The position numbers and the translations under genes were made by a program. Shown here one piece after another: positions 1 through 64,000 of a DNA stretch of 64,000 nucleotides. Positions within the stretch are counted from its first letter, which is position 1, and every line of letters starts with the position of its first letter. The notes under the pieces were generated by a model. It did not search any database, had not been told where the DNA came from, and worked only from the letters and a program-made list of their open reading frames with translations. Location of the stretch: NCBI GenBank assembly GCA_964347045.1, contig CAYFXC010000003.1, positions 115,722-179,721 on the forward strand, read 5' to 3'. The DNA is from an uncultured archaeon (GTDB lineage: Archaea; Asgardarchaeota; Hermodarchaeia; Hermodarchaeales; Hermodarchaeaceae).

Positions 1-1
1 A

Positions 2-1195
2 ATCGGGGCAAATCTATTGTGGGCTTATACTGGGGCACTTGCAGTTGATTTAGGGGCTACTGGAGTTCAGCAAAGCACTGTAACTGGTGTTCAGACTCTT
101 GGTAATGCTTCAATGCAATGGGCATGGGGAAGTCTGACCGACCGATTTGGACGACGCCCTTTTCTGTTCCTTGGGCTACTCGCTATCGGCATGACTGCTG
201 CTTTGGTTCCTTTCGCTCAAAATGCCTGGCAACTCATTTTGCTCTTATTAGTACCTACTATTATCGGAAGTGCCGCAATCCCCGCTTGGAATGGCTTGCT
301 CGGAGATATTACGACCATGCAGGGGCGCGGGCGGTTTGTGGGTATAATAACTGCTATTGGTACAATTGCTTCTGCTCTAATTCTAGTAATTGTTGGTTTT
401 GTTGCAGTATCTATTGGATTGATGGGTCTAGCCCAATTTCAAGTCCCCATGTATACAGCTGCCATCTCTATGGTAATTGCGGTAATTTGTGTCTTGGTTC
501 TAACCGAAACTGTTCGCCCCTCAAAACGGCGAGTATTCGAGATACGTCAATCAATTCAGGGGACCCCTCGCTTTGTTCGGTTTTTAGGTATTAACACTCT
601 CTTCTTCGCTGCTATGGGAGCGGCTTGGCCGCTCTTTCCGATAATTACCCGAGGCATCCTTCATGTTGATTTGTTTTTCATTGCGATTTTCACCGCAATT
701 TTTAGCATTAGCTCAGGAATTGCACAACTGTCAGGAGGTTATTTGACGGATCGTTATGGGCGAAAACCCATTATCATTATTAGTCGTACTGTGATTTTTA
801 TTGCGCCTCTTAGTCATACTTTGGGTGCGATAACGGGGAACTTTTGGTTTCTATTACCAAGTAATATCACCGGGGGTTTTCTAACCGGATTATTTATTGT
901 TAGTAGTACTGCATGGTTGCTTGATTCCGCACCAAAGATTCACCGGGGAACGATCGTGGCGCTCTTTAATTTCGCTACTGGCGTGAGTGCATTTTGCGCG
1001 GCAATGGTTTCAGGATTTGTGCTAGATTTCCTCGTGCTGTATGTTCCTTATGAAACAGTAGTAATCCTGATGATGCTTTCAATTGTGGTGATTCGAATCT
1101 TTGCTTCATTTGGCTACTTTGGCATTAACGAAACTCTTGTAAAAATCCCTGTACCAACTTTTCCTCATGTTCCAGAACCTGAAAAGGTTCCCTAA
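2..1195 (+). CDS. MFS transporter (5'-truncated by window edge)
   Basis: MFS motif A twice (GSLTDRFGRR, GYLTDRYGRK) and many TM helices. The frame is open back to position 2, so the true start lies outside the window. Confidence 0.9.
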   Translation: MGANLLWAYTGALAVDLGATGVQQSTVTGVQTLGNASMQWAWGSLTDRFGRRPFLFLGLLAIGMTAALVPFAQNAWQLILLLLVPTIIGSAAIPAWNGLLGDITTMQGRGRFVGIITAIGTIASALILVIVGFVAVSIGLMGLAQFQVPMYTAAISMVIAVICVLVLTETVRPSKRRVFEIRQSIQGTPRFVRFLGINTLFFAAMGAAWPLFPIITRGILHVDLFFIAIFTAIFSISSGIAQLSGGYLTDRYGRKPIIIISRTVIFIAPLSHTLGAITGNFWFLLPSNITGGFLTGLFIVSSTAWLLDSAPKIHRGTIVALFNFATGVSAFCAAMVSGFVLDFLVLYVPYETVVILMMLSIVVIRIFASFGYFGINETLVKIPVPTFPHVPEPEKVP

Positions 1196-2550
1196 GGGTT
1201 CGGAAACTGGTGTAGAGCGCGGACTAGCTCTGTATAAAATTTCGCGGTTTGCGGAATTGAATCAAGAAGTACATGCTCGTTAGAACCATGCACACCATAT
1301 CCAATGGGACCAAAATCTATGGCTTGAATTGGACGGTCAGTAAAATGGCGCGTATCACTTGCCCCACCCAGTTCAATGGGTTCGGATTCTAGAGTGAGTT
1401 GAGTTGCGATAATCTGAGCCATTTGGACTAATTGAGAATCCTGAGGAGTGTTCATGAAGGCTTTGCCAACTCGTACAGACATCTCATATTCGATTTGTGC
1501 AAGTTTCTCAGATAGAACTGTGTTCAGAGCCTTTTCAATTGGTTGACTGTCAGACGTCATTGCCCTTCCATCAAAATAAATCTCCCATCGATTATTTTGC
1601 TCATATAACAAATTAGGGCAAAAGGTGATGCCATAATCACTGGGGTAGGTAGGGAATTGTATCCGAGTTATAGGTAATAGTGCTTGAAGAAGTTTTGTGA
1701 GGTTCTGATCACAAGTGCGAGTGTCTTCTTTTACCGAGTGAGTAGCATCAATTCCCTCAAATTCAAACCAATCTGGTACTACATTGCTTTTAACGTAGCT
1801 TCCAGCGGTTGAAGAGATATTAATATTTGGGTTTTGAAGGAGAAAACTGGATGCAGCAAGTAGAGCGTGTTTATCAACTCCAGGCAAAAAATAGGCCGAA
1901 TGCCGAGTTTGTCGTCCGGCATAATTTGTGGTGAATCGGTGTTTTTCGAATTTTCCATTACAAGGCTCCGGGTTTTGTGGAACCGAAACAGTGACCGAGA
2001 CCGTGTTTCGTCGACGGGTGACTATTTGCATTCCAACTCCGTCAGCAGTAATTAGGTAATCAGGAAACAGGTCTTGTTTTTCTAGTCTAGCTCGGACAAT
2101 CGGTGCTCCATTAATTCCCCCAATTTCTTCATCGCCTGTAATAACAAAAACTATGGTGCCTTCTATTTTGTGTTGAATTATTTCTTCTGCTGAAAGGAGT
2201 AGAGCGGTTGTGTTTCCTTTGTCATCAGCGGTTCCACGTCCATATCCCATTCTGTCTCGCACCGTTAGCTCAAAAGGATCAGTATCCCATCCTGGACCAA
2301 TAGGAACTACATCAAAATGAGCTAGCAACAAGGTTACTGGACGACCCCTTCCGTGAATGGCAAGAACTGAAAAAAACCCGTTTTGTTCAAGAATCTGAGC
2401 ATCATATCCCATCTCTGCTAGACGCTCATTCAGATATTCAGGGCATTCTCGTGTAGGCCGTATCATATTTCCTGGGTCATTGACTGTGGGAAATGCGATA
2501 AGATGTTGCAATATATTGATGTAATCCAATCCATATTCACTCCATTTCAT
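1192..2550 (-). CDS. M20 family metallopeptidase/deacylase (ArgE/DapE-like)
   Basis: HFDVVP, GRGTADDKG, DEEIGG, GGASD and HGSNE motifs. Start placed at ATG 2550, coupled to the map stop (TGATG). Confidence 0.9.
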   Translation of the reverse strand: MKWSEYGLDYINILQHLIAFPTVNDPGNMIRPTRECPEYLNERLAEMGYDAQILEQNGFFSVLAIHGRGRPVTLLLAHFDVVPIGPGWDTDPFELTVRDRMGYGRGTADDKGNTTALLLSAEEIIQHKIEGTIVFVITGDEEIGGINGAPIVRARLEKQDLFPDYLITADGVGMQIVTRRRNTVSVTVSVPQNPEPCNGKFEKHRFTTNYAGRQTRHSAYFLPGVDKHALLAASSFLLQNPNINISSTAGSYVKSNVVPDWFEFEGIDATHSVKEDTRTCDQNLTKLLQALLPITRIQFPTYPSDYGITFCPNLLYEQNNRWEIYFDGRAMTSDSQPIEKALNTVLSEKLAQIEYEMSVRVGKAFMNTPQDSQLVQMAQIIATQLTLESEPIELGGASDTRHFTDRPIQAIDFGPIGYGVHGSNEHVLLDSIPQTAKFYTELVRALHQFPNP

Positions 2551-3485
2551 CAATGTCGTGCGGTTGTTACGGTGCATCCGTTTTTTTCTACTATTAATGT
2601 GTGTTCAGCCTGGGCAATAGGGCTTCCATCCTTTAATCCTAATACTGAATAATTATGAATGCATCCCTCTCGTTTAAGCACGTTTAGTATTTGGGCTACT
2701 TTGTCTGGTTCTACTAGCTCAGCCATCCAACGGGACGCAAAAGGTAATTGACTAAATTTAATTTTCATCTGACTAAAAAGAGAGCGTAATTTGGGATCCT
2801 TTGGATTTCGCACGTGAGTAAATCCAAAAATATGCCCTGGTTCCAAATTATCAACATGAGGATTTTGGCTATAAGTGGCGAAGGGTTCAATAGCTACAAC
2901 CATGTTTTCCTTTAACCGAGGCGAGCTTGTACGTTCCGTTGCGTATGTCACCGAAGGAACAGATATTCCAGCATGAAGATTAAATTGTTCGATACTATGG
3001 CCTGTGAGGTTTTCAATCGGGCGCGTTTTCATCTGTTGCATTGCGGCTGAAATGGCTTTAGATACATTCCAAATGCGGATTCCTGCTCGAACGGTGTTAA
3101 TTGCTGCCTCCAAACCTGCTTCTGCTCCATCAATAAGCTGTTGAAGGCCTTCATCATCACCGACTAAAACAGTTCGAGCATTATCTGCAACAAAACCATC
3201 TATGTGTACACCCAGATCAATCTTTACGAGAGCAATATCCGGAATTTGCGTAGAATCATCTAAGCTTGGTGTATAATGAGCCGCATGATGATTTATCGAG
3301 ATGTTAATAGGAAACGCAGGTTTTCCACCAAGGCTTTGGATTTTAGTTTCTCCTGCTTCAGCAATTGAATATAATGGTTCACCTGCTTTTACGAGATCAC
3401 AAGAAAATACTAGTGCTTCCGAAGCGATTTTTCCAGCACGCTGTAATTTTTCGCGTGTTCGTTCAAACATTGCCATATCACGCAT
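2550..3485 (-). CDS. map: Type II methionine aminopeptidase
   Basis: AFPINIS..AAHYTP, KIDLGVHIDG..AD, NLTGH...LHAG, AIEPFAT and AQAEHT motifs. Confidence 0.95.
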   Translation of the reverse strand: MRDMAMFERTREKLQRAGKIASEALVFSCDLVKAGEPLYSIAEAGETKIQSLGGKPAFPINISINHHAAHYTPSLDDSTQIPDIALVKIDLGVHIDGFVADNARTVLVGDDEGLQQLIDGAEAGLEAAINTVRAGIRIWNVSKAISAAMQQMKTRPIENLTGHSIEQFNLHAGISVPSVTYATERTSSPRLKENMVVAIEPFATYSQNPHVDNLEPGHIFGFTHVRNPKDPKLRSLFSQMKIKFSQLPFASRWMAELVEPDKVAQILNVLKREGCIHNYSVLGLKDGSPIAQAEHTLIVEKNGCTVTTARH

Positions 3486-3509
3486 ATCAAATCGTTTCCG
3501 TTAAGTGGA

Positions 3510-3540
3510 TTTGTCTAATTTCACGTGAAATTAAGACAAA
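3510..3540. promoter_or_regulatory. Near-perfect palindrome (candidate operator) in the divergent map / tubulin-operon intergenic region
   Basis: TTTGTCTAATTTCAC|GTGAAATTAAGACAAA: perfect 18-bp core TAATTTCACGTGAAATTA; the outer arms pair with one extra A. Confidence 0.55.
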
Positions 3541-3664
3541 ATTTGTCGTTGACTTTAATTTAGGTATTACTCCTAGTTTAGCTAAAGGTCAAAAAGAGTT
3601 AAGAATAGACTTTCCAATGGTTAAGAAAGGTGGATGTAAGCCACTTACCTCGGGGGCTCCGAAT

Positions 3665-6361
3665 GTGACTACATTAGCAGAGCTTCGCAAGTACTACTCC
3701 ATGCTAAAAGATATTAGTGCAAAATGTCGGACAATTATGGGTGGTCTCCCTTCTGAAATTAAAACCTCATTGGAAGATGTGGGACGGGAACTTGTAAGCC
3801 TAGAAGGTTTTGATAGGGATGCAAAAACGAGTTGGTCCCTAAGTCCGAAAAAACGTCGTCTTATAAAGCAAATTGATCAAGGGCTGCCAAAAATCGATGA
3901 AGATCTCTCTCGTTCACTTCGACTTCACATTGAGCTGTTGAAGACTTACATGACTGAGCTTGAAGAGCTAAAAGCAACAATAATGACTTTTGATATTAAA
4001 CTAGGACGTGATCTCAACAATCTCACCTTTCCTTCGACACAAGGGGGACATTCAGTTGTTTTGCCGGTTCTTTCACGATTTGTAGCTAATTTTGAAGGTC
4101 TTTCTAAACAATTACGTGACGCTCTACTAAAGCAAACGAATGATATGCTTGAACAAAATCGGGCGTTGATTAAAACCTACGATCGGTTTGTTGGTATTGA
4201 CACGAGTGATGTTTCAATTAGTGCCGAGCGGGAAACTGTTGATGTGAGTACTATCCCGGAGCTTTTTGAAATTCGCAAGACACTACGCCAAGAGCATGAA
4301 TATCTCACAAGTCGACGTGGCGAAGTTGTTGATACATTACGAGCGAAACTGCAAGCTAGTATTGAATCCTCCGTATCCCTCTTAGAGACTGCTCGTAGTT
4401 TGAGTCTCAAAGTTCCTATGGCTATTTCTACATCACTTGAAGCGCTGAAAAAACAACTCAAAGGTGAGACTAATCTCACCACACTTCTCGGGTTGGTTCA
4501 ACAATATGATGGGCAAGTGTTAAAAGCCTCAAGTGAAGTCAGAAGCCAAATACTTGAATTTGGTCATAATCTTAACCGCATTCTTGCTAGCGCTAATATC
4601 GCTAGTGAAGCCACTTTTCTTCCTCCTTTACCTCCTGAAGTTCCCAAAGATGCGGATTTAGCTGCGCTAGTTGCAAGCTATGAACGCCTACAAGCATACC
4701 ATACCAATGTTGAAACAGCTATCCGTGCTGAGATCATGCGTATAGTAGATGATTTGACTCGTGCTGTAAAACGGAATGTGCTTCCAAACACTGCGGAACT
4801 AGATAAATTCGTGAAAAATGAATCGAAAAAGGTAAAGAAAGGAGATCTGAAAGTTCTTGTCAAGGTATACTCCGAGGTTGCGGCTCAAATAATTGATGAA
4901 CATGGAAAATTACTAGCTGAAATTAGAACTCAAGAAGCTTTACTAACTCGAATCTCAGAAACCGCTAGTACAATTCTTGATAAAACCACAATGGGTGCAG
5001 CTCCTGCTCCTGTTCGAACCACAGACATTAGCTTCCCTGAGTTGGTTGAGGCGTATGCAAGACTACGAAAGCATGTTGAGAATCGGATCGATCTGTTCCG
5101 AAAAGCTTGGGAACGTGAACTCAACGCGCTTCTTGCTGAAATCCAAGTGATAAAACCAACCTATCGGGAATCTTTCAAAACCATGGAAGAATTTTTGGAA
5201 AGTGCTATTGCACATATCCGCGCTAGTACTAGTTTCGAGGAAATTGAAGAAGTCGCCCGTGAGGCTCAAGGAGATGCTCTATATAAAGCGCAAGACGCCA
5301 TTGAAAATCTCAAATATCGCCTAGATCTCAAACTGCGATTGGCGGTTTCAAAACTTTTAGGTATGGGGTTAACTATTCCTTCGGAAGTCCAGTCAGCCAT
5401 TCAAGAACTGACAACGGTGGTCCCCGCTAGTGAAACCTATGAAGAAGCGATTCGTAAGGCCCATCACATTGTTGAACTTTTCGAAAAACGAATTGTGGGA
5501 TACTTCAACCAGACTCTTAATGAACAAATCAAAGCCTTCTCAGAGTTAACAAGCGTGTCTGCTTCCTTGGGCATCAAAACAGACTCTTATGTCAAAGAAT
5601 CAATGAAACTGCAGGACAAATTACCCGCAAATATTGAGGAACTCCCTGACCGGTTCGACGAACTTCGTGAATTACTTACCGACCCTAAGTTGCTTAAGGA
5701 TATCCGTTCGAAAGCCAACGAAGTCTGGCGAAATCTCAATTCAGTTACTGATCTTCTTGAACGTCATGGACAAGCCGAGATTGTAGCTAAACTAAAGGAT
5801 CTGCTCGCTCGTGTTCCCGACGCCTTAGAAGCTGAACAAGTAAACACTGTTCTTGAAATTTGTATGGCTCTCATTGAAGCGCAAAATAGTGTACTTGATA
5901 TTCTTCGCAACATGGAGCAAAAGACTGGACAAGCATACGAGCAGTTATTAGAAAATACTACCGAATACTACTCAACGATTAAAAGAGTATACGCGGCACG
6001 ACCGCTTGAATTTAGCAAAATCATATTTCCGTTAGATACTTTGCAGAATTTGCGTGGAAAATTAGAAACCGTTAATTCTCTACCCGAATCTATTGATATA
6101 TTCACAACCATCCGCAGTTTAGAACAGCAATGGTTAGAAAAAATCAAAGAGCTTGATGAATGGCACAAGGCGCTCCGCGTTTTCCTCGCTGACTTTAATC
6201 CAGCGGCGCCTAAAGCTGAACGTAATCGTCAACTCAACGAAATCGAAAAAAGAATTCGCGAAACCTATACGCGCGAGGATACTGCAAACTACCTCACTTG
6301 GGCTGCCAGAGAACTTGCAGCTGTCATGATCGAACAAAAAACAAAAGCAAAGAAAAAATAG
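3665..6361 (+). CDS. Large all-alpha-helical repeat / coiled-coil protein (~898 aa), first gene of the tubulin operon
   Basis: L/E/K/R-rich amphipathic helices throughout, with no TM segment and no Walker A. Start placed at GTG 3665 after GGGGG; the upstream ORF extension overlaps map. Confidence 0.8.
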   Translation: MTTLAELRKYYSMLKDISAKCRTIMGGLPSEIKTSLEDVGRELVSLEGFDRDAKTSWSLSPKKRRLIKQIDQGLPKIDEDLSRSLRLHIELLKTYMTELEELKATIMTFDIKLGRDLNNLTFPSTQGGHSVVLPVLSRFVANFEGLSKQLRDALLKQTNDMLEQNRALIKTYDRFVGIDTSDVSISAERETVDVSTIPELFEIRKTLRQEHEYLTSRRGEVVDTLRAKLQASIESSVSLLETARSLSLKVPMAISTSLEALKKQLKGETNLTTLLGLVQQYDGQVLKASSEVRSQILEFGHNLNRILASANIASEATFLPPLPPEVPKDADLAALVASYERLQAYHTNVETAIRAEIMRIVDDLTRAVKRNVLPNTAELDKFVKNESKKVKKGDLKVLVKVYSEVAAQIIDEHGKLLAEIRTQEALLTRISETASTILDKTTMGAAPAPVRTTDISFPELVEAYARLRKHVENRIDLFRKAWERELNALLAEIQVIKPTYRESFKTMEEFLESAIAHIRASTSFEEIEEVAREAQGDALYKAQDAIENLKYRLDLKLRLAVSKLLGMGLTIPSEVQSAIQELTTVVPASETYEEAIRKAHHIVELFEKRIVGYFNQTLNEQIKAFSELTSVSASLGIKTDSYVKESMKLQDKLPANIEELPDRFDELRELLTDPKLLKDIRSKANEVWRNLNSVTDLLERHGQAEIVAKLKDLLARVPDALEAEQVNTVLEICMALIEAQNSVLDILRNMEQKTGQAYEQLLENTTEYYSTIKRVYAARPLEFSKIIFPLDTLQNLRGKLETVNSLPESIDIFTTIRSLEQQWLEKIKELDEWHKALRVFLADFNPAAPKAERNRQLNEIEKRIRETYTREDTANYLTWAARELAAVMIEQKTKAKKK

Positions 6362-6373
6362 GGTTGGATTAAC

Positions 6374-7723
6374 ATGGAAGCAACTGATGAAGGACCGCGA
6401 GTCGCGGAAGTATTTGCCATCGGAATTGGAGAATGCGGAAGCAACCTCGTTGGGGCCTACCTCAAGCAAGCGCGTGAACGCATGCTACCACCACGTATCC
6501 GCGGATACTTGTGCATGAATACTGATCGATCCGACATAACGAAGCTCCGTCAAAAATATGACATTCCCAAAGAAAACACTCTCCTTTATGGCGCATCAGA
6601 TATTGGTTGTGGCGGGAATTTTACTGATGGTTATAATTACGTTCATGACTTTAAAGATGTCATCATGGGTCAGTTGACGCAACTGGGGTTTGAGGGAGTC
6701 TCTGGGTTTGTCATATTTACGTCATCGGGCGGTGGAACTGGCTGTGGAGGCGCCCCCGCTTTAATTGAGATATTAAAGGAAAGATTTCAAGAGGAAGAAG
6801 GCCGTCGCATTTTCGTCTACGTCTTTACCGTACTTCCTTTCAAGGATCAAACCTCTGAAGCTCTCAACACTATGTGGTCGCTCTCCAAACTTCTGCGTGG
6901 GCAATTAGAAGATCGCGGAGCTGATCTTGTTTGTCTCCTTAGTAACCGCGCTATGCTTCGACGTATTCTGGCTTGGCGAGAAGGCGAAGTAGCTGATTTC
7001 TTACAAAAGCAGTTACAAATTGATGTGGCTAAAGTTACCGATGTTGAAGGAATGGTTCCTTCAACTGTCGATGGTGCCGATGATGTGTCCAAGGCACAAG
7101 AATCAGCTTTTGTGGAACTCGTGAATCCTCTTGCGCTTAGGTTTGTTGAGCACATGCTAAGTCCTGGCGTCGTTGAGCCGGGTAAAGAAGTTTTTCCGAC
7201 AACGGACATCGCAGACTACGCAAGGAAACTGGATCCTATTGTGGTGCCCTGTCTATATACTGATGTAAGTCTAATTCCCTCTGCTGGAAACATTCCGACG
7301 CAACTAAAAACAATGGTCAAATATGCCGTTGAACATTGTAGCTTTGCCGAAATCGGTTCAGAGCCAGGGGCTTCATCGACATATTATACCTTCTCAGGAA
7401 CTCGTGAATATGCACGAGCTGAATACGATCCACATATTAAACAGGCGCTTCGCCCTTATATTGCAAAGGGCGCAGCGATTACACCCTGTTTTGTGTCCTA
7501 TGATGAGGACACCCATCCATCTGATTTACTTCTTCTTTTGGGACTTCCTCAGATTCCTGAAATTGAGGATTTGGTAAATTCAGCTACTGAACTTGTGGAT
7601 CTTCATGCAGGTCCCTCGCCACTTCGAAGAGGTTGGTTTAAGAAATCTAAGGGTGTCGGTGAAGAAGTTCTTCGTGCATCCATCCGTGATGTTGCTGAAT
7701 TATTCAATCTCGAAATGAAGTAA
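6374..7723 (+). CDS. Tubulin/FtsZ-superfamily GTPase, tubulin-like
   Basis: T1 GIGECGSNL, T2 MNTD, T3 GCGGNFTDGY, signature SSGGGTGCG, VLPF..EALN, LLSNRAM, T7 TTDIAD. C-terminus GWFKKSKGVGEEVLRASIRDVAEL resembles tubulin H11'-H12. Confidence 0.9.
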   Translation: MEATDEGPRVAEVFAIGIGECGSNLVGAYLKQARERMLPPRIRGYLCMNTDRSDITKLRQKYDIPKENTLLYGASDIGCGGNFTDGYNYVHDFKDVIMGQLTQLGFEGVSGFVIFTSSGGGTGCGGAPALIEILKERFQEEEGRRIFVYVFTVLPFKDQTSEALNTMWSLSKLLRGQLEDRGADLVCLLSNRAMLRRILAWREGEVADFLQKQLQIDVAKVTDVEGMVPSTVDGADDVSKAQESAFVELVNPLALRFVEHMLSPGVVEPGKEVFPTTDIADYARKLDPIVVPCLYTDVSLIPSAGNIPTQLKTMVKYAVEHCSFAEIGSEPGASSTYYTFSGTREYARAEYDPHIKQALRPYIAKGAAITPCFVSYDEDTHPSDLLLLLGLPQIPEIEDLVNSATELVDLHAGPSPLRRGWFKKSKGVGEEVLRASIRDVAELFNLEMK

Positions 7724-7750
7724 ATTAAGCATTAGTGGAGAAGAAGAAGG

Positions 7751-8761
7751 TTGATAACAGCAGAAGAATTGCTGGAACGCATCCTCATTCTCACCACAGT
7801 CAACTCCACTCTTATTCATGCTCTTATTACCATAGAAGCCGAAGGAGATCTTAATCCTAAACAAATCAACCAGCTTGCTAGAGGAGTCCGGGCGGTTCGA
7901 GAATCGGTTGAGCAAGCACTAGTCGACTCAAAAAATAACAATATTTCTTCAGGTTCGTCCTTTGTGGATGACACCATCAAAGTTATTCTCACTCATCTTG
8001 AACGCATTGAAGCAGCCTTGGACTCATATGCGAAATCGCGAAAGAGAAAAATCTCAAAAGTGGAAGTAAAAGAACCCATTATTGCTACCCAACAACTAGT
8101 TGCTGAAGCTAGCGAGGATCTTGCGGGACTTACTAGTAAGCCATTTCAACGTCGACTTTCTGTTTTTGATCCGGATAAGCTTCTTCCACCTATTCAGCAG
8201 TTATTGGATAAGTATTCCAGCAGGAGTCACCTTCTTTTACCCAATTATTGGTTCGAATCATGTCGGGAGCTATTCCGATACAGTGAACCACGTGAGGTGA
8301 TCAAAGAAGTTACGCGTATAGCAAGTCAAATTTTCTACTCTCTTACACGCCGATTTCTTGCTGAAGCACCCTGTGCAGGTCTGCTTCAAGAACTTTCACG
8401 AAAAGGTTCACTAGGCAACGAATTAAACAGCCGTGAACGGAATAAAATCGCGGGAACTAGTAGTGAGTTCTATGATCAGCTTGCTAAAGCTCTAAAAGAA
8501 AATTCAGTAAAATCGAGTATTTCAGATGCTAAACGGAGTCTTCGCTCCTTTGATTGGGGTCCGGCTGACGTAGAGAAACGGGTAGTTGGTGTAATTCATC
8601 GCAGTGCACGAGAACTTGTGGACCAAGCTGCAGATGGTAAGACTCTTTCAGTCCTAGAACGAATTATCCACGCTGAGCTTAGTCGCTACATCTCTGCGTT
8701 AGCTACGAATCTCCATAACTTACCGCGATTAAACAAATTGTTAACCGATATGAAGGTCTAA
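7751..8761 (+). CDS. Uncharacterised all-helical protein (336 aa), third gene of the tubulin operon
   Basis: Long ORF 27 bp after the tubulin stop, purine-rich leader, amphipathic helices, no recognisable motif. Confidence 0.75.
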   Translation: MITAEELLERILILTTVNSTLIHALITIEAEGDLNPKQINQLARGVRAVRESVEQALVDSKNNNISSGSSFVDDTIKVILTHLERIEAALDSYAKSRKRKISKVEVKEPIIATQQLVAEASEDLAGLTSKPFQRRLSVFDPDKLLPPIQQLLDKYSSRSHLLLPNYWFESCRELFRYSEPREVIKEVTRIASQIFYSLTRRFLAEAPCAGLLQELSRKGSLGNELNSRERNKIAGTSSEFYDQLAKALKENSVKSSISDAKRSLRSFDWGPADVEKRVVGVIHRSARELVDQAADGKTLSVLERIIHAELSRYISALATNLHNLPRLNKLLTDMKV

Positions 8762-9360
8762 GTTGGGTATAGTCGCTTCTTTAATTGTGCGTTCCCTGTT
8801 TCAACGTCATAATCAATCAAATCTGCTCGAGAAAGGTCGCCCAATGCTTTTCTGATTGCAGTAGCTTCATGTCCGGCTGTTTTTGTAATCTCGTCGCGGG
8901 TCATCTTTTTCTTCTTTCCATGCAAAAGGAACAATGTCTTCGCATGGGGTTGAGCATAAAAGACGTCTTCAAGTAACGCAATGTATAGGGCTAACAATTC
9001 CTGAACCGGGATTGATGTTTCTTGTTCAGCTACCAGCTCTTTGTAGGTGTCAGACATCTTCTCTAATTGTGTCTTAATGGCGTTAAGTTCTGATTCTAAA
9101 GCTCGGTTCTTGACCATCAAATCAGTTGATTTATCCGCTGATTCCTTCAGTTCATTGATTGTTCTTTCCAATCTGTCAATGGTCGCATTCTTGTTTTGAA
9201 GGTCACTGGTTAATTCCTCTATGCGTGCTTCTGCGGTTTTATTCCGTTCACGTTGCTCTACAAGCTCTTGGTTCATGTCATTGACAATTTTTTGAACTTT
9301 TTTTACAGTCTTTGTGGCTTCAGCAGGATAATCCTTTTCGGGTGGTTTCTCAGTTGCCAT
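8758..9360 (-). CDS. N-terminal coiled-coil plus C-terminal winged-helix protein
   Basis: Heptad-rich N-terminal half, then MTRDEITKTAGHEATAIRKALGDLSRADLIDYD (wHTH pattern). AGGTGA RBS precedes ATG 9360. Confidence 0.75.
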   Translation of the reverse strand: MATEKPPEKDYPAEATKTVKKVQKIVNDMNQELVEQRERNKTAEARIEELTSDLQNKNATIDRLERTINELKESADKSTDLMVKNRALESELNAIKTQLEKMSDTYKELVAEQETSIPVQELLALYIALLEDVFYAQPHAKTLFLLHGKKKKMTRDEITKTAGHEATAIRKALGDLSRADLIDYDVETGNAQLKKRLYPT

Positions 9361-9427
9361 TCTATTCACCTTCTATTGTCACTTTACATTGCTTAGGGTT
9401 TCTTGTATTTATGGCTAGAGTTTTCAT

Positions 9428-10459
9428 CTACTTAGTGTTTTTTTGTTTGCGAGTTGCAATACGGTTGAGTTGAGGTGGTGGCGGAGGTGCTACAATTGAT
9501 TCTTGGGTAAAATCGAAAATAGTTATCACGTCATTTTCAAACGTTGCCTTCAGTTGTTGTGTAGAATCCACAGTTCCCAATGAGGTGGCTGTTAATTTAT
9601 GTTCTTTAAAGATGGATATGACCGATTTAACATTATCCGGAATAGTCGTGACGATAAACCCTGTCGAGATGTACATTTTCAACCAAGTAGTTAAATCAAG
9701 ATTCTTTGGAACAGGTATAGCCGCAAAATCGATGGTTGCGCCCTTTTGCGCATACTCCAACATTAGAAGGCTTGTCCCAATAATGCCTCCGTTGCTCAAA
9801 TCCTTTGATGCGGTAAGAAGACATCGTTCTGCAAGAACTCGCATTGCTTCATATCGTTTGAGAACATCCTTCGACTTCTTAAGGGCGGTAGTGTCCCATC
9901 CAAACTCATAATTCGGAGAAACACGTCCTTCTAAATCGACTGCTAGAATGAGCTGATCACCTGGCTGAGCTCCACCCGCACTGATATAGGCTTCTCTGGG
10001 AACTGTTCCACAAATTGATGCACTTACTCCATTAATCGGGGCATTGGGTGTCGTATGTCCTCGGACTACTTCAACTTTGAACTTTTGCCCCGCGTCACAG
10101 ATTCCTTCCATAAACTTCACACCTGCTTCCATTTCAGTGAATGCGACGTTAACCATAGCCACAATTGGGCGTCCACCCGCTGCATAGATATCATTCACAT
10201 TAACAAGGATAGCAGCATACCCGGCAACATACGGCTTAGACTCCGCTAGTTCTGGGATGACTGCATCTGTTGAAAGCAAAATAAGATTATCTCCACCCAG
10301 GTCAATGGCTGCGGAGTCCTCTCCAATTGAAGAGAGAACATGTGGGCATTTGAACCCTTCATTTCGAAGAATTGTTACCAGTTGACCAATTGGTTGTTTA
10401 CGGCGTAATCCCCAATAGTCTTTTACATCAGAAACGATAGTAGACAACTTTTCAGGCAT
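9428..10459 (-). CDS. AIR-synthase-related (PurM/ThiL superfamily; methanogenesis marker 2 / sll0787-like) protein
   Basis: IGEDSAAI, VNVNDIYAAGGRP, GHT, AQPGD and KDLSNGGIIG motifs. Confidence 0.85.
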   Translation of the reverse strand: MPEKLSTIVSDVKDYWGLRRKQPIGQLVTILRNEGFKCPHVLSSIGEDSAAIDLGGDNLILLSTDAVIPELAESKPYVAGYAAILVNVNDIYAAGGRPIVAMVNVAFTEMEAGVKFMEGICDAGQKFKVEVVRGHTTPNAPINGVSASICGTVPREAYISAGGAQPGDQLILAVDLEGRVSPNYEFGWDTTALKKSKDVLKRYEAMRVLAERCLLTASKDLSNGGIIGTSLLMLEYAQKGATIDFAAIPVPKNLDLTTWLKMYISTGFIVTTIPDNVKSVISIFKEHKLTATSLGTVDSTQQLKATFENDVITIFDFTQESIVAPPPPPQLNRIATRKQKNTK

Positions 10460-10565
10460 CTAAATGCAGGCTCCTCAAATAGAATCGAGTATGTAGGTTT
10501 CGATAAAACTTGTGGTTACAACGCATTATAGAACGAAAAAAGCTATGAAATCATGTGAATTGAAT

Positions 10566-11957
10566 TTAACCAGTTATTGAAACTCCATCAATGAGCAGGC
10601 TTGGGGTTGATACAAATAATGAAGTAATTTCAATATCACTCCCGATTTCACGCAACTGCTCTAATCCTGTATAGAAGTTGCCTGCAATCGACACAGGTTC
10701 AAGAGGATGCTTCTTTTCTCCGTTTTCTATTAGAAACACCGAATTTGCCACTGCTGAAAATTCGCCCGTTGCAACGGTACTATGAAAGATTCCAATTGGA
10801 ATATCCATTATTAGCAATCCTTTCCCGTCAATTGAAGCAATGAGGTCTTCCTGAGATTTCTTCCCTTGTCTGACTTCAAGATTCTTTCCAAATATTGTGG
10901 GGGCATGTTCATAGGGTAAACGGGACCCAAATGGTCCTCCTGAACGAGCACTATTACCTGTTGATCCGGTTCCTGCAATCCGCCCATAGTATGAATCAAA
11001 AAGGAAGCCTCTCAAAACACCTTTCTCGATAATGGTGGTTTTTCCTTGCGGATGACCCTCCGCATCAATTGCCTCAGTCGAGATTCCCAGAGGATCTTGC
11101 CCATCATCAACGAGTGTTAAACTAGAATGTGCGATTTTTTCTCCAAGCTTATTACTTAATGGGGACACGCCTTCAACAACTGCTTGTCCCTTGGCGGATT
11201 GTTGAAGACTTGCTAAAATGTAGCTTGCTGCCGCCCAAGGTACCCATAAAGTAGGCAATTTAGTGGTTTGATTCAATCTCTTTGTTCCTAGCATGCTTAT
11301 GGCTTTGTCAGCTGCTTTTTGTCCAATACCAGTAACATCGAGTGCCTTCTCTCGAGTGATTAATTCCTCTGAAGCTGTTCTTCGTTCCTCTCCCTCAATC
11401 GCCATAGCGTAAGCACTACAGGCGTTATGTGCTGAGGTTGATGCCTGCTGCAGACCTAGCGAATTGCCAATGGCAAAACCACCCCACGTTCTTAGACATT
11501 CAACTGCTGCTAGTATACGACCATTTGCTTTGGTCACGTCTCCAATTAATTGGAGAGACGATTTTACCAAATCCTCTGTTGTTATCTCAAGAATCTCATT
11601 GGAAAATTTACCTTCTTTTCCAGGAGGTTTTGGTTCGCAAAATCCCTTGAAGCGTGTGTCTTTTTCTGAAGTTGCCTTCAAACTTGCTAAAGCGTCTTTT
11701 ATGCTTCTTTTTATCTGGTTGGCTGCTATTCCACTCGAAGAAGAAAAACTAACACGTTGGTCTTTTGACATTCGTACGGCATTTCCTGCTACAATTCCAT
11801 CGGTTGCTTCTACAATCCCCTGTTTAATTTCCACATTCGACTCACTTCGGTAATACAAGAACAATTCAAAGTCTGCAGTCTTATCCAAAGATTGCGCAAA
11901 TTTAAGACCCGAATCCACTTCCGCCAGTAATGTATCCTTTATTTTCTCATATTCCAT
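10566..11957 (-). CDS. TldD/PmbA family, PmbA/TldE-type subunit
   Basis: DAEGHP, GSTGNSAR and ATGEFS..IENGE motifs; no HExxxH. Confidence 0.9.
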   Translation of the reverse strand: MEYEKIKDTLLAEVDSGLKFAQSLDKTADFELFLYYRSESNVEIKQGIVEATDGIVAGNAVRMSKDQRVSFSSSSGIAANQIKRSIKDALASLKATSEKDTRFKGFCEPKPPGKEGKFSNEILEITTEDLVKSSLQLIGDVTKANGRILAAVECLRTWGGFAIGNSLGLQQASTSAHNACSAYAMAIEGEERRTASEELITREKALDVTGIGQKAADKAISMLGTKRLNQTTKLPTLWVPWAAASYILASLQQSAKGQAVVEGVSPLSNKLGEKIAHSSLTLVDDGQDPLGISTEAIDAEGHPQGKTTIIEKGVLRGFLFDSYYGRIAGTGSTGNSARSGGPFGSRLPYEHAPTIFGKNLEVRQGKKSQEDLIASIDGKGLLIMDIPIGIFHSTVATGEFSAVANSVFLIENGEKKHPLEPVSIAGNFYTGLEQLREIGSDIEITSLFVSTPSLLIDGVSITG

Positions 11958-11977
11958 CAGAGTTCATCTCCGTTCTT

Positions 11978-13414
11978 CTAGGCTTTTCCTCCGAACGTCA
12001 CATCTCGAATGAGGAGTTTCGGTCCTCCAAGACCCGTAGGTAATGGGCGTTGCCCGCTCTTTCCGCAACCTCCAAAATATGTCCCCCACAAATTAATATC
12101 TCGTGTAGCTCCCTCTACACGTTGAAGTAATTGTAGAATATTCCCTGAAAGTGATACCTCTCGGATTGGATGTTGGATTTTACCATTTTCTACCCAATAT
12201 CCTCTATTTGCTTTGAAAAGGAAACTGCCATCTCCTTCCACTTGTCCACCCATCGTTTGTATTGCATAGATACCGGTTCCCAATTGCTCAAGTGCTTCCT
12301 CTTCTGTAAGATCGCCAGGTGTGAAGAACGTGTTTGTCATACGTGGGATAGGCATGAACCCAAAGTGAACCGCACGACAATTTCCAGTAGGTTTTTGTTC
12401 TAATTTCTGTGCAGTCCCTCTGCTATGAAGAAAATGCTTGAGAACGCCTTTTTCAAGAATTGTTGTCATATCGGCTGGAGTGCCTTGATCATCAAAGGGA
12501 AGCCAAAGCCCTCCTATTTTATTAATATCAGGAATTCCCCCATCAATAATAGTGGCATGTTTAGTTCCAAGTCTTTTTCCAATTTTTCCTGCTAATGGCG
12601 AGACTCCGATTGTAACGAAATCACCTTCGCTGAGGTGGCCAAAACTTTCATGAGCTAGCACGCCGGTTAAGGCATTATCAATAAGTGTTGAAAATTTTCC
12701 CGCGGGGCATGCCTTTGCTTTGAGTTGCTCTGAAGCAAGTTCGCCTGCTGTTTTCCCAATCTCTTCTGGTGTAGTCTCTTTTTGAGTATAAACTTCTAGA
12801 CCAAAACTTCCTGCTTTTCGCTCCGATGCAAATACGAGTTCGCCAGAACTGGTTTTTGATATAACACGACAGGTTAAATCGATTACAAGAAATTCCCAAT
12901 CGATATTTGTTTCTTCACTATTGGTAAAGATTTTTTGACCATATAATTCGCCATAGGCTCCTGTAATATTTTCAATATTTTTTCCGTGATCAGAAGCGTT
13001 CTCCACCATTCGGTTGATGAGGTTCATTTTAAATTCTTGGGATTCTGTTTTTGGGTGGATTTTCACAGAGCGTGTATCTGTCGGTTTACTTTTCACCCTT
13101 GATCTTCTTTCAAAATTTAGCTTTAGAGACGCTGCTGTTGAAGCGGCTTTTGCCATTTTAAAGGCACGATTAACTGTTTCTTCAATATCATTAACAACTT
13201 CACTAGCTGTAAAGGAATAACCCGCTGTTCCACCAAAATAACAAGTAACTCCAATCCCTGTACGGAATTTTGAAAGGATATCCTTCCAGGTGTCATCTTT
13301 TTTTGTCTTGATTCGCCTTAATGTATGGAGGGTAAAATCATCAAAACGGGCTTCAACAAAATCTGCTCCAAGTCTCTCGCCCAATGAGACTGCATCTTGA
13401 AGTTTATCTAGCAT
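11978..13414 (-). CDS. tldD: TldD/PmbA family, TldD-type metalloprotease subunit
   Basis: HESFGHLSEGD zinc motif, PRMTNT and GCGKSGQ. Confidence 0.9.
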   Translation of the reverse strand: MLDKLQDAVSLGERLGADFVEARFDDFTLHTLRRIKTKKDDTWKDILSKFRTGIGVTCYFGGTAGYSFTASEVVNDIEETVNRAFKMAKAASTAASLKLNFERRSRVKSKPTDTRSVKIHPKTESQEFKMNLINRMVENASDHGKNIENITGAYGELYGQKIFTNSEETNIDWEFLVIDLTCRVISKTSSGELVFASERKAGSFGLEVYTQKETTPEEIGKTAGELASEQLKAKACPAGKFSTLIDNALTGVLAHESFGHLSEGDFVTIGVSPLAGKIGKRLGTKHATIIDGGIPDINKIGGLWLPFDDQGTPADMTTILEKGVLKHFLHSRGTAQKLEQKPTGNCRAVHFGFMPIPRMTNTFFTPGDLTEEEALEQLGTGIYAIQTMGGQVEGDGSFLFKANRGYWVENGKIQHPIREVSLSGNILQLLQRVEGATRDINLWGTYFGGCGKSGQRPLPTGLGGPKLLIRDVTFGGKA

Positions 13415-13527
13415 ACATTTTCAACCTCAACATCTAATATTAGCTCAGGAGTAGCAGATTTATACTATATAAGCCGTCCTCAGCAACCGAGTTTAGATTT
13501 CTTTCAAAAACGTAGAGGTGACTGTGT

Positions 13528-14469
13528 TTGGAATTTGGTGTACAAATAGAGCCGCAGTTTGGATATTCCTTTGATGACATTATTTCAGTAGCTGATGTTG
13601 CATTGAAAAATGGTTTTTCGACAATTTGGTTTTCTGATCATTTCATGCTTGACAAGGATTCAGTCGATCGGGTATTACTTGATCCTTGGTTAATAATGAC
13701 TGCACTTACTCAACACAACGCGAAGGTGCGAGTTGGCAGCATGGTATTCTGTCAAAGTTACAGGAATCCTGCGCTTACAGCAAAAATGGCTGCATCTCTT
13801 GATGTTTTATCAAATGGACGCTTGGATTTTGGAATTGGGGCTGGTTGGAAAGAAATCGAATACCATGCTTATGGTTATCCTTTTCCTTCTGCCAAAACAC
13901 GGATTAAACAACTTGAAGATGCTGTTCAGATTATCCGTGGTATATGGCAGAATGAACGGTTTACTTTCAGGGGGAACTATTATCAAGTTGAAGACATTAT
14001 TTCGGTTCCTAAACCAATTCAAAACCCAATGCCTATCTGGATTGGAGCCCAACAGGGTAAAGAAATGATGCTTCGGGTAACCGCTAAATATGGAGATGGA
14101 ATTAACATCGCATGGATGACCACACCAGATGATTTAGATCAACGCTTCCAACTATTAACAAAATTTACGAAAAAATATGGTCGTGAAAGTAGTAATATCA
14201 TGAAATCAGTTGGATTATGGACTAGGCACTTTGATTCCCTAGACGCAATGGAAGCTGCCCTCATTGAGAGTGCGAAATCAAGAAATGTTCCTCTCAAAGA
14301 TTATCGAACGCGAGTTTCTCAAGCTTTATGGGGGACACCAGATCATATGATTACACGTCTTCGCGAATTTGAACAAATCGGGGTCTCTCATGTTGTTCTC
14401 ATGTTTCCTCATGGGGAAGAAATCAACCATATCAAATCTTTAGGAAAATCCGTTCTTCCAAAGTTGTAA
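13528..14469 (+). CDS. LLM-class (probably F420-dependent) oxidoreductase
   Basis: WFSDHF, YRNPALTAKMAASLDVLSNGRLDFGIGAGW and PKPIQ..PIWIG motifs. Confidence 0.9.
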   Translation: MEFGVQIEPQFGYSFDDIISVADVALKNGFSTIWFSDHFMLDKDSVDRVLLDPWLIMTALTQHNAKVRVGSMVFCQSYRNPALTAKMAASLDVLSNGRLDFGIGAGWKEIEYHAYGYPFPSAKTRIKQLEDAVQIIRGIWQNERFTFRGNYYQVEDIISVPKPIQNPMPIWIGAQQGKEMMLRVTAKYGDGINIAWMTTPDDLDQRFQLLTKFTKKYGRESSNIMKSVGLWTRHFDSLDAMEAALIESAKSRNVPLKDYRTRVSQALWGTPDHMITRLREFEQIGVSHVVLMFPHGEEINHIKSLGKSVLPKL

Positions 14470-14647
14470 CAAAGATTTTGTATGTTCACGTTATCATTGC
14501 ATGATTCTCCGCTCGCGCAATCTGATCAATTACTATTCATTCTGCAGATACCGGAAACTTCTAATGAAGAATCTTGTACATGCCACTCACTTAACACTCG
14601 AAACAGTAATGTCGATTCCATTCCCGGCATAAATCCGTTCCTGCTGG

Positions 14648-15397
14648 TTGGCCACGGTGTCAAGATTGACTCATAAATCCATCGTAGTCAAATGTGATAA
14701 TGTTTTCAAGACGTATGAGGATGGAGAACTTAGAGTCGAAGTACTAAAAGGCCTCGATTTTTCTGTAAACACAGGTGAATTTGTCGCTATCGTAGGGGCT
14801 AGTGGAAGTGGAAAAACAACACTCATAAATCTTATCGCACTTTTAGACTCAGCCACAGCGGGTGAAATTAGCATTGATGGGCAATCCGTAAATGGTTTGG
14901 ACGATAAAGCCCTATCATACCTTCGTCGTGATAAAATTGGGATAGTATTTCAGGGTTTCTACCTTTTGGAAATTATGAACGCGCGAGAAAACGTTGAAGT
15001 TCCAATGGTATTTGCAGACATATCTAAGGAGGAACGTATTACCCGGGCACTCGATCTTCTTGATTTAGTAGGAATGCGAGATTTTGCGGAACAATATCCG
15101 ACTGAGATGTCAGGTGGGCAAATGCAACGAATAGCATTTGCAAGGGCCATAGCAAATGACCCCGTTTTGCTACTTGCTGACGAACCGACAGGTAACTTAG
15201 ATACTGCAACGGGAATTGAAATCATCCGATTGTTTCAGGAATTAGCTCATAATTATCGAAAAGCTGTTGTGGTAGCCACTCATGATCCTGAGGTTGCCAG
15301 CTCAGCCGATAGAATTCTAGTACTCCGTCATGGAAGACTCCACACAGATACATCTATGTATGGACGTGATAGCGATTCCGAGGAGGAGCAGTCGTGA
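14648..15397 (+). CDS. ABC ATP-binding protein (LolD/MacB-like)
   Basis: GASGSGKT, MSGGQMQR, LLADEPTGNLD and H-loop. Confidence 0.95.
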   Translation: MATVSRLTHKSIVVKCDNVFKTYEDGELRVEVLKGLDFSVNTGEFVAIVGASGSGKTTLINLIALLDSATAGEISIDGQSVNGLDDKALSYLRRDKIGIVFQGFYLLEIMNARENVEVPMVFADISKEERITRALDLLDLVGMRDFAEQYPTEMSGGQMQRIAFARAIANDPVLLLADEPTGNLDTATGIEIIRLFQELAHNYRKAVVVATHDPEVASSADRILVLRHGRLHTDTSMYGRDSDSEEEQS

Positions 15398-18303
15398 GCA
15401 AAGATCCTACTCCTCCTATAATTGCACCAAAGGCTCATGGGAGCCGCCTATATGTAGCCAATTATGTTGGAACCAGCCTTCGTAAAAACAAAACCCGTTT
15501 CTTCAGTTTGCTCATCGGTATAATGATTGGAGTTGCATTAGTTGCTTCTGTTTTTGTATGGACTGATACCGACTCTCAGGTTGCAGCGGTTGACTACTTT
15601 GAATCCAATCTTTACCAATACTATGTTCAACAAGTATACGAATCTCCCGTTGATACCCAGCTCATCTTTGATGTAAAAAATTGGTTTTCTGGACAAATAG
15701 AGTATCAGGCATCAGATATCATATATCATTCAGTGGGGTTCCTCAACGGAACCAATTGGAATTCATCAACTACCTATCTCCCATATCCATATTCTCAGGG
15801 GATAAAAGACTTTCAAACCTTCTTTGTTGATAACCCTTTTCTTGAGAGGGTCGCGCCCCAGTTCGAATTTAATGGGGCTTTCGAATTATCTACTGGTGAG
15901 TGTCTAATAAGCACAAAAGTAATTGAAGACGCTGAAGCACTTTTCAATCAAACAATTTCTATTGGTAGCTATATTAATCTCAATATAGCTTCGGTTTATA
16001 ATGAACCAACTACACTTGGTGATTTACAACTTTTTAACAGTTTTAATCTCCTTGTAGTAGGTATCTACAACATCACCTATAGTGACACAATTCTGTACTC
16101 GTCTGCCAGAGCGGCTATTCGGTCGAATTTTCCGGGATCACCTCAAACCAATGTTTTTGGTTGGAATGATAGCGTTATTATGCACTATAACCAACTAGAT
16201 TCGATTCAGCGAGATACACTTACAGCAAATTCCCTTTTTCCGAAACTTCTTGTTCAGCTAAATCCAATAGAAGTTTCCGCCGCTGGATTAGAGGATGTCT
16301 CAACTGTTATTCTTGAATTAAAATCTAATTTAGAATTTCAGTTTGCACAAAGAATTATCGTAGAAGGAGAGCACCAAGTTTTACTCCTTGAACAATATAT
16401 TGCAGCCAGTCAGTCTCGGCGAACAATGGCTGTCATTACTTTACCGATTATCCTGCTCTCGGTAATTCTGACAATTTTTGCCACCAACATATTTCTTAGC
16501 GGACGACGATCTGAAGTTGCGATTCTACGAGCCAGAGGGGCTAGTTTCCGTCAACTCTATGCTGCTTTCATTTTAGAATTCCTGATTGTTGCAATAACTG
16601 CGCTCTGTTTGGGAATGGTTCTCAGCATTTTCATAGGTTCCTTAATTCCCGCTTCGGTTGGTTTCCTACAATTTAATCCCATCATATTCTATCAATTTCT
16701 TTCTAATGCCAGACTTGAACCACTGATATGGGTAATTGCCTTTATTGCGTGTCTTCTACCTTCATTGATTTTTACAATGGTGTATGTACGCAACTTTCTA
16801 CGAACTGAAATATACAAGGCTATAGTGGGCACTGCTCCACGTGCAGAAGCGGATCCTAGTATCACGATAATCTATGCCATTGCCGTTTTTTCATTACTCG
16901 GGTTTCTCATTGTCGCGGTTCTACTACTTCCCGTTACTCCATTAATTGCCGTTTTCCTTTTTGGTTATGCTGTTGCAGTATGGGCGCTTTTCAGTGATGT
17001 CGGTTCTCGTATAGTTCGTCAAATCATTGCAGGATTAACGCGTGGTTTTCAACCAATGTTTGGAGAGAAAGCCTTTATTTTTGAAAAAAGTATGCGAACT
17101 CGGCGAGAACGAATTGTACCACTCCTCCTGATACTGACTTTAACATTCTCCATTACTGTCTTTGCTGTAGTTGAAGCGCAAACAGTTCAAGATAACGTCT
17201 TCACACAAGTTGGCTATTTCATGGGTGCTGATTTACGGGTTGAAAGTAATTCAATTCATCACAATTATACGAATGAAATCTTATCTATTCCTGGGGTTGT
17301 ATCTGCTACTGCACTAATTTCCACAACAAGCACAATTGGCCCCATTTCTCTAACGATTATCGGAGTCGATGTGGATTCCTATACTAATACCGGCAATTGG
17401 GATCTTTCAAGTATGATAGGGGAAGATCCCATCGCAACCCTCCAAAAACTTCGTAACAACTCAAATGGAATTATCCTACCTCGAACGGTTGCAGAACGAC
17501 TTCGAAGAGTTGTGGGTAACAGACTAGTTATTTCCGTTCATCAACAGGGAGGTGGAATAATGGGAGATGTTTCATTCCTCATTGTAGGGTTGGGTCGTAG
17601 TGCTCCTGGGTTGGGTTATTTTGATCCGGATGACCCCATCCGACCACCAGATCCCACTGATGGTTTTCATTTTCAAGCTCCACAAGTCTTTGCCCTAGTT
17701 AACAGGAATCTCCTAATTAATCAGAATATGACGAACACACGACTTATGTTAGCTAGGCTTTCTGAAAATGCTGATATCATAGAAATTCAGCATCAAATAA
17801 ACAACCTTAATTTCTCATCAGCGATTTATTCGCCAAAAACCTATTCGATAGAGGAAGCCTATCCTGAAGGCTATCTTTTCAATAGGGGCGTAGTAAGTCT
17901 TCTATCAATTGGATTCATAGCCTGTGTGATTATTAGTATGATCGCGCTTATTCTTTTTGTGGGAATAATCGTCACGGAACGTACAACTGAGTATGCAATC
18001 ATGCGGGCTGTTGGCAGCACTCAGCGACAAATAAGTGCTATCGTTATTGGTGAATTTGTTGGGCTAATAGTCACCTCCTTTCTTGTGGCATTATTACTTG
18101 GCTTTTTCTTCTCTTGGCTTCTAATGATCATCTTACTCCGTCTCTTTCCCTTTCCCTACGTAATTCCCTTCCAACTTGGAGTTCCTCTGCTGTTACTGCT
18201 TGCAGTGCTAGCAATCGTAGTTATTGGAATAAGCATTGGAACCTATATTCCCGCCCGTCGAGCGGGGCGAACTAATGTTGGTAAAGCTCTTCGAAATCTC
18301 TAA
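15394..18303 (+). CDS. ABC permease with two FtsX-like domains
   Basis: RRSEVAILRARGAS and ERTTEYAIMRAVG FtsX motifs, two large extracellular domains, C-terminal PARRAG. Confidence 0.9.
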   Translation: MSKDPTPPIIAPKAHGSRLYVANYVGTSLRKNKTRFFSLLIGIMIGVALVASVFVWTDTDSQVAAVDYFESNLYQYYVQQVYESPVDTQLIFDVKNWFSGQIEYQASDIIYHSVGFLNGTNWNSSTTYLPYPYSQGIKDFQTFFVDNPFLERVAPQFEFNGAFELSTGECLISTKVIEDAEALFNQTISIGSYINLNIASVYNEPTTLGDLQLFNSFNLLVVGIYNITYSDTILYSSARAAIRSNFPGSPQTNVFGWNDSVIMHYNQLDSIQRDTLTANSLFPKLLVQLNPIEVSAAGLEDVSTVILELKSNLEFQFAQRIIVEGEHQVLLLEQYIAASQSRRTMAVITLPIILLSVILTIFATNIFLSGRRSEVAILRARGASFRQLYAAFILEFLIVAITALCLGMVLSIFIGSLIPASVGFLQFNPIIFYQFLSNARLEPLIWVIAFIACLLPSLIFTMVYVRNFLRTEIYKAIVGTAPRAEADPSITIIYAIAVFSLLGFLIVAVLLLPVTPLIAVFLFGYAVAVWALFSDVGSRIVRQIIAGLTRGFQPMFGEKAFIFEKSMRTRRERIVPLLLILTLTFSITVFAVVEAQTVQDNVFTQVGYFMGADLRVESNSIHHNYTNEILSIPGVVSATALISTTSTIGPISLTIIGVDVDSYTNTGNWDLSSMIGEDPIATLQKLRNNSNGIILPRTVAERLRRVVGNRLVISVHQQGGGIMGDVSFLIVGLGRSAPGLGYFDPDDPIRPPDPTDGFHFQAPQVFALVNRNLLINQNMTNTRLMLARLSENADIIEIQHQINNLNFSSAIYSPKTYSIEEAYPEGYLFNRGVVSLLSIGFIACVIISMIALILFVGIIVTERTTEYAIMRAVGSTQRQISAIVIGEFVGLIVTSFLVALLLGFFFSWLLMIILLRLFPFPYVIPFQLGVPLLLLLAVLAIVVIGISIGTYIPARRAGRTNVGKALRNL

Positions 18304-18324
18304 ACAGACAGGTGAAAAAAAATC

Positions 18325-19341
18325 ATGGCTACACGCAATAACCTCATCAGCGGTTTGGTCAAAGAAGAAGAATTCGCTGAGGTTCCAGAAAATCTAGTCT
18401 TGATGGCTAATGACGTCTATAAGATCTATCAAACTGGCGAATTTGAAACAGTCGCTTTACGTGGTGTATCTTTCCAAATTTTTCAAGGTGAAATTGTGGC
18501 AGTTGTTGGGCCTTCAGGGAGTGGAAAAACTACACTCGTTAATCTTCTAGGTGGGACACTTCGTCCCAGTGCAGGTCAAGTTTATTGGTCAAATATCAAA
18601 CAGGATATCGCTAAACTCGATCAACGAATTATAACCAATGCCCGTCGAGGGTTTATTGGCTTCGTTTTTCAAGTTGATAATCTACTTCACCACTTGTCAG
18701 CTAGACAAAATGTGGAACTTAGTGCCCGTATCGCAGGACTTCCCAAAACTTGGAGGCAAGAACGCTCAACAGAACTTTTAGAAGCTGTGGGATTAAAAAA
18801 TCGAATGAATCATGTTCCGGCAAAACTATCCGGAGGGGAACGTCAGCGTGTAGCTATCGCCAGTGCTCTTATGAATAATCCCGCTCTTGTTCTCGCTGAT
18901 GAACCGACTGGTGATCTTGACCTCATCAACGCTGAAGAAATTCTTGATCTCTTTAAAAAACTCAATGAACAGTATGGAACCGCCTTTCTAATTGTAACCC
19001 ACAGCCAATTAATTGCCTCTAAATCACGACGAACTCTGGAACTTCGTGATGGAATCATTAGTGGAACGCACGACGCAGGAGTTCATCTAAAACAACTTGA
19101 AAGAACCCGTGTATTGGAAGTTGATAATCAAGATCGATTACCGATTCCTGAGAATATTTTACGTGAATTAGGTCGTCCTCGTCGATTCCAAGTTGAAGTT
19201 GAAGAGGGACGAATAATTCTTACGCCTTCAATGGTTGAAGATGCTGTTGCGGTAGAAGTCCGACTAGTCACATGTCGGATTTGTGGGAAATTAGTTGCAT
19301 CAAATCGTGTAACCTGTCCTAGTTGTGGTACGGCGCTATGA
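18325..19341 (+). CDS. ABC ATP-binding protein with C-terminal AbrB-like and zinc-ribbon extension
   Basis: GPSGSGKT, LSGGERQR, DEPTGDLD; tail VDNQDRLPIPENILRELG followed by CxxC..CxxC. Confidence 0.9.
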   Translation: MATRNNLISGLVKEEEFAEVPENLVLMANDVYKIYQTGEFETVALRGVSFQIFQGEIVAVVGPSGSGKTTLVNLLGGTLRPSAGQVYWSNIKQDIAKLDQRIITNARRGFIGFVFQVDNLLHHLSARQNVELSARIAGLPKTWRQERSTELLEAVGLKNRMNHVPAKLSGGERQRVAIASALMNNPALVLADEPTGDLDLINAEEILDLFKKLNEQYGTAFLIVTHSQLIASKSRRTLELRDGIISGTHDAGVHLKQLERTRVLEVDNQDRLPIPENILRELGRPRRFQVEVEEGRIILTPSMVEDAVAVEVRLVTCRICGKLVASNRVTCPSCGTAL

Positions 19342-19373
19342 AGTGATAACAATAAAAAGGAGCATAGAGATCT

Positions 19374-22352
19374 TTGGATCAAACTTCAGGACCAAATAAC
19401 AAATCCCCGTATAAAGAGGAGCCAAGCGCTATTACCTATCGAAGGATACCTACGGGTAGTGGCTTTGGTAGACGTCTTTATGTAGCTAGGTATATGACGC
19501 ACGGGATTCGTCATCATAAACGGCGCTCAATTAGTTTACTTATCGGCATCATGGTTGGGGTTGCTTTAGTAAGCTCCGTATTCGTATGGACTGAAACCGG
19601 GGCCCGTGTAGCTATTGACAGCTATTTTACCAGTTTATCTTTTCACTATTACTGTATACAAAATCCTTCGAATGAAGATCCGCAAGCAATTTTCTCCGTG
19701 AAACAATATGTTGATTCGCAAATAACAACCCATACATCCCACGTTATTTATAGCTCAATTGCTCTAATCGACTCAACCCATCTAGATCCGAGTGATCAGT
19801 ATCTTCCCTATGCCTACCAACGAGGAATCAAGGATAGTCAAGTCTTTTTTGTTGATAATGTTTTTCTTGAACGCGCCGAACGATCTTTTCGGATTATTGA
19901 TGGGGAATTCAGTCTATCTCCTGGCTCAGTTCTTGTTAGTCAAAACGTGGTTGAAGACCTACAACAGGTAACTGGTCGGCAAGTGTCAGTGGGAAGCGTA
20001 ATTGATTTGTCAATAGCTCGGAATTATCAGAGCACAAGCACTATCGGGGCAATTGATCCGACCAATGTCAATGGATTGCGCATAGCTGGTATTTATGAGG
20101 TCATAGCAAGCCTGGAACCTCTTCTTGAATCCTTTCCTTCCCAAAGTCGACTTAATTGGGGTCCGATTCAAGCTTCTGAAATTGTGTTCGGCTGGTTTGA
20201 TAGCGTAATTGTTTCAAACGATTTACTTAGCAGTGAGGAATATGATCTCATTGCCCTTGATGTACTGTTTCCTCGTTTACTTGTTGAAATCACTCCAGTT
20301 CCATTATATTTTCTTAGACTCGAGGAAATAATTGGTGTTTTTCATCAGGTATTCAATGACATTCAAATGCACTCCAATGTTGCCGTTGGAGGTCGTGATC
20401 AACTTTTGTTTTTACAGGATTATGTGGCAGTGTTTTATGAAAGGCAGACGATGGTTTTTTTAGTATTGCCGATGGTGATCTTGTCTGGTCTATTAACAAC
20501 ATTCGCTGCGTCGCTCTTTCTTTCCAATCGTCGTTCAGAATTAGCGATTTTAAGATCTCGTGGAGCTAGCTACCAACAACTTTACTCCTTGCTTATGTTT
20601 GAGTTTTTCATTTTAGCAATTATTGGTGCAATCTTGGGGGGTCTTCTTGGGATTTTACTTGGGTGTATGATACCCTCCGCCTCCTCGTTCCTGATTTTTG
20701 ACCTAATTAATCTCTTTCATCACCTAAGTCTGACTTCAGTTAATCTCCTCGCTTGGGCAATTGCAGGACTCATATGTATATTACCTGCTGCATTCTACAT
20801 TCTCTTAAAAACGCGATCCTTTCTGAAATCTGAAATTTACGGAGAACTTCGTGAAAATACTTCTCACGGGAAACAAAACCCACGTCTTCAACTTGTCTAC
20901 GCATTTGGTATTATTCTAATTTCTATACCCCTAACTTTTGTAGTGTTATCTGTCTCAATCTCCGTGGACATAGCCCTCGTTTTCTTTATTTTTATAGTAA
21001 GTTTCTGGATCCTTCTTGCAGATGCTATTGCCCGTGTTATTCGACCAGGCATAGCTGCTTTTTCTAGATTATTTACCCCGGCAATTGGTCAAAAGAGTCA
21101 GCTCTTCGCAAAGTCTCTTAGAGTACAACGAAGTCGTGTTGTCCCCTTGTTAATGATTTTGGTTCTCACTTTTTCGATTACGATATTTTCCGCAGTTGAG
21201 GCACAAACCTATGATACCCATCTCGATCAGCAAATTAGCTACTATGTTGGTGGAGATATTCGCGTTTATTCTGATCGTGTTCTAGCTAATCGAGTGAATG
21301 AAATTACATCTCTTTCCCAAATCGGCACTGCAACCTCTTTTATTGAAGTACAATCTGAAATCGGTCAATCTAATTTAAAGCTGATTGGTGTGAATCCTGC
21401 AGCCTATGCCGAGGTTGGTAATTGGGATGAATCGAGTATGGTAGGTGATGATTACCGCGTCGTGCTTGATAGACTAGCAGCAAACTTCGATGGAATCATT
21501 TTGCCTGCACATATTGCTTCTCTCTACGATCGAAGGGTTGGAGACACCATTCCTGTCCAAGTACGTGATCAACGGACATTTGTAGTCGACATTAAGATAT
21601 TCGATGTTGTGGGGATTATGGAGAAAGCTCCAGGGTTAGGTTATGCGAATCCATCAGATCCCGATTCATCGATAACATCAAACCCTGGGTTTGGCTTCCA
21701 AAAAGGTGACCCCTTTGCATTGTGTCATCAACACTACTTTCTAATTGAGATTCCCTCATTTGATCCTTATGCCGTTGTGGATTCAACCCAATTCTTCCTA
21801 GCTGATTTGAATCCTTCATACAGCATCCAATCAGCTCAAGATGCGGTAGAGTCCCTTGAATTTGTATATCGGACTTGGTCACCATATACTTTTGATTTGG
21901 AAGAAGCCTATCATGATGGATATCTATTTTCCCAGGGAATTATCGGGCTCCTCTCCGTGGGGTTCCTTTCTTCACTAATAATCAGTATTATAGCTTTAAC
22001 GATCTTTGTTAGTACTATTGTCTCTGAACGGAAAACTGAGTATGCTATTCTTCGAGCTTTGGGGGGGACTCGCCAAGATGTTACCTCAATGGTTCTTGTA
22101 GAGTTTATGAGTCTTATCACGTTAACATTTCTTGTTAGTATAATAATCGGAATTGGCTTCTCTTGGCTGCTTATGCTTGTAATAATCAAACTATTTCCCC
22201 AGCCTTTCATTGTTCCATTCACTATCATCTATCCAATAAGCCTGTTAATTTCAGTGTTAGGCCTCGTGTTTCTTGGATTACTAACAGGTGCTTATCTGCC
22301 AGCCCGCCGTGCAGGACAAGTTCAAGTCAACACGCTTCTTCGCAATCTTTAG
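19374..22352 (+). CDS. ABC permease with two FtsX-like domains (paralog of 15394..18303)
   Basis: Shares LLIGIMxGVALVxSVFVWT, RRSExAILRxRGAS and PARRAG with the first permease. Confidence 0.9.
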   Translation: MDQTSGPNNKSPYKEEPSAITYRRIPTGSGFGRRLYVARYMTHGIRHHKRRSISLLIGIMVGVALVSSVFVWTETGARVAIDSYFTSLSFHYYCIQNPSNEDPQAIFSVKQYVDSQITTHTSHVIYSSIALIDSTHLDPSDQYLPYAYQRGIKDSQVFFVDNVFLERAERSFRIIDGEFSLSPGSVLVSQNVVEDLQQVTGRQVSVGSVIDLSIARNYQSTSTIGAIDPTNVNGLRIAGIYEVIASLEPLLESFPSQSRLNWGPIQASEIVFGWFDSVIVSNDLLSSEEYDLIALDVLFPRLLVEITPVPLYFLRLEEIIGVFHQVFNDIQMHSNVAVGGRDQLLFLQDYVAVFYERQTMVFLVLPMVILSGLLTTFAASLFLSNRRSELAILRSRGASYQQLYSLLMFEFFILAIIGAILGGLLGILLGCMIPSASSFLIFDLINLFHHLSLTSVNLLAWAIAGLICILPAAFYILLKTRSFLKSEIYGELRENTSHGKQNPRLQLVYAFGIILISIPLTFVVLSVSISVDIALVFFIFIVSFWILLADAIARVIRPGIAAFSRLFTPAIGQKSQLFAKSLRVQRSRVVPLLMILVLTFSITIFSAVEAQTYDTHLDQQISYYVGGDIRVYSDRVLANRVNEITSLSQIGTATSFIEVQSEIGQSNLKLIGVNPAAYAEVGNWDESSMVGDDYRVVLDRLAANFDGIILPAHIASLYDRRVGDTIPVQVRDQRTFVVDIKIFDVVGIMEKAPGLGYANPSDPDSSITSNPGFGFQKGDPFALCHQHYFLIEIPSFDPYAVVDSTQFFLADLNPSYSIQSAQDAVESLEFVYRTWSPYTFDLEEAYHDGYLFSQGIIGLLSVGFLSSLIISIIALTIFVSTIVSERKTEYAILRALGGTRQDVTSMVLVEFMSLITLTFLVSIIIGIGFSWLLMLVIIKLFPQPFIVPFTIIYPISLLISVLGLVFLGLLTGAYLPARRAGQVQVNTLLRNL

Positions 22353-22550
22353 TCTCATCCTGTTCCAATGGGCTGAAAGAAAATAACAAAATAACAAAAT
22401 AACTGAATAATGTCTGAGGGAAGCCTTCTGCGGTCGTTAAATCAAGAAGCTGCTTGCACTCAAAGGAGTTTCACCAGTGCATTGATCTGGCTCATTGTAA
22501 TTTCTGATTTCGTTCAATGAGGATATTAGCTTCTAAGATGAAATTAACTT

Positions 22551-22853
22551 CTAAGGGTTCTCTCTTTTCTCAAGAAGACCTTCACGTCGAAGTTCGAATA
22601 CCACAATGTTATGAGGATCTGGGCATGCAATATAGCCGCGGTTGGGATTGGGTTCCCAAGGAATTGTACCATCAAATTCAAGTATTGTGAGAAAAGGAAA
22701 CAAAGCGTTGTAAGCCCAACGACAAATTTTCTCTTTTTCCTCAGGTTTTGATAAATCGAATTCGTCGCCAACTTTATACAATCGGCAAGGGGTTTTTCCA
22801 GTTTCAGCCCGTGTTTCATGCACACGTGCAATAATTCGATATACTTTTGACAT
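22551..22853 (-). CDS. TIGR04076-family small Cys protein
   Basis: C..YKVGDEF, ICRWAYNALFP and ACPDP..VVFELRR pattern. Confidence 0.75.
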   Translation of the reverse strand: MSKVYRIIARVHETRAETGKTPCRLYKVGDEFDLSKPEEKEKICRWAYNALFPFLTILEFDGTIPWEPNPNRGYIACPDPHNIVVFELRREGLLEKRENP

Positions 22854-22922
22854 GGTGATTGCACCCGTAAGCGGCTTGATATTAATGCAAGTCTTTTAGT
22901 TTTGCTCTAATTACTTTGAACG

Positions 22923-23657
22923 CTAGTTTGTCCGCGCAATGAGATCATCTCGATTAAACAATCGCACGGCAATCCGAAAAAGAATAATGTCCAGGATAAC
23001 TAGGATAACAACTCCGGCAATGAAGATAATCCAGCTTAAACCAGATAGGAATCCCGAATATGCAAAGATCATGGCAGGAAGAATCAAGACTCCACCCAAC
23101 TGATATGCCTCATACACTGTATTCGCTCGCCCCGAGATAATGACCATGAGCCCCACAGAAAGTATGGAGAAAAGAAAGGGGAGTATGAGCGACTGAATTA
23201 GTGATAACGGATCTGGCCAAGCTAACAGCAGCTGGGGTGCCATAAACCAAACAATCCCATTTACAATTAATACAGCTAAAACTAGATTACCATAAGCAAC
23301 CAGTACACCAGGAATCATCGCGGTAAGGAACTTTCCCAGTAGCAACTCCCTATTCGAAAGTGGGGTTGCAAGAAGCGGAACGAGTGTATGCCGCTCTTTT
23401 TCTCCAACAATTGAATCTGCTGCTATTAGAACTGGAAGCATGATGGGCAATAAAATAACGACTGCACCCATTACACTATTCATCATTAGGTTGAAGGTAA
23501 ATGGATCCATCATTTCTGCAGCAAGCATCAAATAGGTCATAAAACCGCCAAAAGCTACTGACATTGCAACGATAATTATAGGAATCATCCGAACTTGGCG
23601 ACTCTTAAACACCATTCGCATTTCCGTTTTAGCCATAAACCAGGCTTTTTTCCACAT
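22923..23657 (-). CDS. ABC-2 type transporter permease
   Basis: AADSIVGEKERHTLVPLLATPLS..ELLLGK and 6 TM segments. Start at ATG 23657 after GGAGG. Confidence 0.9.
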   Translation of the reverse strand: MWKKAWFMAKTEMRMVFKSRQVRMIPIIIVAMSVAFGGFMTYLMLAAEMMDPFTFNLMMNSVMGAVVILLPIMLPVLIAADSIVGEKERHTLVPLLATPLSNRELLLGKFLTAMIPGVLVAYGNLVLAVLIVNGIVWFMAPQLLLAWPDPLSLIQSLILPFLFSILSVGLMVIISGRANTVYEAYQLGGVLILPAMIFAYSGFLSGLSWIIFIAGVVILVILDIILFRIAVRLFNRDDLIARTN

Positions 23658-23658
23658 C

Positions 23659-24600
23659 CTAGTTACCTCCAATAACCTTTCGATAGACTGCTTCAAGATC
23701 TGGAATGCGTTCACGAAGTTCTATCACATTGTACCCAGACTCTATTAGTGCTCGGAGAATTTGTGGGTTCTTAACCTCTGCCTCCTCGACTTCGAAAAGT
23801 ACTCGTTGTTCATCAACCCTAGCTGATTTGACCAATCCCGTGGATAATATAAGTTCAACACTTTTTTGTAAATCAGGTTCTTCAACATGTAGTACATAGG
23901 TTCGGATTTTCCAGAATTTGCGTCGCAAATCTTTCGGACGACCAACCTCGACTAGTTTCCCTTTAGATATAAAGCCAACCCGGTCGCAAAGTGCTTCTAC
24001 TTCGGATAAGAGGTGCGTACATAAAAAGAAGGTTTGTTTGCCACCTTCCGCTTGAGCATCGATGAATTGCCGAACCTTGTTTGACATTATGGGGTCCAAA
24101 CTCGATGTGGGTTCATCCAAAAAAACCACGTTTGGGTCATGAATCATTGAGCGGGCAATCGATAACTTCTGTTTTAATCCCGTTGAAAATGTTGCAGGTG
24201 AGTCGTTGCGTCGATCTGAGAGTTCTAAGAATTCCAATAGCTGTTCAATTCGATCTTCAAGAACCTCTTCAGAAACATCATACAACTTTCCAAAATATTC
24301 TAGATTCTTAAAAGCTGATAAGCGGTCATAATGGGTTGATGCCCCATCTTCAGGAAGAAGTCCAATTATTGATCGAACCTCAATAGGTTGGTCTTGAACA
24401 TCATATCCTTCGATTATAATTGAGCCTTTGGTAGGTTCTAATAATGTTGCAGCAATTTTCACCGTTGTGGATTTCCCTGCCGCATTTGGTCCTAGAAATC
24501 CAAAGACTTCTCCACGTCGAACATCTAGGGAAACCCCATCTACAGCCATTATAGTTTCAAACTGCTTGGTTAATTCTGTCATTTCAATAGAAGTCGTCAT
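23659..24600 (-). CDS. ABC-2 type transporter ATP-binding protein
   Basis: GPNAAGKST, FSTGLKQK and FLDEPTSSLD motifs. Confidence 0.95.
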   Translation of the reverse strand: MTTSIEMTELTKQFETIMAVDGVSLDVRRGEVFGFLGPNAAGKSTTVKIAATLLEPTKGSIIIEGYDVQDQPIEVRSIIGLLPEDGASTHYDRLSAFKNLEYFGKLYDVSEEVLEDRIEQLLEFLELSDRRNDSPATFSTGLKQKLSIARSMIHDPNVVFLDEPTSSLDPIMSNKVRQFIDAQAEGGKQTFFLCTHLLSEVEALCDRVGFISKGKLVEVGRPKDLRRKFWKIRTYVLHVEEPDLQKSVELILSTGLVKSARVDEQRVLFEVEEAEVKNPQILRALIESGYNVIELRERIPDLEAVYRKVIGGN

Positions 24601-24817
24601 TCCGAAACCTCATGTTGATTAATTTGTGATATTCTTTAGGAGATTTTGGTGATTGCAGAACCTCTAATTGGTAAATACTTATCCAAGCCCAATTCAAGAG
24701 GCATTCTGCAGTCTCATAACTCTTTATACTTTACCATAATACAATGAAAGTGCTATAGTCAGGAGCGAAAGCTTAAGGCAAAAGTCAGTAGATATCCTCC
24801 AGATTTGGTGGGTTCTA

Positions 24818-26038
24818 ATGAGTGCTCCTTTAAGCTATGATTCTGTCATCGCTGCTAGGCATCAGATAGTTCAAGATCTTCTCACCAAGGAAAATGCCCT
24901 TATAGGGTACATCTACCCCCATACGCCGCTTGAACTGTTTTTAGCTCATAATCTAACACCTACGCTCCTTTTTGCTGAACCTAAGATATCAAGCGCTTAT
25001 GAAGCAAGCCTACAAACGTTCTGTTGTGCCTACTCTCGAAATCTTTTCAGTCAACGTTCCAAAGAAAACCTACCACCACTTAAAGCCATTGTGTTTCCGG
25101 GAGGAACTTGTGATTCGCTTCAAAATCTTGGAGATGTTTGGCAATCACGTTTTCCCGAAGACACTGTTCTACGATTAACCTATCCAGTGGTAAACGATGA
25201 AGCTGCAGTTAGATATCTCGCTGAAGAGCTTCGAGACTTGAGCCATCATCTCGAAGTATTATTAGGCACCCGTTTTTCCATGGAAAAATATCAGCAAGCT
25301 GTCGCTAATATCGCAGAATTTCACGCTGCAGCTCAATTCATAAGCGTCGGTCGGCTTCTTTGCCCTTCTATTTATCCTTATATCGACTACGCTAGATTAA
25401 TCCGCCAATTTCTAACAGCGCCTACAGTTCACAACCTTCAAGAAGTAGAAAATGTCGCCACACAAATACAAAAAGAACTTCGAAAAAAACAACTACTCCC
25501 AACAGCAGAAGCACTTCGATTTGGCTTGCTTTCCAAACAGATCTCTGATCAGATTAGCATTGAATCAATAGAGGAACCCCGAATTATGATTATCGGAGGC
25601 ATGGTTGACCCTGAAGGCATAGCATTACATTTTGACAGAGCAAAAACAAGTGCTAATCTGGACGATGTAGAATTAACGTTTGATTTGCTGTCTTTTACCT
25701 TTCGCACTACATTTATTAAAGCTCCCAGCTTACAAGGCGATCCCTTTATGGAAATGGCTCATAGCATCCTAACAGCCCCCCCGGAACCTACCCAAGAAGG
25801 ATTACGCTCTAGACTACAATTTATCAACCAAGTAATTGATAAGCTTCATATAACGGGGTTAGTTCTCTTTGAGCAGTCCTTCTGTGATCCTGATCAATTT
25901 GAAATCCCCGATATTCTCAAGCTTGCTGAGAAAAAGAAAGTATTTGCAGTCCGTGTTCCACTAGACCCGGAATTTTCTGATCGTGCTCGATTGGAAGGCC
26001 GACTTCAAAGCTTTCTTGAAACACTTACTGCAAGATGA
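24818..26038 (+). CDS. 2-hydroxyacyl-CoA dehydratase / benzoyl-CoA reductase family subunit
   Basis: PLEL, FCCAY, TCDS and FCDP Fe-S ligands; C-terminal RLQSFLE. Confidence 0.85.
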   Translation: MSAPLSYDSVIAARHQIVQDLLTKENALIGYIYPHTPLELFLAHNLTPTLLFAEPKISSAYEASLQTFCCAYSRNLFSQRSKENLPPLKAIVFPGGTCDSLQNLGDVWQSRFPEDTVLRLTYPVVNDEAAVRYLAEELRDLSHHLEVLLGTRFSMEKYQQAVANIAEFHAAAQFISVGRLLCPSIYPYIDYARLIRQFLTAPTVHNLQEVENVATQIQKELRKKQLLPTAEALRFGLLSKQISDQISIESIEEPRIMIIGGMVDPEGIALHFDRAKTSANLDDVELTFDLLSFTFRTTFIKAPSLQGDPFMEMAHSILTAPPEPTQEGLRSRLQFINQVIDKLHITGLVLFEQSFCDPDQFEIPDILKLAEKKKVFAVRVPLDPEFSDRARLEGRLQSFLETLTAR

Positions 26039-26058
26039 TAACGAAAAGGTGAACAACA

Positions 26059-27294
26059 ATGTGTCCTGAAGTACCATCCGGTTCCCCTAAGTCAAAAGAA
26101 AAAGCCTACCGGAAACTCAATTCGAGCAAACTTTTGCGTGAAACCATGACCCTTCATATCTTAAGTACAAAACAAGCTTCTCAAGACGGTCGGTTGGCAT
26201 GGGTTACTTCAGGATTTCCTGTCGAAATTCCCGTGGCGTTCGATGTTACTGCCGCCTACCCCGAACAGTATGGGGCTATAGTTGGGTCAGATAAGTGTGG
26301 ACCTTTGCTTTGTGGATTTGCCGAAGAACTCGGTTTTTCACAGGAGCTTTGCTCCTATGCTCGGTCCAGTATTGGTTCGATTCAGCATCCTGAACAAAGC
26401 CCTTTAACTGGTCTTCCACCGCCTCAAGCTCTTCTGGCTTGCAATAATATCTGTGGAACGGTGCTCCCTTGGTATGAAGCCGTGTCTGAACTGACAGGCG
26501 CACCAGTATATCTTGTAGATACTCCACCATTAGAGGGAGACCAATCCGCCCACCATCTCGCTTATGTGAAATCTAGCCTAATGGGGCTGATTGATTTTCT
26601 AAGCAAAACCTTCAACAGAGAATACGATGAAGCAAAATTACTTCAAGTTGCTGAGACATCTAATGAAGCGATTAACCTTTGGACTCGTGCCTTGAAAGCC
26701 TGCAGAAACAAACCCTCTCCCCTTAATTGTGCAGACCGGTTCTTATCGATGGCTCCAATTGTCGCCTTGCGTGGAACTCAACAGGCTACTAGCTTCTACC
26801 AAACTTTTCTAGCTGAGGTCGAAGACCGTGTTAAAAACGGAATAGGCGCCATCGTCGACGAAAAAGTCAGACTACTCTGGGATAATATACCGCCTTGGTT
26901 TACAATTTACAACTTCTTCAACACGCTTGCAAAACGTGGAGTAGTCTTCCCTGCGGATTCATATACGCATGCCTGGTCGGCAAATATCCCCAGTGGGGCT
27001 GTAATCGAAAGTATTGCCAAGGTCTATTCCAATGTTTATTTGAACAAAGGACTCACAGCTAAAATTGACAAAATGTGCACTCTCATTAAAGACTATGATT
27101 TAGAAGGGTTCGTTTTGTTCTCGGTCCGTTCGTGTAAACGTTATTCATTGGGACAGATGGTGACAAAGGAAGAGATTACTCGGAGAACAGGGGTTCCTGG
27201 AGTTATAGTTGAAGGCGATATGGTGGATAGCCAACAATACAACGAAGCACAAGCACAAACTCGAGTTGAAGCCCTTCTTGAAATGATTGTATAA
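26059..27294 (+). CDS. 2-hydroxyacyl-CoA dehydratase / benzoyl-CoA reductase family subunit
   Basis: YPEQY, ELCSY, NNICG, RSCK and EGDMVD..TRVEALLE motifs. Confidence 0.9.
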   Translation: MCPEVPSGSPKSKEKAYRKLNSSKLLRETMTLHILSTKQASQDGRLAWVTSGFPVEIPVAFDVTAAYPEQYGAIVGSDKCGPLLCGFAEELGFSQELCSYARSSIGSIQHPEQSPLTGLPPPQALLACNNICGTVLPWYEAVSELTGAPVYLVDTPPLEGDQSAHHLAYVKSSLMGLIDFLSKTFNREYDEAKLLQVAETSNEAINLWTRALKACRNKPSPLNCADRFLSMAPIVALRGTQQATSFYQTFLAEVEDRVKNGIGAIVDEKVRLLWDNIPPWFTIYNFFNTLAKRGVVFPADSYTHAWSANIPSGAVIESIAKVYSNVYLNKGLTAKIDKMCTLIKDYDLEGFVLFSVRSCKRYSLGQMVTKEEITRRTGVPGVIVEGDMVDSQQYNEAQAQTRVEALLEMIV

Positions 27295-27303
27295 GAGCCG
27301 ATA

Positions 27304-28086
27304 ATGTTGGTTGAAAAATCTCAGCTTGGCATTGGCATAGATGTGGGTTCAACCACTACCAAAGCCGTTCTACTTGACGCAGAACTAAATGTTATTGCCA
27401 AGTTTCTTTTAGCCACTGGTGCCTCTGCTCAGAAATCCGTTCAACGATGCCTTGATGAACTCTCTGCGATTTCTCAAAAGGACCTCTCAAAGGTTCCATC
27501 GATTAGTACCGGATATGGTCGACGTCAAGCTATAACCGCAATGAAATCTGTTACCGAAATTACATGTCACAGTATTGGAGTCCATACATTAAATCCAGAA
27601 ATCCAAACGCTCATTGATGTTGGCGGACAAGATTCTAAGATCATTCGCATTGGTCCTGATGGACGCCCAAAGGATTTTGAGCTCAACGACAAATGTAGTG
27701 CAGGTACGGGACGGTTCTTAGAAGTAATGGCGCAAGTCCTCGAACTATCAATCAACGAGTTAGGTCCTCTTTCGCTGAAAGCTGAAACCCCTTCAGTCAT
27801 CAGCAGCACTTGTACTGTATTTGCTGAAAGCGAAGTAATCGGGCGCATAGGCGCCGGTGATAATCCAGAAGATATCGCTGCAGGCGTCCACAAGGCGATG
27901 GCTGTTAAAATTGCAACCCTCTCACAACGTGTCAGGGTAGAACCGCCTGTTTCACTAACCGGTGGAGTTGCATTAAACCCTGGATTTAGTCACTATCTGG
28001 GCAAAGAACTGCAAATCGCGCTTTGGGTGCCGAAGGCACCTCAATACACAGGTGCATTGGGCGCCGCTATTCTAGCCCTAGGCTAG
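27304..28086 (+). CDS. CoA-substrate-specific enzyme activase (ASKHA ATPase, HgdC/BcrAD family)
   Basis: GIDVGSTTTK, TGYGR, EITCH, DVGGQDSK, NDKCSAGTGRFLE and STCTVFAESE motifs. Confidence 0.95.
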   Translation: MLVEKSQLGIGIDVGSTTTKAVLLDAELNVIAKFLLATGASAQKSVQRCLDELSAISQKDLSKVPSISTGYGRRQAITAMKSVTEITCHSIGVHTLNPEIQTLIDVGGQDSKIIRIGPDGRPKDFELNDKCSAGTGRFLEVMAQVLELSINELGPLSLKAETPSVISSTCTVFAESEVIGRIGAGDNPEDIAAGVHKAMAVKIATLSQRVRVEPPVSLTGGVALNPGFSHYLGKELQIALWVPKAPQYTGALGAAILALG

Positions 28087-28151
28087 AAGCGAATTAGTAA
28101 CAGTTATGGTATGAAAGAACTATCCTGCTCATTTGTTAAGGACGTGAATAA

Positions 28152-28682
28152 ATGACCATTATCTCCTATAAAGATAAGAAACCAACAATAGCCAAGGATG
28201 CCTATATCTCGCCCCGCGCTACTGTTATAGGTGCCATTACCATTGGTGCTCGTAGTAATGTGTGGGAACATGCTGTTATTCGTGCAGACTATAACACTAT
28301 CACCATTGGAACTGATTCGAGCATCCAAGACAATAGTACAGTCCACTGTGATCTCCGGTTTCCAACCAAGATTGGGAACCGCGTCATCCTAGGACACAAT
28401 TCTGTGGTACATGGGTGCACTATAGAAGATGATGTCCTTGTTGGAATAGGTGCTGTTATTCTAAATGGCGCTCATATCGGACAAAAGTCTATAATTGGCG
28501 CAGGAAGTGTCATCACACCTGGAAAGAAAATTCCCTCAGAGAGCCTCGTCATCGGCGTCCCTGGCAAAGTGGTCCGGTCCCTCACGCCCGCTGATCTCAT
28601 GGAACATGATGCCAATTGGAAAGTCTACGTCGAACTCGGTCGTCAATATCTCAAAGAACTCTCCCAACACCAGAAAGGATAA
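28152..28682 (+). CDS. Gamma-carbonic-anhydrase-family (hexapeptide repeat) protein
   Basis: IRAD, IQDNSTVH, GHNSVVHGC and hexapeptide repeats. Confidence 0.9.
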   Translation: MTIISYKDKKPTIAKDAYISPRATVIGAITIGARSNVWEHAVIRADYNTITIGTDSSIQDNSTVHCDLRFPTKIGNRVILGHNSVVHGCTIEDDVLVGIGAVILNGAHIGQKSIIGAGSVITPGKKIPSESLVIGVPGKVVRSLTPADLMEHDANWKVYVELGRQYLKELSQHQKG

Positions 28683-28825
28683 TTTGTTTTTAATCAGATT
28701 CAGGAATTGAACTGAACACGCAAGTGTGCCTAAAAACCAAATTATTTAATAATGATAAGATAATCTGCCATCTGCGTGTTGAACTTCAACACCCTATACA
28801 AAGAAGCACTTTGCAGGTGGACCCT

Positions 28826-29926
28826 GTGAAAATTACTGTCACTGTAATCAAGGCAGATATTGGTAGTATTGGTGGTCACATCCGAACTTGTGATGTGACA
28901 ACTGACGTCATCTGTCAAGCCATCGATGAAGCCCATCAATCCGGACTAATAATTGACTACAAAATCTGGAATGCGGGTGACGATAGCGAAATATTGATGA
29001 CACACACTCGTGGAGTTGACGACGAAAAAATCCACAAAACAGCATTTGACGCGTTGATGCAAGGCGCAGAGAATGCAAAAGAACGTGGTCTATATGGAGC
29101 TGGACAGGATATACTGAAGGAAGCCTTCAGTGGAAATGTCCGTGGAATGGGTCCTGGTGTTGCTGAAATGGAGTTTGAAGAACGTCCCGCTGAACCCTTC
29201 ATTGTTTTCACAGCAGACAAGACGGCTCCAGGAGCCTTCAATTACCCAATCTACAGGGTCTTTGGTGATCCTTTCAACACGGCAGGTTTAATCATCGATC
29301 CAAAGATGCATGACGGTTTCATTTTTGAAGTCTTTGATATCAAAAACAATAAAACCGTGAAACTAGAAACACCGGCTGAAACTTATGACCTTTTGGCGTT
29401 AATCGGGTCAACAGAAGACTATGTTGTTAAACGAGTTTACTCCAAGGATGAATCACGGGGAATTGGAGCTGTAATCTCAACCGAAAAACTCTATGCAGTA
29501 GCAGGCAAGTATATTGGAAAAGATGACCCAGCCGCCATCGTAAGAGCTCAAAGCGGATTTCCAGCGACAGGTGAAGTCCTTGAGGGCTTCGCGCTAGGAC
29601 ATCTTGTCACAGGGTGGATGCGTGGTAGCCATAATGGCCCCCTCATGCCTGTGCCCCTCCATTACTCGCAGTGCACTCGATTTGATGGTCCGCCACGAAT
29701 CACCGGGTTAGCTTTCAGCATGAAAAACGGGATATTAACTGAACCCTTGGATGTTTTTGATGATCCCGCATGGGACTTAACTAGAGACCAATGCATGTAT
29801 GTGACTGACTATCTGCGTCGACATGGCCCCTTTGAGCCTCATCGACTTCCCCCTGCATCAATGGAATATACGACTCTTCCGAATGTCCTAGAGAAACTAA
29901 AAAGTCGTTTCAAGCCCATAAAATGA
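28826..29926 (+). CDS. fbp: Bifunctional fructose-1,6-bisphosphate aldolase/phosphatase
   Basis: IKADIGSIGGH, LYGAGQD, GNVRGMGPG, YIGKDDP, GWMRGSH and RFDGPP. Start placed at GTG 28826 after AGGTG. Confidence 0.97.
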   Translation: MKITVTVIKADIGSIGGHIRTCDVTTDVICQAIDEAHQSGLIIDYKIWNAGDDSEILMTHTRGVDDEKIHKTAFDALMQGAENAKERGLYGAGQDILKEAFSGNVRGMGPGVAEMEFEERPAEPFIVFTADKTAPGAFNYPIYRVFGDPFNTAGLIIDPKMHDGFIFEVFDIKNNKTVKLETPAETYDLLALIGSTEDYVVKRVYSKDESRGIGAVISTEKLYAVAGKYIGKDDPAAIVRAQSGFPATGEVLEGFALGHLVTGWMRGSHNGPLMPVPLHYSQCTRFDGPPRITGLAFSMKNGILTEPLDVFDDPAWDLTRDQCMYVTDYLRRHGPFEPHRLPPASMEYTTLPNVLEKLKSRFKPIK

Positions 29927-30070
29927 TGTAGATATAACTCTAATCATCTAAACCTTCCTGAAACCAATACTACCTAATGATCTGGATAGGCGCCGACTTT
30001 GATTTAGTGAGAAGTAGCCCCAAACCTCTGAAAAAAGATTTCACAATTTTATTCGTTACAGGATAAATAG

Positions 30071-30146
30071 TGGCGGGCCCGCAGGGATTTGAACCCCGGA
30101 TCTACAGGTCCGAAGCCTGTCGCCGTATCCACTTGGCCACGGGCCC
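30071..30146 (-). tRNA. tRNA-Arg(TCG), intronless, CCA encoded
   Basis: Reverse complement GGGCCCG..ACAGG-CTTCGGA-CCTGT..GGGGTTCAAATCCC..CGGGCCC-GCCA folds as a 76-nt cloverleaf with anticodon TCG. Confidence 0.95.
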
Positions 30147-30283
30147 ATAATAGAACAGTCGAGTTACGATATCCCCCATTTTAACCGTTTCGTTCTTCTT
30201 TTTCATTTTTCTAAAGGAACTCGATAAAGACGAAAGAGAAAAAAAGGTTGGCTCTGCGTACTCTCAACAGGATTTAGATTACG

Positions 30284-32152
30284 GTGAAGATCGAAAACCC
30301 TTGGGCAGAATTTCAGAAACAAGTTAACGATGCCCTACGTCTTTCCAGTGGTCAAGATCTCAATCAGTACCTAGAGATACCTGCAGATCCGCAACACGGC
30401 GATTTGGCATGTACAGCTGCTTTTCATCTTACCCAGCAACGAAAAAAGAGTCCCGCAGATATTGCCAAAGAACTCGCGGTTTTTGATCCTAGCCGGTTTC
30501 CTCTTATTGAACAGGTCGTTGCCCATGGTCCCTATGTAAATTTCTACATTAGCATCATTCCATATCGTCGTATTGTTTTCGATTCAATTCAAGCAAGTGG
30601 CGGAACCTATGGCACTTCTTCAATGTTCGCGGGAAAACATGTGGTCGTCGAATATCCTGCCGTGAATCCTAATAACCCGCTGCATATCGGTCATGCTCGA
30701 AACGCAGTTTTAGGTGATACCACAGCGCGACTATTGAAAACCGTTGGCTATGATGTCACTCGAATGGATTATATCAATGACTTGGGGTTACAAATTGCTG
30801 TTGCTTATTGGGCTATGAAGCACTTGGATGCTTCAAAATACAAAGGAAAATATGACCAAGTCATAGGGCGCTTATATGTGGACGCTCAGGAAAAGTACGA
30901 TGAATCACAGGTACGCATGTACTTGAAACTCATGGAACAGGGAAACAACGAGGTGGCTTCGGAAGTCCGAGCGATGTCTGAAAGAGTGCTTCGAGCACAC
31001 CACAAAACCCACAAAAAACTAAATGTGATGCATGACCTCTTAGTCTGGGAAAGTGATATTGCACATTCGGGTCTTTTTTCTGAAGCGCTCGAAAAAATAC
31101 TCGAGTCACCAACCACATCACGACCAACCAAAGGTGAGAAAGCTGGTTGTGTGATCGTTGACCTTAGCGCTTACGATGAATTCCGGCGTTTAAAGGATAC
31201 TGATAAGGTGCTAGTTCGTTCTGATGGAGTTGCAACATACACTGGGAAAGATATTGCGTTCCACTTCTGGAAATTTGGCATTATTAAAGATCCATTCAAA
31301 TATAAGCCGTTTAAAAGCCCTAAATCTGAAGAAAACGAAATTTGGACAACTACTCAGCAAGGAGAAATGGGGCGCTATCAACCCGCAGATATTATTTACA
31401 ACGTCATTGGAATGCCCCAAAGTCAGGAACAACGCACAGTCTATCTGACATTACAAACTTTGGGCTATGAGAAGGCATCAAGGAACTACTATCATCTAGC
31501 TTATGAATTCGTCAATCTCCCTGAAGCTAGATTTTCTGGAAGAAAGGGAACTTGGATTGGGTTCAGCACTGATGATATTAACCGCGAAGCCACACGGCGT
31601 GCTCGCAAAGAAGTAAAAAAACGAAATCCCGGAGCTGATTCTCGGTTCCTTCGAGAAGTATCAGAATCTATCGGATCAGCCGCAATCAGATACTCCCTTC
31701 TCAAGGTTGCTGTGGAAAAACAAATTGTATTCAAGTGGGAGGATATGCTGAACTTTGATGGCAACGCAGCTCCTTATCTTATGTATACCCATGCTCGCGC
31801 CTCTTCAATCCTCAGAAAAGAAAACCCGCCGACTACTGCTCGGTTGAGCGAATTAACTAGCCCCTTTGAAGCTGAGCTCATAAAGCTCCTAGGTCGTTTT
31901 CCCGCTGTTCTCATTGAAATTGTCCAAGGTATAAAACGAGAAATCTGGGGCACCCGAATTGAACTTTTCCACCTCGCGGAGTACACTCACGCTCTTTGTG
32001 TTGCCTTCAATTCCTTCTATAATCACTGCCCGGTCATCAAAGCCGAAACGACTGCATTAAAAATGGCTCGGCTTCTTCTCGTCGATCGTTGTCGTCAAGT
32101 CCTTTCCAACGCGCTTGACTTGTTAGGAATTACATCTCTTGAACGCATATAG
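30284..32152 (+). CDS. argS: Arginine--tRNA ligase
   Basis: NPNNPLHIGHARN, YINDLG, RSDG..Y..KD, FSGRKG and PYLMYTHAR motifs. Confidence 0.97.
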   Translation: MKIENPWAEFQKQVNDALRLSSGQDLNQYLEIPADPQHGDLACTAAFHLTQQRKKSPADIAKELAVFDPSRFPLIEQVVAHGPYVNFYISIIPYRRIVFDSIQASGGTYGTSSMFAGKHVVVEYPAVNPNNPLHIGHARNAVLGDTTARLLKTVGYDVTRMDYINDLGLQIAVAYWAMKHLDASKYKGKYDQVIGRLYVDAQEKYDESQVRMYLKLMEQGNNEVASEVRAMSERVLRAHHKTHKKLNVMHDLLVWESDIAHSGLFSEALEKILESPTTSRPTKGEKAGCVIVDLSAYDEFRRLKDTDKVLVRSDGVATYTGKDIAFHFWKFGIIKDPFKYKPFKSPKSEENEIWTTTQQGEMGRYQPADIIYNVIGMPQSQEQRTVYLTLQTLGYEKASRNYYHLAYEFVNLPEARFSGRKGTWIGFSTDDINREATRRARKEVKKRNPGADSRFLREVSESIGSAAIRYSLLKVAVEKQIVFKWEDMLNFDGNAAPYLMYTHARASSILRKENPPTTARLSELTSPFEAELIKLLGRFPAVLIEIVQGIKREIWGTRIELFHLAEYTHALCVAFNSFYNHCPVIKAETTALKMARLLLVDRCRQVLSNALDLLGITSLERI

Positions 32153-32266
32153 GTTTTATTACAAGCCCGTAAATAGTCTTATATGACAAGAATTAAATAT
32201 TAATTAATGTACTAATATTCTCACAAAACGAGAATTTAAGCCTCGTTTTAATGTAGGCGAATTCTT

Positions 32267-33199
32267 TTGAAAATAATATATCGTCATTGGGAGCCCGGTC
32301 AAGGGCTAGAAGATATTCAAGCAAAAATCTATACAGAAGCTTCTGGACTTCCAGTACGAGCTGAACAAATTCGGGCTCGAAATATGAGTCGCGATCCAAA
32401 AATGACTCGCTATGCATTAACTGAGGAAGGGGACCCTCTAGCGTATATCACCTCGCGGGATTCAACCTCTGAACGGGGAAGAACGTATATCGGATATCCG
32501 TGGACTTTACCTGATGCTCCCGGTGAGGTTCAAGCGAAGTTATTTGAAGAACAATACGCATTCTTAAAAAAACGAAAAGAAACGGAGGAAATCGCCACAA
32601 CGGTTGTCCTCTCCGCAAAGATTGCAGAAAAACAACTTGCCTTTTGGAAAGAAAAAGGATTTGTTGAGGACGAAAGACTGTATCGTTATTTTCTTGATTT
32701 TGACATCAAAGAAATCAGCAAATGGAAATTGGAGGCAAAACTCAAAGAGTTATCGAGTCGCATGGCCACATCAAAGGATCTCGAATACTTATATGAAATT
32801 TCGCGAGTCGATCCGACCCTTGCTAGAGAGCTTCAAACCGAAGAAGCGCGGGAGAGTTATTTTAAAGATCGTGTTCTGAAAGATGGTCATGCGGTTCTTC
32901 TCTTTGATGAGGGTAAAGTGATTGCCGCCAGCGCCCCGCTCCGAATTGAACCAGACCAACTTTTGATTGTCGGAGAAGAAGCCCGTGTCATTATGCGTTT
33001 TACAGCTATCCGACCTGGCTATCAGCATGCATGGAAACGACTAGTATATGAAATTGCCAAAGAAATCAAAGCAGCCGGATGGAGCGACACGCCGTTACGG
33101 ACTAGCTTCTTTTTTTCAACAAAGGCCCCAATTGCAATTAACTTTGCAGAAATGCGTCCAGAACTTGAAATGTTTGAAATCATACTCAAGGAACATTAA
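32267..33199 (+). CDS. Hypothetical protein, possibly tandem GNAT-like fold
   Basis: Long ORF; FWKEKGF and SRMATSKDLEYLYEI resemble GNAT elements. Confidence 0.55.
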   Translation: MKIIYRHWEPGQGLEDIQAKIYTEASGLPVRAEQIRARNMSRDPKMTRYALTEEGDPLAYITSRDSTSERGRTYIGYPWTLPDAPGEVQAKLFEEQYAFLKKRKETEEIATTVVLSAKIAEKQLAFWKEKGFVEDERLYRYFLDFDIKEISKWKLEAKLKELSSRMATSKDLEYLYEISRVDPTLARELQTEEARESYFKDRVLKDGHAVLLFDEGKVIAASAPLRIEPDQLLIVGEEARVIMRFTAIRPGYQHAWKRLVYEIAKEIKAAGWSDTPLRTSFFFSTKAPIAINFAEMRPELEMFEIILKEH

Positions 33200-33228
33200 T
33201 CACAAAGAGATCAGAATGGTTTGCTACA

Positions 33229-34086
33229 ATGAAGCCAACTGTTGCAATAGTGGATACTGATTCATTCCCTCAAGCCGTTGAAATCATCGGGGGGTTAAAT
33301 AGCCTTAATTCTCCAGATCGACAAGTAATCATCAAAGTTGGAATCTACAATCCTGAAACGGGTATTTGCACGAAGGTGAAGACCCTAAAATCCATCATCA
33401 CGGCATTTGATAAATCCAAAAAAATTCTAATCGCTGAATCAGATAGCGGTGCTGGTCCTGGATTAAAACGACTAGAAGTTTGGAACGATTGCTACAATGA
33501 AAAAGCAACTCCTTTCAATCTATCTGAGGATCAAAACACTCAACAGGTCAAAGTAGCAGGAGAAACGGTTCCATTTTCTCAAACCCTTCTTGAACCCAAG
33601 ACGTTCGTTAGCACCCATGTACCCCGACGATATGAAAAAGCTGGACTCGAGGATCTGATGAATATGGGATTTGTGATCAAGAATCTGCTCGGATTAATTC
33701 TTGATACAAAAAAACATCGTTTTCATGATCACCTAACTACTGCTCTTCTCGATATGTATGAAGCCATCGGTGGCATTGACTTGGCAGTCTTAGATGCGAC
33801 ACACGCTTTTCTTGGATGGAAGAAGAAACGAGTCATCATTTCACCTGAATTGCTCATCGTTGGGAGGGATGCGTTTGCTGTCGAAGCTGTGGGTATGCAC
33901 TTAATGGGGTTTAATCCTATCGAAATGTCTGTCCTTCAAGAAGCCAAAGAACGAAGGCTAGGCGAAATCCGTATTGATCAAATCAACATTGAAGGCGAGA
34001 TCGATGGTCCCAGACAGATGATTAGAACCGCATTTGCTAATATGGTTCCAAGGCGGTTTCAAAAAGAATACGGATTGGAGAAATAA
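33229..34086 (+). CDS. DUF362 domain protein
   Basis: VIIK, IAESD, IKNLLGLI, DLAVLDA and GRDAFAVEA...MGFNP pattern. Confidence 0.8.
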   Translation: MKPTVAIVDTDSFPQAVEIIGGLNSLNSPDRQVIIKVGIYNPETGICTKVKTLKSIITAFDKSKKILIAESDSGAGPGLKRLEVWNDCYNEKATPFNLSEDQNTQQVKVAGETVPFSQTLLEPKTFVSTHVPRRYEKAGLEDLMNMGFVIKNLLGLILDTKKHRFHDHLTTALLDMYEAIGGIDLAVLDATHAFLGWKKKRVIISPELLIVGRDAFAVEAVGMHLMGFNPIEMSVLQEAKERRLGEIRIDQINIEGEIDGPRQMIRTAFANMVPRRFQKEYGLEK

Positions 34087-34100
34087 AGAACATCTTAATA

Positions 34101-34673
34101 CTAAGAGCCTGTCTTTAATTTCTCCGCGAAGCCTTTCTCAAGTTTCGAGAGTTTTGGAGGAATTACTATTTTTGCATATGCTTGGTTGGGATTCCGTGCA
34201 AAGAAATTTTGATGGTACTCTTCAGCTTTGTAAAAGGCATTGAATGGTTCAAGAGTCGTTACAATCGGTTTAGAAAATTTTCCGGATCTACTTAATTCTT
34301 GAATCACTTCTTCCGCAATTGCCTTTTGTTCATTATCATGATAAAAAATCACGGACCGATACTGGGTCCCAATATCATTGCCTTGCCGGTTCAATGTTGT
34401 AGGGTCGTGTGTGGCAAAGAAAATCTCCAACAATTCGCGGAAGGAAATGATAGCGTGGTCGTAGGTGATTTGAATCACCTCAACATGCCCTGTTGTTCCC
34501 GAACTCACTTGCTCATATGTGGCGGTTTCAGCGGTTCCTCCCGAATAACCTGATTCAACTTTATGAACACCTTTGAGCCGAAGAAAAATGGCTTCAGTAC
34601 ACCAAAAGCACCCGCCACCTAATGTGGCATACGCCAAACCCTTGACATCTCGATCTGTTAACACATCGTTCAT
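34101..34673 (-). CDS. msrA: Peptide-methionine (S)-S-oxide reductase
   Basis: [34 protein letters not shown] and AEEYHQ motifs. Confidence 0.97.
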
Positions 34674-34807
34674 AGCTTAATTATTTTCACTCATACTTCA
34701 AAAACCCAATGAATTATCGAGAGCAACTTAGACGATCATTAACGAGTCTAAACACTTTAAAGCCGCGTACGCAATTCTCGCATGACGATCCATGCTGAGG
34801 AATCGCC

Positions 34808-35746
34808 ATGTCTCCTGCTATTCCCTATTTCAACACGGAACTAGCCAAAGATTATGTTACCAATTACGAAATCCCCGAGATCAATAAGTTCGTCAATTTA
34901 CTTTTTCTCAGGGATATCGAAGAAATTCCTATTTTCGATTCTTTCTTTCTACAAGAACAGGAAAAACTTCTACCATCTCTCACCAAGAATATGAGTTTAT
35001 GGATTGAAAAAAATCGCAAACGTACTTTCCTCAGTTTTCAAGAAGTAATGTCTTTTTTTGGATATTTAGGGCTAAACGGAACACAAATTCCCGAACTAGT
35101 CGACGCGGTCGATCATGTCTTTCGTTCATATAAACGCGTCGGTGGTGCCTTTATTGCGTCGAGCGGCAAAATCAACAAATGTGGTAATACTGCCTTTCTT
35201 CGTGCTGTTTTAGCTCTAGGATTTGCAGACGATCCCCGCGTAGAACAAGCCTGTATGGAGTATTTGGAATTTATAAGGGGTCGTGAAGGGGAATGTCATG
35301 TCCGCACCGATGGGAATCCTTGTGGTTACGTTATGGTTCGTACACTCCGCTGGCTTAATGAATTCCCTTTAGAATGGCGTGGGAAGAATTATCGGGCTTC
35401 CGTGAAAAATATCCAAGATTATCTACTTGCCTACGATCTCTCATCAGCTGATTACCCTCGCCGGAAACCTGAGCCAAATAAAAATTGGTTTAAATTTGGC
35501 TATTTCCGTTCCTATCAAAGCAGCATCTTCGAAGCGGCCGAAGCCTTAGTTCAAAGTGGCGTCACTAAACATCCCGTTCTTACAAGAACTCTTGATGTTA
35601 TCGGTTCTAACTGCATTAATGGGATTACTTGGAAACCTCAATATATTCGGAAGCACTGGCCAATAAACATCCTTCCACCACAACGAGGAAAAAATATAGG
35701 GAGCCCTTGGATTTCTCTCCGAGGATTACGAATCACCAAAGTGTAG
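34808..35746 (+). CDS. Hypothetical protein (prenyltransferase/terpene-cyclase-like helical family)
   Basis: LGFADDPRV, WFKFGY..SY and SPWISLR patterns, recalled from alpha-alpha toroid hypotheticals. Confidence 0.5.
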   Translation: MSPAIPYFNTELAKDYVTNYEIPEINKFVNLLFLRDIEEIPIFDSFFLQEQEKLLPSLTKNMSLWIEKNRKRTFLSFQEVMSFFGYLGLNGTQIPELVDAVDHVFRSYKRVGGAFIASSGKINKCGNTAFLRAVLALGFADDPRVEQACMEYLEFIRGREGECHVRTDGNPCGYVMVRTLRWLNEFPLEWRGKNYRASVKNIQDYLLAYDLSSADYPRRKPEPNKNWFKFGYFRSYQSSIFEAAEALVQSGVTKHPVLTRTLDVIGSNCINGITWKPQYIRKHWPINILPPQRGKNIGSPWISLRGLRITKV

Positions 35747-35748
35747 GA

Positions 35749-37065
35749 TTATTTTGGGAATTTTTTAAACACGTCATCAAGAGTGGGTTTTCCAATTTCC
35801 TGGAGCTCATAACGCACTCGAACTGAAGGCTTGTTTATTTTGACGACATTCCCTAAATCAATAGGAGTTCCAATAACAACAACTTCCGCATCTGCAGCAT
35901 CAATGGTCTTTTCGAGTTCCTTGACCTGCTTGTCACTATATCCCATAGCCGGGAGAATTTCGCTTAAATGTGGATATTTCTCGAATGTAGTCTTTATTGA
36001 TCCAACAGCATGTGGGCGTGGGTCAATGATTTCTGCAGCTCCATATTTTTCAGCAGCTATCCATCCCGCCCCGATTTCCATTTCGCCATGTGTTAGTGTT
36101 GGCCCATCTTCGATGACAAGCACTCGTTTTCCGCGAATTGCTGCAGGGTCGTCAACAAATAGAGGTGATGCTGCATCGATAATTATCGCTCGAGGATTGA
36201 CCACGCGTGTGGTTCGTCGGACCTGTTCGATGTATTCGGGTTCTGCAGTGTCAATCTTGTTAATTATCACCACATCGGCCATTCGAAGATTCGTTTCACC
36301 TGGATGATACATGACCTCATGGCCAGCCCGATGGGGGTCGGCTATCACAATATGAATGTCAGGTACGTAGAACGGAAAATCATTATTTCCGCCATCAAAT
36401 ACAATAACATCTGCATCCTTTTCCGCTTTCTCAAGAATAATGCCATAATCCACCCCCGCGTAAACAATGGCGCCCCGGTCGATATGTGGTTCGTATTCTT
36501 CCATCTCTTCAATAGTGGTGTTATACTTCTTTAGATCTTCAAGAGTTTCGAAGCGTTGGCATACCTGCTCAGCGAGGTTACCGTAAGGCATTGGGTGCCG
36601 TATCACAACAACTTTCAATCCTTTTTTCCGAAGAATTTCGACGACACGTCGGCTGGTTTGACTTTTACCTGCTCCCGTTCTCACCGCACAAATAGCAACA
36701 ACGGGCTTTTTGCTTTTTAGCATCGTTGTATTGGGTCCCATTAATCGGAAATCAGCACCCATTGAGTGAACCCATGAGGCTAAGTGCATCACATCCAGAT
36801 GAGCTATATCACTATAAGCAAAAATTACCTGTTCTATGTCGTGCTCTTTTACCAGAGCAGGTAGAATATCTTCAGGGTAAATTGGGATGCCCCTAGGATA
36901 GAGCTTTCCCGCAAGGATCGGTGGATAGATCCTTTCTTCAATTCCAGGAATTTGAGTTGCGGTAAAGGCAACGACCTCATATGCTTCATTGTCTCTAAAG
37001 TAGACGTTGAAATTATGGAAGTCCCGCCCCGCGGCACCCATGATGATTACACGCGTTCTTTCCAT
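35749..37065 (-). CDS. COG2403 P-loop protein (cyclic 2,3-diphosphoglycerate synthetase family; arginine synthetase ArcE-like)
   Basis: IMGAAGRDFHNFN, AVRTGAGKSQ, RHPMPYG, EEYEPH, DGGNND, EDGPTLTHG and LPAMGY motifs. Confidence 0.85.
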   Translation of the reverse strand: MERTRVIIMGAAGRDFHNFNVYFRDNEAYEVVAFTATQIPGIEERIYPPILAGKLYPRGIPIYPEDILPALVKEHDIEQVIFAYSDIAHLDVMHLASWVHSMGADFRLMGPNTTMLKSKKPVVAICAVRTGAGKSQTSRRVVEILRKKGLKVVVIRHPMPYGNLAEQVCQRFETLEDLKKYNTTIEEMEEYEPHIDRGAIVYAGVDYGIILEKAEKDADVIVFDGGNNDFPFYVPDIHIVIADPHRAGHEVMYHPGETNLRMADVVIINKIDTAEPEYIEQVRRTTRVVNPRAIIIDAASPLFVDDPAAIRGKRVLVIEDGPTLTHGEMEIGAGWIAAEKYGAAEIIDPRPHAVGSIKTTFEKYPHLSEILPAMGYSDKQVKELEKTIDAADAEVVVIGTPIDLGNVVKINKPSVRVRYELQEIGKPTLDDVFKKFPK

Positions 37066-37348
37066 AATCAATCACAACCAGTATTGGGCACGGTAGCATA
37101 TCTCAGTAAAAGCCTTGTGTTTCATCAGTAAGCGCCTAATATCTACCCGTATTAGTCACTTGCGAGCTACTTAACACACAACACCAAGAAGAAACTGTAC
37201 TACTAACAGTTAAAAGGCTCCATTCATCATCACCAAGATAATGGGGGTATTTCCATGCGGGGAAAAAGTATCCTCCTATTTGGTGTAAGGCTCATCAAAT
37301 TCCTCATTGCTCCTTTCCTTAAAAGGTAGAGATGAGATGATTCCAACA

Positions 37349-37410
37349 CACCTGGTATGAAGTTGTTTTTTCCGTGGACGGGCTTCATCCAGGTGAATTC
37401 TCTTTTTTTT
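37349..37410. terminator. Stem-loop followed by T-tract
   Basis: CACCTGG(T)ATGAAG pairs with CTTCATCCAGGTG, followed by TTCTCTTTTTTTTT. Confidence 0.5.
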
Positions 37411-37834
37411 ATGGTGCAGGTCGAGCCATGTAACGAGCAACTATCGATAAAACAGCTCCAAGTATGGCTGGTGAATTGAATAGGATAACTGGCCAGACAA
37501 CTGGTGAAATGCCTGTAAGAATGAATCCTATGAAAAGGACAATGAGACTAAAGATGCCCATACCTGCGCCGAGACCAACAATGAATCGTCCAGTTCCTAT
37601 ACGGTTGACAAGGAATAGTGTAGACCCAAAGATAACGGCGACGCCACCAAATGCGGCAATCCAATTAAGAACAGAGAGCAAAAGGTCTACAAAATATGCA
37701 ACTTCAGGTGGCAAACCAAGAAATGCAATGACTAACGGTAAGTACGCCCATAAGCCAATTCCGCCCACGGCGCTTGCAGAAATCATTAGAAGGCCACCCA
37801 CAAAACCAATGATGAAAGAGAATTTGTTTTCCAT
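37409..37834 (-). CDS. Small integral membrane protein
   Basis: 141 aa, about 4 Gly-rich TM helices, GAGG RBS. Confidence 0.75.
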   Translation of the reverse strand: MENKFSFIIGFVGGLLMISASAVGGIGLWAYLPLVIAFLGLPPEVAYFVDLLLSVLNWIAAFGGVAVIFGSTLFLVNRIGTGRFIVGLGAGMGIFSLIVLFIGFILTGISPVVWPVILFNSPAILGAVLSIVARYMARPAP

Positions 37835-37998
37835 TTGGTAGATTCCTCTAGAAAGTAAAGCTCGAAGTGAGAATTTAAAATCATTGGCAAGCTAGATTTT
37901 AGTAGAAAAAAATGATTGTATTGCTTGTTCTTTGATGATAGAGACAAACTTTTATAACTCCACACTGTGAACGTGCTTCTACCAGAGGTCGAATTGTA

Positions 37999-38709
37999 AT
38001 GATGGAAAGAAGTCTAGCCTATGATCGTGCTATTACCATTTTCAGCCCGGAAGGGCGGTTGTACCAAGTAGAGTATGCGCTAGAAGCAGTTCGTCGAGGA
38101 AAGACCGCAATCGGTGTGAAAGCTACAAATGGAGCAGTGATTGGCGTTCACAAAGAAGCTACCTCCCCTCTGATGGATTTGGAGCAAATCCAAAAGATCT
38201 ACGTAGTGGACAAGCACATCGGGTGTGCAATTGCCGGACTCCACGCGGATGCTCGAGTACTCGTTGATTTTGCCCGGGTACAAAGCCAGATTAACCAAAT
38301 TACATATGGTGAGGCCATTGATGTTGAGGTGTTAACAAAAAAGGTCTGTGACTTGAAGCAGAATTACACCCAGGTTGGTGGCATTCGTCCCTTTGGTGTT
38401 TCCTTGTTAATTGCTGGTGTAGACTCTCAAGGTCCGCAGATTTTCACTACTGATCCATCTGGGTCTTATTGGAGTTGGCGTGCAACTGCCATTGGTTACA
38501 ACTCGGAAGCTGCCCGGGAGTACTTAGCGAAACACTATAAACCTTCAATCAAACTGATGCCTGCGGCTGTTAAACTCTGTATTGATACGCTACGCCAAGT
38601 GGTTGAAGAGAAGCTCGATGAAGAGGCTATGGAAATCTCGATTGTAGACATGGAAAAGCGGGTCTTTACACCACTCACCAATGAAGAAATTCGCGATATT
38701 CTCGCCTAA
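37999..38709 (+). CDS. psmA: Proteasome alpha subunit
   Basis: YDRAITIFSPEGRLYQVEYA, RPFGVSLL and TDPSG motifs. Confidence 0.97.
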   Translation: MMERSLAYDRAITIFSPEGRLYQVEYALEAVRRGKTAIGVKATNGAVIGVHKEATSPLMDLEQIQKIYVVDKHIGCAIAGLHADARVLVDFARVQSQINQITYGEAIDVEVLTKKVCDLKQNYTQVGGIRPFGVSLLIAGVDSQGPQIFTTDPSGSYWSWRATAIGYNSEAAREYLAKHYKPSIKLMPAAVKLCIDTLRQVVEEKLDEEAMEISIVDMEKRVFTPLTNEEIRDILA

Positions 38710-38757
38710 GCTAAGTAAGCGATATCAATTGATGGGCGAAACATATCTAAGTCGATA

Positions 38758-39315
38758 TTAGTCTTCGAAATCCCAGTCCTCTTCGTCATCTTGTGTCTTG
38801 CCTTTCTTTTTCTTGCCTTTCATCATTTGGATTTGACTTTCTAGGGGTCGATCAATCCGAAGCACATTATCTGCGGCGTTTTGCACAGCTACGCTAAAAC
38901 CTGGGTCAAAGCCGATGGCTAGGGTTTCAAGGCCATGTTCTCTGGCCCGTCGAAGAATGGGTGCTGTTCTGGCGTGGCGACTAAAAACAACTAGGAGCTT
39001 AGTGGCGTCACCCAAAATGAGATCCATCGATTCGATTGTCATCTGCAAATGAACATCAGATGTGGTTACAACGGGAGTAAATCCACTATTAGAGATAGCT
39101 TCCAATAATTTGGAGCTTGCCCGTTCGTTTAAGTAGACTTTTGCAACGCCAATTTTACCCAATTGTTCAATTTGGTTTTTCAAATCATCTAAACGAATAT
39201 CAAATTCGCGTCGAAGCACATTTGGACCATCAATAAGTAATGCAACTCTGCCTGAACGGCGCAATCTGGTTATTAGGCGTACTAGGCTTCTTATTCGTCC
39301 TGTACGGGATGACAT
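38758..39315 (-). CDS. NYN-domain protein (TIGR00288-like) with degenerate active site
   Basis: LLIDGPN, SKLLEAISNSGF and PGFSVAVQNAAD motifs. Confidence 0.8.
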   Translation of the reverse strand: MSSRTGRIRSLVRLITRLRRSGRVALLIDGPNVLRREFDIRLDDLKNQIEQLGKIGVAKVYLNERASSKLLEAISNSGFTPVVTTSDVHLQMTIESMDLILGDATKLLVVFSRHARTAPILRRAREHGLETLAIGFDPGFSVAVQNAADNVLRIDRPLESQIQMMKGKKKKGKTQDDEEDWDFED

Positions 39316-39467
39316 AGATATTCAAACTCGTCTGAGCTGATATAGCTTTTAAAGGGAGGAATGATTGCTCTTTCCTCAATTTCCTGTGCTATGCCTTAAT
39401 TCTTTTGTTTTAATACGGAAAGTTTAACTGCTTGTCTTTGATGTAAAGCAGAACGGGGAAAGTTGTC

Positions 39468-40148
39468 ATGAAACAAGTAATCGAGCAAGAAAAAGCATGG
39501 GAAATGATCCGGGGCGCGAAAAGTGCCGGTGGTCAAATCGTTTCAGCCACAATCCATGTTCGTATATCAGAAAGTAGTAATCAATCGGATTTTAATAAAA
39601 CCGTAAGCGCCATTCTAGATGATGGATTTTCACAGCCACGTGGACGCGCTGTAATAGTCTGGGGAGAACAAGCCGCAGAAATAAGGGATCTTGCTAATTT
39701 GTGGTTATATTATGGGGTTGTAGAATCTTCAGAAATCCTATCAACCTGTCGGAATTTAGCTGGTAAAGCGGGATTTGGTGAAACTGGAAAGCTTCGGCTA
39801 ACTTGTGTATTAGAGTTTTCTGAACGGAATCGTGTTGTAACGCTTCATGATCTAACTTATCCTGCACGTGGTGGTGAAGCAGTAGCAGATACTGTTGCTC
39901 TTCGCCCGTTCAAAGCTACTAATGATAAGGGTGAATACACTTTTCGAACGGTTCCTGAACTAAAAGAATTTCTCACTAAAGTCAAGGACGCAGAGACGCA
40001 TAAATTTGATGATAAAACTGGAAAATGGGTCCGTTGGGTTGAAGTCGAACAAACTGAAGATAAACTGGTCGTAAATATACCAAGTCAAAAGGGATCACGG
40101 AAGTTACAAATCGATCTAGAAACTGGGAAAGTTGAAGAAAAGAAATAA
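39468..40148 (+). CDS. Hypothetical soluble protein
   Basis: 226-aa ORF with GGGG RBS; fills the gap between genes. Confidence 0.75.
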   Translation: MKQVIEQEKAWEMIRGAKSAGGQIVSATIHVRISESSNQSDFNKTVSAILDDGFSQPRGRAVIVWGEQAAEIRDLANLWLYYGVVESSEILSTCRNLAGKAGFGETGKLRLTCVLEFSERNRVVTLHDLTYPARGGEAVADTVALRPFKATNDKGEYTFRTVPELKEFLTKVKDAETHKFDDKTGKWVRWVEVEQTEDKLVVNIPSQKGSRKLQIDLETGKVEEKK

Positions 40149-40250
40149 TTCTCCCTTTAAACTATTTTTCTAAGGAGCAGGCTTATTAGCTCTGACGAAC
40201 TATTATCTAATCCGCTTGTTAAACCCACTTACTAAATGAGGTGACTATTC

Positions 40251-40916
40251 ATGTCTGATGAAGAGAGATTGGAACAAGAAGAGGAGAAAAAGAAAGAAGA
40301 AAAACGCAACGTAGCAAAGCAACTTACCACTTCTTTCCCGAAGTTTCTTCTAAATGGACTGATAGTCATCGGCTTAGGTTTGTTTTATATCTTTGTTGTT
40401 CCCCTCTTCGTCTTACTTGATTACTATCCCATACTAGTATTACCCACAATCTGGGATCCAACCGGAATCATCATCTTAACTGGTTATTCGCTTATTCGAA
40501 TTGGTGTTCTGCTAGTTATCCTATTATTTGGCATTGAAGCGTTAATGCAATTTGCACGATCCGCTGATGCCTTCTCAGATTATATAATCAGCCGTTTACC
40601 AGGCATGCGATCAACAGATCGCTACCATCCACGCCGTATTCCCCTTGATTTAATTTACATTTTCATGGTATTAGCAGTCTATGTTATTGTATCACCAATA
40701 TTTCTACCAGGAATGTTTCCGATTATTGTTCTCCAACCTTACTTCCAAATTCTTGCAGTTGCTATAGTCCTTTTCTTTGTCTTGGTCTTCATTTATGACC
40801 TTGCCAAATCCATTCAGAAATCAGCCAAACGTGGAATCGATAATTTTGGAAATAGGCTAGGTCGCCGTTATGAAGTTGATTCCGAAGAATTAGAAAAAAC
40901 CGACCAAGAATACTAG
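40251..40916 (+). CDS. Membrane protein (4 TM)
   Basis: GAGGTG RBS, four hydrophobic segments, charged termini. Confidence 0.8.
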   Translation: MSDEERLEQEEEKKKEEKRNVAKQLTTSFPKFLLNGLIVIGLGLFYIFVVPLFVLLDYYPILVLPTIWDPTGIIILTGYSLIRIGVLLVILLFGIEALMQFARSADAFSDYIISRLPGMRSTDRYHPRRIPLDLIYIFMVLAVYVIVSPIFLPGMFPIIVLQPYFQILAVAIVLFFVLVFIYDLAKSIQKSAKRGIDNFGNRLGRRYEVDSEELEKTDQEY

Positions 40917-40918
40917 CG

Positions 40919-41812
40919 TCAACTCGATGGGTTAACTGTTGCTTCCACCGTTGTAGAGGTACGTTTTCTACTCGTTTTCTTTGGAGCAACCTTGGCAATT
41001 TCAGCAAGAATTTCAGCAGTCCTTCTGAGCCCATGTAATCTCATGGCTTTACCAGGTGGTGGATCAAGACCCACAAGAATCTGAACGGTTGCATTGATAT
41101 TATTGACGCGTACAAAAGTCCAGAATTCGTTTAGAGCTTTGAGTTGTGGTTCTATATATTCTGTGAAATCTTCGTCTTTGAATTTCGGAAACTCAATACG
41201 CAGATACCAGGTATCCTGCATATCTTTTAGGATTCTTCCCGATAGGCCATGCATATCCATTAGAAAAGTGAGGAGCGGCTCCAGTGCTTCACGACGAACA
41301 ATATCACCATCAGGATCTAAACTGACTAAGTTTCTTTTCAGATCGACGATAAAAATCCCATTCCCGACTCCGAAGTACCATCGGTTTTCGATTGCATACC
41401 CATGAACGGTTTGTTTGGTTTTCGTTTCCAAGAATTCTTTAAATGCAGAAAAATTGGCTTCGGGGTTGTCTTTCTTAAACTGAATGAACCTTCGGAAGTA
41501 GGAGAGCGGATACCGTGGTTCGTGTGGGTGATCACGTTTTGCTCCCGATTTTAAATAAGCTTCTAGTGCACGGAGACTTACTTGGTAACAAAAAGATGGT
41601 AGATCATTCGGTCGGGCGCCCAGTGCAATTAGCATATTTAAGAAGACGCGATCAGAACACAGTGGTTTTATTGTGCATCGCATTCGGTCACGTTGGCATT
41701 GTTTACATGTGGTTGCCATCTTTGTAAGGACTTGTGTGAGCATAAAACGTCCCATAGTTGGATTTCCGAGTTCCTCCAACTGCTCAAATCGGTCTTGATA
41801 TTTCATGTACAC
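40919..41812 (-). CDS. Hypothetical protein with N-terminal Cys cluster
   Basis: CKQCQRDRMRCTIKPLC plus a downstream PSFCY. Confidence 0.75.
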   Translation of the reverse strand: MYMKYQDRFEQLEELGNPTMGRFMLTQVLTKMATTCKQCQRDRMRCTIKPLCSDRVFLNMLIALGARPNDLPSFCYQVSLRALEAYLKSGAKRDHPHEPRYPLSYFRRFIQFKKDNPEANFSAFKEFLETKTKQTVHGYAIENRWYFGVGNGIFIVDLKRNLVSLDPDGDIVRREALEPLLTFLMDMHGLSGRILKDMQDTWYLRIEFPKFKDEDFTEYIEPQLKALNEFWTFVRVNNINATVQILVGLDPPPGKAMRLHGLRRTAEILAEIAKVAPKKTSRKRTSTTVEATVNPSS

Positions 41813-42088
41813 AGTCCGTCACCAAATGCTACCCTGTAAAATCCAGCTCTTCAGCCTTTAATCGATGATAGATTCTATTAGACAGGCTCTACAAATGCCT
41901 AGAGGTTTCTAAACCTTTCGGTGTGTAAATGAGTGGTTATAGCCCAATTAACCATATATTCCTCTCTCCACCGTCGAATAAATTTAGAGACAAAAGGGAT
42001 TTCATCAAGATGAGCAAAGCATAAAAGACTTGAAGCTCTCCATCGAAGCGAATTTCACCAATACCTTTATCACCGGGTGTAGCGTCTC

Positions 42089-42658
42089 ATGACTGAAAGA
42101 ATCATTGACCTTCGGTTTCATGGTCGTGGGGGTCAAGGCGCTTGGACTGCCTCTATCCTCCTTGCCCGCGCCGCCATAAGCGAAGGTAAACACGCGCAAT
42201 CTTTTCCTTTCTTTGGGCCCGAACGTAGTGGTGCTCCAGTTGAAGCCTTTGCCCGAATAAGTAACAAAGAAATTGAATTGCATAGCAAAGTGTATGAACC
42301 AGATTATGTTGTGGTTATTGATCCCACGCTTCTCGTCCAAGTTCCTCATACAATCATCGCTGGTACAAATGGGAAAACTAAGCTTATTGTTAATACTCGA
42401 GAAGATGGTGCCACCATCGCTCAAAACCTTGGATTCAAAGGAGAAGTCTGGACACTCGCAGCAACAGACTTAGCTCGAGAAATCATTGGTCGTCCAATCG
42501 CAAATACTGCCATGCTAGGAGCCTTGATTCGAGCGACCAACCTCATTAAACTTGAGAGTTTATTTACAGAAGTAACAAATCAGTTTGGCGAACGCATCGG
42601 AGAACGAAATGTAACCGTTATTCAACGTGCATATGATGAGGTGGAACAAAATGCCTAA
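42089..42658 (+). CDS. porG: Pyruvate/2-oxoacid:ferredoxin oxidoreductase gamma subunit
   Basis: RFHGRGGQG, FGPERSGAPV and NTAMLGA motifs. Confidence 0.92.
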   Translation: MTERIIDLRFHGRGGQGAWTASILLARAAISEGKHAQSFPFFGPERSGAPVEAFARISNKEIELHSKVYEPDYVVVIDPTLLVQVPHTIIAGTNGKTKLIVNTREDGATIAQNLGFKGEVWTLAATDLAREIIGRPIANTAMLGALIRATNLIKLESLFTEVTNQFGERIGERNVTVIQRAYDEVEQNA

Positions 42659-42923
42659 GAAACTACCTGGTTCCAAAGACATTCCCCCTGCTGGAATTAC
42701 TTGGAAACCTGCTACTGAATACAAAACTGGTGATTGGCGGAGCAAACGCCCAATTCGCGATGAAGAAAAATGCACGCGCTGTCTAATTTGTTGGGTTTTT
42801 TGTCCTGATGCTGCCATCAGTTGGGATGGAAATGATATTCACTTCGACATGAATTACTGTAAAGGCTGTGGCATTTGTGCTGAAGAGTGCCCAGTAATAG
42901 CTATCGAAATGGAGGATGAGTGA
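42651..42923 (+). CDS. porD: 2-oxoacid:ferredoxin oxidoreductase delta subunit
   Basis: KTGDWR plus two 4Fe-4S motifs (CTRCLICWVFCP, CKGCGICAEECP). Confidence 0.92.
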   Translation: MPKKLPGSKDIPPAGITWKPATEYKTGDWRSKRPIRDEEKCTRCLICWVFCPDAAISWDGNDIHFDMNYCKGCGICAEECPVIAIEMEDE

Positions 42924-44155
42924 GTCAGATGTCAGTTAACCAAATCCTTATGGGTATTAATGGTGACGAAGCTGTCGCTTACGCCGCTAAACACGCGCTC
43001 GTTGATGTTTGTGCTGCTTATCCAATTACCCCACAAACCATTATTGTTGAAAAGTTCGCTGAGTTTGTAGCTAATGGTGAAGTCGATACAGAATTCGTCC
43101 GTGTAGAATCTGAACATAGTGCGCTCAGTGCATGTCTAGGCGCTTCTGCAGCAGGAGCGCGCACCTTCACAGCTAGTGCTGCAAATGGTGTTGAACTCAT
43201 GCATGAAGTCATCTTCCTTACATCATCCATACGTCAACCCGTTGTAATGGCCGTCGCTGATCGCTCACCTAGCGGACCCATCAATATTCATGGTGACCAA
43301 ACTGTTTCCCTCGCTCAACGTGACACCGGCTGGATTATGATCTACTGTGAAAATTCCCAGGAAGCGTACGATTCAACTTTACAGGCTTTCCGCATCGGTG
43401 AACACCCCGATGTTCAACTTCCTGTCATGATCATGCTCGATGGCTTTGTCTTAACACATACCCTTGAAAACGTCTATCTATTAGACGAAGCTGATGCCCA
43501 CAAATTTGTTGGACGCCGTCAACCCATGATGATAACTATCGATGGTAAACAAGTTCCTCTCAAGCTTGATCCTAAAATCCCAATAACTATTGGACCTCTC
43601 CAGCTTTTTGACTATTATATGGAATCTAAGCTTCAACACAGTGAAGCCATGGAAAAAGCTCGACCGGTTATCTCCCAAATCAACAACGAATGGGCTCAAC
43701 TCACTGGGCGCAAATACGGTGACGGTTACCTCCAATCTTTTAAGATCAATGACGCTGATGCTGTCATTCTCACCAGCGGAAGCTCGGCTGGCACTGCGCG
43801 TTTCGTCGCTCGCCAACTCCGTGCACAAGGCAAGAAAGTCGGAGTCCTCAAGCTCCGTACCTTCCGTCCATTTCCAGATAAGAAAATCGCTAAGATTCTC
43901 GCTGATGTTCCTGTCGTCGGTATCTTCGAACGGACTCATACCACTGGCAGCCTTGGTGGTCCAATCTTCAATGAAGTCCGTAGTGCCCTTTACGACCTCG
44001 ACACACGTCCTGCTATCATGGGCTACTACGGTGGACTCGGAGGACGGGATGTTACTCCCGGCCATTTTAAAGCCATCTACAAAGAACTACTTAAAATCCA
44101 GGACACGGGCAAAACCCCACGAAATCCCATCAAATACATCACCGTGAGAAAATAA
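42920..44155 (+). CDS. porA: 2-oxoacid:ferredoxin oxidoreductase alpha subunit
   Basis: AYPITPQT, VESEHSA, LRTFRPFP and GLGGRD motifs. Confidence 0.93.
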   Translation: MSQMSVNQILMGINGDEAVAYAAKHALVDVCAAYPITPQTIIVEKFAEFVANGEVDTEFVRVESEHSALSACLGASAAGARTFTASAANGVELMHEVIFLTSSIRQPVVMAVADRSPSGPINIHGDQTVSLAQRDTGWIMIYCENSQEAYDSTLQAFRIGEHPDVQLPVMIMLDGFVLTHTLENVYLLDEADAHKFVGRRQPMMITIDGKQVPLKLDPKIPITIGPLQLFDYYMESKLQHSEAMEKARPVISQINNEWAQLTGRKYGDGYLQSFKINDADAVILTSGSSAGTARFVARQLRAQGKKVGVLKLRTFRPFPDKKIAKILADVPVVGIFERTHTTGSLGGPIFNEVRSALYDLDTRPAIMGYYGGLGGRDVTPGHFKAIYKELLKIQDTGKTPRNPIKYITVRK

Positions 44156-44171
44156 TCCGGAGGAAAAAATA

Positions 44172-45152
44172 ATGACGCAAGAACCCTCGCAGTGGCGACC
44201 TAAACTCAAGGACGTCGCCGATCAAAAAGAACTCTTCACCAGTGGTCACCGTCTCTGCGCAGGCTGCCCCGCTGGCTCCATGGCTCGCATGGCTATGCAT
44301 GCCCTCCCCAGGCCAAATAATACCATCGTCAGCCAAGCCACCGGCTGCCTAGAAGTCGCCTCGACCATTTACCCCTACACCGCCTGGCGGGTCCCCTGGA
44401 TGCACTCTCTCTTCGAAAATGCCCCGGCTAACGCTAGCGGTATCGAAGCCGCCTACAAAGCTCGAAAACGCCAAGGTCTCGAAGACGATATTCCCGATTT
44501 ACTTGTGTTGAGTGGTGATGGCAGCGGATTTGATATTGGAGTTCAGGCCGCTAGTGGCGCCATCGAACGACGACACAACTTTCTTTACATTATCTATGAC
44601 AACCAAGCTTACCAAAATACTGGGATCCAACGCTCAGGTGCGACACCAAAGTATGCTTGGACAACCACTAGCCAGGTTGGGAAGGTAGTTCCTGGAAAGC
44701 CGGTTTGGAAAAAGCCCATCGCATTGGTGTATGCAGCACATGATCCCGAATATTGTGCTACAGCGTCTGTGTATCATTGGCGTGATTTCATGATGAAGGT
44801 TCGCAAAGGGATGGAAAAGGAGGGTCCTGCCATAATTCATGTATTAGCCCCTTGTCATCGAAACTGGCGGTATTCCGAAGAATTAGGAATGAAAATGGCG
44901 AAACTAGCTGTTGAAACATGTTTCCATCCTTTGTGGGAATATGAAGGAGAAACCCGTACATATTCGATGTCTTCTCCAAGTATGCGATACGTGAACGATC
45001 CATCAAAAAAGAAACCGATTGAAGAGTGGTTGGAACCTCAGGGTCGGTTCCGGCACTTGTTCCATCCAAAGCGACGTGATGATCTCATCAAGGACTTCCA
45101 AAGTCTTGTAGATGAGGATTGGGACTTCACTATACGACTAACACAGATGTAG
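44172..45152 (+). CDS. porB: 2-oxoacid:ferredoxin oxidoreductase beta subunit
   Basis: GHRLCAGC, TGCLEV and the GDG...YDNQAYQNTGIQRS TPP motif. Confidence 0.93.
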   Translation: MTQEPSQWRPKLKDVADQKELFTSGHRLCAGCPAGSMARMAMHALPRPNNTIVSQATGCLEVASTIYPYTAWRVPWMHSLFENAPANASGIEAAYKARKRQGLEDDIPDLLVLSGDGSGFDIGVQAASGAIERRHNFLYIIYDNQAYQNTGIQRSGATPKYAWTTTSQVGKVVPGKPVWKKPIALVYAAHDPEYCATASVYHWRDFMMKVRKGMEKEGPAIIHVLAPCHRNWRYSEELGMKMAKLAVETCFHPLWEYEGETRTYSMSSPSMRYVNDPSKKKPIEEWLEPQGRFRHLFHPKRRDDLIKDFQSLVDEDWDFTIRLTQM

Positions 45153-45530
45153 CTCTGACAGCTAACATATGGGAAACCTTCCCGATCCTACTTCACGCTC
45201 CATAAAGAACTCAGTAATCCGTGTCAAATCTTATTACTTGCTTTAGTTTTGGAACCATTTAATCGAGACCCCTTTGTCCGATGAAATGCAGCCATGCATC
45301 AACAGTGATAATTATGGGTAGGCTTTGGTAGTAATACGCTCTTTCACCAACGAAATTACTTCACCAACCTTGGCTGCTCCTCTTTCTCTTGAATGCTAAT
45401 ACCTTATCCTATCAGCAAATGGGCTTCTTAAATTAATTGAACCCAACTAGCTTCGAATTCTTGGCGATTCATGCGACTTATATGGTTTACAACTTTAGGC
45501 TAGGACAAAATTCTAAGGTTAGAATGAGAA

Positions 45531-46088
45531 ATGAAGGCGCTGATTGTCTATGGGACTCGGTACGGGGCAACCGCAAGTACTTCAGAAGAGCTAGCGAAGA
45601 CTCTTCGCAAAGAAGGGTTTGATGTTCAGGTTGTGGATGCGAAGAAAGAGAATGTCAAAGACATCTCTGTCTATGAGTTGATAATTGTTGGCAGCGGTAT
45701 GCGAATAGGTAAATGGACGAAAGCACCGGAACAGTTTCTGGCGAAGTTCAAACAACAGCTGGCAAAGAAAAAAGTAGCAATTTTTATCTCTTCTGCGGTT
45801 CAAGCACTATATGAACATGAGGGGAATACTGAGGAGATGGAGAAAGCATGGAGAAGAAATCTTGAAGAAAAGGCTTCGAAGTATTCCTTGAAACCTATTG
45901 CTTTAGCAATTTTTGGTGGCGTTTTTCCCTATGATAATCTGGGATGGATGATGAAAAAAACTGTGGGTCAAATGTGGAGGCAATTTGAAGAGGCAGGCTT
46001 TGAAAAGAAGGACGGTGCGTATGATACTCGTAACTGGGACGACATTCAAAGCTGGGCAAAAGAACTAGCTCAAAAAGTGCGCTCCTGA
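45531..46088 (+). CDS. Flavodoxin-domain protein (HemG-like)
   Basis: LIVYGTRYGAT, FGG and DTRNWDDIQSWA motifs. Confidence 0.85.
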   Translation: MKALIVYGTRYGATASTSEELAKTLRKEGFDVQVVDAKKENVKDISVYELIIVGSGMRIGKWTKAPEQFLAKFKQQLAKKKVAIFISSAVQALYEHEGNTEEMEKAWRRNLEEKASKYSLKPIALAIFGGVFPYDNLGWMMKKTVGQMWRQFEEAGFEKKDGAYDTRNWDDIQSWAKELAQKVRS

Positions 46089-46123
46089 TAGTTCAGAAAG
46101 TGAAAAACAGATAATCGGATAAA

Positions 46124-47005
46124 TTGACATTGCTCATTCGCTCCTTTCAGCAATCAGATAAAGCCGCAATCGTTGAAATCTCCAAGCGGACGTGGGGAGG
46201 TTATGATCAACTCCGATTTGAATTGGACGAGCTAATTGCAAATCCCCATTCGTATCTTTACGTAATAGAGTTTAAAGATCGAGTTATAGCGTTTGCCAAT
46301 CTGAACGTAATCGATGGTGGTAAGACTGGTTGGTTGGAGCACATGCGAGTCCATTATCGCTATCGGAAACGGGGTTTTGCCTGGAAAATGACCCACTGGC
46401 TTTTCTCGGAAGCGGAAGCCTTGGGCGTTCAGAGGTTACGGCTTGCAACCACAATAGAAAATAAGGCAACGCAACGGATAGCCACACGTATTGGAATGCA
46501 TCAAGTTCTGCAGATGAAAATATTCTGGAAAGGTAACTTCCGTGGAATCCGCTGGAAAGACACCTCAGTTCCTATCACTGCATGCTCACATGATGAGGCT
46601 TACATGCTTTTAGCCGCTCAATCTGACTTTGTTCCGGAAGGCATTATTACATATTATTGGCAAGCCTTTGATTTAGCAAAAGAGTTAGTCAAATCAATGA
46701 GTGAGCGATTTCGTTTCTGGAAAGGGGAAATTAACAACACGGCGAAGTCATTATCTTTCGGTTATGTTCGACCTTTTCACGATGCTAATCTATGGTGTTC
46801 AACTATCTATGCACTGGATAAATTATCTTTTTACTCTGCCCTTTCACACCAATTGCAGATTGCTAAAGAGGAGAAAGCCCAGGGTGTGCTATGTTTTCAT
46901 TCGGTCCCCTTTCAAGCCGCACACGAAATTCCAGGCTTAAAACACAACACGTTTTCGAGTTCCCTTTTGTTATTTGAAAAGCATCGCCCCTTTATCGAAT
47001 CTTGA
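46124..47005 (+). CDS. GNAT family N-acetyltransferase
   Basis: WLEHMRVHYRYRKRGFA (motif A) and ENKATQRIATRIGM. Confidence 0.85.
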   Translation: MTLLIRSFQQSDKAAIVEISKRTWGGYDQLRFELDELIANPHSYLYVIEFKDRVIAFANLNVIDGGKTGWLEHMRVHYRYRKRGFAWKMTHWLFSEAEALGVQRLRLATTIENKATQRIATRIGMHQVLQMKIFWKGNFRGIRWKDTSVPITACSHDEAYMLLAAQSDFVPEGIITYYWQAFDLAKELVKSMSERFRFWKGEINNTAKSLSFGYVRPFHDANLWCSTIYALDKLSFYSALSHQLQIAKEEKAQGVLCFHSVPFQAAHEIPGLKHNTFSSSLLLFEKHRPFIES

Positions 47006-47087
47006 CGAAAAGTGTCACAATCCAATAGCTAAAGTGGATGAAATCTTTAATTAAATACAGAACCAGCTAATTGGAGATGAAAAGTGA

Positions 47088-47564
47088 ATGGGTGATGAAC
47101 AAACAGCCTCAACATTATTATTAGCTGCTGGAATTATCCAAATTATCTTGGGGGTGATATTCACCATTATTGGAGTAGGCCTGACAGCGATTTTAATCCC
47201 CTCTATGTTCTATTTCACCTATCCGATTTATTTTGGGTGGTGGCTGCTTTTCCCCCTACTCCTCTTTGGGTCATGGGGGGTTATTGGACTGATTGTAGGT
47301 ATACTATGGTTAGGTTGGCGAAATAATCCAAGTGAACATAAAACAGGTTTAATTGTTTCAGGAATCCTTGGAATGCTTTTTCTAGGCACAGTTCCTGGAA
47401 TTTTGGTATTAATTGCCGGGGCTACCACACCATCTCCATCTGAGTACCGTCCCTATGAACCAGTGAGAAAACCTACAGTGCGAGTAGTGGTGAGCTGTTC
47501 CACGTGTGGTGCTGAGCTTACTAGCGAAGATCGTTTCTGTTGGAGATGTGGCAGTAAAAAATAA
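47088..47564 (+). CDS. Membrane protein with C-terminal zinc ribbon
   Basis: 3 TM segments, then CSTCG..FCWRCG. Confidence 0.8.
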   Translation: MGDEQTASTLLLAAGIIQIILGVIFTIIGVGLTAILIPSMFYFTYPIYFGWWLLFPLLLFGSWGVIGLIVGILWLGWRNNPSEHKTGLIVSGILGMLFLGTVPGILVLIAGATTPSPSEYRPYEPVRKPTVRVVVSCSTCGAELTSEDRFCWRCGSKK

Positions 47565-47716
47565 TTGACCGAAGACTTCAATTCCAAGATCAAAAAATAC
47601 TCATCTTGTGGATTTTGGCTTCCTTCCTACCTACAATAGATTTACATTCAACATCAAGAATCTAGACTAGTATAAAAAACAGTATGAGTTGTATCTACCC
47701 CCCGCAGGTGAACTGA

Positions 47717-48244
47717 GTGATTGGACTCCGAATATTTGGTTTCACAGATACTCCCCGAAATCTTTTAGTGGGACTCAAGAAGGCCCTAGATACTCAGTTT
47801 TCATTACACTTTAAACCAGTAAGCGTATATCCCGATTTATTGTCAATCCCCGAAACCGCTTATGATTCTCGACGACGCCAATATAATGCAGCCCCATTTC
47901 TAAAGGTCATTGATGCCCATGTTCCATCAATTGAACATGGGCTAGCATTAATCAATTTAGACCTCTTTGTACGAGATCTTAACTTCGTATTCGGTATTGC
48001 TCAACCTGGCGGAAATGGTCTTATAGCACTACCAAGACTCCGACCTAGCTTCTATCAGCAACCCTCGAATGATTCACTTTATTTTCAACGCATCCTCATT
48101 GAGGCGCTCCATGAGCTAGGTCACATACTCGGACTCGGTCACTGTGACCATTATTGTGTTATGCGATTCTCAAATACCTTAGCGGACACGGATCAAAAAC
48201 CAGCCCAATACTGTGAAACCTGTTCACACAAATTGCAATTATGA
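47717..48244 (+). CDS. amzA: Archaemetzincin family Zn metalloprotease
   Basis: HELGHILGLGHC...CVMRFSN...D.K..YC..C and LNFVFG motifs. Confidence 0.9.
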   Translation: MIGLRIFGFTDTPRNLLVGLKKALDTQFSLHFKPVSVYPDLLSIPETAYDSRRRQYNAAPFLKVIDAHVPSIEHGLALINLDLFVRDLNFVFGIAQPGGNGLIALPRLRPSFYQQPSNDSLYFQRILIEALHELGHILGLGHCDHYCVMRFSNTLADTDQKPAQYCETCSHKLQL

Positions 48245-48338
48245 AAAGCACCACTTTTTCCTGCAAGCAGTTCATCTCATACCTCAAGAGATGGCTTCTT
48301 ATTTCATTATTGGCAAGGGAGAGTCAGCTGGTGTGAAA

Positions 48339-48939
48339 ATGTTTCTAGTTACAGATTTGAAAAAAACTTGGCATCTAATTGCATATCCCAAACAAACCTT
48401 TGATAATGAAAAGATCATTAGTGGATATTGGCCATTACTACGATGGTTTTTACTATTCAATGTTATTCCCGCTATTTTTAACTCCCCTTGTATGCTGGTT
48501 TGAATTTCCTGCAAATATCATTCATTCTGGAACTAACGAGAAAATGGGGACCTATATCTATGCTCCCCTCCTCGAAACGACAATCGGCTTTACTCGGTAC
48601 TTCTGGGTGGGCGTTCTCACCTACCTGCTAAATGTTCTCAAGTTTCCCCTTATCGGACTAATTTATCATATAATTGCAAAGCTTCTTCGTGGCTCAGGAT
48701 TTCTACTTGACTCATTTAAAGTGGGAATCTAGGCAGTGGCTCCAACTCTAGTTGTTGGTTGGATCCCCTATTTTGGATTAATCTCTGGGTTATGGGCAGG
48801 ATACATGTATGTTGTTGCTTTGCAAAGCCTACATGAGGTTCCGTTAGGACTAGGAATAGCTGTAATCAACTTCTTCATCGGAATACAAGTTGTCTGGGCT
48901 TTCACATTTGGCTGGTTTGGAAGCACAACCTCCTGGTAG
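48339..48939 (+). pseudogene. Disrupted Yip1-domain membrane protein
   Basis: LIAYPKQTF N-terminus lies in one frame; after the T-run near 48475-48479 it continues in another frame; an in-frame TAG at 48730-48732 interrupts FKVGI*AVAPT..WIPYFG. Confidence 0.7.
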
Positions 48940-48991
48940 AAGCCCTTCAAAAAGTACATCATCACAAATATCTTTGTTCCATTCTTGGGCT

Positions 48992-49507
48992 TTAGGCTAA
49001 ACGCAACTCGACATAATAATGACTCAGGAACCCTGAGAAAATACTTGGCGAGAGATTCGGTGTGGAACAAATGTAATGGTTATCATAGGTATTCCAAACT
49101 GTATCATTTTCTACAAAATGTAACACAACCAAATGACCTTCAATAGTCATTATCATTTGCTCCTCAGTAACTTGAAATCCCATAACACTATAGCTCCACT
49201 TGAGCAAAACATCATTATTCATATAATCTGGTTCAGGTGTGACAACCAGTAACCCAAAACCAGCTTTCACATTTAGGGTGACATTCCATTGCATAGCCGC
49301 TTCAAAGCCGCCATGGTGAACGCCCGAATCGTTGAAATAAAGACTTCCTGTTAAGATCAGACTGGGCTGATTAACGTAGTTGATGATTCCTACTGAAATG
49401 AGGCTTGTGGTAAAAATCACAATCAAGACCGAAATAACAATTAATCTTTTTTTTCCAATACCAAAAACCTCCTTTACAGATGGGACATATTCCTCAATAG
49501 AAATCAC
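48992..49507 (-). CDS. Membrane-anchored hypothetical protein
   Basis: Single N-terminal TM after KKR, then a beta-rich domain. Confidence 0.7.
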   Translation of the reverse strand: MISIEEYVPSVKEVFGIGKKRLIVISVLIVIFTTSLISVGIINYVNQPSLILTGSLYFNDSGVHHGGFEAAMQWNVTLNVKAGFGLLVVTPEPDYMNNDVLLKWSYSVMGFQVTEEQMIMTIEGHLVVLHFVENDTVWNTYDNHYICSTPNLSPSIFSGFLSHYYVELRLA

Positions 49508-49676
49508 AACCTAATATCCTAAGGATTAGAACACCCTTGGGTTCACTGTTCAAAAAAATTGAACAACGTCAAGAATGTGTAACAGAATTAATTTGCTTGC
49601 TCTGGACCTGTAAGACTGCTATATGGTGTGTTTATATAACAAGACTATACTAAAGAGGGGTCTACGAGGGACCAAA

Positions 49677-50909
49677 ATGGCAGAAATGAAACGTTCTGGC
49701 AGATACTTGTTCTTCCTCATTCTGATCATGGGTCTTGTGGGTCAGATGGATGTCTGGCTCTCGCTCATTGAAAGTTATGCTGCACCATATATTCTCGCAG
49801 AAGCTGGAATAGCCGCCACACCTTGGATCTTTGGCTTTTGGCAAGGCGTCTTTGGTGTCATCGTGTTTCTAGTATTTTTCATTGGGTGGTTCTCCGATTC
49901 TTTTGGACGAAAAATTGGAATCCTGGCACTAATTTTGGTAATGGGCATTCCTGCTGGACTAATACTCTTTATACCCGATATCTCAAATCTCTCTAATTTC
50001 TTCATTTTCATCCTTCTTTACTCCATAACCATTATGGGCACAACCTCGAATCTCTGGGAAGTGCCAATCGCAGAGGATTCCCCTGCAAAAAGACGGGGAC
50101 TCTACGCCAGTATTGCATTTCTCATTAGTGTCATCCCCCTCTACGCCCTTATCGGATCAGATATAATCGATGCCTTGGGCTGGCGATGGGGCTATGGTAT
50201 AATGGCCATCTTCATGATTGTTCTTCTTGTCTTCTGGATTTTCATGCAAGAAACCTTCCGATGGAAAGATGTGAAAGAAGGGCGCGGTGAAAAACGACTC
50301 GGTGTCATGGAAGCAATCAGATCACTTAGCCGCAGAGACCTTGCCTATGTAGCTATTGCTTCCTTAGTGTATCTAATGTGGACAATTTCCTTTAAGCTTG
50401 GAACAACTTGGTCTGGAGTCTTCTTTACAAGCTTTATCACCGCCGCAGAGTGGAGCACAATTCTTACTATCGGCGGCTTGATGTTGCCCATTAGCGCTAT
50501 CATCTCCGGCGTTCTTCTCGAGAGAGTAGGACGAAACTTCACTCTCATCCTCGGAACTCTTGGTTCCGTCATCAGCTTCATTGGTCTTGGGTTGACTTTT
50601 CTACCAGCATTCTTCTGGGGTGTCTACTTCTTCATGGCTATGGTCCTAGCCTGGATTTACGTCTATGTAACAGAAATTTTCCCAACGAAAGTGCGTTCCT
50701 CAAGTGTGGGTATTGCAGTCACTGCGTCTCGACTTGGATACATTTTAGCTCCACTAATCGCTGCACTTCTACTGCTTACCTTGCCAGGAAATTGGCTGCT
50801 TTTCTGGATAATTGCTGGTCTATTCATGGTCTTCCCGTTGCTGTCTTTCCTGACCAAGCCCTATGAAACGAAGGGAAAGGAACTCGAAACTATTGACGAA
50901 GAAAAATAA
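49677..50909 (+). CDS. MFS transporter
   Basis: GWFSDSFGRK, EDSPAKRRG, EIFPTKVRSS and PYETKGKELE motifs. Confidence 0.9.
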   Translation: MAEMKRSGRYLFFLILIMGLVGQMDVWLSLIESYAAPYILAEAGIAATPWIFGFWQGVFGVIVFLVFFIGWFSDSFGRKIGILALILVMGIPAGLILFIPDISNLSNFFIFILLYSITIMGTTSNLWEVPIAEDSPAKRRGLYASIAFLISVIPLYALIGSDIIDALGWRWGYGIMAIFMIVLLVFWIFMQETFRWKDVKEGRGEKRLGVMEAIRSLSRRDLAYVAIASLVYLMWTISFKLGTTWSGVFFTSFITAAEWSTILTIGGLMLPISAIISGVLLERVGRNFTLILGTLGSVISFIGLGLTFLPAFFWGVYFFMAMVLAWIYVYVTEIFPTKVRSSSVGIAVTASRLGYILAPLIAALLLLTLPGNWLLFWIIAGLFMVFPLLSFLTKPYETKGKELETIDEEK

Positions 50910-50927
50910 TTTACTTAAACTGAAACT

Positions 50928-50975
50928 GAGCCGGTCGGACAAATCGTTCACTGGCTCCTTTCTTTTCTTTCTCCT
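50928..50975 (+). terminator. Hairpin plus pyrimidine tract after the MFS gene
   Basis: GAGCCGGT...ACTGGCTC followed by CTTTCTTTTCTTTCTCC. Confidence 0.5.
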
Positions 50976-51004
50976 TCTCAATTGAGCCCAACTTATTTAG
51001 GATC

Positions 51005-51959
51005 TTAACCTCGTTTATGGCGGAAGAAGCCCGAACAAGCTTGGGACATGATACCCTTCTTTTCTAGTTCATCAAGAATCAAATTCATACCAAGAGAATC
51101 AGAGCTATCATGTCCAGCGATTATCACATAAATTCCTTCTTTCTCAGTTTCCTTTCTAAGGGCGTCCGTCCAATGCATCGTAATTATGGTACTAACACCA
51201 GCCCGGGCAAGTTTTTGTATGGATTCAGGTCCCGGGCTTGTACCACCTGTGAAAAAGATGAATTTTTCGCCCACACTCCCTTCATCACTGCCGACAAGGA
51301 TTTCAGGACCAGCTCCGACTTTCTCCGCTTCTTGATATTCAGGGATTTCTAGGAGTGAATCGACTAAATCTCCGAGGGTGACTGGATTTTTGTCCTTTAG
51401 ATAGTTTGTCAGGTATTGATAGCCAAGGGAATCTGCTGGTGTATGCGCACACATGAATGGGATGTCCAGCAAACGGGCGGCATCAATAGTTTGGGTGTGG
51501 TTTCGAGCCTTAGTTGCCCAGTGTATTTCTTTAAGTCGCTTCGCCATTGCGGATTCTGCTTGAGCTATGGGTACTCCGACTCGGACCCAGTGTTCAGGTT
51601 GGAGACGCATTACGAAGTCTAGCCGTGACGTGCCAATGCCATGAGGGTGATGGGCGAGCACCAAATCGACTTTCTTCCCTTTATCGCTTAATCGATCCGC
51701 TAGAACGATTTCACCGGATGTAATGTCAATACCGGCGAGAAGTTTTGTAATTTCCCGATCGGGATCACCATACAATATTCGACAGTCTGTGTAAGGATTC
51801 CAAGTGACATCTTTATCGGCAAGTTCTTTTTTTCTTACCTTCGAGTTTGTCATATTTCTTTTTCGATGACTCAAGGACCTTTTTGACTTTCTTTTCACCA
51901 CGGGGATCCGCTTTAATTCCCATATCGACAATCAGATGATAGATTTCTCCGTGCTTCAT
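51005..51959 (-). pseudogene. NIF3-family (NGG1p-interacting factor) protein, frameshifted in an A7 run
   Basis: N-terminus MKHGEIYHLIVDMGIKADPRG from ATG 51959 hits TAA just after the A7 run (51827-51833). The body (NPYTD, AHHP, HTPAD, AGHDSSDSLG) is in the next frame. Confidence 0.75.
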
Positions 51960-52037
51960 GTCTAAGGCATAAATTCTGGATAGTTTCAATCTTTCGGATG
52001 CAAAAAATAAACAAAATGTACTTCTGTGGGTTTGGAT

Positions 52038-52631
52038 CTATTCCTTTAGTATTCCTTTCTTTACTGCATCATCAAGAAGATTAAGTGTATAATTCCAAAG
52101 GATGGTAGAACCTCTATTCATGTGTTTTTTTGTGGTTATGATCTGTGATTTAATGATTTTATGAATCCGCCATGAGCATCCTCCGTTAAGATATGCGAGT
52201 AGAAGAGGTTGCAGTGAATCAATTGTTCGGGCAAACTTTGCCTCTGGTGTCTTCATGGCTTCATATTCTTCCCACATCGATAGGAATTCCTTTTGTTGGT
52301 CCTCAGGAAGTAATTTGAAGAGTCGATCGGCGGCTTTAGTTTCGCGATTATTTTGGTCCTTTGCATGTTCTTTATCGTAAATGAAGGTATCACCTGCATC
52401 AATTTCAACTAAATCATGAATGAGCAACATTTTCATGACTTTAAGTATGTCAACAGTTGCTTGGTTTGCATACTCACTCAACAAAATTGCCATGATCGTA
52501 ATATGCCAGGAATGTTCTGCATCGGTTTCTTTGCGACTCGCATCAACAAGCCAAGATTCACGAACTACTTGTTTCAATTTATCGATTTCAGCAATGAAAT
52601 CCATTTGTTGGGAAAGGCGAGGGAAATCCAT
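52038..52631 (-). CDS. HD-domain hydrolase (YfbR/HDDC2-like)
   Basis: LKQVVR, ETDAEHSW and HDLVEIDAGD motifs. Confidence 0.9.
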   Translation of the reverse strand: MDFPRLSQQMDFIAEIDKLKQVVRESWLVDASRKETDAEHSWHITIMAILLSEYANQATVDILKVMKMLLIHDLVEIDAGDTFIYDKEHAKDQNNRETKAADRLFKLLPEDQQKEFLSMWEEYEAMKTPEAKFARTIDSLQPLLLAYLNGGCSWRIHKIIKSQIITTKKHMNRGSTILWNYTLNLLDDAVKKGILKE

Positions 52632-52684
52632 GTTGAGTACTAGGCGCGAGGATACATATTGATTTGTCGGACGCCTAAGACTGG

Positions 52685-53680
52685 CTAATCCTCATCAGAA
52701 CCGACGATATAGGTTTCACTTGACTCTTCAACTTCTTCGGATTCTACTTTTGCAGGCGGTTCAGTTGGTTCGTCAGCACCAAGAAATTCAGAGATATCAA
52801 CATCAACGACACACATTTGTGATAATTCTTGGGTGCCTCGTGAATCCATATAGGTTTTGAGAATCTTTTGGAGCTTCGGTAGATAGCGGTCATAGGCTAG
52901 AAGCATGAATAGTGGCATGTAGATGAAAATAAAAGGATTCAGCAGGGTGACAAAAACAATGAACCAAGATGGAACCCATGGCCAAGAAAAGGGTGGGATT
53001 CCAAGGGCGTAAAGTAAGGCTGTATAGCCAATGATTCCTGCATAGAATAGAAGTATCGAAATTCCTGCATATCCCGCTAGTAAATAGGTTAATACTCGTC
53101 CAGCGCTAAAGAGTTCTTGAGAACCACTGGGTGGTTGGCTATGAAAGAGGATTTTTGTGTCATCGATTAGCCAAGATGAGGGAAGAATAACTCCTAGAGC
53201 GATAAATACGATTGGAAAAATAACAGCAGCAATATTCCACGCATTTACAACCATGGGTAATTCAGGTACCCAAAGAATGAATGCTTGACCGAAATAGGAC
53301 GCGACGGTAAGAGATAGTCCAAATGTAAGTAATAGGGCAAATATAGCTCGACGAAAAACTGTGTAAAGTTCAGATGGTTTTTTCGTATCTACTCCGTAAT
53401 AGTAAACCTCACTTCCTGGATTGAGTAGGCGATTTAATGGTAATACAAGCCATCGTGGTGTGAGAACAGCCATGATTAGGTAGAAGGGAATTGCTAGGAT
53501 TGGGAGTAGATAGAACAGAATGAGCCAGTCTGTGACACCACTTCCTGGAATAATGGGACTTATTTCAATCCAACCGAAAATAAGCATAGGTATGATGTAG
53601 TTTAGAATCGCCCAAATGACATCTATTGTAATAACTACTGCAATAACCAACATGACGATTAAGTACGTCTTTCGATTCAT
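52685..53680 (-). CDS. Polytopic membrane protein of unknown function
   Basis: About 6 TM segments, acidic C-terminal tail, AGGTG RBS. Confidence 0.75.
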   Translation of the reverse strand: MNRKTYLIVMLVIAVVITIDVIWAILNYIIPMLIFGWIEISPIIPGSGVTDWLILFYLLPILAIPFYLIMAVLTPRWLVLPLNRLLNPGSEVYYYGVDTKKPSELYTVFRRAIFALLLTFGLSLTVASYFGQAFILWVPELPMVVNAWNIAAVIFPIVFIALGVILPSSWLIDDTKILFHSQPPSGSQELFSAGRVLTYLLAGYAGISILLFYAGIIGYTALLYALGIPPFSWPWVPSWFIVFVTLLNPFIFIYMPLFMLLAYDRYLPKLQKILKTYMDSRGTQELSQMCVVDVDISEFLGADEPTEPPAKVESEEVEESSETYIVGSDED

Positions 53681-53761
53681 GCTCTAGCACCTATACTAGG
53701 TCTTGTTAATTAGCAAGGTGTTAAAGCTTACTAAAAGGTTCTTGAGGTCTGTTTCGAAGAG

Positions 53762-55084
53762 CTAGGTTTTTGTGGATTCTTCTTTGAACCGAATATCAAA
53801 GGTTTCCAGTTCTTTGAGAATTGGCTCATAAAGTTCAGGCACAATCGGAATCTGAACACCTTTTAATTGAATTTCACGTGTTAGAATCATATGTGAGGCA
53901 ATAGCAGCGGGAAGTGCGACAGTTCGGCTCATGGACGAATCTCCATTCGGAATTCCATAATCAATGAGAGTTGAACTAACCTGTTCACGTGTGTTGTCTT
54001 TGTGCTCGATTGTAAATTGGTGCTGCATAACGATCATGTCTCGTTCACCTGGTGCATATTGTAACTTTTCTTGAAAGAGGGTTACAAGTACATCTATGGG
54101 AGCTCCCCAGTCACTTGGAATATCCTTGTCTCCAAATAACCCTAACCATTCGTATCGTTTAATTACCGCATCATCTGTAGGAAGGGTTAATCGCGCCGCG
54201 ACCTCTTTTTTAAGATCAGAACCTGCTGACAGCTTTAGATATTTCCGTAGAAATTGTCCATAGGTCAAGTCATGTAGAGGCTGTTCATCGAGCTCAAGAA
54301 GTCCTAGTTTCCTAATGTTGTACATGGTTTTACACCAACCTGGATAGCGGAGTGTTCCACGAAGCATTGTCTGGATGCCTTTCAAGCCATATATGTCGAT
54401 ATATTGAAGTGAATCTCGATTCGGATAACCTTCGAATTCACCTAGCTCTGGTACAGATTCTATATGGCAATTGTTGAACAATTCCTCCCCTGGAATTTGA
54501 ACTTCTTTCCCATCCTTTCGAAATTGTGCAGAGTTCCGCCCCGCTAAGAGTACGCCACGGGGACTCCAAGAGAGCTTATAACCAAAAGGATTGGTATTCG
54601 CATCTGGGGCTGGTAATCCTCCTGTGAAGCTAGTAAATTCGACAATTTTAGCCCCTTCCGCTTGAGCCTTATGGATAATTCTCATAGCCGACATATGATC
54701 TTGTCCAGGATCAACTCCACACTCGTTTAGAATAATGATATCCGCGCGTTTTGCCTGTTCATCCAGGTTTCGCATTTTATCTGATACATATGAAGTGGTC
54801 ACCATATTCACTTTGTTCTGAAGACATTCTCGAGCTACCTGAACATGAAAAGTATACGGGAGTAACGAAACCACAAGGTCGACGGGTTTTACTAAATCCC
54901 TTAGATCCTTTGATTGACGGCTAATATCAAATGCGCGTGCTTCTCCGTTCGGGTGGTCTCCAACGAGATTCATTGCTTTGCTCACAGTTCGGCTTGCGAC
55001 AGTAACCTGATAATTATGATCTAGCATATATTGTACATATGGTCGAGCAACTAGCCCTGCGCCAAGAACCAAGACATGTTTCAT
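53762..55084 (-). CDS. Saccharopine dehydrogenase (glutamate-forming type)
   Basis: LGAGLVA, VSLLPY, NECGVDPGQDHMSA, GGLPAP..NPFGYKLSWSPRG, YPNRDS and RGTLRYPG motifs. Confidence 0.93.
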   Translation of the reverse strand: MKHVLVLGAGLVARPYVQYMLDHNYQVTVASRTVSKAMNLVGDHPNGEARAFDISRQSKDLRDLVKPVDLVVSLLPYTFHVQVARECLQNKVNMVTTSYVSDKMRNLDEQAKRADIIILNECGVDPGQDHMSAMRIIHKAQAEGAKIVEFTSFTGGLPAPDANTNPFGYKLSWSPRGVLLAGRNSAQFRKDGKEVQIPGEELFNNCHIESVPELGEFEGYPNRDSLQYIDIYGLKGIQTMLRGTLRYPGWCKTMYNIRKLGLLELDEQPLHDLTYGQFLRKYLKLSAGSDLKKEVAARLTLPTDDAVIKRYEWLGLFGDKDIPSDWGAPIDVLVTLFQEKLQYAPGERDMIVMQHQFTIEHKDNTREQVSSTLIDYGIPNGDSSMSRTVALPAAIASHMILTREIQLKGVQIPIVPELYEPILKELETFDIRFKEESTKT

Positions 55085-55121
55085 TCCATTTACCTCCACG
55101 TTGCTGTTTTGTGGTGTTTTA

Positions 55122-56432
55122 TTACAAATATTTGTAAAGATATTCGTATTGGGGTGTTAATTTTCCCTGATAAACTATAACGGCTTTTTTGAGTTCGGGT
55201 GGCAAGTCTAACTGGTCAAAGGGGATAGTGTAATCTGCTTTAACGATCGGTGGTATAAATCGTTGGAGAGTTTCACTGAATGATGTTGATGCTTCTCGCG
55301 GTAATTCGGTTGGCAGATTGTCAACGGCCATAACGACCACTCCTTCGCCACTAATTCCTAGCTTAGCTTGTTCAGTATTTGGATTATAGACAAAGGTGGG
55401 ATGATCTGGTTTTGTACAATCAATTGTGAATTCAATAGCTCCATGGATATCACAGCTAATATCACCAACAATGATAAGTCGTGGGTTTCCTTGAAACTCA
55501 TCCCATAATTGTTTGAGTTCTACCTTTGTTACCATTCGAGGATAGTTGTCTGTCCAATAGATGCAGTTCATTAGCACGGTGATATATGGCAGGTATTGGA
55601 AAAAAGCTGATTCGTATTGGTTCTTTCCGTGTTCATAATAATTTTGGAGATCAAATATTGCCGAAGGCTCTTTGGGGCGTACTGTATCTTCTTCACGGAA
55701 TACGACTTTATACATCAGATGGTTATCTGGCTCTAATTTCTGTAATTCTTGTGGGATCACTGTCTTGTGGGGAAGTAAATCGAAGATGGCTTGTGCTCCA
55801 CGTGATGTGTTCCCATAACCAATGAAGCCCACCACAAGTGGTGCTAGTTCGTTCGCAAATCCTTCTGTTTTTATTCTCTCTCCAATGCCATTTATTGCGG
55901 CTTTTAATTCTTCCATACCTTCATATTCGTATGTCGGTTTCAACGCTGCAAAGGGATTGGGTTGCACGCCTTTCTTTTTCAAGCGAGCTCCGAGTCCACG
56001 AAGTGTTTCTGCCATTCCCGCATAGCCAGCCCAATTTCCAAAAAAGACTAGCCGGCGTCCTGATTCTACCTCCACTATGCGTTCGTAATCAATGAGAGTT
56101 GCGCCAACATCTAGGATTTGCTGCAACATTTCCATGTTGTAATCTTGACCCTTAATCACATGTGCAAAAAACAAATACACTTTCCCTGGTTCAAATACAT
56201 CTTTGGGAATTTCTTTTATTCCGAAAATGATGGGGGTTTCTTTTCCTTGCAAATCTCCGACTGATGCACCGACTTTCTTGTAGGATTCATCGTTAAAGGT
56301 TCTCTGTTGAGAGGGTTCCACCACGAATTCAAATCCATACTCCTTTGTCAGCTTTTCAAGATCTTTGGGGATAATTGGTGTACGAAGCTCGAAGGCTTTG
56401 TCCTCTCGACGAATTCCAACTTTCTTGGTCAT
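55122..56432 (-). CDS. Lysine-ketoglutarate reductase (AASS N-terminal-like, AlaDH/PNT fold)
   Basis: GIRREDK..E.RTP, HVIKGQDYN, LIDYERI, FGNWAGYAG, DISCD..GAIEF and VDNLPTELPREAS motifs. Confidence 0.9.
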   Translation of the reverse strand: MTKKVGIRREDKAFELRTPIIPKDLEKLTKEYGFEFVVEPSQQRTFNDESYKKVGASVGDLQGKETPIIFGIKEIPKDVFEPGKVYLFFAHVIKGQDYNMEMLQQILDVGATLIDYERIVEVESGRRLVFFGNWAGYAGMAETLRGLGARLKKKGVQPNPFAALKPTYEYEGMEELKAAINGIGERIKTEGFANELAPLVVGFIGYGNTSRGAQAIFDLLPHKTVIPQELQKLEPDNHLMYKVVFREEDTVRPKEPSAIFDLQNYYEHGKNQYESAFFQYLPYITVLMNCIYWTDNYPRMVTKVELKQLWDEFQGNPRLIIVGDISCDIHGAIEFTIDCTKPDHPTFVYNPNTEQAKLGISGEGVVVMAVDNLPTELPREASTSFSETLQRFIPPIVKADYTIPFDQLDLPPELKKAVIVYQGKLTPQYEYLYKYL

Positions 56433-56577
56433 ATAAGTCCTCCATTTAGTGGAAGAGAGGCTTCTCGGTTAGCCTCGCATGTAAAAAAGTCTAGTGCCTG
56501 CGCAAAGAAAAATGACCAATATCTCAGAACAAACTACAACATTAAAGCCAAAGGTGTATCGTTAACAGAATAGGCTG

Positions 56578-57924
56578 ATGATTATGGTTGAACGCGTCTT
56601 AACGAAAATCGATCAAAACGCGACCCAAGCCATTGAGGCAGTTAAAAAACTCTGTAGTATTCCGACTGTAGCTGCTCAAGGTCAAGGGATTGAAGAGACA
56701 GCTCAACTCGTTCAGAAAATGCTCGAAGATGCAGGGATTACTTCTGAACTTCATCCCACGTCTGGGGCTCCTGTTGTAACGGGTCACTTGGACATGGGTG
56801 CGAACCGGACCCTTCTTTTTTATGATCATTATGATGTACAGCCCGCTGAACCCTTTGATCTTTGGGTTTCACCGCCATTTGACCCTGAAATGCGTAACGG
56901 ACGTTTATACGCAAGAGGCGTCGCTGATAACAAAGGTGATACTACTTCCAGGATTTGGGCAATTCGTGCATTTCAGGATGCAGGTGTTGAAATACCAGTC
57001 AATGTGAAATTTGTAATCGAAGGGGAAGAGGAGATCAGTAGCCCAAACTTATCTGATTTTACCAAGAGAAATAATGATTTTCTCAAAGCTGACGGAGGCA
57101 TTTGGGAATTTGGGAGTGCAGGATTTGATGGGATACAAGAAGCGTGGTTGGGATTAAAAGGAATATTATATGTTCAACTAGAGGTTGAACGTCTTTCTCA
57201 TGATGCCCATTCCAGTAATTCTGCCATTCTACCATCCGCCCCCTATCGCCTAGTCTGGGCTCTGAGTTCACTAAAAGATGAAAATGAGCGTATTCTAATC
57301 CAGGGATTCTATGATAACGTTGTTCCGATGAAAGAAGAGGAACATGAATTTGTTTCGCAAATTAATTTCGAAGAAGAAGCTCGCTGTAAGTTTTATGGAA
57401 TCGACTCTTTTGTCGCTAATTATGAAGGTGCATCATTACTTGAAGCCTATTATTATCAACCTCATTTGAGCATTGACGGACTTACCAGTGGGTATCAAGA
57501 AGCTGGGTCGATGACTGTGCTCCCTGCAAAAGCATCTGCAAAAATTGATTTTCGCTTAGTGGAAAACCAACATCCTACTGAAATCGTGGAAAAACTACAA
57601 ACTCATTTAGACACATATGGGTTTACAGATGTCAAAATCGCATGGTTCGAAGGCTATCCTGCAGCAAAAACACCTGTTGACCATCCATTTGTAAAGATAA
57701 TTAGAAACGCGAACCAGATCGTTTTTGGACACCCAATACGCATTCATCCTACCTGTCCTGGATCTGGTCCATTGTACCTTTTCAAGGAATATGTACCAAT
57801 GGTTTCCATTGGTATCGGCGATCACGATTCTCGCGCCCATTCACCCAATGAAAGTATATCCGTAGATACTTTCATCAAGTCGATGAAACGTATTGCAATA
57901 ATAATCGATGAAATGGGTCAATGA
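56578..57924 (+). CDS. M20 family dipeptidase-like metallopeptidase
   Basis: HYDVQP, ARGVADNKG, EGEEEISS and HSPNE motifs. Confidence 0.93.
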   Translation: MIMVERVLTKIDQNATQAIEAVKKLCSIPTVAAQGQGIEETAQLVQKMLEDAGITSELHPTSGAPVVTGHLDMGANRTLLFYDHYDVQPAEPFDLWVSPPFDPEMRNGRLYARGVADNKGDTTSRIWAIRAFQDAGVEIPVNVKFVIEGEEEISSPNLSDFTKRNNDFLKADGGIWEFGSAGFDGIQEAWLGLKGILYVQLEVERLSHDAHSSNSAILPSAPYRLVWALSSLKDENERILIQGFYDNVVPMKEEEHEFVSQINFEEEARCKFYGIDSFVANYEGASLLEAYYYQPHLSIDGLTSGYQEAGSMTVLPAKASAKIDFRLVENQHPTEIVEKLQTHLDTYGFTDVKIAWFEGYPAAKTPVDHPFVKIIRNANQIVFGHPIRIHPTCPGSGPLYLFKEYVPMVSIGIGDHDSRAHSPNESISVDTFIKSMKRIAIIIDEMGQ

Positions 57925-58012
57925 TAGTTTATTCAGATCGATGCACGTGCTCGCAGTGTTAAATTCAATTAAATCCTATTGACTTTTAAGAAATAAGCAT
58001 ACAAGCCTCTTT

Positions 58013-58831
58013 ATGACCGAGAAAAAAGAATATTTACTTTTTCAGGTTCTTAACATCATCACAGTCATTTCAGTGATCATCATAAACATCCTCGCAAATG
58101 CGCTTCCAATCTTTGGTGTTAATACGGGACAAGTGTCTGATGCCTACCCCAACTTCTTTACACCCGCTGGCTATGTTTTTTCCATCTGGTTCATCATCTA
58201 CATTCAAGCGATTATCTTTATGTTTTATCAGGGACGTCCAAGTCAACGTAGTGAAAGTTATGTGCAAAAGATTAGCTTCTTCTACTTCTTCGCCGGTCTA
58301 GCGAATGTGGCGTGGATTTTCGTATTCCACTACTCCTATGCTTTTATGGTTACAAATCCTCCATTCTTCTTCGCATCCGTTTTTCTTCTAGTCCTTGTCT
58401 TTATAATCCTACTTTTGATTTACCTACGTCTCAGAATTGGAATTGAACCTGTTCCACGAAGTGAAAAGCTCGCTGTTCATCTTCATATTAGTGTGTATCT
58501 TGGGTGGATTTCGGTAGCAACAATCGCTGCCGTTGCTTCTGCCATAAATATTATAGTTCCTGCGCTTCCTGTAGAAACCCAACATCTAGCTACCGCCGTC
58601 ATGCTGTTTGTGGCTCTCATTCTTGCTTTAATCATGATTTATCTTCGAAGAGATTATGGTTTTGCTCTTGTTGTATTATGGGCTGCAATTGGTATCGGTG
58701 TGAAGTGGATAGCAATTCCAATAATTTGGTATTCCGCAATTACAATCGCTGTCTTACTGATTCTCGGCTTTCTTCTAATTCCATATCTAAAGAAATCTAA
58801 TCTCGTTCAATTCTACAGAGGATCTGAATAG
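58013..58831 (+). CDS. TspO/MBR-related membrane protein
   Basis: NILANALP..NTGQVSDAYPNFFTPAGYVFSIW and YLGWISVATI motifs. Confidence 0.75.
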   Translation: MTEKKEYLLFQVLNIITVISVIIINILANALPIFGVNTGQVSDAYPNFFTPAGYVFSIWFIIYIQAIIFMFYQGRPSQRSESYVQKISFFYFFAGLANVAWIFVFHYSYAFMVTNPPFFFASVFLLVLVFIILLLIYLRLRIGIEPVPRSEKLAVHLHISVYLGWISVATIAAVASAINIIVPALPVETQHLATAVMLFVALILALIMIYLRRDYGFALVVLWAAIGIGVKWIAIPIIWYSAITIAVLLILGFLLIPYLKKSNLVQFYRGSE

Positions 58832-58983
58832 TAACAAACTGCTCATCATATGTCGCACTTACTAGCGATCTCTTGAAGTGGATAGTGGTTACCCCCTCTC
58901 AAATTCTATCCCCCAAAAAATCACGATGAGGAGTACGACCATATAATTGTTCTATTATACTCCTCAAGGGATTTCTTCAAGTA

Positions 58984-59910
58984 TCAATTGGTGTCTTGCT
59001 TGCGTTTATAGTAGAATGCAACTCCAACAACAACAATAATTATTGCAGAAATGGAAGCAATGATCAATATACTATTCACACCTGTAATTAGACCCGGGTT
59101 ATAAGGAGATTCATTGATTAGCCACTGAGTAATTTTCTGAAGCAATTCCCACTCTGAATCGGGATCATCTAAGTAATCATATTGGGTTGTGCCATCACGA
59201 GCATCACCTTCTTCGTATTCAGGATGTGGGCTGCTAACGAAGAGGGTGCCGCTACCATAGCGTGCTACGAACATACCGGGCTCATTATTTTCAGGATACG
59301 ACATAATTGGCATGATGCTGTTGGGGTTTATTGGTGTAAAGAACGAGGAACCCCAGTACAAAGTTTCGTAAGTACTAGGTTCATCAGATAAATCAGGGCC
59401 TATACAATCCCGATGCACATTCATCTCTGTTAGATGGGTTCCTCCTCCAATGCCTGGAATATCAGTATCCCATGTACCTGAACTAAGCCCTAGGAATTCT
59501 GTTGCGAATAAAGCGCCACCGCAAATCCCAAAATAGGAACCGCCAGAAGCGACAAATTGACGAATTAGGTCCATACCAACTTGGTTCAGATTAGTGCTAT
59601 ACGAAAGCATTGAACCCCCAGGAAATGCAATTATGTCGAGGCCATTGAGTACACCGCCGCGAATCGACGAGCCGTTCACCCATTGAACAGTTGCTCCCAT
59701 CCATTCAAATAAGCCGCGTAGTGCGATATCACTATCTGCTGCAAGTGTGCCTGCGTTGAATACTCCGACGTTAATATCAGTCAAATTTGTTTGAGCGGTA
59801 ACTAGGTTTTGTTCGGAGTTATGAAAAACAACTGAAAATATCAGAACTGACATTATGAAAAGGGCAAGTCCTGTTTTAGTCAAGGTGTTTCTGCTTAATG
59901 ATTTTACCAT
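58984..59910 (-). CDS. Surface-anchored BPL_N / class I glutamine-amidotransferase-like protein
   Basis: Signal peptide, FPGG, FVASGGSYFGICGGA, SSPHPE and a C-terminal TM followed by KRK. Confidence 0.85.
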   Translation of the reverse strand: MVKSLSRNTLTKTGLALFIMSVLIFSVVFHNSEQNLVTAQTNLTDINVGVFNAGTLAADSDIALRGLFEWMGATVQWVNGSSIRGGVLNGLDIIAFPGGSMLSYSTNLNQVGMDLIRQFVASGGSYFGICGGALFATEFLGLSSGTWDTDIPGIGGGTHLTEMNVHRDCIGPDLSDEPSTYETLYWGSSFFTPINPNSIMPIMSYPENNEPGMFVARYGSGTLFVSSPHPEYEEGDARDGTTQYDYLDDPDSEWELLQKITQWLINESPYNPGLITGVNSILIIASISAIIIVVVGVAFYYKRKQDTN

Positions 59911-60129
59911 TTGTATTCACCATAAGCGGTATAATTGTGTGACGTTTTGGATTCTGGTAACCAAAACAGCCACATGTCGCAAAGATATATCCTCGGAAGC
60001 TGGTCGGTTCTGAATCATGCTCGTATAATTGAACCTCAAGCTCTTTCTCGAACAGATTAGTTCGGAAATGTAAAGTTCATGCCATTGTACTGCTTTTCAA
60101 GAGAAGCGAAATGTGGAATTTGAGAGCTA

Positions 60130-61086
60130 TCATTTGATATGCTGTCTTCGATAAATGATTACTATTGCACCAGCAAAAATGACAATCGCTGCGATAACAC
60201 TAGCAACTGTTAAAACCAGTATAGGGTTCAATGGGGCAACACCAGACACATTAATGAGCCAACAAGCGATAACTTGCATCAATCCCCATTCAGAATCGGG
60301 ATCATTCAATCCATCTTGGAATTCAGTCCCATCACGAGCATCGCCTTCTTCAATTTCTGGATGAGGGCTCGAAAGGAAGACATTGCCCAATCCAAATTTG
60401 AAGGTCACCATACATGGAAGCCCATTCTGTGCATAATTCGCGATAGTTGTTACATGTGACATGTCTGGGGCATCAAAATAACTACCCATCCAACTTAATG
60501 TAGAGAATGAATCAGGAAGATCGGATAAGTTGGGTCCGGTTCCGTTTTTGTTGATGGTGATAGTAACTAAGCTTTTTGTAGCAGGCAGATCCGGAAGCAT
60601 GTTTTGGAGTTCTACCTCAAAAAGTTCAAAGTGTGCCCATTCAAAATAAGCTCCACCATAAATTCCGATATATGCTCCCCCATTTCTAATAAAATTACGA
60701 ATAATGTCGTACCCAGTTGAAGTCATTTCATCTCTTAACGTATAGGGAGATATCCCGGGCATAACAAGCAAAGCATGTCCAGCGAGGCTATCATTCAACA
60801 TAGCCTCAGGAGACAGAAGAGTGATTTCTACGTTCATCCATTCTAACATATTAATGATAGCTATCCGACTTGCTAAATTCTCTGTTGAATGACCACCTAT
60901 ATACACAGCTACATGTACTCCTGATAAATCCGAGGCGCCTTGAGCTGATACAAGGCTCTGAGGAAAATTCGTCATGCAAAGCAGAACTACAAGAAAGAGA
61001 ACAATGCTCAGTGAAAACATTTGATTCTGAGTCTGACGCGTAGCCAATCTTAGCATTTCATAGTCAACTCCTACCATGTTCTCCAA
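60130..61086 (-). CDS. Surface-anchored BPL_N-like paralog (nucleophile Cys replaced by Tyr)
   Basis: FIRNGGAYIGIYGGA; SSPHPEIEEGDARDGT..DPDSEW shared with the neighbour; C-terminal TM. Confidence 0.85.
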   Translation of the reverse strand: MENMVGVDYEMLRLATRQTQNQMFSLSIVLFLVVLLCMTNFPQSLVSAQGASDLSGVHVAVYIGGHSTENLASRIAIINMLEWMNVEITLLSPEAMLNDSLAGHALLVMPGISPYTLRDEMTSTGYDIIRNFIRNGGAYIGIYGGAYFEWAHFELFEVELQNMLPDLPATKSLVTITINKNGTGPNLSDLPDSFSTLSWMGSYFDAPDMSHVTTIANYAQNGLPCMVTFKFGLGNVFLSSPHPEIEEGDARDGTEFQDGLNDPDSEWGLMQVIACWLINVSGVAPLNPILVLTVASVIAAIVIFAGAIVIIYRRQHIK

Positions 61087-61264
61087 TTAATCTAACAAAT
61101 ATACTTGGAAAATGCCTAGTTGAAAAATTGACAAAAATGCACTCGATTCGTACTCTTTCAAGAACATCTTGGTTCGGAAAGCAGAAGCGTCTTTAAAAGT
61201 AGGCGGATTGCAGCGAACCGATAATTTAAGTTCAGAACGATTGGTTCATCTATGGTGAACTACT

Positions 61265-61699
61265 GTGCTAATAAAAAAACAAAGCCGATACATTATCAAC
61301 GAATTACCTGCTGTACCAACAACTGCCATCTCAATCGATTCTAAGACACGTTCTCTTTCAACCTATGTTTCATTTGCACTCATATTTTTTGGTGCAATGG
61401 CGGCAACTGTGAATATCATAAGCAGTCTTTATCTCCAATTTTTTGTTATTCTTCCCTCAATTCCTGCGTGGATGGGCTTCCAAATTTATAACTATATCAT
61501 TTTAGATGCCTTTCTGTTTCTTGGGATGATCTTCATGTACAGTGGCGCAGTAATCATTTATTATGAAAAATCGTGGCCATATGGTGGGATTATTGCTCTG
61601 TTTGGTGCCTTCCTGACTACAACGCTTCTCAGTATCTTTATAGGCGTTCTGGGAGCATTGATCAATCTCTGTAGTCGACCAGAACCGAAGAGAACATAA
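61265..61699 (+). CDS. Small membrane protein
   Basis: 3-4 hydrophobic segments; stop lies 3 bp before the cupin gene. Confidence 0.65.
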   Translation: MLIKKQSRYIINELPAVPTTAISIDSKTRSLSTYVSFALIFFGAMAATVNIISSLYLQFFVILPSIPAWMGFQIYNYIILDAFLFLGMIFMYSGAVIIYYEKSWPYGGIIALFGAFLTTTLLSIFIGVLGALINLCSRPEPKRT

Positions 61700-61702
61700 A
61701 CA

Positions 61703-62074
61703 ATGGACACCACACAATCATTATCTGCAATCCAAGGAGGTTCAACTTTGACTCCTATAGTTGATATTTGGGAACAAGTCCGCCAGATGACGCAACCATG
61801 GGCGCCAAAAGAAATTGCACGTGTCAATGACCAAGTAATAAGACTCGCTTTATTCGACGGCGAGTTTCCCATGCACAAACACTCAAACGCGGACGAACTC
61901 TTTTTCGTTCTCAAAGGACAGATTACTATCCGTATTAAAGGGCAACCCGAAATCGTCTTAAACGAAGGAAAAATGACGGTTATTCCGCGTGGTGTTGAAC
62001 ATTCCCCGAAGAGCGTAGAACAATCTTATGTTCTAATGTTTGAGCCCATCGTTCTTAACCCTCAAGGCGATTAA
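61703..62074 (+). CDS. Cupin domain protein
   Basis: GEFPMHKHSNADELFFVLKG and IPRGVEHSP motifs. Confidence 0.9.
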   Translation: MDTTQSLSAIQGGSTLTPIVDIWEQVRQMTQPWAPKEIARVNDQVIRLALFDGEFPMHKHSNADELFFVLKGQITIRIKGQPEIVLNEGKMTVIPRGVEHSPKSVEQSYVLMFEPIVLNPQGD

Positions 62075-62162
62075 CCGTTATCGATGAAGGAATTCTTTGA
62101 GAACCCATTCCCCGATTACAGTCTAGCTTTGAGATTCTTTTCAATATTCTATTTTAATATGA

Positions 62163-63185
62163 ATGACTAGTACAATCCTACATACTTTTCCACTCAATTC
62201 GAACAATTCCATGGCGATTTATCAATTGCAATTCAACAAATGGAAATACAAAGGTCCAATATTTGATGCACATACCCACATTTGGAATACCTCTAATCTT
62301 GCTGAAACCATTTCCGAACAACAAAAATTCGGCATCAAATCCCAGTTAATAATAGCTCATCTCTCTGAAGCTCGAAGCTTCACCGAAAAACTATTTCCAG
62401 GAAAGTTTATCTTCGCAAAATATCTGTCAACAAAACATATACTTGATGCACAAGTTGAATTTGTAGTAGCTGAAATTGCCAACATGCGTGATAACGGTTT
62501 CTCGCTCGCAAAAATGTGGGCTGCACCTGGGTGGCGAAACTATTATACTATATATAAAGGATCCTTTCATCTCACAGACAAATGCTATCAACCTATTTTT
62601 GAGAAATTAGCTAATGACGAATTTCCCCTGCTGCTTCACATGGCTGACCCTGATACCTATTATGCAACCACTTATTCAAACTCTGAAATTTTCGGAACTA
62701 AAGAAGAGCACCTGAATGAATTAGAGATACTGATCCAAAATTATCCAGACTTGCAATTTCAATTAGCTCACTTTGCTGCGCAACCTGAAATCCATCGGCT
62801 TACTCATCTGGCTGAGTGGTTTGATAAATATGACAACATTGTCGTTGATACGGCTTCATCACGCTGGATGGCTCGGGAGCTAAGTAAAGACCCTGATACT
62901 GCTCGTGATTTTCTAAAACAATTTTCGAACCGCATTCTCTTCGGTACAGATGCTACTCTGAACACTTCTCTAGCTCAAAATAATCGTTCATCTTTGTCTC
63001 CCTATATGGCACGCTTTGTTGCACAGCGAATCCTTTGGGAAACTAGTGCACGTCATGCCCCCCTACCGTTTCCCGATCCAGACACTGAAACTACTGGCGG
63101 AACATTCATTAATGGTTTGAATCTTCCCAGTCGTGTGTTGAACAATCTATACTGGAAGAACGGACAACGTATTTATGGCTTTTAG
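62163..63185 (+). CDS. Amidohydrolase family protein
   Basis: DAHTH, LLHMADP, LAHF, VDTAS and RILFGTD motifs. Confidence 0.88.
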   Translation: MTSTILHTFPLNSNNSMAIYQLQFNKWKYKGPIFDAHTHIWNTSNLAETISEQQKFGIKSQLIIAHLSEARSFTEKLFPGKFIFAKYLSTKHILDAQVEFVVAEIANMRDNGFSLAKMWAAPGWRNYYTIYKGSFHLTDKCYQPIFEKLANDEFPLLLHMADPDTYYATTYSNSEIFGTKEEHLNELEILIQNYPDLQFQLAHFAAQPEIHRLTHLAEWFDKYDNIVVDTASSRWMARELSKDPDTARDFLKQFSNRILFGTDATLNTSLAQNNRSSLSPYMARFVAQRILWETSARHAPLPFPDPDTETTGGTFINGLNLPSRVLNNLYWKNGQRIYGF

Positions 63186-63368
63186 TGCTGAGTTTAGAGA
63201 GACCTACAAAATCATAAAGGCTTATTAGTTCTACTCGACAACAGGAACTCATACGACTCTAGTATTTAGTGGCTCAATCATTAAGTCAGATGAAATAACT
63301 GCAACCACATGCATTTTCATTTGAGCGGTCTTACAAATAATAATAGCAAGCTTTCATCTCATTGGTAA

Positions 63369-63863
63369 AGAGCTGGATGTTGTTTCGGTATCGCAATTGG
63401 TTCTCTACTCGGAGAGATTAGCAACTCCATAGATTGGATTTGGATTATATTTCCCGGAACCCCTTTGATGATATTTGGCATACTTGGTCTTATCTTGGAA
63501 ATCTCATGGCTTCGGTGGCACCACACACGCAAAGAATTCAAATAAAAGCTGATTATGACAAGCATTATCGCCCTAATCTTTACCGGTGTTATTCCTATTG
63601 CTAGTGATGATCGTTGAGCAATATTCCAGATTGTGCAACTACTGTTATATTATGCCAAAATCTTCGACTGTTTCCCCTCCATGAAACTCGCAAGGCTCAT
63701 ACCAGTACCCGCATCACTTCCATTACCCATCGGGAACTGGTGTAAGAAAAGACTCAATAAAAATGGAACACCAACAACCAGACAAAGCAACAGAGGGATA
63801 ACCAACAGAACCCGCCATTGGCGATCCATCAAAACCAAGCTCCACCAACCAAAGCTCAGCTAA
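63369..63863 (+). pseudogene. Degraded membrane-protein gene (ECF S-component-like remnant)
   Basis: One frame reads AGCCFGIAIGSLLGEI..IWIIFPG..MIFGILGLILEI..*KLIMTSIIALIFTGVIP..*AIFQIVQLLL, with stops at 63543 and 63615. Confidence 0.4.
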
Positions 63864-64000
63864 CTGACCTATATTAGGATACCCTAATCGGCAGCACGGA
63901 CTGTCCAGTCACTTCAGGGAGAATTCTAGAAACCTTATTCGCTGTTGGCAACGCTAAGTGGGAATTAGAGATTTTTAATGATTTCATCGCCAAAAGCGGT

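Follow-up and report, generated by a model that had tools for sequence, protein, structure and literature searches.

A probable conserved three-gene module around an Asg.Tub GTPase of the tubulin superfamily in Asgard archaea

Three adjacent genes of an Asgard archaeon, designated here A, T and B, probably constitute one conserved module that is specific to Asgard archaea and co-translated. They lie in the window, which is the whole stretch of 64,000 nt that was analysed, and code for a putative GTPase of the tubulin/FtsZ superfamily (T) and two all-helical proteins, one on each side (A and B). A previous, sequence-only reading of this DNA had called the system undescribed, and this is true of one part of it: the GTPase clade already has a name, Asg.Tub, and its neighbours had been noted (PMC9871819), but what is new here is the conserved trio, no paper having been found that describes A-T-B.

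Organization of the Locus

The ORF listing and the translation agree with the sequence-only reading in giving three co-directional genes, all on the + strand, of 898, 449 and 336 aa, situated 12 and 27 bp apart. The stop codon of A (6359–6361) is separated by a spacer of 12 nt from the ATG of T (6374), and the stop codon of T (7721–7723) by 27 nt from the TTG of B (7751). B extends to 8761, and gene W, which converges on it (8758–9369, minus strand), ends at 8758; this overlap of 4 nt had also been read correctly, as had the coiled-coil/winged-helix (wHTH) nature of W. The features of the locus are the following.

3665..6361, + strand: gene A, 898-aa all-helical repeat protein (start by alignment; AF2 model; hhalign repeats)
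6374..7723, + strand: gene T, 449-aa putative tubulin/FtsZ-superfamily GTPase of the Asg.Tub clade (PF00091; PDB profile; ortholog alignment)
7751..8761, + strand: gene B, 336-aa helical protein, predicted T binder (AF2; alignment invariants; complex prediction)
3552..3664, + strand: conserved non-coding promoter and 5′ leader block, 5′ of A (congener alignment)
3510..3540, no strand: imperfect 31-bp palindrome, judged non-functional (congener alignment; inverted-repeat count in the window)

Two other start codons for A, TTG 3365 (the mechanical ORF, of 998 aa) and ATG 3617, were rejected by alignment of relatives. We place the start at GTG 3665 because the alignment upstream of this position contains, in 13 relatives, indels that are not multiples of three, because the codon ATG 3617 is absent from one genome, and because GTG 3665 is aligned with an ATG in the sister genus. 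The preceding block (3552–3664) consists of a TATA-like TTTAATTTAG followed by a leader that hardly varies; the leader contains a small hairpin (GUAAG-CCA-CUUAC) and, ahead of the start codon, a G-rich run resembling a ribosome-binding site. Although its indels do not keep to multiples of three, the whole block is near-invariant among 11 congeners, and the alignment shows it to be missing in the sister genus. The RNAalifold consensus fold of the leader is weak, and an Rfam scan of 3300–9500 found no family at E up to 1. The sequencing runs listed as containing the stretch included no RNA run; one DNA metagenome run contains it and may be where it came from.

The palindrome at 3510–3540 has arms of 12 nt and a core of 16 bp that is perfect (AATTTCACGTGAAATT), and sits in the divergent intergenic region between an M24 peptidase gene and gene A. 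Its presence had been noted correctly, but not its importance: it is not conserved in the alignment of congeners, short inverted repeats of this kind number 206 in the 64-kb window, and it falls outside the 25 longest. The palindrome is thus an ordinary one and lies outside the A-T-B module.

Conservation and Descent of the Module

Of 41 loci, which come from ten Asgard families, 37 keep the order A>T>B, with spacers ranging from −73 to about +50 nt, and an ortholog of A is situated directly 5′ of T in all 41. Divergent B proteins occur in the identical A-T-B layout in independent gene calls. Among 41 relatives, A was found in 22 genomes and B in 22, always together with T, and neither was found in the 19 relatives without a T ortholog; in the two genomes with one partner only, T is cut at a contig end. 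The sequence-only reading had proposed a dedicated conserved unit, and had named as a reason to drop it a failure of the flanking genes to co-occur with this tubulin clade. When checked across genomes, A and B occurred only where T does, and this strict co-occurrence, the synteny over ten families and the predicted binding of B to T (see below) support the proposal. The T clade itself is present in 125 of 400 Asgard genomes sampled, and each taxonomic family forms one group in the T tree, which points to vertical descent. A search among longer proteins found no fused A-T or T-B, although this is weak evidence.

A second operon, A′-T′, occurs in one family and works with no B next to it, an observation that speaks against the module reading. 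It always faces the gene for a 739-aa GTPase of the Gtr1/RagA family, which is convergent and limited to the one family. A 311-aa gene 5′ of A′-T′ was considered as a displaced B and rejected (hhalign probability 0.07%; no HMM hit at E 10).

Gene W codes for a coiled-coil protein in which a Pfam scan found a weak TrmB/TFIIE-like winged helix. Throughout the family carrying this locus, W is convergent with B and overlaps it by 4 nt, and only there are the two adjacent. Of 41 relatives, 33 have a member of the W family, among them relatives from six families that lack T; in T-bearing families other than this one, W is located on a different contig or at a distance of about 6 kb. W is therefore outside the A-T-B module, and the suggestion that it serves as a coupler of the system to DNA is not supported.

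The GTPase T

As had been read, the middle gene can be assigned by its sequence to the tubulin/FtsZ superfamily, with a match to Pfam PF00091 over residues 12–195 (E 2.8e-18; 67.3 bits, cut-off 33). The T1 loop is GIGECGSN, and the signature loop GGGTGCGG is invariant, with Cys where GGGTG[ST]G has Ser/Thr. T also contains the motif TTDIADY, which is TTD(I/L)ADY across orthologs; it appears to be a T7-like loop, with D278 and D281 as its acidic pair, fitting the N-x-D-x-x-D/E of FtsZ and tubulin. An alignment of 33 orthologs has 80 invariant columns, and G119–G125, N191, D278 and D281 are among the invariant residues. Mean column identity is 61% in T, whereas in A and B it is 31–34%, as would be expected for a protein that forms filaments and partners that serve as adaptors. 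The pI is 4.95 for T, an acidic protein, and 9.05 for the basic B; no membrane helix was predicted in any of the three proteins.

The best sequence matches of T among solved structures are CetZ1, CetZ2 and the CetZ of M. thermophila; in a profile search of the PDB, CetZ1 (4b46) was first (8.7e-14), followed by tubulins (from 5e-7). The CetZ match ends at about residue 175–193, no CetZ chain matched residues 235–449 at E up to 10, and the C-terminal half had no sequence match among solved chains; relative to CetZ, T also carries about 45 additional residues behind T6. A C-terminal domain of the CetZ type was accordingly not found. Similarity to tubulins is confined to residues 72–201 (best E 5e-7) and PF03953 (Tubulin_C) did not match at E up to 1, so that T has neither the Tubulin_C domain nor the full-length similarity of a eukaryote-type tubulin.

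By sequence comparison, T is a member of the Asg.Tub clade. Protein OLS26264.1 (P0088), included in the C-terminal alignment of PMC9871819, shows 50% identity to T (E 1.9e-144) and has in common with it FVELVNPLAL, PTTDLADY, LGLPKIPE and WFxRSKG, and C-terminal motifs common to T are found along the entire published Asg.Tub alignment. Some database records label members of this clade "Tubulin-like protein CetZ".

The Helical Proteins A and B

The flanking genes had been described as all-helical orphans, which is borne out by all-helical AF2 models and by Pfam scans, where neither A nor B had a family above threshold. In searches with PDB sequence profiles, both retrieved only apolipoprotein-like or low-complexity entries, above E 0.004. 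Pfam scans detected no DNA-binding domain in A or B, and no TPR family in A, B or 32 orthologs of A.

The model of A (pLDDT 85.5, pTM 0.38) is entirely helical, and the protein contains internal repeats of about 130 aa (hhalign probability 56–87%). Length differences between lineages correspond to block insertions of approximately 112–150 aa, and a C-terminal part of about 140 aa is conserved better than the rest. A had no match among PDB sequences or folds. Three possible identities were considered, none with a significant match. As a gamma-TuRC/GCP-like protein, A had no GCP match in Pfam at E up to 1, and the Foldseek alignments to GCP chains were insignificant (E 0.9–1.3; TMq 0.07–0.08; TMt 0.09–0.10), in a search with the whole 898-residue model, which weakens single-domain matches. 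Similarity to spectrin or EzrA was seen neither in Pfam nor among PDB sequences nor by fold comparison. As a PRC1 homolog, PRC1 chains were among the top Foldseek results, but only at E 0.1–0.3, with TM of 0.07–0.09 by model (TMq) and 0.12–0.16 by chain. VIA-align returned generic helical bundles, the best at Z 11.7 over 132 residues (rmsd 3.1 Å), which is below a meaningful level for helical proteins. The ESM Atlas yielded only the protein's own Thorarchaeota cluster (0.88), and a word-based search with the A profile gave only close relatives among the matches listed.

In B, a three-helix bundle at the N-terminus is joined by a disordered linker (about 102–128) to a conserved C-terminal domain (130–336), which is modelled at pLDDT >90 and carries the motifs EAP, W-G-x4-E-K-R and a C-terminal MK(P/V). 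Among 1.84 billion proteins, the B family accounts for only 53 clusters. Hydrophobicity in the three proteins peaks in the first helix of B, with a KD19 of 1.57, just below the usual cut-off of 1.6, and the character of this helix is kept across orthologs; AF2 packs it within the three-helix bundle with low pLDDT (58–67). Foldseek found no match to B in the PDB at E 1e-3 or better. Both the wide VIA search and a second look retrieved three-helix bundles only, for residues 1–105 (best Z 9.6, rmsd 2.3, 91 aligned), and barely covered the C-terminal domain. In the ESM Atlas, a search by shape reached a TM of at most 0.31 and one by features gave nothing usable.

Predicted Complex between T and B

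The sequence-only reading had suggested modelling the tubulin with each partner. The T-B complex was predicted with an ipSAE of 0.66 in three runs, the best of three controls being 0.00; the runs had at least 95% of contacts in common, with a partner pLDDT of at least 77. In a benchmark, 58 of 80 solved complexes scored that high, as did 2 of 110 mismatched pairs, counts that apply only roughly, as the T-B run used custom alignments. The prediction thus suggests that B binds T through its C-terminal domain, which is placed against T at helix H2, the loop H2-S3 and the C-terminal half of H3, as mapped by sequence alignment to CetZ and tubulin. B is also predicted to contact the start of the T3 loop (residues 74–76).

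On the B side, 6 of 17 interface residues are invariant or nearly so (E205, A206, P207, G270, R277 and K335; p=1.5e-5), an enrichment that is not fully independent of the prediction, because the predictor sees the alignments. On the T side, the interface residues are no more conserved than the remainder of the protein. A special divergence of the corresponding face in T′, the paralog without B, was considered and was not significant (p=0.10 in the N-domain).

Comparison with Known Systems

None of the neighbourhoods known for other members of the superfamily (SepF, TubR/tubC, Snf7 or an A/B tubulin pair) is present at the locus, as had been stated. The Asg.Tub clade was named in 2023 (Santana-Molina, del Saz-Navarro, Devos, Front Microbiol 13:1100249, PMC9871819) from four sequences, with neighbours given as "unknown and unrelated genes" and coiled-coil regions, and with no operon, partner families or function defined; here it extends to 125 of 400 genomes, with families A and B always alongside T. 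In the published trees its placement is unstable between CetZ and tubulin, and the C-terminal HMMs of Asg.Tub and CetZ do not cross-match and their gene contexts are unrelated (PMC9871819). The group has also served as an outgroup, under the name "CetZ-related Asgard archaeal clade" (10.64898/2026.02.15.705738). Among solved structures, CetZ (Duggin et al. 2015; PDB 4b46, 4b45, 3zid) comes closest to the N-terminal GTPase domain of T; like T, it is an archaeal member of the tubulin superfamily that lies outside the division machinery. They differ in that the C-terminal half of T has no detectable similarity to CetZ, in the tubulin-like T1 loop of T (GECGSN) and in the partners, since CetZ lacks proteins of the A or B type, the B family being limited to its 53 clusters.

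Asgard AtubA/AtubB and OdinTubulin (PDB 9f6t, 7evb) are, like T, tubulin-superfamily proteins of Asgard archaea from short operons, but they are true tubulins forming (mini-)microtubules or tubules, and T matches them weakly (residues 77–200, E 1e-5 to 1e-6). The BtubA/BtubB-BtubC operon of Prosthecobacter is also small, and in it too the gene for a dedicated helical protein that binds the filament comes after the tubulin-family genes; it has two true tubulins and a TPR (kinesin-light-chain-like) protein, whereas the trio has a single GTPase intermediate between CetZ and tubulin and two non-TPR orphan families. The TubZ-TubR-tubC type III partition system resembles the trio as a three-part module around a divergent tubulin-family GTPase. 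It is carried by plasmids and phages and needs a DNA-binding adaptor and centromere repeats; in contrast, the trio is chromosomal and vertically inherited, and neither a conserved DNA-binding adaptor gene nor centromere-like repeats were found at A-T-B. Long all-helical repeat organizers of tubulin-family polymers are known in EzrA (bacterial, spectrin-like, acting on FtsZ) and PRC1/MAP65 (eukaryotic); the likeness of A to them would be one of analogy rather than homology, the match not being significant.

Discussion

We favour, as a reasonably probable reading, that T forms a GTP-dependent filament, with B as its dedicated side-binder and A as a modular scaffold; polymerization, GTPase activity and binding are inferred here as follows. 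Because T has all nucleotide-binding loops and the T7-type acidic pair, it should polymerize head-to-tail with GTP and hydrolyse GTP in the polymer, as is known for the family. The face formed by H2, H2-S3 and H3 makes lateral contacts in tubulin, not longitudinal ones. B is predicted to sit on this face, and would therefore decorate the side of the protofilament or hold T subunits there, and its variable N-terminal bundle may allow it to control bundling, lateral association or attachment. In A, a repeat number that varies by lineage together with a conserved C-terminal part is what one would expect of a scaffold, spacer or cross-linker determining the geometry, and not of an enzyme; this role is the least supported step of the reading. 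Nucleator, cross-linker or anchor, the roles put forward by the sequence-only reading, are candidate roles for the partners, and the module as a whole might serve cell shape, help in division, or organize membranes or cargo.

T could instead be a divergent CetZ that acts alone on cell shape, as in Haloferax, with A and B as physically unlinked neighbours. Its closest solved matches and the practice of two papers, which class the clade as CetZ-like or CetZ-related, as well as the CetZ names of some records, agree with this; however, the match is limited to the N-terminal GTPase domain, the published C-terminal HMMs and gene contexts separate the two groups, and strict co-occurrence, overlapping or short spacers and the controlled T-B prediction favour physical partners, which makes this reading unlikely. 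A membrane or trafficking module, with an amphipathic or hydrophobic helix of B or T tethering the polymer, appears similarly improbable. There is no clear transmembrane segment, AF2 packs the hydrophobic first helix of B into its bundle, at low pLDDT, and the RagA-like neighbour of A′-T′ that hints at trafficking is convergent and restricted to one family, although the helix does keep its character across orthologs and a link of divergent FtsZ-like families to membrane remodelling has been reported (Makarova and Koonin 2010).

The T3 loop is the gamma-phosphate sensor in the tubulin/FtsZ superfamily. Its predicted contact with B, together with the 1:1 interface, would suit a non-polymerizing T in a stable T-B heterodimer working as a GTP-dependent switch, with A as effector platform. 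We regard this as very unlikely, given that the T7-type acidic pair, useful only in a polymer, is invariant, that the whole surface of T is very highly conserved, as is typical of filament formers, and that the predicted B site, judged by alignment, would leave both longitudinal faces of T free. Least of all do we expect DNA segregation of the TubZ-TubR-tubC type, with W coupling T filaments to DNA and the palindrome as its site: the coiled coil and winged helix of W and its overlap with B throughout one family invite the idea, but W occurs in families without T and elsewhere in other T-bearing families, no tandem or iteron repeats were found in 3000–9800, the palindrome is not conserved, and a chromosomal, vertically inherited module without a detected DNA-binding domain in A or B is not what such a system would lead one to expect.

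The T system is widespread, in 125 of the 400 genomes and in ten families, and is placed phylogenetically between CetZ and tubulin. That T is always accompanied by two dedicated orphan proteins, and that a specific interface is predicted for one of them, opens the problem to direct tests, and under the filament, side-binder and scaffold reading A and B would add two families to the short list of prokaryotic filament-associated proteins. A further step, which is possible but which we hold only tentatively, is that the trio represents a self-contained third tubulin-family cytoskeleton, specific to Asgard archaea, beside FtsZ and the Atub microtubules; in it a cytomotive filament would have co-evolved with B as a MAP-like lateral binder and with A as a repeat-length "ruler" scaffold. 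Asgard archaea are the closest archaeal relatives of eukaryotes, and such a cytoskeleton, if real, would be a prokaryotic precedent for the eukaryotic organization of tubulin plus dedicated MAPs, built from families without known relatives.

Locus organization and start of gene A

The trio is encoded on the + strand of a 2.58-Mb, 89%-complete Asgard MAG, with spacers of 12 nt between A and T and of 27 nt between T and B, and the stop codons of B and of the convergent gene W overlap by 4 nt. This layout, already proposed in the sequence-only reading, was borne out by the ORFs and the junction sequences. The genes are:

3665–6361, + strand, gene A, 898 aa, start set by alignment
6374–7723, + strand, gene T, tubulin/FtsZ-superfamily GTPase, 449 aa, from ORF list and translation
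7751–8761, + strand, gene B, 336 aa, from ORF list and translation
8758–9369, minus strand, gene W, 203 aa, convergent on B

Alignment with 12 related genomes revealed non-triplet indels in the DNA before position 3665. Of the ten other congeners, nine have GTG at 3665 and one has TTG, and the sister genus has an ATG at the aligned position. Because the upstream indels are out of frame and the start codon is kept, we place A at 3665–6361, in agreement with the 898 aa first assigned to it. Upstream non-triplet indels ruled out TTG 3365, the start of the mechanical ORF (998 aa); ATG 3617 was also ruled out, since one congener lacks it and it, too, lies in the stretch before 3665 with non-triplet indels.

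A non-coding block of ca. 110 nt upstream of A (3552–3664) is nearly invariant in 11 congeners and absent from the sister genus. It contains a TATA-like TTTAATTTAG, a run AAAAGAGTTAAGAA..ACTTTCCAATG, and also a hairpin, GUAAG-CCA-CUUAC, which in one genome has a compensatory change (GAAAG/CUUUC) and in another a breaking change; the block may serve as a regulatory leader. The trio is flanked by ordinary, unrelated genes, for M24 and M20 peptidases upstream and, downstream, for an AIR-synthase-like protein and a TldD/PmbA pair.

Conservation of the A-T-B trio

Across 41 related genomes, T, A and B orthologs co-occur, adjoining and on one strand, and no A or B turned up in the 19 without a T ortholog. 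In a phylum-wide search, 125 of 400 Asgard genomes, spread over ten families, had T, and it was not found in others (e.g., 0/135 and 0/31 genomes). For synteny, 40 loci were fetched, their ORFs called and the proteins grouped by iterated HMMs: A is directly 5′ of T in 41/41 loci and B directly 3′ in 37/41, with spacers from −73 to about +50 nt save for three exceptions of 217–376 nt, one of them due to an inserted gene. The four loci without B downstream correspond to a second, paralogous copy (A′-T′) in one family, in genomes that retain a complete trio as well. Among 1.84 billion proteins, an exhaustive profile search turned up only 53 clusters of the B family; three divergent members were re-examined, and each lies, according to external gene calls, just downstream of a PF00091 gene that is itself preceded by a large gene where the contig allows.

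Each multi-member taxonomic family forms a single group in the T tree, and the paralog T′ is placed beside its own family, which indicates old, vertical inheritance of T. Mean column identity is 61% for T versus 31–34% for A and B.

Several loci show further variation. The A′-T′ operons (L027 8920–14678, L030 4462–10231, L031 and L043) comprise a conserved orphan of 311 aa, neither B-like nor assigned to any Pfam family, followed by A′ (ca. 1140 aa) and T′ (ca. 441–448 aa), and are always faced by a convergent gene for a 739-aa Gtr1/RagA-family GTPase. In one genome (L032 10555–14163), an orphan of 1202 aa without a Pfam family separates A and T. Throughout one family, a gene of ca. 280–297 aa follows B on the same strand (L023 6784–7629 and the equivalent position in the family's other loci); its product has helical repeats that weakly resemble apolipoproteins (PF01442, E 4e-7, below cut-off) and may be a lineage-specific fourth component. 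The divergent trio at L062 (2541–9809) has an A of 1311 aa and a B of 602 aa, in which residues 286–600 are B-like and follow an N-terminal extension of ca. 285 aa.

Gene W and the palindrome are not part of the module

The product of W combines a coiled coil with a weak TrmB/TFIIE-like winged helix, and had been proposed as a possible DNA coupler of the tubulin system. This role was not sustained: the W family is present in 33 of 41 relatives, among which are six families that lack T, and adjoins the trio solely in the host's own family, lying on other contigs or ca. 6 kb away in the remaining T-bearing families. The imperfect 31-bp palindrome noticed upstream of A (3510–3540) does exist, but its significance does not hold, as the window contains 206 comparable short inverted repeats in all and this one is not conserved in the aligned congeners. 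Neither W nor the palindrome is part of the module.

T belongs to the Asg.Tub sequences

Santana-Molina et al. (2023; PMC9871819) designated four Asgard sequences as Asg.Tub, with an unstable position between CetZ and tubulin, a C-terminus matching nothing and neighbors described merely as unknown genes with coiled-coil regions. Sequence OLS26264.1 of their supplementary alignment is P0088, a match of T, and the motifs of T are common to the whole alignment, by which sequence criteria T is an Asg.Tub member. Our literature search found no paper defining partners or a function for Asg.Tub.

T matches PF00091 far over threshold. Its alignment (33 orthologs) has 80 invariant columns, including the T1 loop GIGECGSN, the signature GGGTGCGG, N191, and a T7-like TTD(I/L)ADY with D278 and D281. 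Three nucleotide-binding loops contain cysteines: C21 (T1), C79 (T3; confined to the host's own family, with Val elsewhere) and the invariant C124 (signature loop), a place normally occupied by Ser or Thr in the tubulin/FtsZ signature. The source genome (89% complete) has one other PF00091 gene, FtsZ-type (locus L049, contig C1 101667–102146, E 7e-47), and no further ones were found; two FtsZ paralogs are common in archaea.

Predicted T-B complex and architecture of A and B

Prediction of the T-B complex gave an ipSAE of 0.66–0.67 in three runs, versus 0.00 in three controls, with at least 95% of contacts common to the runs and a partner pLDDT of at least 77. In the calibration of the prediction tool, this ipSAE mark was attained by 58/80 solved complexes and 2/110 mismatched pairs, counts that are only rough here because the alignments were our own. 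No similar complex is known, which makes it unlikely that the prediction reproduced a solved structure. The prediction supports, but does not show, binding of T to B. The interface comprises B residues 205–207, 269–287 and 335–336, with 6 of 17 invariant or nearly so (p=1.5e-5), and T residues 52–76 and 93–104. Aligned with CetZ and tubulin, these T residues would correspond to H2, the H2-S3 loop, strand S3 and the C-terminal half of H3, the lateral-contact face of tubulin, and the predicted site would leave both longitudinal faces of T free.

T is acidic and B basic, as computed from sequence. In the AF2 model of B (mean pLDDT 83), a modestly confident N-terminal three-helix bundle is joined by a disordered linker to a helical C-terminal domain of pLDDT above 90. 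This domain contains all the invariant residues (D140, P164, E205-A206-P207, G270, E275, R277 and the C-terminal K335). A was modeled as helical throughout (mean pLDDT 85.5, pTM 0.38), and profile-profile comparison of its segments detected internal repeats with a period of ca. 130 aa (probability 56–87%); its length varies from 873 to 1311 aa between lineages, by block insertions of ca. 112–150 aa. Neither protein has a Pfam family or a sequence relative among solved structures, and no significant fold match was found, a result for the full-length models rather than for the B C-terminal domain or single A repeats.

A putative cytoskeletal module

T might be a plain CetZ with unrelated neighbors. 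Against solved structures, its family profile matched CetZ1 best (4b46, 8.7e-14), then CetZ 3zid and CetZ2 4b45, followed by beta-tubulin, OdinTubulin, BtubA and gamma-tubulin (5e-7 to 1e-5); every one of these matches is confined to the N-terminal domain, the C-terminal half (235–449) matched no solved chain, and the neighbors travel with T. A TubZRC-like segregation system is an unlikely alternative, and no tandem repeats were found near the trio. The role might also be membrane-linked; none of A, T and B has a clear membrane helix. That T acts as a switch without polymerisation is likewise unlikely.

A dedicated three-protein cytoskeletal module is the best-supported reading of A-T-B. T would be a GTP-dependent filament former, as suggested by knowledge of the family and the intact motifs; B, from the controlled prediction and its conservation, a specific partner binding the side of the filament; and A, from its architecture and linkage, may be a modular helical scaffold.

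What the first reader, a model, noticed from the sequence alone, without database searches (positions are those of the whole stretch)
6374..7723. Divergent tubulin-like GTPase carrying the eukaryotic-type C-terminal H11-H12 helices
By-eye alignment to beta-tubulin is collinear: GECGSNL/GQCGNQI; GCGGNFTDGY/GAGNNWAKGHY; GFVIFTSSGGGTGCG/GFQLTHSLGGGTGSG; FTVLP..EALNTMWSL/FSVVP..EPYNATLSV; SNRAM/DNEAL; TDIADYARKLDP/ADLRKLAVNMVP. The C-terminus (aa ~394-445) GWFKKSKGVGEEVLRASIRDVAELF matches [24 protein letters not shown], the H11'-H12 element that FtsZ lacks and that forms the MAP/motor-binding surface of tubulin. The T7 loop keeps two acidic residues (D278, D281), as in FtsZ and alpha-tubulin, so it could be a self-activating homopolymer. 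The T1-T2 distance is short, as in FtsZ/CetZ (no long H1-S2 lateral loop), and there is no acidic tail. Inference: a mosaic intermediate, possibly a new archaeal tubulin clade distinct from OdinTubulin, AtubA/B and CetZ.
Basis: partly seen in the sequence, partly recalled or inferred. Interest (0 to 1): 0.88.

Follow-up and report, generated by a model that had tools for sequence, protein, structure and literature searches.

The report
Asgard tubulin-like GTPase with partners
This gene encodes a real, strongly conserved tubulin/FtsZ-type GTPase of Asgard archaea with a tubulin-like C-terminal helix pair, but its family was already named "Asg.Tub" in 2023; what I add is a fixed three-gene operon and a predicted partner-binding face.

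Summary
Window 6374-7723 (+) is an intact 449-aa tubulin/FtsZ-superfamily GTPase (Pfam PF00091, E 2.8e-18). Its nucleotide-binding motifs and a TTDxxD T7 motif are invariant across 57 relatives.

An AlphaFold2 model (pLDDT 83, pTM 0.85) matches CetZ and tubulins equally well (Z 32-34). Only tubulins align through the last helices (aa 416-443), which supports the H11'-H12 reading. A profile-profile hit at the collinear tubulin site gives weak sequence support (E 1.4e-4).

- The clade is distinct from canonical CetZ, FtsZ and true tubulins.
- It is not new. It is the "Asg.Tub" group of Santana-Molina et al. [quoted passage not shown]
- Its position between CetZ and tubulin stays unresolved in my trees.

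What I add:
- Distribution is all-or-none by lineage (126 of 400 Asgard genomes).
- It never co-occurs with true tubulins in this sample.
- The operon large helical protein → Asg.Tub → small helical protein is conserved in 21 of 22 loci.
- The small partner is predicted to bind the H2-H3 lateral face (ipSAE 0.70, best control 0.01).

No biochemistry exists. The scan's other notes on this stretch are re-reads of the same genome.

The parts
6374..7723 (+). Asg.Tub-family tubulin/FtsZ-superfamily GTPase, 449 aa (P0001)
   Evidence: ORF. PF00091 E 2.8e-18. 139 Asgard homologues at 48-94% identity. AF2 pLDDT 83.2, pTM 0.85. VIA Z 32-34 to CetZ and tubulins.
6422..6445 (+). T1 loop, GIGECGSN (aa 17-24), phosphate binding
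   Evidence: G17, G19, E20, G22 and N24 are invariant in 57 sequences. Aligned to the CetZ T1 loop by HHalign.
6728..6751 (+). T4 tubulin signature, GGGTGCGG (aa 119-126)
   Evidence: Invariant. Aligned to GGGTGSG of tubulins, CetZ and FtsZ.
6527..6685 (+). H2, H2-S3 loop and H3 (aa 52-104): predicted docking face for the small partner, on the lateral side of the GTPase domain
   Evidence: Interface residues from complex prediction are 52, 55-56, 59, 65-74, 76, 93, 95-96, 99-100 and 102-104. ipSAE 0.70/0.70/0.64, best control 0.01.
6977..7081 (+). Variable, low-confidence insert between H6 and H7 (aa 202-236); it holds a second GxDxAD-like motif
   Evidence: pLDDT 46-52. Length varies in the family alignment. 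HHalign places the FtsZ T7 loop here with low confidence.
7196..7219 (+). Putative T7 loop/H8 start, PTTDIADY (aa 275-282), with D278 and D281 as the inferred catalytic pair
   Evidence: P275, D278 and D281 are invariant. The motif follows the long core helix 237-265 and precedes helix 279-283 in the model. D-x-x-D spacing is as in FtsZ NxDxxD and alpha-tubulin NxDxxE (established knowledge). The position is an inference.
7556..7702 (+). C-terminal helices H11 (aa 395-411), H11' (416-425) and H12 (430-443)
   Evidence: AF2 helices at pLDDT 90-95. Tubulin alignments reach model residue 447, CetZ only 409-418. HHalign of aa 412-449 alone hits tubulin positions 392-418 of 425 (E 1.4e-4) and nothing collinear in CetZ or FtsZ. 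W421, F422, K426 and G427 are invariant.
3617..6361 (+). Large all-helical operon partner ('big', 914 aa from ATG 3617; the TTG ORF from 3365 is probably too long); it ends 12 nt before the GTPase gene
   Evidence: Homologues of 870-1185 aa sit directly upstream of Asg.Tub in 22 of 22 loci from 9 family-level lineages (20-31% identity outside the window's own family). No Pfam or NCBIfam family.
7751..8761 (+). Small helical operon partner ('small', 336 aa, P0003); it starts 27 nt after the GTPase gene
   Evidence: Directly downstream in 21 of 22 loci. Found in 123 of 400 Asgard genomes, in the same families as Asg.Tub. AF2 pLDDT 81, C-domain above 90. No Pfam, PDB or Atlas relative.
8555..8611 (+). 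Conserved F.WG(G)P.LEKR motif and following helix of the small partner (aa 269-287): predicted contact with Asg.Tub
   Evidence: G270, E275 and R277 are invariant and lie in the predicted interface 269-274, 276-277, 279-280, 283-284, 287. P207 and K335 lie in the interface too.

Best explanation
The gene encodes a member of the 'Asg.Tub' family. This is a deep, Asgard-restricted clade of the tubulin/FtsZ superfamily that stands beside canonical CetZ and bona fide tubulins rather than inside either.

Shown here: it has the complete GTP-binding apparatus, the two-domain tubulin fold and a tubulin-type H11/H11'/H12 helical cap.

Inferred: it binds GTP and polymerises head-to-tail as a homopolymer. 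The invariant D278/D281 of one subunit would complete the GTPase site of the next, as in FtsZ, CetZ and alpha-tubulin.

It does not act alone. It is always encoded between a ~900-1200-aa all-helical protein and a ~300-380-aa helical protein. The small protein is predicted to dock through its invariant EAP, WGxP.LEKR and C-terminal MK motifs onto H2, the H2-S3 loop and H3. In microtubules this is the lateral face that receives the neighbour's M-loop. The small partner would therefore decorate, cap laterally or cross-link protofilaments, not block elongation.

FtsZ is encoded elsewhere in the genome, so the system is most likely a non-division cytoskeleton involved in cell shape, membrane or internal organisation.
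For: Superfamily membership and fold.

Family identity with the published Asg.Tub group.

Invariant T1, T4, N165, SN and TTDxxD motifs in 57 sequences spanning lineages labelled Hermod-, Thor-, Borr-, Baldr-, Heimdall- and Hodarchaeal.

Separate clade: Asg.Tub plus two distant relatives 100/99, CetZ 99/94, tubulins 100/99, FtsZ 100/100. The CetZ label was checked with P0142, which matches CetZ1 4b46 at E 3e-113.

H11'-H12.

Homopolymer: one copy in most genomes, never an adjacent paralogue pair.

Operon: big-tub-small in 21 of 22 loci. By my hand count from the lists, 121 genomes hold both Asg.Tub and the small partner, 5 hold only Asg.Tub and 2 only the small partner.

Predicted binding: ipSAE 0.70, 0.70 and 0.64, best of 3 controls 0.01. 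The mark was reached by 58 of 80 solved complexes and 2 of 110 mismatched pairs. The runs share at least 97% of contacts and partner pLDDT is at least 78. The interface uses the partner's invariant residues.

FtsZ elsewhere.

Asg.Tub is 42-64% identical across lineages, while the partners are 20-31% identical. That is the pattern expected of a polymer-forming core with faster-evolving accessories.
Against: There is no biochemical, structural or expression evidence for any family member. The literature search found only phylogenetic mentions. Polymerisation and GTPase activity are inferred from homology alone. The T7 assignment depends on a predicted model, and profile alignments of aa 200-290 are unreliable. 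Sequence support for H11'-H12 homology is weak. HHalign gives 52% probability at E 1.4e-4, and an HMM-versus-sequence test gave at best E 0.059. AlphaFold may lean on tubulin structures it was trained on. The complex score is the model's own confidence, and my alignments and the GTP ligand lie outside the tool's calibration. The role of the large partner is untested.
Confidence: 0.7

Rival explanations
1. Stem-tubulin reading. Asg.Tub is the sister lineage of bona fide tubulins, and its H11'-H12 cap is homologous to theirs. It would preserve a pre-tubulin state: homopolymer, short H1-S2 loop and CetZ-like GTPase domain.
For: The C-terminal helices superpose on tubulin H11'-H12. HHalign finds the collinear tubulin site and nothing in CetZ or FtsZ. 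The W[FY]...G...[ED][LFM]..A..[DN]...L motif occurs only in Asg.Tub and Asgard tubulins among 73 superfamily sequences (the motif was derived post hoc). The AU test does not reject Asg.Tub plus tubulins as one clade (p 0.26). A quick tree placed them in one group (SH-aLRT 89). The published Fig. 4 tree also placed them next to tubulins.
Against: The careful tree puts Asg.Tub with a Halo.Tub-like group (92/78) on the CetZ side, as does the published Fig. 6 tree. The GTPase domain is far closer to CetZ. PF03953 Tubulin_C does not match. Santana-Molina et al. argue from indels that the group is CetZ-like and that artubulins are the closer tubulin relatives. Long branches are involved.
Confidence: 0.25
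2. Divergent CetZ reading. Asg.Tub is simply an Asgard-specific CetZ subfamily, and its extra C-terminal helices are a lineage-specific or convergent elaboration of the CetZ H11 and tail. Its function would be CetZ-like cell-shape control.
For: The best PDB sequence hit is CetZ1 4b46 (E 7e-10). HHalign to CetZ gives E 1.3e-26. The H1-S2 loop is short. One source names P0087 'Tubulin-like protein CetZ'. Both papers call the group CetZ-like or CetZ-related.
Against: It lies outside the canonical CetZ clade (99/94). An exclusive clade with CetZ is marginally disfavoured (p-AU 0.044). The whole C-terminal domain has no detectable sequence similarity to CetZ. CetZ structures end where H11 ends. The dedicated two-partner operon is not the context published for CetZ.
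Confidence: 0.3
3. Non-filament reading. The protein is a GTPase subunit of a stable heterocomplex with its two helical partners, acting as a switch or nucleator rather than as a cytomotive filament.
For: The three genes are strictly co-inherited. The partner is predicted with confidence to bind next to the T3/H3 region, which senses nucleotide state in the superfamily. A variable 35-residue insert precedes H7.
Against: Every motif of both longitudinal faces is invariant, including the T7 acidic pair, which matters only in a polymer. The predicted partner site leaves both longitudinal faces free. All characterised superfamily members with intact T7 polymerise (established knowledge).
Confidence: 0.1

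Closest known systems
Asg.Tub group of Santana-Molina, del Saz-Navarro & Devos 2023 (Front Microbiol 13:1100249; PMC9871819). Probably the same as the 'CetZ-related Asgard archaeal clade' used as an outgroup in PMC13394414 / bioRxiv 2026.02.15.705738.
   Same: It is the same protein family. Full-length collinearity is 50-64% identity to the published members' relatives, and the window protein falls in the same clade. The neighbouring genes are coiled-coil or helical, as the paper noted.
   Different: Nothing places it outside the family. The window protein is a new member, from a lineage whose close relatives are mostly labelled Hermodarchaeota, and it has no tail after H12. The paper described only 3-4 sequences. 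It found no C-terminal match to other families and gave no structure, operon definition or partner prediction.
CetZ (Haloferax volcanii CetZ1/CetZ2, PDB 4b46/4b45; Methanosaeta CetZ, 3zid)
   Same: CetZ has the closest GTPase-domain sequence. Both have a short H1-S2 loop, a single-gene homopolymer logic, H11 present and overall fold Z 33-34.
   Different: Asg.Tub lies outside the CetZ clade. The sequence of its C-terminal domain is unrelated. It has folded H11'-H12 where CetZ has a flexible tail with a terminal motif. It also has a dedicated two-partner operon.
Bona fide prokaryotic and eukaryotic tubulins (OdinTubulin 7evb, AtubA/B 9f6t, BtubA/B 2btq, alpha/beta/gamma-tubulin)
   Same: Both have the two-domain fold with the H11-H11'-H12 cap (Z 32-34 over about 360 residues), a W[FY]..G..A..[DN]..L motif in H11'-H12, and a T7 acidic pair as in alpha-tubulin.
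   Different: Asg.Tub has no PF03953 match, no long H1-S2 loop, no acidic E-hook tail and no heterodimer gene pair. It lies outside the tubulin clade. It was never found in the same genome as a true tubulin among the 400 genomes sampled.
Halo.Tub-like non-canonical tubulin-superfamily proteins of Halobacteria (inferred identity of P0156, P0159, P0160 and P0164 here)
   Same: This is the nearest sister group in my careful tree (92/78) and in the published Fig. 6 tree (support 62). Both are long-branch groups between CetZ and tubulin.
   Different: Similarity is limited to the GTPase domain. The group lacks the W[FY]...G motif, belongs to a different phylum and has a different gene context (quasi-tandem copies, per the paper).

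Membership tests
Tubulin/FtsZ superfamily | PF00091 GTPase domain above the gathering score, with the GGGTG[ST/C]G signature | tested here: met
   67.3 bits against a cut-off of 33. GGGTGCGG is invariant.
Tubulin/FtsZ superfamily | Two-domain fold joined by core helix H7 | tested here: met
   AF2 pTM 0.85. VIA Z 32-34, rmsd about 3 A over 322-361 residues to CetZ and tubulins.
Tubulin/FtsZ superfamily | T7 loop acidic residues that activate GTP hydrolysis in the neighbouring subunit | tested here: inconclusive
   The invariant TTDxxD motif (D278, D281) sits at the T7/H8 position of the model. Profile alignments in this region are unreliable, and activity is untested.
Tubulin/FtsZ superfamily | GTP-dependent polymerisation | not testable with these tools
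   This needs purified protein.
Asg.Tub (Santana-Molina 2023) | Clusters with the published seed sequences, with a collinear family-specific C-terminal domain | tested here: met
   Supplement 35 is collinear with aa ~245-449. P0087 has the length and C-terminal tail of seed OLS26264.1, is 50% identical over 98% of the query, and lies in the clade supported 100* and 100/99.
Asg.Tub (Santana-Molina 2023) | Restricted to Asgardarchaeota | tested here: met
   Nearly all named full-length homologues are Asgard MAGs; three members of one cluster carry other MAG labels. At 50% clustering of 1.84 billion proteins only 2 full-length representatives exist, plus a 33% relative of unknown origin.
Canonical CetZ | Membership of the CetZ clade | tested here: not met
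   The CetZ clade (99/94) excludes it. An exclusive clade with CetZ gives p-AU 0.044.
Canonical CetZ | CetZ-type C-terminal domain ending in H11 plus a flexible tail with a conserved terminal motif | tested here: not met
   No sequence similarity beyond aa 196. Solved CetZ chains align only to model residue 409-418, and Asg.Tub adds two folded helices.
Bona fide tubulin | PF03953 Tubulin_C domain | tested here: not met
   No hit at E up to 1. No match in the window's genome at 1e-5, while 8 other Asgard genomes match.
Bona fide tubulin | H11-H12 helices covering the outer surface | tested here: met
   This holds in a predicted model only: helices 395-411, 416-425 and 430-443. Alignments to tubulins extend to model residue 447 and chain residue 420-434. 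HHalign gives a collinear hit at E 1.4e-4.
Bona fide tubulin | Membership of the tubulin clade | tested here: not met
   The tubulin clade (100/99) excludes it. Sisterhood is not rejected (p-AU 0.26).
FtsZ | TIGR00065 equivalog score and a place in the FtsZ clade | tested here: not met
   26 bits against a cut-off of 295. The FtsZ clade (100/100) excludes it. The genome's FtsZ is on another contig.

The most novel reading that the evidence does not exclude
Asg.Tub would be the surviving sister of the tubulin lineage. The H11'-H12 outer-surface cap would then have arisen before true tubulins, on a CetZ-like homopolymer. The conserved big and small helical proteins would be the first dedicated filament-associated proteins of that lineage, giving a three-component Asgard cytoskeleton. 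It is near-universal in Thorarchaeia and in a Hodarchaeales-like genus, and it is mutually exclusive with true tubulins in this sample.
Probability: 0.2. Interest if true: 0.85.

Novelty: new member of a known kind. Interest (0 to 1): 0.55.

Why it matters
How tubulin arose from an FtsZ/CetZ-like ancestor is an open question in eukaryogenesis. Asg.Tub is widespread in Asgard archaea, including Hodarchaeales-type lineages, but the literature has treated it only as a long branch or an outgroup.

Three points from this work give experimentalists a concrete, testable system:
- The family is predicted to carry a tubulin-type H11'-H12 cap on a CetZ-like GTPase domain.
- It is always encoded with two dedicated helical partners.
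- It was not found together with true tubulins in the genomes sampled.

The work also sets a caution for tubulin phylogenies that use this clade as a CetZ outgroup. None of this is yet more than prediction.

Tried and rejected
Expression: no RNA holder is listed for window 3365-8761. One DNA run holds the stretch and is probably the source sample.

Partner folds:
- The Atlas feature search gave no usable hit for the small partner. For the large partner it returned only an unnamed archaeal (mostly Thorarchaeota) cluster of similar length, at a score of 0.88 that counts only as a lead.
- A PDB profile search with the small-partner alignment gave only noise (best E 0.027).
- VIA wide search of the small-partner model matched only generic three-helix bundles over aa 1-108 (Z about 10). 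The C-domain was barely tested.
- NCBIfam and Pfam give nothing for either partner.

C-terminal sequence test: an HMM of aa 412-449 searched against single sequences plus reversed and shuffled decoys was only marginal. The best hit was an Asgard tubulin at the collinear site, E 0.059. I do not count it as support.

T7 mapping: global HHalign to tubulin and CetZ places their T7-H8 near aa 240-254, and local HHalign to FtsZ places its T7 at aa 213-220. All three have very low confidence. I kept the AF2-topology mapping (D278/D281) and flag it as inference.

Fourth operon member: the convergent coiled-coil gene at 8758-9369 (-) is adjacent only in the window's own family (2 of 22 loci), so I rejected it as a conserved part.

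Distant relative P0127 (33% identity): its downstream 262-aa gene shows only faint similarity to the small partner's WG..EKR motif (HHalign probability 18%, E 0.0014). No large partner lies upstream. I did not count it as the same operon.

Not done:
- The Duggin et al. 2015 CetZ paper is not held. The statement that CetZ has H11 plus a tail but no H12 rests on my own knowledge and on the chain ranges.
- Homodimer or protofilament prediction, because the single complex-prediction job went to the partner.
- Eukaryotic tubulins and artubulins could not be added to my trees, because no session sequence was available. The tubulin clade is represented by Asgard tubulins only.
Full report
**The gene.** Window 6374-7723 (+) is an uninterrupted ATG-started ORF of 449 aa. 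It starts 12 nt after the end of a large upstream ORF, and another ORF follows 27 nt downstream on the same strand. It scores 67.3 bits on Pfam PF00091, the Tubulin/FtsZ GTPase domain (cut-off 33, E 2.8e-18, aa 12-195). The C-terminal half has no Pfam family. NCBIfam's FtsZ equivalog scores 26 bits against a cut-off of 295. Against PDB sequences the best hit is Haloferax CetZ1 4b46 (E 7e-10, N-terminal domain only). Gamma-tubulin, AtubA and OdinTubulin follow at about 1e-5 to 1e-4.

**The family.** A word-indexed search found 139 relatives. Nearly all named ones are Asgard MAGs, labelled Thor-, Hod-, Heimdall-, Hermod-, Loki- and Asgardarchaeia. They are full length (about 440-480 aa) and 48-94% identical. 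An exhaustive HMMER scan of 1.84 billion 50%-identity representatives found only two full-length representatives (54% and 44% identity) and one 33% relative. After that there is a jump to hits at E 1e-9 or worse that cover the GTPase domain only. The C-terminal domain is therefore family-specific in sequence. The window's 90%-identity cluster is mostly labelled Hermodarchaeota. Other clusters are labelled Borrarchaeum and Baldrarchaeia.

In a 57-sequence alignment (A1, mean column identity 59%) the following are invariant:
- T1: G17, G19, E20, G22, N24.
- T4: GGGTGCGG.
- N165, and S190-N191.
- F246, N251, P252.
- The P-TTD-xx-D motif (P275, D278, D281).
- W421, F422, K426, G427.

**It is a known family.** Santana-Molina et al. 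[quoted passage not shown] They described it as branching unstably with tubulins or with CetZ. They found its C-terminus matched nothing by HMM, and they noted neighbours that are unknown coiled-coil genes. Their C-terminal alignment (supplement 35) is collinear with aa ~245-449 of the window protein. The seed OLS26264.1 (Heimdall LC-3, 454 aa) has the same length and C-terminal tail as P0087, which sits in the query's clade. The term "Asg.Tub" occurs in no other held paper. [quoted passage not shown] I found no structural, biochemical or cell-biological work on the family.

**Structure.** AlphaFold2 on A1 gives pLDDT 83.2 and pTM 0.85. Low confidence is confined to aa 1-8 and to a variable insert at aa about 201-240. 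After S6, the order of elements matches the tubulin topology:

| Element | Residues |
|---|---|
| H6 | 191-201 |
| insert | about 202-236 |
| H7 | 237-265 |
| T7 | 266-278 |
| H8 | 279-283 |
| S7 | 289-295 |
| H9 | 307-321 |
| S8 | 333-343 |
| H10 | 349-362 |
| S9 | 363-376 |
| S10 | 384-390 |
| three terminal helices | 395-411, 416-425, 430-443 |

Foldseek ranks OdinTubulin, CetZ1/2, BtubA and eukaryotic tubulins together at E about 1e-18. VIA-align gives Z 34.3 for both Methanosaeta CetZ (322 aligned residues, model 10-418) and OdinTubulin (361 aligned, model 9-447 to chain 2-420). It gives Z about 32 for beta-tubulins (about 357 aligned, model 10-447 to chain 1-424/434). CetZ chains end at model residue 409-418. 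So the last two helices have a structural counterpart only in tubulins, namely H11' and H12.

**Sequence tests of the mosaic idea.**
- HHalign of A1 against profiles built here gives CetZ score 198 (E 1.3e-26, aa 12-196), Asgard tubulins 81 (E 4.5e-10, aa 52-199) and FtsZ 72. The GTPase domain is clearly CetZ-like.
- The segment aa 412-449 alone finds its best local match at the collinear tubulin positions 392-418 of 425 (score 29, E 1.4e-4, probability 52%). It finds nothing collinear in CetZ or FtsZ (E 0.1-0.5).
- The shared pattern is W-[FY], then G five or six residues later, then [ED]-[LFM], A, [DN], L and Y at matching spacing. Among 73 superfamily sequences it occurs only in Asg.Tub and Asgard tubulins. 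I derived that pattern post hoc.
- An HMM-versus-sequence test with decoys was only marginal.

I conclude that H11'-H12 homology with tubulin is plausible but weakly supported by sequence.

**T7.** Both are invariant, and their spacing matches FtsZ NxDxxD and alpha-tubulin NxDxxE. Profile alignments of aa 200-290 are unreliable and disagree with this placement. The assignment is therefore an inference from predicted topology.

**Phylogeny.** I combined Asg.Tub representatives, the distant hits, Asgard tubulins found with PF03953 and Asgard FtsZs. A careful IQ-TREE run (LG+C20+F+G4 PMSF, 52 rows, 390 columns) recovers five clades:

| Clade | Support (UFBoot/SH-aLRT) |
|---|---|
| FtsZ | 100/100 |
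| tubulins | 100/99 |
| canonical CetZ | 99/94 |
| Halo.Tub-like group | 100/100 |
| Asg.Tub plus two distant relatives | 100/99 |

The CetZ label was checked with P0142, which matches CetZ1 4b46 at E 3e-113. Asg.Tub is sister to the Halo.Tub-like group (92/78), as in the published Fig. 6 tree. Relations among the major clades are weak. A quick 73-row tree instead grouped Asg.Tub with tubulins (SH-aLRT 89). AU tests do not reject Asg.Tub plus tubulins as one clade (delta lnL 4.35, p 0.26). An exclusive Asg.Tub plus CetZ clade is borderline (delta lnL 8.57, p 0.044). The family is thus a separate deep clade whose position between CetZ and tubulin I could not resolve. My set lacks eukaryotic tubulins and artubulins.

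**Distribution.**
- Of 400 Asgard genomes, 126 carry the family, in an all-or-none pattern by family-level lineage. Present: f1 14/18, f5 4/4, f10 21/22, f28 5/5, and 76/89 in three further families that include f31. Absent: f7 0/31, f12 0/12, f19 0/14, f20 0/135.
- Most genomes have one copy. Nine genomes of genus g21 have two.
- True tubulins (PF03953) occur in 8 of the 400 genomes. All 8 are in lineages without Asg.Tub. This covers only four lineages, so it is an anecdote, not a statistic.
- The window's genome (89% complete) has one FtsZ and this gene as its only PF00091 loci.
- Three fuller genomes with Asg.Tub have one or two FtsZ genes and no CetZ or tubulin.

**Operon.** I examined 22 loci from nine family-level lineages (the tally's eight codes plus L006, whose lineage is named but uncoded). 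In all 22, the gene is preceded on the same strand by a homologue of the large helical protein (870-1185 aa; 20-31% identical outside the window's own family). In 21 of 22 it is followed by a homologue of the small helical protein (293-380 aa; 23-29% identical outside the window's own family). The exception is the second paralogue of one genome. The small protein occurs in 123 of 400 genomes, in exactly the same lineages. By my hand count, 121 genomes have both genes, 5 have only Asg.Tub and 2 have only the small protein, which is consistent with MAG incompleteness. The convergent coiled-coil gene at 8758-9369 is adjacent only in the window's own family. Neither partner has a Pfam, NCBIfam, PDB or Atlas relative. 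The small protein folds with confidence (pLDDT 81). It has an N-terminal three-helix bundle, a disordered linker at aa 101-128 and a helical C-domain at aa 130-336 with pLDDT above 90.

**Predicted complex.** Asg.Tub (A1) with GTP and the small partner (A2) scored ipSAE 0.70, 0.70 and 0.64, against a best control of 0.01. The tool's mark was reached by 58 of 80 solved complexes and 2 of 110 mismatched pairs. The runs share at least 97% of their contacts and partner pLDDT is at least 78. My own alignments and the riding ligand lie outside the calibration. The interface joins Asg.Tub residues 52-59, 65-76 and 93-104 to partner residues 206-207, 269-287 and 335-336. On Asg.Tub these are H2, the H2-S3 loop and H3. 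On the partner they include five of its eight invariant positions (P207, G270, E275, R277, K335). In microtubules H2-S3 and H3 form the lateral face that receives the neighbouring M-loop (established knowledge). The partner would therefore bind the side of a protofilament and leave both longitudinal faces free. It is not predicted on the H11'-H12 surface. This supports binding but does not show it.

**Verdict.** The mosaic description is supported by prediction. The claim of a new clade fails, because the family was named in 2023. The evolutionary "intermediate" reading remains open. The new content here is predictive only: the tubulin-type C-terminal cap, the strictly conserved three-gene module, the predicted lateral-face partner and the lineage distribution. 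I rate the finding as a new member of a known but uncharacterised kind, of moderate-to-good interest.

Noticed in passing
window 8758-9369 (-): A 203-aa coiled-coil protein converges on the operon and overlaps the end of the small partner by 4 bp. It has weak sub-threshold Pfam hits to Laminin_II and Filament. It is adjacent only in the window's own family (2 of 22 loci); a 41%-identical relative lies elsewhere in L006.
   Followed up: partly
window 7010-7033 (aa 213-220 of the GTPase): A second T7-like motif (family consensus G-x-D-x-A-D; D217 at least 90% conserved) lies inside the low-confidence insert before H7. HHalign aligns the FtsZ T7 loop (NLDFAD) to it. In the window protein the second acidic residue is a lysine. 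Its meaning is unknown.
   Followed up: partly
window 3365-3616: The listed TTG ORF of the large partner (998 aa) overlaps the divergent M24 peptidase gene (2550-3485, -). Orthologues (914 aa in L066) point to ATG 3617 as the true start.
   Followed up: partly
L003:102-1037 and L006:4532-5113: An Arf/Ras-family small GTPase gene lies near the operon in a Heimdall-type locus (three genes upstream) and directly upstream of the large partner in an Asgardarchaeia locus. There is none next to the operon in the window.
   Followed up: no
G000 whole genome; G067: The window's genome (89% complete) shows only one FtsZ paralogue. G067 (one contig, 96% complete) also has a single FtsZ, of the other paralogue type, plus two Asg.Tub operons. 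Other Asg.Tub genomes have two FtsZ genes.
   Followed up: partly
L005:8001-9374 (P0127) and P0137: These are distant sisters of Asg.Tub (33-35% identity) from unnamed metagenome contigs. P0127 lies in a different context (SMC-ScpA and pyrD genes upstream). Its 262-aa downstream gene faintly resembles the small partner's interface motif (HHalign E 0.0014).
   Followed up: partly
L072 (G067:C1:2892428-2903738): In genus g21 a second, more divergent Asg.Tub paralogue (about 49% identical to the query) has its own large partner but no BLAST-detectable small partner.
   Followed up: no
window 10566-13414 (-): A tandem TldD/PmbA metallopeptidase pair, preceded by an AIR-synthase-related gene (9428-10459). 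These are ordinary housekeeping genes unrelated to the operon.
   Followed up: no
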